IMG/VR virus record: IMGVR_UViG_2654587792_000025
Length of the DNA stretch: 14,932 bases
Origin: a virus
Taxonomy: Duplodnaviria; Heunggongvirae; Uroviricota; Caudoviricetes
Reading direction: 5' to 3' (one strand)
Below the pieces are notes generated by a model. That model did no database searches, was not told the origin of the DNA, and saw nothing but the letters and a program-made list of their open reading frames with translations. Made by a program: the position numbers and the translations under genes. Of this stretch, positions 1 through 14,932 are shown piece by piece; position 1 is the first letter of the stretch; each line of letters starts with the position of its first letter.

Positions 1-6944: not shown

Positions 6945-8282
6945 GGTAACGTCTAAGATTCGCTCAATGAAGCGCATTTGTTCGAGGTTTTGTTTAACGC
7001 GAATGCTGATCCCTCCCTGCTGGTTACGCGAACCAGCAAAGTAGAGACGAGCCTCTCCTTTCGCTTCTTCTTCTTCGGTTTTGTTGATCGTTATTACCAG
7101 GTCAGCAATACGTACTTTTTCGATGTTGTCGGCGGCGTGCATCATTGTGGCAACTTCTGACGCGCCACCTTCACGGTTTGTCTGCGATGCCGTGATTCCA
7201 GCAACGTTATGCTTGTCATAAAGAGCACGTAAATCGGTGTAGATACTACGAATGTTGGCGCGATCATCACGAAGGTCATAACTGGCACGCATCAAATCTG
7301 CGTAGTCGACAACAACCATGTCAGGCACCATGCCGTTGGCTTTCATGCTGTTAAGCATACGGTCCAGATCTGCCGGTGACATACTTCCTGACGGACGCTC
7401 AACCACCCACAAACTACCAATCCCCTTCGTGGCTCCCAACTCTGCCAACTTACGATGAACCTCATCGCGCCGTTCCACCAACTTGGACATTTCTGTCTCC
7501 GACAATCTTGCATCAAAACGGTCGGATAAAATGGTGGTGTGAACCTCCAGCGAGAGATACAGAACATTGTAGCCAGCAAGCGTTGCGTTTATGGAAAACT
7601 CACCCATTGCGGTCGATTTACCGGATTTAGCGAACCCCATGAAGAGCACCATTTCGCGCTTTGCCCAGCCTTTTTGGTACAGCAACCTATCGAGAAGAGG
7701 GAGTCCAGTTGTAATACTGTTTGGTACATACTCCTCTGAAGCCTCATATTCACGCGCTTTCAATCGCTCACTTGCGGAGGTGTAGTAGTCATAGATTCCG
7801 GTCGCTTCGTTCGATCCAATCTGCTGAACCTTGGCCATGATTGCCATCGCCCCCTGAAAGTCGCCTTTCTCTTTCAGTTCAGCAGCCTTTATCAGAGCAT
7901 CATCAAACGCTACACTTTTTGCGAAGGTTGATACCTGGTCAACCATGTACGAGGTATCGGACAATTTTTCTGCAAGAATGCGCTTAAACGCAGCAACAAC
8001 ATCGGCGAATAGTTCCTCACGGATAGTCTTATCGCGTTTCGCACGCTTAAGCATATCCAGAATTGCAGATGAAGAGGGCGCGCTCTTGTACATACGGTAA
8101 TAGCCCGAAACCATATTAACCAATATGGCATTGGCCGCATTGGCAAACTGGCTAGGCACAACCAGATCTCCCGCACGAGTAAGAAACTCGTGATCACGAC
8201 AAAAATATGCCGTCAGTCTGTTCTGGAAATCTTCATCAAACTCTTCGGACAGCCCGCGTCCTGTATGGCAAAGTTCGGTCAT
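6942..8282 (-). CDS. DnaB-family replicative helicase
   Basis: 446-aa ORF with Walker A GFAKSGKST preceded by ITTGLPLLD, Walker B-like VVVDYADLM and the SQxNR motif (ITASQTNRE) typical of DnaB C-terminal domains. Confidence 0.85.
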   Translation of the reverse strand: MTELCHTGRGLSEEFDEDFQNRLTAYFCRDHEFLTRAGDLVVPSQFANAANAILVNMVSGYYRMYKSAPSSSAILDMLKRAKRDKTIREELFADVVAAFKRILAEKLSDTSYMVDQVSTFAKSVAFDDALIKAAELKEKGDFQGAMAIMAKVQQIGSNEATGIYDYYTSASERLKAREYEASEEYVPNSITTGLPLLDRLLYQKGWAKREMVLFMGFAKSGKSTAMGEFSINATLAGYNVLYLSLEVHTTILSDRFDARLSETEMSKLVERRDEVHRKLAELGATKGIGSLWVVERPSGSMSPADLDRMLNSMKANGMVPDMVVVDYADLMRASYDLRDDRANIRSIYTDLRALYDKHNVAGITASQTNREGGASEVATMMHAADNIEKVRIADLVITINKTEEEEAKGEARLYFAGSRNQQGGISIRVKQNLEQMRFIERILDVT

Positions 8283-8325
8283 GTGCTTTCCTTTGTTTTT
8301 TAAACAAATTGTTTTCTAGTATTAG

Positions 8326-9066
8326 TTAATTAGATAGGGGATCAATAAACCGCCGTGCTTCTTCCAGTTCTTCTGGAAAGTGGGCGGAAATAAGGCGCTC
8401 TGGAACGATTTCCATTAGCCAGATAGCGGAGAAAATTGCGCGTATGCGCTTGCTGCGAGGGATGGTGCGCAAACGCTCCAGAATCCACTCAAAATAGCTT
8501 TCCTGAATCGGGTTGAACTGCATGTCTCCCATATGCTTAAAGCTAACCAGAGAGTCATCCAGACGGGTTGTTGCGCGTCTGGCTAATTTCTCTTCAAATA
8601 TCTCAATCAGTTCTGGCTGCCATAAATGCTGTGGGCGCGGCAGCTTGTCCCACAGCCGTCGTGCAGCTGCGGAAAGAACGGTGGAGATAAAGTAGTCGTA
8701 TGAGCAGCAATAGCGGTCAGCAAACTGGCGTGCTTTCCATAGAGACGTTTTATTGGCAGTCGACAACTCCTGATAAGGCAGGCGTTTTAACCCGGTGGTG
8801 AACGGAGCTGTTTCAAAGTGTTCGCGACCGTGCGTCAGCATGATATTTGAGTACTGACGTTTGTATGCCTCCGTAAACAGACAGGTGGCCATAAGAGGAT
8901 GCATGTCGCGGTAATCAAACCACTTCGTCTCGAAGAGTTCAGCCTCATCTTTACAGCGCGACAAACCAATGTTTTCAGCGACCCACTTGTCCATAACAGC
9001 GGTATTCCACTCTGTCATGAAGTCGTACTGGTCGTTGTCGATGGTATCGAAAAAGATTTGGCTCAT
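8326..9066 (-). CDS. Hypothetical protein immediately upstream of the helicase (possible helicase-loading or accessory replication protein)
   Basis: The ORF track starts at a GTG (9075), but an ATG at 9066 has a good Shine-Dalgarno (aggtga, 5-nt spacer), so 9066 is preferred. No motif recognised; the loader idea is positional only. Confidence 0.5.
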   Translation of the reverse strand: MSQIFFDTIDNDQYDFMTEWNTAVMDKWVAENIGLSRCKDEAELFETKWFDYRDMHPLMATCLFTEAYKRQYSNIMLTHGREHFETAPFTTGLKRLPYQELSTANKTSLWKARQFADRYCCSYDYFISTVLSAAARRLWDKLPRPQHLWQPELIEIFEEKLARRATTRLDDSLVSFKHMGDMQFNPIQESYFEWILERLRTIPRSKRIRAIFSAIWLMEIVPERLISAHFPEELEEARRFIDPLSN

Positions 9067-9086
9067 GTGGCTCACCTGGTAGGTAG

Positions 9087-9099
9087 TTACTTACTTATC
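9087..9099 (-). promoter_or_regulatory. Recurrent motif GATAAGTAAGTAA (coding-strand orientation) just upstream of the 249-aa gene start
   Basis: Plus strand reads ttacttacttatc, the exact reverse complement of 2122-2134. Confidence 0.4.
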
Positions 9100-9200
9100 A
9101 CAATGAGCGGATGATAGCGACTGGTGGCAGTTTTTGGAAGTGAAAACGGAAGGGAGTTGTTCTGGTGATGTCTTTTAAAAGACCTGCTTCCGTATATATT

Positions 9201-9217
9201 TAATAAGTTACTTATTA
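9201..9217. promoter_or_regulatory. Perfect palindrome taataagt-t-acttatta in the AT-rich divergent intergenic region
   Basis: Read from the sequence; the central spacer is too short for an RNA hairpin, so a dimeric protein-binding site is more likely. Confidence 0.4.
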
Positions 9218-9316
9218 TTTATATACAGAAACAGGCTCCTAATGGATACCAAGAACAACATAATTTGACTCCAACCCCAGATGCTATGTCATTGACAGAT
9301 TTATCAAGGGAGATCA

Positions 9317-9325
9317 TGTTAGAAT
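9317..9325 (+). promoter_or_regulatory. Candidate extended -10 promoter element (TGtTAGAAT) for the 357-aa gene
   Basis: TGn plus TAGAAT matches the extended -10 pattern. The nearest TTGACA (9292-9297) is 22 nt away, too far to serve as a -35. Confidence 0.3.
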
Positions 9326-9340
9326 CAGTGTTTTAGCCTC

Positions 9341-10414
9341 GTGGATATTGTCACCATGCGCATGAATAGACTTCCAGGATATGGCCTTCCCGAACTGGCT
9401 TTTTGGCCTCAGCCTAAATATGAACGGAATAAATGGTCGATGTTCTGTCTGAAACTCCGTAATGATGGAACCCTTGCTTGGTATCGGCGATATGTTGATC
9501 GTGGTATGCCAAACCACGCTTTTGATGACGACTACGATAACTATCCTGAAGCAAGAAAAGCGGCATTAGAGCTGAATAAAAACGTGAGCTTTGACATTGA
9601 AAAACTTCCTCTATCTATGTTTCAAAAGAAGTCATTGCGTTTGAAAGTTGACAAAGCACTCAAAGCCAAATCACGTCTCATGGATGAAGAGCATATAATG
9701 CTCAACGAAGCAATTAAGGCACACGCCAACGATCCGCGAGTGACATTAAATGAGTTAATAATTAACCCAGATTACGAAACTTTGCGTCAACCCCTTTTTG
9801 ACGTGCTAAGCGAGATGCCTTACTTACATTTTGTTTTTCTTCCCAAATTCCAAGTTTCACTTCAACTCGTTGCTCCTAACACTTGGGAATGTTCATATAA
9901 CAACAAAGCTAAGACAGCGAAGATCTGCTACCAAGAACGCATAGCCAGAGGTTTTGGTTTATCAGGTGCTGCACATTGGGGAAAAACAAAAGCGACTATT
10001 CGCTCAATGCTTCTGCCGCGTGCTAACCGGTTACTGCAACTCGCCAGCGTAAAAAGAATGCTGGATGAAGCTCTCAGGAATGGGCAAAAGGTACTGGTTG
10101 TTGGCAACTTTGTTTTCTGGTTTGAGGACAAAAATCAGGTAGGTTGGAGTGTTAAAGTTGCTAGCGAAAGCGAAACCACCTCAAGAGGCAATACGCTCTG
10201 GAAAGAAGGAACTATCATTTCAAAAAATCACGGTCGAATTGTCGTGCTGCCGTATACAAAAGAAAACGGTAAACATGTAAAAGGTTATACCAAGAATGCC
10301 CCTAACGACGGCAACGCAATTCCGAGACATAAGGATGAGTATGTCGAGTTGCCCTTTGAAATTTTGGATGGTGACTTGATGTTCAGTCTGTTCGGTGAGC
10401 TTAACTACGAATAG
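9341..10414 (+). CDS. Hypothetical protein (divergent from the replication operon); true start may be the ATG at 9356
   Basis: 357-aa ORF, the only long plus-strand gene in the interior. No confident motif. Confidence 0.6.
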   Translation: MDIVTMRMNRLPGYGLPELAFWPQPKYERNKWSMFCLKLRNDGTLAWYRRYVDRGMPNHAFDDDYDNYPEARKAALELNKNVSFDIEKLPLSMFQKKSLRLKVDKALKAKSRLMDEEHIMLNEAIKAHANDPRVTLNELIINPDYETLRQPLFDVLSEMPYLHFVFLPKFQVSLQLVAPNTWECSYNNKAKTAKICYQERIARGFGLSGAAHWGKTKATIRSMLLPRANRLLQLASVKRMLDEALRNGQKVLVVGNFVFWFEDKNQVGWSVKVASESETTSRGNTLWKEGTIISKNHGRIVVLPYTKENGKHVKGYTKNAPNDGNAIPRHKDEYVELPFEILDGDLMFSLFGELNYE

Positions 10415-10437
10415 CTTTCATAGAACGAAATATTTCT

Positions 10438-10463
10438 AAGGCTGTCCAATGCAGACCAGCCTT
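10438..10463. terminator. Hairpin (aaggctg ... cagcctt) between the convergent 357-aa and parB-like genes
   Basis: 7-bp outer stem with an imperfect inner stem; U-tracts are weak on both strands. Confidence 0.3.
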
Positions 10464-10474
10464 AGAGATTTATA

Positions 10475-10834
10475 TCAACCTTTCTTCATTAACTCGCGTT
10501 TAATTTCATCGGTTCGCATCGTGACATCGGCAGCGGTGATCGCCTCATTCAATTTCACGATGTCCTCGATTTCCTGCGGTGACTTCTCTGCCAGATGGAA
10601 AATGGCTGCTCGAATCACGTCAGAACGAGTGAACTTCTCGAAGCGAGGGATGAACTTCATCATCTCCAGCAGTTCGAAGTATTCGTCCTCCAGTGACATT
10701 GTGCGGCTTTTAATTTTCTCTTTGCCACGAGTCGGGCGTCCCTGTGGTCTGACTGGTTGGCGCAAAGGAGTTGTGTTCTTAGCCGGTGCATCAGGCTCTT
10801 TGCGCTTTGCTAGGTCACCCATTTTCATGGACAT
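10475..10834 (-). CDS. Small partition protein (ParG/ParB-like centromere-binding protein candidate)
   Basis: 119-aa ORF directly downstream of parA with a 1-nt overlap. The N-terminus is basic and Pro-rich. The call rests on position and size; no fold was verified. Confidence 0.5.
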   Translation of the reverse strand: MSMKMGDLAKRKEPDAPAKNTTPLRQPVRPQGRPTRGKEKIKSRTMSLEDEYFELLEMMKFIPRFEKFTRSDVIRAAIFHLAEKSPQEIEDIVKLNEAITAADVTMRTDEIKRELMKKG

Positions 10835-11502
10835 TATTCTTCTTCCTCCAGACTCAACAGATAATCTACAAATTCTTCAAACTCGGCTTCCGCCTTTTTG
10901 TCGCGCTCGCTACCGGTCATTTCAAAGATAGAACGACCAGACTCTTCCGCATCATCATAGACGTTGCGGTTATATAGATTGACTGGCGCAGACTCGATGC
11001 CAAACGTCTCAACAATCTCTTTAGCCGCCAGAATGCGAGACACTTGTGATGGCAAAGCCGGGCACTGGTTCATGACCGCGCGGACCTTCACTTTATCGTT
11101 TACATTACGAACATTGTCGATAATAGGATCAATGTCACGCAGAGATTTCAAATCACGACGCTTAGGACGAAGCGGGATAATGATAACGTCGGCCATCAGC
11201 ATCGCTTGTCGCTGAATTTCGGAGTCAAAGCCACCAGCATCTACCACTACAAACTCAGCTCTACCCTGAAGCGATTTTAGGTGCTTAATGATGTCATCCT
11301 GAACGTATGCAAAAGGAATCAGCTCAAGGTCTTCGTTCTGTCGACGGTCTTCACACCAGCTTGTTGTCGTGCGCTGAATATCTATATCAGTGATATAAAC
11401 CTTCTTCTTCTTTTTGACTTTCAGGCAAACGGCAATTTGCTGGGCAACGGTGGATTTGCCAGGCCCGCCCTTTGTGCCGCCAACCACAAAGATCTTGGTC
11501 AT
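10834..11502 (-). CDS. parA: ParA-family partition ATPase (small, type Ib-like)
   Basis: Deviant Walker A box KGGPGKST near the N-terminus (VVGGTKGGPGKSTVAQ); 222 aa. Confidence 0.8.
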   Translation of the reverse strand: MTKIFVVGGTKGGPGKSTVAQQIAVCLKVKKKKKVYITDIDIQRTTTSWCEDRRQNEDLELIPFAYVQDDIIKHLKSLQGRAEFVVVDAGGFDSEIQRQAMLMADVIIIPLRPKRRDLKSLRDIDPIIDNVRNVNDKVKVRAVMNQCPALPSQVSRILAAKEIVETFGIESAPVNLYNRNVYDDAEESGRSIFEMTGSERDKKAEAEFEEFVDYLLSLEEEE

Positions 11503-11627
11503 TGGAGAGTTCCCTTTGCGTATATAATTATCGTCTGAAACAACTTGTTTTCTTATATGTGATATAGCCTAAATGCCTACGGCTGCGGTGTAAAGGTTTA
11601 ATGATAGGTACATAGGTGGGCTTAATA

Positions 11628-11650
11628 ACAAAAAACCCGCCGTAGCGGGT
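11628..11650 (-). terminator. Rho-independent terminator (acccgc-cgta-gcgggt followed by UUUUUG on the minus strand)
   Basis: It directly abuts the stop codon of the 257-aa gene and separates that operon from parA. Confidence 0.6.
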
Positions 11651-12424
11651 TTATTGATTCATAGATCGTTTACTCAGAATGTTCACTATATGAGTACAAG
11701 CACCTGGGGTGAGATTGATTTTATTAGTCCCCCACTCTTCACGTCTTCGCATCTGGCCTCCGTCAGACTTACCGATATCCCACGGAATAAAACCACTTAC
11801 GCCACAGGCATCCTCACCCAATTCCTCTATAAAATTTTCGTTCTTCGTATCGTAAATTTCGACCAGTCCATGTTTGCGCATACTCACAGCCCAAAGAGTT
11901 GCGCCTTTTATCGTCTGTAACGTATCGCAAACCAAGTACTGATACTTATCTACGAGATAAAGGTAAGCAAAACTTGCGATGCCTAATCCCATATAATCAG
12001 CATGAGTAAAAACCCCTCTAATCTGCTTGGCGCTGACTTTTACTCCAGATTTATCCTTGATTGGAAACTCGCAGTAGGCCACGCGGAAGACTGTTTGGAC
12101 TGGCTGCCCCACATGCAACTTGTAGGATTCAATTTCTGCTCCTATCTCAAGAGGTGTGTAACCAGCACGTTTGAGTCGCTTAACTTCCTGCTCTTGGTAA
12201 TCAGGATCACATGACTCAAGACACTCGCCAACAATACAGCGTTCATAGGCCGAATCAACAAGCTCGTATTCGGTAAATCGAATTAGATCGAAACCTCGGG
12301 AGATAAAATAGAACTCACCGAGAGCGATAATTCTCGTCGCTCTCGGCATTTCAGACAAGACCTTGCTGTAGTCTTCTATTTCAGGGATTAATCTGTTCGC
12401 CTGACCAATTAGAGATGGTGCCAT
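11651..12424 (-). CDS. Hypothetical protein, second gene of a two-gene operon
   Basis: 257-aa ORF overlapping the upstream 139-aa ORF by 16 nt. No motif recognised. Confidence 0.55.
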   Translation of the reverse strand: MAPSLIGQANRLIPEIEDYSKVLSEMPRATRIIALGEFYFISRGFDLIRFTEYELVDSAYERCIVGECLESCDPDYQEQEVKRLKRAGYTPLEIGAEIESYKLHVGQPVQTVFRVAYCEFPIKDKSGVKVSAKQIRGVFTHADYMGLGIASFAYLYLVDKYQYLVCDTLQTIKGATLWAVSMRKHGLVEIYDTKNENFIEELGEDACGVSGFIPWDIGKSDGGQMRRREEWGTNKINLTPGACTHIVNILSKRSMNQ

Positions 12425-12828
12425 GAAGTATTCTGTGCCGTTGATGGTTCCATATCATCGATTTTACAGAATTTCTTCATAAAAGACTCTACAACTTGTT
12501 TGATTCGTGAAGAAATATCACGATCTAAACACTTCAAGTCAGGATATTGTTCAGCAACATCTAAAACAAAAGAGGTTCGTTTACCGTTAGCGACAACCTC
12601 GGCCAACGGTTTAACCAGTGACGTAGAATTAGAGACCTTTTCGGCACGCGCCACATCGCTCTTAAAAGTGACGATGAAGTGCTGGCGGTTAGCTGATTCA
12701 CGGCACAACATACGTCGCACTTCTACTGCGTCTTCACTGTTGTGAAAACGCATAGGAAATCTGTCGATAACCGCAGTATTGGTGCGGATCGTCTGCATAG
12801 AACGCGTATTGTCATGATAATTTAGCAT
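12409..12828 (-). CDS. Hypothetical protein, first gene of a two-gene operon
   Basis: 139-aa ORF. No motif recognised. Confidence 0.5.
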   Translation of the reverse strand: MLNYHDNTRSMQTIRTNTAVIDRFPMRFHNSEDAVEVRRMLCRESANRQHFIVTFKSDVARAEKVSNSTSLVKPLAEVVANGKRTSFVLDVAEQYPDLKCLDRDISSRIKQVVESFMKKFCKIDDMEPSTAQNTSWHHL

Positions 12829-13037
12829 ATATCCACCTTAGCCGTTAACACAAGTGTCATTGCGGCACCCCTCTCGGGGTTGAAGGCTACGAGAATGCGT
12901 AGCCTGTATGTGCCCACTTACGTGGATGCCTAATAAATCTACATCAAATTACTAAATGATTCAACATGAGCTTGAGTGAACAGGCGTGTATATGAGTGAA
13001 GATGCCATCTTTAGGATAAAAGGTAAACTGAGATCAA

Positions 13038-13283
13038 TCATCGACTCAGCTCAGGTGCCCCCCACTCACACAGCCTTTCACCTATCGTATTGTGGATAAG
13101 CAACTGTCGCTCCGTTTCCTCAGTCATAAAATCCTCTCTACTCACATAGATAGGATTTGCAGCATCGCAGAATAGCACGCCTGGAGCCTGCGTCTTAATC
13201 ACGCACCCATTTATCAAACAGCTCGCGATGAACACCAGAGGCATCTTTTTGCCGCACTTCATTAACCGTTTCATTTTTGACAT
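13038..13283 (-). CDS. Rz1-like outer-membrane spanin lipoprotein (o-spanin)
   Basis: +1-frame ORF overlapping the 3' part of the Rz-like gene. Internal Met followed by a basic n-region, a hydrophobic h-region and lipobox IAS-C. The exact start (13283, 13274 or 13262) is uncertain. Confidence 0.5.
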   Translation of the reverse strand: MSKMKRLMKCGKKMPLVFIASCLINGCVIKTQAPGVLFCDAANPIYVSREDFMTEETERQLLIHNTIGERLCEWGAPELSR

Positions 13284-13446
13284 CCACTGTGCTTTGAAGT
13301 CGTTTTCTGTCTTCCTGTTTTGCCTTCTCTTCCATTGCTCGTCGCGCCGCATTTCCGCCCATCGTGTAAGCGCCGACCAGAACGAAAAGAACGGCAGCCA
13401 GCGTAATCAAAGCAACTTTTAGCTTTGTCATCAGGCTGCCTAGCAT
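13195..13446 (-). CDS. Rz-like inner-membrane spanin (i-spanin)
   Basis: 83-aa ORF with an N-terminal transmembrane helix (LKVALITLAAVLFVLVGAY) followed by a charged, helix-prone periplasmic region. It lies directly after the hydrolase candidate and contains the overlapping Rz1-like frame. Confidence 0.6.
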   Translation of the reverse strand: MLGSLMTKLKVALITLAAVLFVLVGAYTMGGNAARRAMEEKAKQEDRKRLQSTVDVKNETVNEVRQKDASGVHRELFDKWVRD

Positions 13447-13447
13447 A

Positions 13448-14167
13448 TTAGACCATCCCTTTCTGGTGTCTTCTTACCTGCGACCAGGCGATAAATCCAG
13501 CCACAACAATAGTGGCAATACCGAAGATGATGCGTACTGTATCCCCGCTAGAGATATGACCTTGTGCTTTATCCATAGCAGCGGAAACCTGCGGCATAAC
13601 ATCGGCCAGCTGCGCCAGACCAATACCTGCTGTAACAGTTGCGCCTGCTGTTTCTTTAGTTACAGGAACAGCCTTCACGGTTTTCACCGGCTTAACGACG
13701 CCAGCTCGACGCAGACCTTCCTCAATAACTTCTGCCGCATACCAGGTGTTCAGCGTTTTTAGCGGACCTCGCCCATTCTCATGGCGAATGATTGCCTCAA
13801 CCAAAGGTCGAAGAATGTCGTAATCATGCAGATCGATAATCATGTCTGCGGTTACACCAACGGCTTTAGACACCTCATTAATGTAGGCGTCAGTGTTGTT
13901 TTCATTCGGCGGTGCCCAACGTTCAATAACTTCACGAATGGTATCGATACTTGAGCCGTCTTTTGCGCGACGCTTGTCGTGGTAGGTAATTAGAGTCACC
14001 GCCAGTGCACGAATCCCCCAAACAGGGTCTTTAAACGTGCAAAAGCGCGGTTCGTCTGGATTCGCAACCAGACCTTGCCACGGTGATCCTTTATCAAGAT
14101 TACCGGGGTTATTATTACGAATGCCTCTCGGAGTCTTCATCCTTGATCTCCTGTTATTGCAGTCCAT
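13448..14167 (-). CDS. Peptidoglycan hydrolase (endolysin) candidate with a C-terminal hydrophobic segment
   Basis: 239-aa ORF placed between the holin-like gene and the spanin pair. The N-terminal motif GIRNNNPGNL is one I associate with phage lytic enzymes but cannot confirm without a search. The C-terminal helix is IIFGIATIVVAGFIAW. Confidence 0.4.
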   Translation of the reverse strand: MDCNNRRSRMKTPRGIRNNNPGNLDKGSPWQGLVANPDEPRFCTFKDPVWGIRALAVTLITYHDKRRAKDGSSIDTIREVIERWAPPNENNTDAYINEVSKAVGVTADMIIDLHDYDILRPLVEAIIRHENGRGPLKTLNTWYAAEVIEEGLRRAGVVKPVKTVKAVPVTKETAGATVTAGIGLAQLADVMPQVSAAMDKAQGHISSGDTVRIIFGIATIVVAGFIAWSQVRRHQKGMV

Positions 14168-14489
14168 TTTTTACGCCATACGCGGCTAACCCCAAAAGCA
14201 GTGCGGTAATAATGAACGACGTTATTTTAGAAACAATGCCGCCAAAGAACCCACTTGAGATGGAATCTAACCGGTTAAGGAGTTTGTCCAGGTTGGAGTG
14301 TTGAATACTATGTTGCGCCGGGGTCATATCACCAAAGTAGGTTTTCAGCTGATCGTTGACCTCCTGGCCAATTTCTTCACGTAGCTCTTTACCTAATTTG
14401 CCAACAACCTCCCGAGCAACGATCGCGGCAATACGCTCAACTTGCTCTGTTGTAACGCCCGCCATCTCGTTCGACATGTTTTCCTCCAT
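14154..14489 (-). CDS. Lysis-associated membrane protein (holin or holin-like regulator candidate)
   Basis: 111-aa ORF with a hydrophilic N-terminal ~75 aa and a single C-terminal transmembrane helix (ITSFIITALLLGLAAYGV). It overlaps the start of the hydrolase candidate by 14 nt. Confidence 0.35.
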   Translation of the reverse strand: MEENMSNEMAGVTTEQVERIAAIVAREVVGKLGKELREEIGQEVNDQLKTYFGDMTPAQHSIQHSNLDKLLNRLDSISSGFFGGIVSKITSFIITALLLGLAAYGVKNGLQ

Positions 14490-14548
14490 GAAAAGTCAAA
14501 TCGGGATGGCGGATTTATATCACATTTCACCCTTTTGTTATAGGTGTG

Positions 14549-14560
14549 TACTTACCTATC
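14549..14560 (-). promoter_or_regulatory. Recurrent motif GATAGGTAAGTA (coding-strand orientation) upstream of the holin-like gene
   Basis: Plus strand reads tacttacctatc, identical to 4777-4788, and is embedded in the inverted repeat ataggt...acctat. Confidence 0.4.
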
Positions 14561-14792
14561 ATTCAGCATTGCAACGGACTGATGAGAAAGCACCTACTCC
14601 TACCCATCGCCAGTTATAGATGCTACCCGCTTTGTATAAGGTATAGTCGTTCACTTTTTTAACAGCATATATGGGTATGACTGTCTCCTGTCCACCAATG
14701 ATAGCTTCACCATAACATATAGGTGTCGGCAATTTCTGGCAGCCAGTAAGAGAGAGAACAACAGCTATTGTTAGAAATAATCTTTTCATCAT
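14559..14792 (-). CDS. Small lipoprotein (77 aa), possible superinfection-exclusion-type lipoprotein
   Basis: Signal peptide MMKRLFLTIAVVLSLTG followed by lipobox Cys (LTG-C), then a short mature domain with three further Cys. The function is only an analogy to small phage lipoproteins. Confidence 0.55.
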   Translation of the reverse strand: MMKRLFLTIAVVLSLTGCQKLPTPICYGEAIIGGQETVIPIYAVKKVNDYTLYKAGSIYNWRWVGVGAFSSVRCNAE

Positions 14793-14932
14793 TTACTCAT
14801 CAGTTATACAGATTTCTATTTATTACCGGTACTGGATTTGCCCCTATATTTCCAGACATCTGTTATCACTTAACCCATTACAAGCCTGCTGCCGCAGATA
14901 TTCCCGTGGCGAGCGATAACCCAGCGCACTAT

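What the first reader, a model, noticed from the sequence alone, without database searches (positions are those of the whole stretch)
10475..11502. Small ParA plus small ParB-like partition pair: evidence for a plasmid-prophage (phage-plasmid) lifestyle
A 222-aa deviant-Walker-A ATPase is followed, with a 1-nt overlap, by a 119-aa basic protein. This is the architecture of type Ib partition systems on low-copy plasmids. Together with lysis and replication genes and tRNAs, it suggests an extrachromosomal prophage rather than an integrating one. No obvious iterated centromere repeats are visible beside the genes, so the centromere is unlocated.
Basis: partly seen in the sequence, partly recalled or inferred. 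Interest (0 to 1): 0.5.

Follow-up and report, generated by a model that had tools for sequence, protein, structure and literature searches.

The report
Partition operon of SSU5-like phage-plasmid

Summary
Observation confirmed. On the minus strand, 10834..11502 encodes a 222-aa ParA with a deviant Walker A (KGGPGKST). 10475..10834 encodes a 119-aa basic protein (pI 9.6) whose ATG overlaps the ParA stop by 1 nt (TAATG).

The window is 97-99% identical to SSU5-like phage-plasmids (Cyrano/pLF82, pECOH89-like plasmids) and 81% to SSU5. The par module occurs in 737 PLSDB plasmids. In 5,426 complete E. coli genomes it occurs at 265 places, all on plasmids.

ParA groups with partition ATPases: its best solved relative is ParF of TP228, and its best NCBIfam model is ParA_partition, far above MinD or BcsQ.

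The partner belongs to a narrow orphan family confined to SSU5-like elements and always follows this ParA. It has a disordered basic tail with a conserved N-terminal motif, then a probable ribbon-helix-helix domain. That fold call rests on weak evidence only.

No repeat array exists. A 107-bp leader (11503-11609) is more conserved than synonymous sites. It holds a promoter, a unique TAGGC-N3-TAGGC pair and a 13-bp palindrome. That palindrome belongs to about 18 dispersed promoter-operators and persists in pMT1, which lacks this par. The centromere therefore remains unlocated.

Verdict: ordinary type Ib-like partition operon of a known phage-plasmid group.

The parts
10834..11502 (-). parA: 222-aa ParA/MinD-superfamily ATPase of type Ib size. 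It has a deviant Walker A (K11GGPGK16ST), Walker A' around D39, Walker B FVVVD88, and an acidic C-terminal tail.
   Evidence: ORF. NCBIfam ParA_partition E 1.9e-33, covering 9-213 of the protein and 6-202 of 203 model positions. PHROG 164 'ParA-like partition protein' E 4e-51. Best PDB match is ParF of TP228, 4dzz, E 1.2e-10. Orthologue annotated as ParA in SSU5, Cyrano and PhiR41_1.
10475..10834 (-). parB-like gene: 119-aa putative centromere-binding protein. Conserved N-terminal motif M-G-D-L-A-K-R (residues 5-11). Disordered basic linker with invariant P-Q-G-R-P-T-R-G-K. Putative ribbon-helix-helix core: strand I41-K-S-R-T-M-S47, helix 48-59, helix 70-82. Two extra C-terminal helices (86-97, 101-118).
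11503..11609 (-). Conserved par leader. This is the upstream limit of the par cassette and the candidate promoter, operator and centromere region.
   Evidence: BLAST matches of most relatives stop at window 11608-11610 and 10471-10477. Mean identity over 11 relatives is 0.77 at -107..-40, against 0.51 and 0.57 at third codon positions of parA and parB, and 0.36 further upstream. Across 33 distinct leader haplotypes in IMG/VR the core from -95 to -34 is nearly invariant.
11566..11594 (-). Putative sigma-70 promoter: -35 TTTACA (11589-11594), 17-nt spacer, -10 TAGGCT (11566-11571).
   Evidence: Read. It scores 8 of 12, below the 9-of-12 threshold of the promoter scan, which reported none. The same TTTACA-17-TAGGCT arrangement is present in relative L019, and also in L013, where ParB is only 40% identical. 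L009 has TTGACC-17-TAACAT at the aligned place.
11567..11579 (-). TAGGC-ATT-TAGGC: two direct pentamer boxes with 8-bp spacing. The second box overlaps the -10 hexamer. This is the par-specific candidate site for the partner protein (autoregulation and/or centromere).
   Evidence: It is the only TAGGC-N3-TAGGC in the window and in the whole 109,318-bp relative NZ_LR882992.1, where TAGGC itself is under-represented (102 observed against about 213 expected). In L019 the box pair is shifted by exactly 8 bp. Binding has not been tested.
11538..11550 (-). 13-bp palindrome AAACAAGTTGTTT, starting 16 nt downstream of the -10 hexamer and 36-48 nt upstream of the parA ATG. It is one member of a dispersed promoter-operator family of the phage-plasmid.
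   Evidence: The relative NZ_LR882992.1 has 18 sites with at most 1 mismatch, against 0.67 expected and a maximum of 3 in shuffles. All 18 are intergenic and each lies downstream of a -10-like hexamer. The site is conserved upstream of parA wherever ParB is at least 50% identical. It is absent from the ParAB loci of Morganella, Photorhabdus and Xenorhabdus. Six copies remain in pMT1, which lacks this par pair.
11511..11515 (-). Shine-Dalgarno sequence AGGGA, 8 nt before the parA ATG.
   Evidence: Read.
10432..10469 (.). Hairpin: 13-nt arms, 92% complementary, 12-nt loop. It lies between the convergent parB-like gene and ORF 9341..10414 and is a likely bidirectional terminator. It is not conserved in relatives that have other neighbours.
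   Evidence: Inverted repeat I6. Downstream sequences differ among relatives.
11633..11652 (-). Intrinsic terminator of the upstream gene (11651..12424). It insulates the par promoter from upstream transcription.
   Evidence: Terminator scan.

Best explanation
This is the plasmid-partition operon of an SSU5-like phage-plasmid, built like a type Ib ParABS system.

Shown:
- A short deviant-Walker-A ParA is translationally coupled to a small basic protein.
- The pair is a conserved cassette in about 100-kb circular, non-mobilizable plasmids that also carry a complete siphovirus genome.
- The pair is never chromosomal in complete E. coli genomes.
- The partner gene is expressed in the lysogen of a 97%-identical element.

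Inferred mechanism:
- The partner protein dimerises through a ribbon-helix-helix domain (strand about 41-47, helices 48-59 and 70-82) and binds a site in the 107-bp conserved leader. The best par-specific candidate is the TAGGC-N3-TAGGC pair that overlaps the -10 hexamer. Binding there would repress its own promoter and mark the plasmid.
- Its disordered basic tail presents the conserved N-terminal peptide (M-G-D-L-A-K-R) to ATP-bound, nucleoid-associated ParA dimers.
- The peptide stimulates ATP hydrolysis, as ParG Arg19 does for ParF.
- The resulting ParA gradient pulls sister plasmid copies apart, so each daughter inherits the roughly 5-copy prophage.
For: Identity of the element:
- The window is 97-98% identical to phage-plasmids CMS-2020a and Cyrano and 81% to SSU5, and 98% to circular E. 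coli plasmids over 92% of its length.
- The par cassette is in 737 plasmids, 703 of them non-mobilizable.
- In complete E. coli genomes there are 265 plasmid places and 0 chromosomal places.
- Cyrano has 5.5 copies per cell, is inducible and makes virions, and CYRAN_29 is expressed in lysogeny (PMC9928086).
- The SSU5 supergroup is an established phage-plasmid group (PMC7969092).

ParA:
- ParA_partition E 1.9e-33 over its full length, against MinD 1e-6 and BcsQ 5e-6.
- Best solved relative is ParF of TP228.
- It is the only ParA in the complete relative.

Partner:
- It is always immediately downstream of this ParA, down to 26-40% identity and across three enterobacterial families.
- 73 of 73 IMG/VR loci with enough upstream DNA carry it.
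- It has a disordered basic N-terminus plus a folded C-terminal domain.
- The invariant residues cluster in the putative strand and the start of helix 2.
- There are weak ribbon-helix-helix profile hits.

Leader:
- It is more conserved than synonymous sites and nearly invariant across 33 haplotypes.

Precedent: the TP228 ParB (ParG) tail binds the ParA dimer interface and carries an arginine-finger-like residue (PMC5393062).
Against: - No experiment on this par pair was found.
- No iterated centromere array exists next to the genes. Two pentamer boxes are far fewer than in parH or parC.
- The most striking leader element, the palindrome, is shared with about 17 other promoters. The leader's conservation may therefore reflect transcriptional control rather than a centromere.
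- ParA scores below the curated NCBIfam cut-off (115.7 against 180).
- A preprint reports a chromosomally integrated plasmid in S. [quoted passage not shown] The module is therefore not strictly extrachromosomal everywhere.
- The circularity and coverage of the window's own contig could not be checked.
Confidence: 0.8

Rival explanations
1. Same partition pair, but the 119-aa protein is a KorB- or omega-like global regulator. In this reading it binds the roughly 18 dispersed AAACAA-N-TTGTTT palindromes. These would then serve both as operators of the replication, nucleotide-metabolism and late operons and as a distributed centromere, as with the dispersed sopC sites of N15. Partition and silencing of lytic genes would be coupled.
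For: - A perfect palindrome sits in the par leader, as expected for an autoregulated centromere-binding protein.
- The relative has 18 sites against 0.67 expected, all intergenic and at a fixed distance from -10 hexamers.
- A 13-bp palindrome is the size of the KorB operator (own knowledge) and is compatible with a dimer of ribbon-helix-helix dimers.
- The palindrome co-occurs with ParB proteins that share the strand K-S-R-T-M-S, down to 50% identity.
- No other binder has been identified.
Against: - pMT1 of Y. pestis has no homologue of either protein (tblastn) and uses a type Ia ParAB, yet it keeps six palindromes in the same promoter context. This is weak evidence, because pMT1 diverged recently.
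- The Morganella, Photorhabdus and Xenorhabdus relatives keep nearly the same strand residues (S-R-T-x-S) but have no such palindrome in 20 kb around par.
- In the Cyrano lysogen the par partner is expressed 9-fold above background, while most operator-bearing operons are at background. That pattern fits a separate prophage repressor better.
- The operator also heads the late packaging operon (sites at 63399 and 63424), which is typical of a master lytic repressor.
Confidence: 0.12
2. ParA works with a different centromere-binding protein: one of the two ParB-N-terminal-domain proteins encoded about 33 kb away in relatives. The 119-aa protein would then be only a transcriptional autoregulator or an adaptor.
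For: Complete relatives encode two ParB_N proteins, with Pfam E 1e-8 and 3e-13. The 119-aa protein has no established DNA-binding fold.
Against: - The ParB_N genes sit in the late region, beside an ABC-type ATPase gene and a few genes from the terminase.
- They are retained in pMT1, which has its own type Ia ParAB.
- They score below the partition-ParB cut-offs.
- Small ParAs of this size are known to pair with the adjacent small gene (established knowledge of type Ib systems; PMC5393062).
- The tight coupling of parA with the 119-aa gene is conserved down to 26-40% identity.
Confidence: 0.05
3. The pair is not a partition system. It could be a toxin-antitoxin or defence module, as the 'RelE/ParE putative toxin' annotation of CYRAN_29 implies, or a MinD/MipZ-like positioning ATPase that acts on the host.
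For: Cyrano annotates the orthologue as a RelE/ParE toxin. PGAP sometimes names ParA 'division plane positioning ATPase MipZ'. The top Pfam hit is MipZ. In relatives the flanks of par carry TA and defence-type genes.
Against: - There is no RelE/ParE hit in Pfam, NCBIfam or PADLOC for the 119-aa protein.
- The MipZ match covers only the N-terminal 130 residues, whereas ParA_partition and ParF match the full length.
- MinD scores 28 bits against a cut-off of 213.
- The pair is a core gene pair of a low-copy plasmid group that needs active partition.
Confidence: 0.03

Closest known systems
ParF-ParG-parH of plasmid TP228 (type Ib)
   Same: - A small ParA without an N-terminal DNA-binding domain. 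ParF is the closest solved relative (E 1.2e-10).
- The adjacent small partner has a disordered N-terminal tail and a C-terminal DNA-binding domain.
- The cis site is expected upstream of parA and to double as the operator.
[quoted passage not shown]
   Different: - The partner shows no detectable sequence relation to ParG (hhalign).
- It is 119 aa rather than 76 aa and has two extra C-terminal helices.
- Only two boxes are present, instead of an array of about 100 bp.
- The conserved tail motif is at the extreme N-terminus, with Lys10/Arg11 in place of Arg19.
delta-omega-parS of pSM19035, and IncC-KorB-OB of RK2
   Same: In both, the centromere-binding protein is also a global transcriptional regulator whose short sites lie in several promoters. 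This is a possible model for the dispersed 13-bp palindrome, one copy of which is in the par leader.
   Different: - There is no sequence relation to omega.
- KorB is a large HTH ParB, not a small protein.
- Binding of the 119-aa protein to the palindrome is untested, and the pMT1 comparison argues against it.
ParAB of pCXC100 and SegAB of Sulfolobus (small ParA with a cryptic ribbon-helix-helix partner)
   Different: The scores are not significant and the hit was not reproduced with the better model. The hosts are unrelated.
ParAB-parS of phage-plasmid P1, SopAB of N15, and ParAB of pMT1 (type Ia)
   Same: Same biological role: active partition of a low-copy plasmid prophage. pMT1 belongs to the same SSU5 supergroup (PMC7969092).
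   Different: Those systems use ParAs of about 400 aa and HTH ParBs of about 320 aa with defined parS sites (the pMT1 genes are seen). The present pair is the small type and is absent from pMT1.
SSU5_033 'ParA-like partition protein' of Salmonella phage SSU5, and CYRAN_28/CYRAN_29 of Escherichia phage Cyrano (pLF82)
   Same: These are direct orthologues in the same synteny: tail fibre, lysis, par, helicase, primase, ligase. Cyrano is 97.6% identical over 73% of the window.
   Different: - In SSU5 the gene annotated next after parA (SSU5_034, 96 aa) is not the orthologue: the parB-like frame ends before it (read) and appears unannotated there (not translated).
- Cyrano labels the partner a RelE/ParE toxin, which my scans do not support.
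- The genes flanking par differ.

Membership tests
ParA/MinD superfamily (deviant Walker A ATPases) | Deviant Walker A motif KGGxxGK[ST] with the signature N-terminal lysine | tested here: met
   K11-G-G-P-G-K16-S-T in the translation. Pfam AAA_31, CbiA and MipZ score above their cut-offs.
Type Ib plasmid partition system | Short ParA (about 190-310 aa) lacking the N-terminal HTH domain of type Ia ParAs | tested here: met
   ParA is 222 aa with Walker A starting at residue 11. It aligns along its full length to the 203-position ParA_partition model and to the 206-aa ParF.
Type Ib plasmid partition system | Small centromere-binding protein gene immediately downstream, in the same operon | tested here: met
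   The genes overlap by 1 nt, TAATG. The adjacency is conserved in all relatives examined. 73 of 73 IMG/VR loci have it.
Type Ib plasmid partition system | Partner protein is a dimeric ribbon-helix-helix DNA-binding protein with a flexible tail that contacts ParA | tested here: inconclusive
Type Ib plasmid partition system | Centromere of iterated short repeats next to the operon, bound by the partner protein | tested here: inconclusive
   No array was found. A conserved 107-bp leader holds two TAGGC boxes, unique in the element, and one palindrome shared with about 17 other promoters. Binding has not been tested.
Type Ib plasmid partition system | Stabilises a low-copy replicon and exerts centromere-based incompatibility | not testable with these tools
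   This needs a plasmid-stability assay. No published assay was found.
NCBIfam NF041546 ParA_partition (equivalog) | Score at or above the curated cut-off of 180 bits | tested here: not met
   The score is 115.7 bits, E 1.9e-33. It is the best family by far but below the cut-off. This ParA is a divergent relative, not an equivalog member.
ParG family (TP228) and omega family (pSM19035) | Detectable sequence homology of the partner protein | tested here: not met
   MinD scores 28 bits against a cut-off of 212.9. BcsQ scores 26 bits against 157.9. The MipZ matches in Pfam and PDB cover only residues 2-132.
SSU5-like phage-plasmids (SSU5 supergroup) | One replicon carries a complete tailed-phage gene set plus plasmid replication and partition genes | tested here: met
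   The window has lysis, par, helicase, primase and ligase genes. The complete relative NZ_LR882992.1 adds tail, head and terminase genes and iteron-like repeats at 109086-109298.
SSU5-like phage-plasmids (SSU5 supergroup) | Maintained extrachromosomally as a circular plasmid, not integrated | tested here: met
   This holds for relatives: 265 of 265 places in complete E. coli genomes are on plasmids, the PLSDB records are circular, and Cyrano has 5.5 copies per cell. The window's own contig topology could not be tested.
RelE/ParE toxins (annotation of the orthologue in Cyrano) | Match to RelE/ParE family models | tested here: not met
   There is no such hit in Pfam (E up to 1), NCBIfam (E up to 1) or PADLOC.

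The most novel reading that the evidence does not exclude
The 119-aa protein founds a new family of centromere-binding proteins that also act as the global regulator of the phage-plasmid. By binding the roughly 18 dispersed AAACAA-N-TTGTTT operators it would both silence or tune the lytic, replication and late operons and provide a distributed centromere. Plasmid segregation would then be mechanistically coupled to the lysis-lysogeny state, a KorB/omega-like logic not yet described for a phage-plasmid.
Probability: 0.12. Interest if true: 0.7.

Novelty: new member of a known kind. Interest (0 to 1): 0.3.

Why it matters
SSU5-like phage-plasmids are common in clinical Enterobacteriaceae: 264 of 5,426 complete E. 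coli genomes carry this par cassette. They also carry resistance genes (abstracts of PMC9600943 and PMC12217456).

How they persist as low-copy plasmids has not been characterised experimentally in the papers searched. Databases label the partner protein 'hypothetical' or, wrongly, a toxin.

Recognising the pair as a type Ib-like operon, with a defined 107-bp candidate cis region, gives a small cassette that can be tested directly for stability, incompatibility and curing. The finding does not change what is known about the biology of these elements.

Tried and rejected
- **Iterated centromere repeats.** I looked beside the genes, in the whole window and in a complete relative using repeat finder and TRF. 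Nothing lies near par. The only iteron-like array is at the replication origin of the relative, outside the window.
- **A second cis site downstream of parB (parC2-like).** Downstream DNA is not conserved among relatives. A 12-nt TAGGCATTTAGG match downstream in SSU5 and L017 lies inside a gene and is within chance expectation.
- **Fold assignment of the partner.**
  - Two AF2 models were made (pLDDT 64 and 72).
  - Foldseek against PDB found nothing.
  - Profile and single-sequence searches of PDB sequences found nothing.
  - hhalign against ParG and omega found nothing.
- **Who binds the dispersed palindrome.**
  - The pMT1 comparison argues against ParB, but weakly.
  - Distant ParAB loci lack the palindrome, and no alternative dispersed palindrome was found there.
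  - Their helicase has no comparable intergenic promoter, so the covariation test could not be made.
  - The 80 IMG/VR helicase loci were too closely related to give a counter-example.
- **A second ParA in the element.** The 214-aa 'AAA ATPase' of the relative is a nucleotide-kinase-like protein, not a ParA.
- **Flanking ORFs** (9341..10414, 11651..12424, 12409..12828, 127..741). No Pfam or PADLOC match.
- **Rfam.** Only two of the three tRNAs, and nothing in the par region.
- **Literature.** No paper in the held library describes this par pair, its centromere or the operator.
Full report
**1. The observation**

ParA is 10834..11502 (222 aa) and the second protein is 10475..10834 (119 aa).

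ParA has the deviant Walker A K11-GGPGK16-ST almost at its N-terminus. The parA stop codon and the next ATG share one base, TAATG.

The second protein is basic overall (pI 9.56). Its charge is polarised: residues 1-46 have pI 11.4 and residues 47-119 have pI 5.0.

RefSeq starts the orthologue two codons later, giving 117 aa and a 5-nt gap. The first ATG is better spaced from a GGAGG, which is my inference from the sequence.

Repeat searches confirm that there is no iterated array beside the genes.

**2. What element this is**

The window is 97-98% identical to Escherichia phage-plasmids CMS-2020a and Cyrano (pLF82) and 81% to Salmonella phage SSU5. It is 98% identical over 92% of its length to circular E. 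coli plasmids of about 104-109 kb.

The gene order in Cyrano and SSU5 is tail fibre, holin/endolysin/spanins, par, helicase, primase, ligase, tRNAs. Pfam confirms the ligase, primase and DnaB-like helicase in the window.

Distribution of the par cassette:
- It occurs in 737 PLSDB plasmids, mostly from Klebsiella, Escherichia, Enterobacter and Salmonella. Of these, 703 are typed non-mobilizable.
- In 5,426 complete E. coli genomes it occurs in 264 genomes at 265 places. All are on plasmids and none is on a chromosome.

Cyrano was measured at 5.5 copies per cell, is induced 39-fold by ciprofloxacin, and virions of matching dimensions, attributed to it, were seen (PMC9928086). SSU5 and its relatives are a recognised phage-plasmid supergroup (PMC7969092).

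Relatives carry a tyrosine integrase just beyond the left end of the window. A role in multimer resolution is my inference.

One preprint mentions a chromosomally integrated plasmid in S. [quoted passage not shown]

**3. ParA**

- The best family model is NCBIfam ParA_partition: E 1.9e-33, full length, 115.7 bits, below the equivalog cut-off of 180. MinD (1.3e-6) and BcsQ (5e-6) are far behind.
- PHROG 164 'ParA-like partition protein' matches at 4e-51.
- The best solved relative is ParF of TP228, the archetypal type Ib ATPase (E 1.2e-10 over residues 9-199). MipZ matches only the N-terminal 130 residues.
- It is the only ParA homologue in a complete relative.
- PGAP calls it 'AAA family ATPase' or 'MipZ'. 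The second name is misleading.

**4. The partner protein**

It has no Pfam family, and its PHROG (5111) has no known function.

The family is very narrow:
- 25 clusters match in a 5.8-billion-protein search.
- 18 representatives match when a profile is run against 1.84 billion cluster representatives.

Every member whose context I could see lies directly after this type of ParA, in the same synteny. This includes homologues of 26-40% identity. They come from metagenomic or draft contigs and from contigs of about 27-109 kb (three of them about 100 kb) of Morganella, Photorhabdus and Xenorhabdus. All 73 IMG/VR loci with enough upstream DNA carry it.

The alignments show three blocks:
- An N-terminal motif, M-G-D-L-A-K-R. 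L8 is invariant and K10 is present in at least 90% of members.
- A variable, low-complexity linker ending in a basic block, P-Q-G-R-P-T-R-G-K.
- A core, I-K-S-R-T-M-S-x-E-D-E ... F-T-R-S-D-V-I-R-A-A-I. The invariant residues lie where a ribbon-helix-helix protein has its DNA-reading strand and the N-terminus of helix 2.

AF2 with the wider alignment gives a confident helical domain (residues 48-118; pLDDT 86-93 for 70-110) and a disordered region 1-47.

Direct support for the ribbon-helix-helix fold is weak, though it points one way:
- 11 of 15 members hit NCBIfam aCcr1 at about 1e-4. aCcr1 is a small archaeal ribbon-helix-helix regulator (own knowledge).
- 2 of 15 members hit Pfam RHH_1.

The better model, Foldseek, PDB sequence profiles and hhalign against ParG or omega gave nothing. 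I therefore call the fold probable but not shown.

There is precedent for type Ib partners whose ribbon-helix-helix fold is invisible by sequence: pCXC100 ParB (PMC3074162).

The 'RelE/ParE putative toxin' label of the Cyrano orthologue has no support. That orthologue is transcribed 9-fold above the prophage background in the lysogen, as expected for a maintenance gene.

**5. Cis-acting DNA**

BLAST matches of most relatives end at window 10471-10477 and 11608-11610. The mobile unit is therefore the two genes plus 107 bp of leader. The neighbours on both sides are interchangeable: in relatives they include KacAT, HEPN, Abi_2, DUF2971 and P-loop NTPase genes.

Conservation of the leader:
- Over 11 relatives it is 77% conserved at -107..-40. 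Third codon positions are 51-57% conserved, and DNA further upstream 36%.
- Across 33 leader haplotypes in IMG/VR the core from -95 to -34 is nearly invariant.

The leader reads TTTACA-17 nt-TAGGCT, a plausible promoter scoring 8 of 12, below the scanner's threshold. The same geometry is present in relatives L019, L009 and L013.

Two elements stand out.

(a) TAGGC-ATT-TAGGC at 11567-11579.
- The second box is the -10 hexamer.
- This pair is unique in the window and in a complete 109-kb relative.
- In L019 the pair is shifted by exactly 8 bp.

(b) The 13-bp palindrome AAACAAGTTGTTT at 11538-11550, starting 16 nt after the -10 hexamer.

The palindrome is not specific to par:
- A second copy lies upstream of the helicase, at 8302-8314.
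- The complete relative has 18 copies with at most 1 mismatch, against 0.67 expected and a maximum of 3 in shuffles. All are intergenic and each follows a -10-like hexamer by about 10-15 nt. They lie ahead of replication, nucleotide-metabolism and late (packaging) operons.
- pMT1 of Y. pestis lacks both par proteins and uses a type Ia ParAB, yet it keeps six copies in the same context.
- The distant ParAB loci keep the S-R-T-x-S strand residues but have no such palindrome.

On balance the palindrome looks like the operator of a global regulator of the prophage, and the TAGGC pair is the better par-specific candidate.

**6. Mechanism**

Shown: the gene pair, its coupling, its conservation as a cassette, its exclusive plasmid location, and its expression in lysogeny.

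Inferred from established knowledge of type Ib systems (TP228, pSM19035, pB171; PMC5393062, PMC7308502, PMC9499535):
- Partner dimers bind the leader, repress the promoter and form the partition complex.
- The flexible tail delivers the N-terminal peptide to the dimer interface of ATP-bound, nucleoid-bound ParA.
- A basic residue, K10 or R11, plays the part of ParG Arg19.
- ATP hydrolysis releases ParA locally, and the plasmid follows the receding ParA gradient.

I put 0.8 on 'partition operon of a phage-plasmid working in this general way'. I put much less on any particular binding site.

**7. Comparison and membership**

It works like a type Ib system.
- Tested and met: deviant Walker A, short ParA, and an adjacent small partner in one operon.
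- Inconclusive: the ribbon-helix-helix fold and an iterated centromere.
- Not testable here: stabilisation.

It is not a member of the ParG or omega families, and ParA is below the NCBIfam equivalog cut-off. It is not MinD, BcsQ or MipZ, and it is not RelE/ParE.

**8. Novelty and interest**

The element, its plasmid lifestyle and its ParA are already known and annotated.

Not described in the literature I could search:
- The partner family and its likely role.
- The boundaries of the cassette.
- The conserved leader.
- The dispersed operator.

This makes it a new member of a known kind and of modest interest (0.3).

The most novel reading not excluded is that the partner is a KorB/omega-like global regulator using the dispersed palindromes as a distributed centromere. 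I give this probability about 0.12; it would be interesting if true.

Noticed in passing
window 8302-8314 and 11538-11550; L010+L011+L012 (NZ_LR882992.1) at 3211, 15621, 29412, 32648, 63399, 63424, 72768, 73532, 74435, 74919, 75296, 78093, 78144, 86521, 89428, 90142, 90871, 101091: A dispersed 13-bp palindrome, AAACAA-N-TTGTTT, occurs 18 times per genome against 0.67 expected. It is always intergenic, about 10-15 nt downstream of a -10-like hexamer and 10-45 nt before a start codon. It heads replication, nucleotide-metabolism, par and late operons. It looks like the operator set of a global regulator of SSU5-like phage-plasmids. I found no description of it in the papers searched. Six copies persist in pMT1.
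   Followed up: partly
window 9341-10414 (+), 11651-12828 (-), and 1-742: The DNA on both sides of the par cassette is a variable cargo slot. This window has ORFs of 357, 257 and 139 aa with no Pfam or PADLOC match. Cyrano has a KacAT toxin-antitoxin pair and other genes there. Other relatives have HEPN, Abi_2, DUF2971 or P-loop NTPase genes. The distance from parB to the helicase ranges from 986 to 3000 bp in 73 IMG/VR loci.
   Followed up: partly
window 922-1374: A tRNA cluster (Ser-TGA, Thr-TGT, Asn-GTT). The Thr and Asn genes are about 90% identical to the tRNA region of phages P1 and P7, an otherwise unrelated phage-plasmid group. Rfam at gathering threshold reported only two of the three tRNAs.
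   Followed up: no
L001 12115-12474 (CYRAN_29); RefSeq records: Annotation problems in public records. The partner gene is called 'RelE/ParE putative toxin' in Cyrano and counted as a moron in PMC9928086. ParA is named 'division plane positioning ATPase MipZ' or 'Iron-sulfur cluster carrier protein' in some records. In one record (OW849307.1) the PLSDB gene table lists no ParA gene.
   Followed up: yes
L011 15608-16956 (NZ_LR882992.1 65608-66956); L025 30707-32073 (pMT1): Two adjacent genes for ParB-N-terminal-domain proteins (222 and 226 aa) lie in the late region, a few genes from the terminase. They are conserved even in pMT1, which has its own type Ia ParAB. They are probably a phage function rather than the partner of this ParA.
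   Followed up: partly
L012 9086-9298 (NZ_LR882992.1 109086-109298); L011 20797-20843: Iteron-like tandem repeats (period 42/21, containing TGTCAGCGG) lie near the record start of the relative, probably the plasmid origin. A separate run of five 9-bp repeats, TCTGGTAAA, lies inside a hypothetical gene at 70797-70843.
   Followed up: no
L015, L019, L020: Contigs labelled as MAGs of Bacillota, 'Candidatus Fimivivens' and Sphingobacterium carry this enterobacterial par cassette, with ParB 95%, 61% and 52% identical. This looks like metagenome binning contamination by phage-plasmid contigs.
   Followed up: no
window 127-741 (+): A 204-aa ORF with a TTG start contains an R-x4-H motif (RHTIVH), reminiscent of HEPN domains. 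It has no Pfam or PADLOC hit. This part of the window is absent from Cyrano and from NZ_LR882992.1.
   Followed up: no
window 5679-6932 (-): The longest primase ORF (417 aa, GTG start) is 46 codons longer than the primase annotated in relatives (1116 nt). The real start is probably the internal one.
   Followed up: no

Follow-up and report, generated by a model that had tools for sequence, protein, structure and literature searches.

A tail-anchored membrane protein family and a C-terminally anchored endolysin in the lysis cassette of an SSU5-like phage-plasmid of Escherichia coli

Layout of the cassette and its host element

The window, the whole stretch of 14,932 nucleotides that was analysed, carries four lysis genes on the minus strand at the positions given by the first-pass annotation; all features described below lie on this strand. 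These genes comprise a 107-aa tail-anchored membrane protein of family phrog_5093 in the holin slot (14154..14477), a 230-aa Enc34/M4Lys-type endolysin (13448..14140), an 83-aa Rz-like i-spanin (13195..13446), and a 78-aa Rz1-like o-spanin lipoprotein precursor (13038..13274). The canonical order reported earlier, holin slot, endolysin, Rz, and overlapping Rz1, was borne out and also occurs in the records of phages Cyrano and SSU5.

The longest open reading frames are 14489..14154 (111 aa) for the holin slot, 14167..13448 (239 aa) for the endolysin, and 13352..13038 for the o-spanin. The true starts of the first two are likely internal Met codons with strong Shine-Dalgarno sequences: GGAGG is found 5 nt upstream of the ATG at 14477, and AGGAG 7 nt upstream of the ATG at 14140, which places the endolysin start 13 nt downstream of the 107-aa gene. 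The Rz1 start is most likely near 13274. The annotated products of Cyrano and SSU5 equal the 107-aa protein and the 230-aa endolysin in length, and the product of 107-aa length is labelled "Holin" and "putative holin", respectively. A dual-start holin/antiholin motif, MEENM, was considered and rejected due to the absence of a Shine-Dalgarno sequence at the upstream ATG (14489) and, in a Providencia relative, a stop codon between the upstream ATG and the real start. Likewise, a Tat signal in the 9-codon N-terminal extension of the endolysin was rejected: NRRSRM is not followed by a hydrophobic region, and judging from the Shine-Dalgarno sequence, translation starts downstream of the extension.

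About 37 nt upstream of the start codon, the extended -10-like element TGTGATATAAA (14514..14524) is a possible promoter of the cassette. It is the sole exact match within the window, and its core, TG-n-TATAAA, is kept in the window, Cyrano, SSU5, and the Providencia and Xenorhabdus relatives. A scan for sigma-70 promoters and terminators returned none on the coding strand.

The two spanin genes have the features of a two-component spanin pair of overlapped architecture. The i-spanin matches the Rz-like spanin family phrog_1026 (5.7e-25) and has an N-terminal TM helix, with its hydrophobic stretch at residues 1-34 by Kyte-Doolittle hydropathy. The o-spanin, which matches phrog_1275 (Rz-like spanin; 1.4e-25), has a predicted signal peptide, MKRLMKCGKKMPLVFIAS, followed by the predicted lipidated Cys in the lipobox FIAS|C. 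Its gene starts inside Rz, shares 80 nt with the end of that gene, and extends beyond it. The SSU5 o-spanin has been placed in the Chi/Enc34 o-spanin family (PMC6139136).

Judged from nucleotide similarity, the window belongs to an SSU5-like phage-plasmid of E. coli, and the cassette comprises its lysis genes. Plasmids of about 110 kb from E. coli match the window at 98-99% identity, whereas the identity of the cassette to phages Cyrano and SSU5 ranges from 83 to 94%. The cassette was found on plasmids in 238 of 5,426 complete E. coli genomes (4.4%), where RefSeq labels all of its genes "hypothetical" or "membrane protein". Some of these SSU5-like plasmids carry CTX-M-15 (PMC5427194). A gene for a Cor-like exclusion lipoprotein adjoins the 107-aa gene.

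The endolysin and its C-terminal membrane domain

By homology, the endolysin is classified as an Enc34/M4Lys-type glycosidase, a published enzyme type and not a new one. The 239-aa ORF had been proposed as a peptidoglycan hydrolase, and domain searches recovered such a fold. Residues 10-160 match the Enc34 endolysin's catalytic domain (PDB 7q47) with an E-value of 1.5e-54, the protein matches the endolysin family phrog_873 (9.2e-89), and its identity to M4Lys of BSPM4 is 54.7% across 99% of the length, the C-terminal membrane domain (CTD) included. The catalytic domain, of the PHA02564 glycosidase type, lies at 13691..14140. The AF2 model has a pLDDT of 80-97 over most of this domain, and its best Foldseek match is again 7q47 (TM-score, TMt, 0.81; 58% identity). 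The predicted catalytic signature comprises W75 (13916-13918), Y86 (13883-13885), and E121 (13778-13780), all three invariant in 51 homologues; their counterparts in Enc34 are Trp79, Tyr95, and Glu131 (PMC8943055). No other holin or endolysin was seen in the window, and none is annotated within the first 100 kb of the relative SSU5, whose genome is 103 kb long.

The first-pass annotation had described a single C-terminal helix in the endolysin. A strong C-terminal helix does exist, but it is part of a conserved two-helix domain of about 75 aa. With Kyte-Doolittle hydropathy in a 19-residue window, the hydrophobic windows of the 239-aa ORF start at 205-214, reach a maximum of 2.07, and correspond to IIFGIATIVVAGFIAW, the helix seen earlier and here termed TM2 (13484..13531). 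The CTD is ordered as a basic linker, a weakly hydrophobic helix H1 (TAGATVTAGIGLAQLADVMPQV; 13586..13651), a loop with an S-S-G motif, the strongly hydrophobic TM2, and a basic tail. H1 and TM2 have mean Kyte-Doolittle values of 0.99 and 2.40, respectively, over 105 homologues, and TM2 has zero charged residues. H1 is rich in Gly, Ala, Ser, and Thr (53%), a SAR-like composition, and its residues G174, Q177, and P183 are invariant. The net charge is +2.1 in the linker, -1 in H1, -0.5 in the loop, and on average +2.4 in the tail after TM2, a pattern that fits a hairpin under the positive-inside rule. The AF2 model of the CTD has low confidence (pLDDT 40-70) and therefore gives nothing firm on the hairpin. 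The hydrophobicity of H1 is only marginal, and one of its acidic residues is conserved; in M4Lys, several predictors did not call this segment a TM helix, and the authors predicted an N-out topology (PMC7143992).

The CTD is kept in each of the 105 distinct full-length homologues that were examined. Together with the charge pattern, this conservation indicates that it is more than an anchor. Used alone as a query, the CTD retrieved the endolysins of Siskin, Chi, BSPM4, and iEPS5 at about 53-55% identity. It was matched in 168 phage records; the matches listed from them were endolysin-type or unnamed features, and no free-standing CTD gene was evident among them. The endolysin N-terminus, MKTPRGIRNNNPGN, is hydrophilic, the hydrophobic stretches are C-terminal only, and hydropathy found no N-terminal, weakly hydrophobic signal-anchor of the kind that defines SAR endolysins.

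C-terminal anchoring had been considered unusual for an endolysin. This view was not upheld, as the protein belongs to the published Siskin/M4Lys/Enc34 type. Endolysins with a C-terminal TM segment were reported for Siskin in 2019 (PMC6498227), M4Lys in 2020 (PMC7143992), and Enc34 in 2022 (PMC8943055), and AP1 LysAP, also from 2022, is a GH24 analogue with a C-terminal TM domain (PMC8879335). The window endolysin shares with Enc34 ORF39, M4Lys, and Siskin whole-length homology, the catalytic signature, the two-helix CTD with its S-S-G loop, the basic tail, the cassette position, and the overlapped spanin arrangement. However, the host element is a phage-plasmid of about 110 kb instead of a chi-like siphovirus of about 59 kb, and the upstream partner, an N-terminal-TM protein of about 112 aa in chi-like phages, is here a protein unrelated to it whose TM helix is C-terminal. 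According to the Enc34 paper, only Chivirus and some relatives have the architecture (PMC8943055). At full length, M4Lys lyses E. coli even with azide present and no holin; once its TMD is deleted it no longer causes lysis, and the TMD on its own is bacteriostatic (PMC7143992). Enc34 ORF39 is toxic as the full-length protein, but its truncated version is soluble and shows muralytic activity (PMC8943055).

The tail-anchored family and the cassettes of its relatives

The 107-aa protein matches phrog_5093 with 8.2e-69, a family annotated as function unknown. Pfam and NCBIfam searches with this protein gave no match, and neither did the curated holin families of Pfam, NCBIfam, and PHROG ("holin"). 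The earlier holin call stands as far as it describes a small membrane protein adjoining the endolysin; the functional label was a positional guess without a holin-family match. The hydrophilic N-terminus and single C-terminal TM helix attributed to the protein were supported by hydropathy, with hydrophobic windows starting at 79-92 of the 111-aa ORF (maximum 2.02; Kyte-Doolittle, 19-residue), and are conserved in the family.

An exhaustive HMMER search collected 62 relatives. The alignment comprises 39 members at 20-56% identity, and all 39 match phrog_5093. Family members are tail-anchored proteins of about 94-143 aa; in each of the 39, the 18-residue window of highest hydrophobicity begins at 69-84% of the length, and only 1-19 residues are left after the hydrophobic segment. 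In the window, this segment (FFGGIVSKITSFIITALLLGLAAYGV; 14172..14249) is followed by the five residues KNGLQ. As the helices of both the 107-aa protein and the endolysin are conserved in their families, they are not chance hydrophobic runs. Upstream of the segment lies the juxtamembrane motif YFGDMTPAQHSIQHSNLDKLLNRLDS (14262..14339), predicted to be cytoplasmic, in which G49, H56, and H60 are invariant, giving a family-wide G-x6-H-x3-H, and D71 is near-invariant. The N-terminal domain of this inner-membrane protein, about 75 aa long, is acidic and helical and probably lies in the cytoplasm; the net charge of the whole protein is -4. The AF2 model has four helices at low confidence (pLDDT 49.7). 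A highly charged, hydrophilic C-terminal tail is a criterion for holins. Such a tail is absent here, since KNGLQ has one charge and the charged domain is N-terminal.

Both the 107-aa protein and the CTD have "ISSG" just before the TM helix and D-[VM]-[MT]-P upstream. Homology between the two was rejected (hhalign P 0.034, probability 1.5%), the likeness being attributable to chance or TM bias.

The phrog_5093 proteins constitute an undescribed family that heads many phage lysis cassettes, and no experiment on any of them was found in the literature. The IMG/VR scans for relatives were swamped by SSU5-like contigs, and a metagenome scan for distant members resulted in a single locus. In the loci read, the phrog_5093 gene heads the lysis cassette with five endolysin types and is followed either immediately by the endolysin or by a small membrane protein and the endolysin. 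The Enc34-type endolysin with CTD is present in the window and in L004, L006, L172, L175, L176, L179, L180, and L259; in L176, the endolysin lies about 1.1 kb downstream of the phrog_5093 gene. Five loci (L182, L185, L254, L257, and L260) carry a Peptidase_M15_3 endolysin, and two (L261 and L262) an endolysin that is M15-like by sequence motif. The remaining types are Amidase_2 (L258), SLT (L255/256), and phrog_669 (L091, L171, and, likely by sequence, L263). The stop codon of the phrog_5093 gene and the start codon of the endolysin often overlap, for example, in L254, L258, and L260, and the upstream neighbours vary, including tail fibre genes, a radical SAM enzyme, and others.

The cassettes of about a dozen lineages, read with simple hydropathy calls, showed a complementary pattern. 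When the endolysin lacks the CTD, nearly all complete cassettes read also encode a separate small protein containing two or three hydrophobic segments, which in L255 is a Pfam Holin_2-3 protein; the L182 sequence ends before such a protein could be seen. In the phrog_5093 cassettes with a CTD endolysin, no separate two- or three-segment protein was found, and no hidden small ORF was detected in the window. The presence of a separate holin-like protein in relatives without the CTD suggests that the 107-aa protein may be a co-holin or a regulator. The CTD endolysin also occurs with Phage_holin_3_3 in L007 and with an N-terminal-TM protein in chi-like phages; thus, the CTD does not generally replace a holin. 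In profile comparisons by hhalign, neither the CTD nor the 107-aa family could be related to the small proteins with two or three segments (P 0.02-0.4), and no relationship was detected between the 107-aa family and the chi-type holin (P 0.07).

Possible routes of the endolysin to the wall

By analogy with XhlA of PBSX and gp24.1 of SPP1, we infer that the 107-aa protein acts as a holin or co-holin, possibly partnering the CTD. Taken as a whole, the best explanation joins a CTD hairpin on which the enzyme is parked, lesions made by the 107-aa holin or co-holin, and the spanins; we hold it tentatively, at slightly under an even chance. The endolysin would be synthesised in the cytoplasm and parked by the CTD on the inner membrane as an N-in/C-in hairpin, with the basic linker and the basic tail remaining cytoplasmic. 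At a programmed time, membrane components would open lesions through which the tethered catalytic domain could reach the murein. The lesions would be made by the 107-aa protein as a holin, or as a co-holin with a holin-like CTD, for which the cooperation of XhlA or gp24.1 with a two-TM holin in PBSX and SPP1 may serve as the template. The spanins would then disrupt the outer membrane. The earlier suggestion that endolysin release may be regulated in a non-canonical way is still reasonable.

Both gp24.1 of SPP1 and XhlA of PBSX carry one TM helix, at the C-terminus, and act only with a two-TM holin (PMC6316719). Like the 107-aa protein, they are small products of lysis-cassette genes, hydrophilic in the N-terminal part and ending in a lone TM helix, and the SPP1 order gp24.1, endolysin, gp26 is matched by the M15 and Amidase_2 relatives (PMC6316719). 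However, their hosts are Gram-positive, none of the 39 family members matches Pfam XhlA at E <= 0.01, and the two-TM partner, present with the M15, Amidase_2, SLT, and phrog_669 relatives, is absent from the window.

In another explanation, unlikely but worth weighing, the catalytic domain is already exported in an N-out/C-in topology and kept inactive by TM2 on the periplasmic side of the membrane, as in a SAR endolysin with its anchor at the C-terminus, until the 107-aa protein, as a self-sufficient small-hole holin, depolarises the membrane and so releases and activates the enzyme. SAR endolysins and pinholins (P1 Lyz; R21 and S21 68 of phage 21) offer the likeness of a membrane-tethered endolysin and a weak, Gly/Ala-rich helix, and the two-TM pinholin layout of weak helix, short loop, strong helix, and basic tail resembles the CTD. 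The basic C-terminal tail (+2.4) would fit C-in, and the 107-aa protein occupies the slot held by a bona fide holin family in L007. This model has been published for LysAP and HolAP of AP1 (PMC8879335) and raised by the Enc34 authors (PMC8943055), and M4Lys, predicted N-out, lyses cells alone (PMC7143992). The AP1 pair likewise combines a single-TMD protein, the larger, charged portion of which is predicted to lie in the cytoplasm, with an endolysin that needs its C-terminal TMD for lysis (PMC8879335). LysAP differs in having a GH24 lysozyme domain and not the Enc34 fold, the TMD of HolAP is near the N-terminus, and no spanins were found in AP1, unlike the window. The anchor of SAR endolysins is N-terminal and is their Sec export signal, a role that the C-terminal anchor cannot serve; the window endolysin has no N-terminal signal, and its linker before H1 is basic (+2.1), which argues against export. 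Additionally, most relatives with phrog_5093 also carry a separate holin-like protein, at variance with a self-sufficient 107-aa holin.

That the 107-aa protein forms no hole and is a tethered timing factor, antiholin- or releasin-like, while the CTD itself achieves the membrane passage, seems distinctly unlikely to us. M4Lys needs no partner, and co-expression of its upstream chi-type protein slightly delayed lysis (PMC7143992), although, according to the Enc34 authors, holin-independent M4Lys lysis may be an over-expression artefact (PMC8943055). A parallel is the releasin gp25 of Mu, a membrane-tethered anionic cytoplasmic domain with two His, a single TMD, and virtually no periplasmic part, whose family is found with several classes of endolysin (PMC9239132). 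For the 107-aa protein, the net charge is -4 and two His are invariant, and phrog_5093 proteins occur with separate holin-like proteins in relatives. The polarity, however, is opposite, the TMD of gp25 being N-terminal (N-out, C-in); the gp25 gene lies downstream of the endolysin, and releasin acts on N-terminal SAR domains. Neither the 107-aa protein nor the 39 family members matched DUF2730, and no other match was obtained. Soluble M15 and Amidase_2 endolysins are also accompanied by phrog_5093 proteins, and these would leave nothing to release from the membrane.

A function outside lysis, such as that of a moron linked to tail fibres or to exclusion that happens to sit where tail and lysis genes adjoin, could be read from the adjoining Cor-like exclusion lipoprotein, the tail-fibre genes upstream in relatives, and the absence of functional annotation in all libraries searched, but is very improbable, since the phrog_5093 gene stays by the endolysin, or by a small membrane protein plus endolysin, across five endolysin types, often with overlapping coding regions, while its upstream neighbours vary.

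A broader proposal, which we regard as doubtful, is that phrog_5093 represents a widespread, previously undescribed class of tail-anchored lysis proteins in phages of Gram-negative bacteria, whose partner in the SSU5-like elements is the CTD in place of a separate holin, the endolysin being a natural holin-endolysin fusion. The family would then stand as a mirror image to both the Mu releasin and "class IV" holins, with a function analogous to that of XhlA and gp24.1. If this were true, the cassette would encode a two-component holin, one of whose subunits is joined to the enzyme.

How a C-terminally anchored endolysin gains access to the wall is an acknowledged open question (PMC8943055, PMC7143992). 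If phrog_5093 proved to be an ordinary holin family, the outcome would be better annotation only. The SSU5-like phage-plasmids provide a second setting for the question of access to the wall, common and genetically tractable, with a different upstream partner. The association of phrog_5093 with five endolysin types makes it a concrete candidate for a new family of holins, co-holins, or lysis regulators.

Organization and setting of the lysis cassette

The first-pass annotation described four genes, with a single C-terminal membrane helix in each of the first two products. Hydropathy analysis bore out the helices (one hydrophobic stretch apiece, C-terminal both times), and apart from two start codons, which were revised, the description holds. 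The gene in the holin slot was placed at 14477..14154 (longest ORF 14489..14154); 107 aa is its most likely product length because a strong GGAGG precedes the second Met. The same length is annotated in the related phages Cyrano and SSU5. The endolysin gene has AGGAG ahead of Met10 and spans 14140..13448, encoding 230 aa (longest ORF 14167..13448). The Rz protein (13446..13195, 83 aa) harbors an N-terminal transmembrane (TM) helix and matches phrog_1026, and Rz1, whose gene starts inside Rz and ends beyond it, matches phrog_1275; the lipobox FIAS|C closes its signal peptide. All four products are encoded on the minus strand.

E. coli plasmids of ~110 kb match the window at 98-99% identity over about 14 kb; for the cassette region, identity to phages Cyrano, PhiR41_1, CMS-2020a, and SSU5 is 83-94%. 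Because of these identities, the window is classified as an SSU5-like phage-plasmid. Its remaining genes encode a DNA ligase, a primase, a DnaB-like helicase, and proteins of unknown function, and two ORFs equal Cyrano's annotated ParA and RelE/ParE in length. The cassette was found in 238 of 5,426 complete E. coli genomes, plasmid-borne every time. RefSeq labels its genes in these plasmids as 'hypothetical protein' or 'membrane protein', and they are annotated as holin, endolysin, Rz, and Rz1 in the records of SSU5 and Cyrano.

Directly upstream of the cassette, as in SSU5, lies the gene of a 77-aa lipoprotein (14559-14792, minus strand; signal LSLTG|C) matching phrog_1119, the Cor superinfection exclusion protein (2.3e-30). 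Between them, an extended -10-like element, TGTGATATAAA (14514-14524, minus strand), precedes the start codon of the 107-aa gene by about 37 nt. Cyrano, SSU5, and the Providencia and Xenorhabdus relatives all retain the core TG-n-TATAAA. Lacking a -35 element, the sequence escaped the sigma-70 scan; it may represent an activator-dependent late promoter. An IS2 right end (the 3' end of the OrfB/InsD transposase gene plus the terminal inverted repeat) was observed at 14832-14932, in minus-strand reading, abutting the cassette with ~40 nt between it and the cor-like gene. The match to related plasmids breaks off at 14833, where SSU5 has membrane-protein and tail-fibre genes. Unless the cassette is transcribed from a promoter of its own, the insertion could be polar on late transcription of the cor and lysis genes. 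Immediately after the spanins, two minus-strand ORFs without assigned function (11651-12828) encode 257 aa (phrog_3307) and 139 aa (phrog_2594). The corresponding position holds a KacT-type toxin-antitoxin pair in Cyrano and two similarly sized hypothetical proteins in SSU5, so the region looks like a variable cargo slot. Far from its lysis cassette, SSU5 encodes a 'lysozyme inhibitor LprI family protein' (NC_018843.1 86898-87596; L010:36898-37596).

The endolysin and its C-terminal membrane domain

The hydrolase candidate, taken as 239 aa in the first-pass annotation, was confirmed by domain search, which returned phrog_873 'endolysin' (9.2e-89) and PDB 7q47, the solved catalytic domain of the phage Enc34 endolysin (1.5e-54). 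An AF2 model built from 51 homologues was confident across the catalytic domain and superposed on 7q47 with a TM-score of 0.81. The catalytic signature reported for Enc34, Trp79, Tyr95, and Glu131 (PMC8943055), corresponds to W75, Y86, and E121 here and is invariant across the family. Additionally, M4Lys of Salmonella phage BSPM4 aligned over 99% of the length, C-terminal region included, at 54.7% identity. Judged by sequence, the endolysin is thus a new member of a known, published type. The Enc34 paper describes this architecture as restricted to Chivirus and some relatives (PMC8943055), whereas the window endolysin sits in a phage-plasmid. The architecture was found here in phage-plasmids and in >100 protein clusters (55-100% identity) from Enterobacteriaceae, Xenorhabdus, Photorhabdus, Providencia, Pasteurella, and Alcaligenaceae. 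Several hundred further records have the catalytic domain without the C-terminal membrane domain (CTD), many within virion-associated proteins.

The layout of the CTD was derived from 105 distinct homologues. A basic linker (mean net charge +2.1) leads into helix H1, which is weakly hydrophobic (mean Kyte-Doolittle 0.99; 53% Gly/Ala/Ser/Thr) and carries invariant Gly, Gln, and Pro as well as one conserved acidic residue. Next come a loop in which S-S-G is nearly invariant, the strongly hydrophobic TM2 (mean Kyte-Doolittle 2.40), and a basic tail (mean net charge +2.4). The CTD is not a simple helix. The positive, slightly negative, positive charge pattern is consistent with an N-in/C-in hairpin under the positive-inside rule, which would keep the catalytic domain cytoplasmic, although H1 is marginal as a TM segment. 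No free-standing CTD copy was evident among the matches listed from 168 phage records, which were endolysin-type or unnamed features.

The phrog_5093 family and its cassettes

The 107-aa protein matched phrog_5093 (function unknown) and no Pfam or NCBIfam family. A k-mer-limited search recovered close relatives only, and an exhaustive HMMER profile search of 1.84 billion representatives yielded 62 proteins at E <= 0.001, about 45 of them 94-143 aa long and matching over most of their length. All 39 aligned members match phrog_5093 and no Pfam family. They share a helical, alanine-rich, charged N-terminal part, the motif (Y/H)FG-x6-H-x3-H-x-R-h-x-(K/R)-h-L-x3-D with invariant Gly and two His, and one C-terminal TM helix followed by a 1-19-residue tail. 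Since there is no signal sequence and the N-terminal domain is acidic, the protein is expected to be tail-anchored with its N-terminus inside. Among open-access papers and preprints, no publication was found on this family or on tail-anchored holins in Gram-negative phages.

I-S-S-G occurs just ahead of the TM helix in both the 107-aa protein (14262-14339) and the CTD (13532-13585), both on the minus strand, with D-[VM]-[MT]-P 20-25 residues before it. Homology was rejected, as profile comparison was not significant (P 0.034) and chance is the default; a shared interaction surface is conceivable.

In the loci read, the phrog_5093 gene comes first in the lysis cassette, and tail-fibre genes often immediately precede it. 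The endolysin gene follows either directly or after a small membrane protein gene; overlap of start and stop codons with the next gene is frequent. Five endolysin types follow the phrog_5093 gene. The Enc34 type with CTD occurs in the window, the Providencia (L004) and Xenorhabdus (L006) phage-plasmids, L172, L175, L176 (endolysin ~1.1 kb downstream), L179, L180, and the distant metagenomic relative L259. Peptidase_M15_3 occurs in L182, L185, L254, L257, and L260, with L261 and L262 M15-like by sequence motif. Amidase_2 occurs in L258, SLT in L255/256 behind a Pfam Holin_2-3 protein, and phrog_669 in L091, L171, and probably, by sequence, L263, behind a three-segment protein. In two further loci, L183 and L184, small membrane proteins follow the gene but no recognised endolysin does. 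Where the endolysin has no CTD, nearly all complete cassettes also encode a further, separate small protein containing two or three hydrophobic segments; cassettes with a CTD endolysin have none, and no hidden small ORF was found in the window.

Several neighbor genes were also recorded. In L004:3231-4225 and L006:3237-4545, two or three extra genes, absent from the window, separate the endolysin from the i-spanin-like gene; their products (103-108 aa and 220-227 aa) resemble one another at the N-terminus and in a '...YYGV' C-terminus. The gene just before phrog_5093 encodes a radical SAM protein in one group of distant relatives (L091:2143-3438; L171:70-267), and in several lineages (L183, L258, L260) a metallophosphoesterase gene (phrog_20266 in L091) and a PhoH-like gene lie farther downstream, after the cassette. 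These neighbors suggest that the relatives are distant members of a single large phage lineage whose contigs reach about 96-114 kb.

Models of lysis and the role of the 107-aa protein

C-terminally anchored endolysins have precedents. In 2019, the Siskin genome note predicted two C-terminal TM domains (N-in/C-in) for the endolysin and an N-terminal TM domain for the holin, assigning each protein to a proposed new class (PMC6498227). M4Lys (2020) degrades peptidoglycan through its catalytic domain; the full-length protein by itself lyses E. coli without being blocked by azide, deletion of the TM domain abolishes lysis, and the TM domain by itself is bacteriostatic (PMC7143992). The Enc34 endolysin (2022) is toxic when full-length and soluble and active when truncated (PMC8943055).

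Drawing on the observed gene identities, conservation of both membrane modules, and context pattern, and with topology, interaction, and hole formation presumed, our best model is tentative, at somewhat under an even chance. The endolysin would accumulate on the cytoplasmic face of the inner membrane, held by its CTD. The 107-aa protein would then act as holin, or as co-holin with a holin-like CTD, making a lesion that gives the catalytic domain access to murein, and the spanins would complete lysis. Gene order offers parallels: SPP1 gp24.1, gp25, and gp26 share the M15/Amidase_2-type order 'C-terminal-TM protein, endolysin, two-segment protein', and PBSX xhlA, xhlB, and xlyA share the order 'C-terminal-TM protein, holin, endolysin'. 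In both systems, neither the C-terminal-TM protein nor the two-TM holin does harm by itself, but the pair is lethal (PMC6316719). The likeness to XhlA is analogy, not membership, because the 107-aa family has no sequence match to it. Against the co-holin role of the CTD, however, CTD endolysins are also paired with a chi-type N-terminal-TM protein and, in L007, with a Phage_holin_3_3 protein, and the CTD has no detectable homology to the small holin-like proteins. In the metagenomic prophage-like loci L007/L008:1411-3447, the CTD-bearing Enc34-type endolysin of L007 is preceded by the Phage_holin_3_3 protein and a LysC-like lipoprotein, and that of L008 by the holin protein and a different 139-aa protein. 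A CTD endolysin therefore also pairs with a conventional holin family.

An exported enzyme released by a pinholin is rather unlikely here. The Enc34 authors raised a SAR-like tether plus pinholin and asked for further work (PMC8943055), and a 'C-terminal SAR endolysin plus pinholin' model was advanced for AP1 LysAP, a GH24 lysozyme with a C-terminal TM domain (PMC8879335); the predicted hairpin would instead hold the catalytic domain inside. We consider it unlikely that the 107-aa protein is a regulator or releasin-like factor. The Mu gp25 releasin also has an anionic cytoplasmic domain, two His, and a single TMD, and its family is found with several endolysin classes (PMC9239132), but its anchor is N-terminal and the 107-aa family has no DUF2730 match. 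That the 107-aa gene is not a lysis gene is very improbable: its family stays linked to the endolysin gene while the endolysin changes among five unrelated types, which is good evidence, by guilt of association, for a lysis function.

Beyond the known endolysin type, the new results are modest but real: the partner protein represents an undescribed family in which a His motif is conserved, this family is linked to five types of endolysin, and around phrog_5093 CTD cassettes and separate holin-like proteins are distributed in a complementary way.
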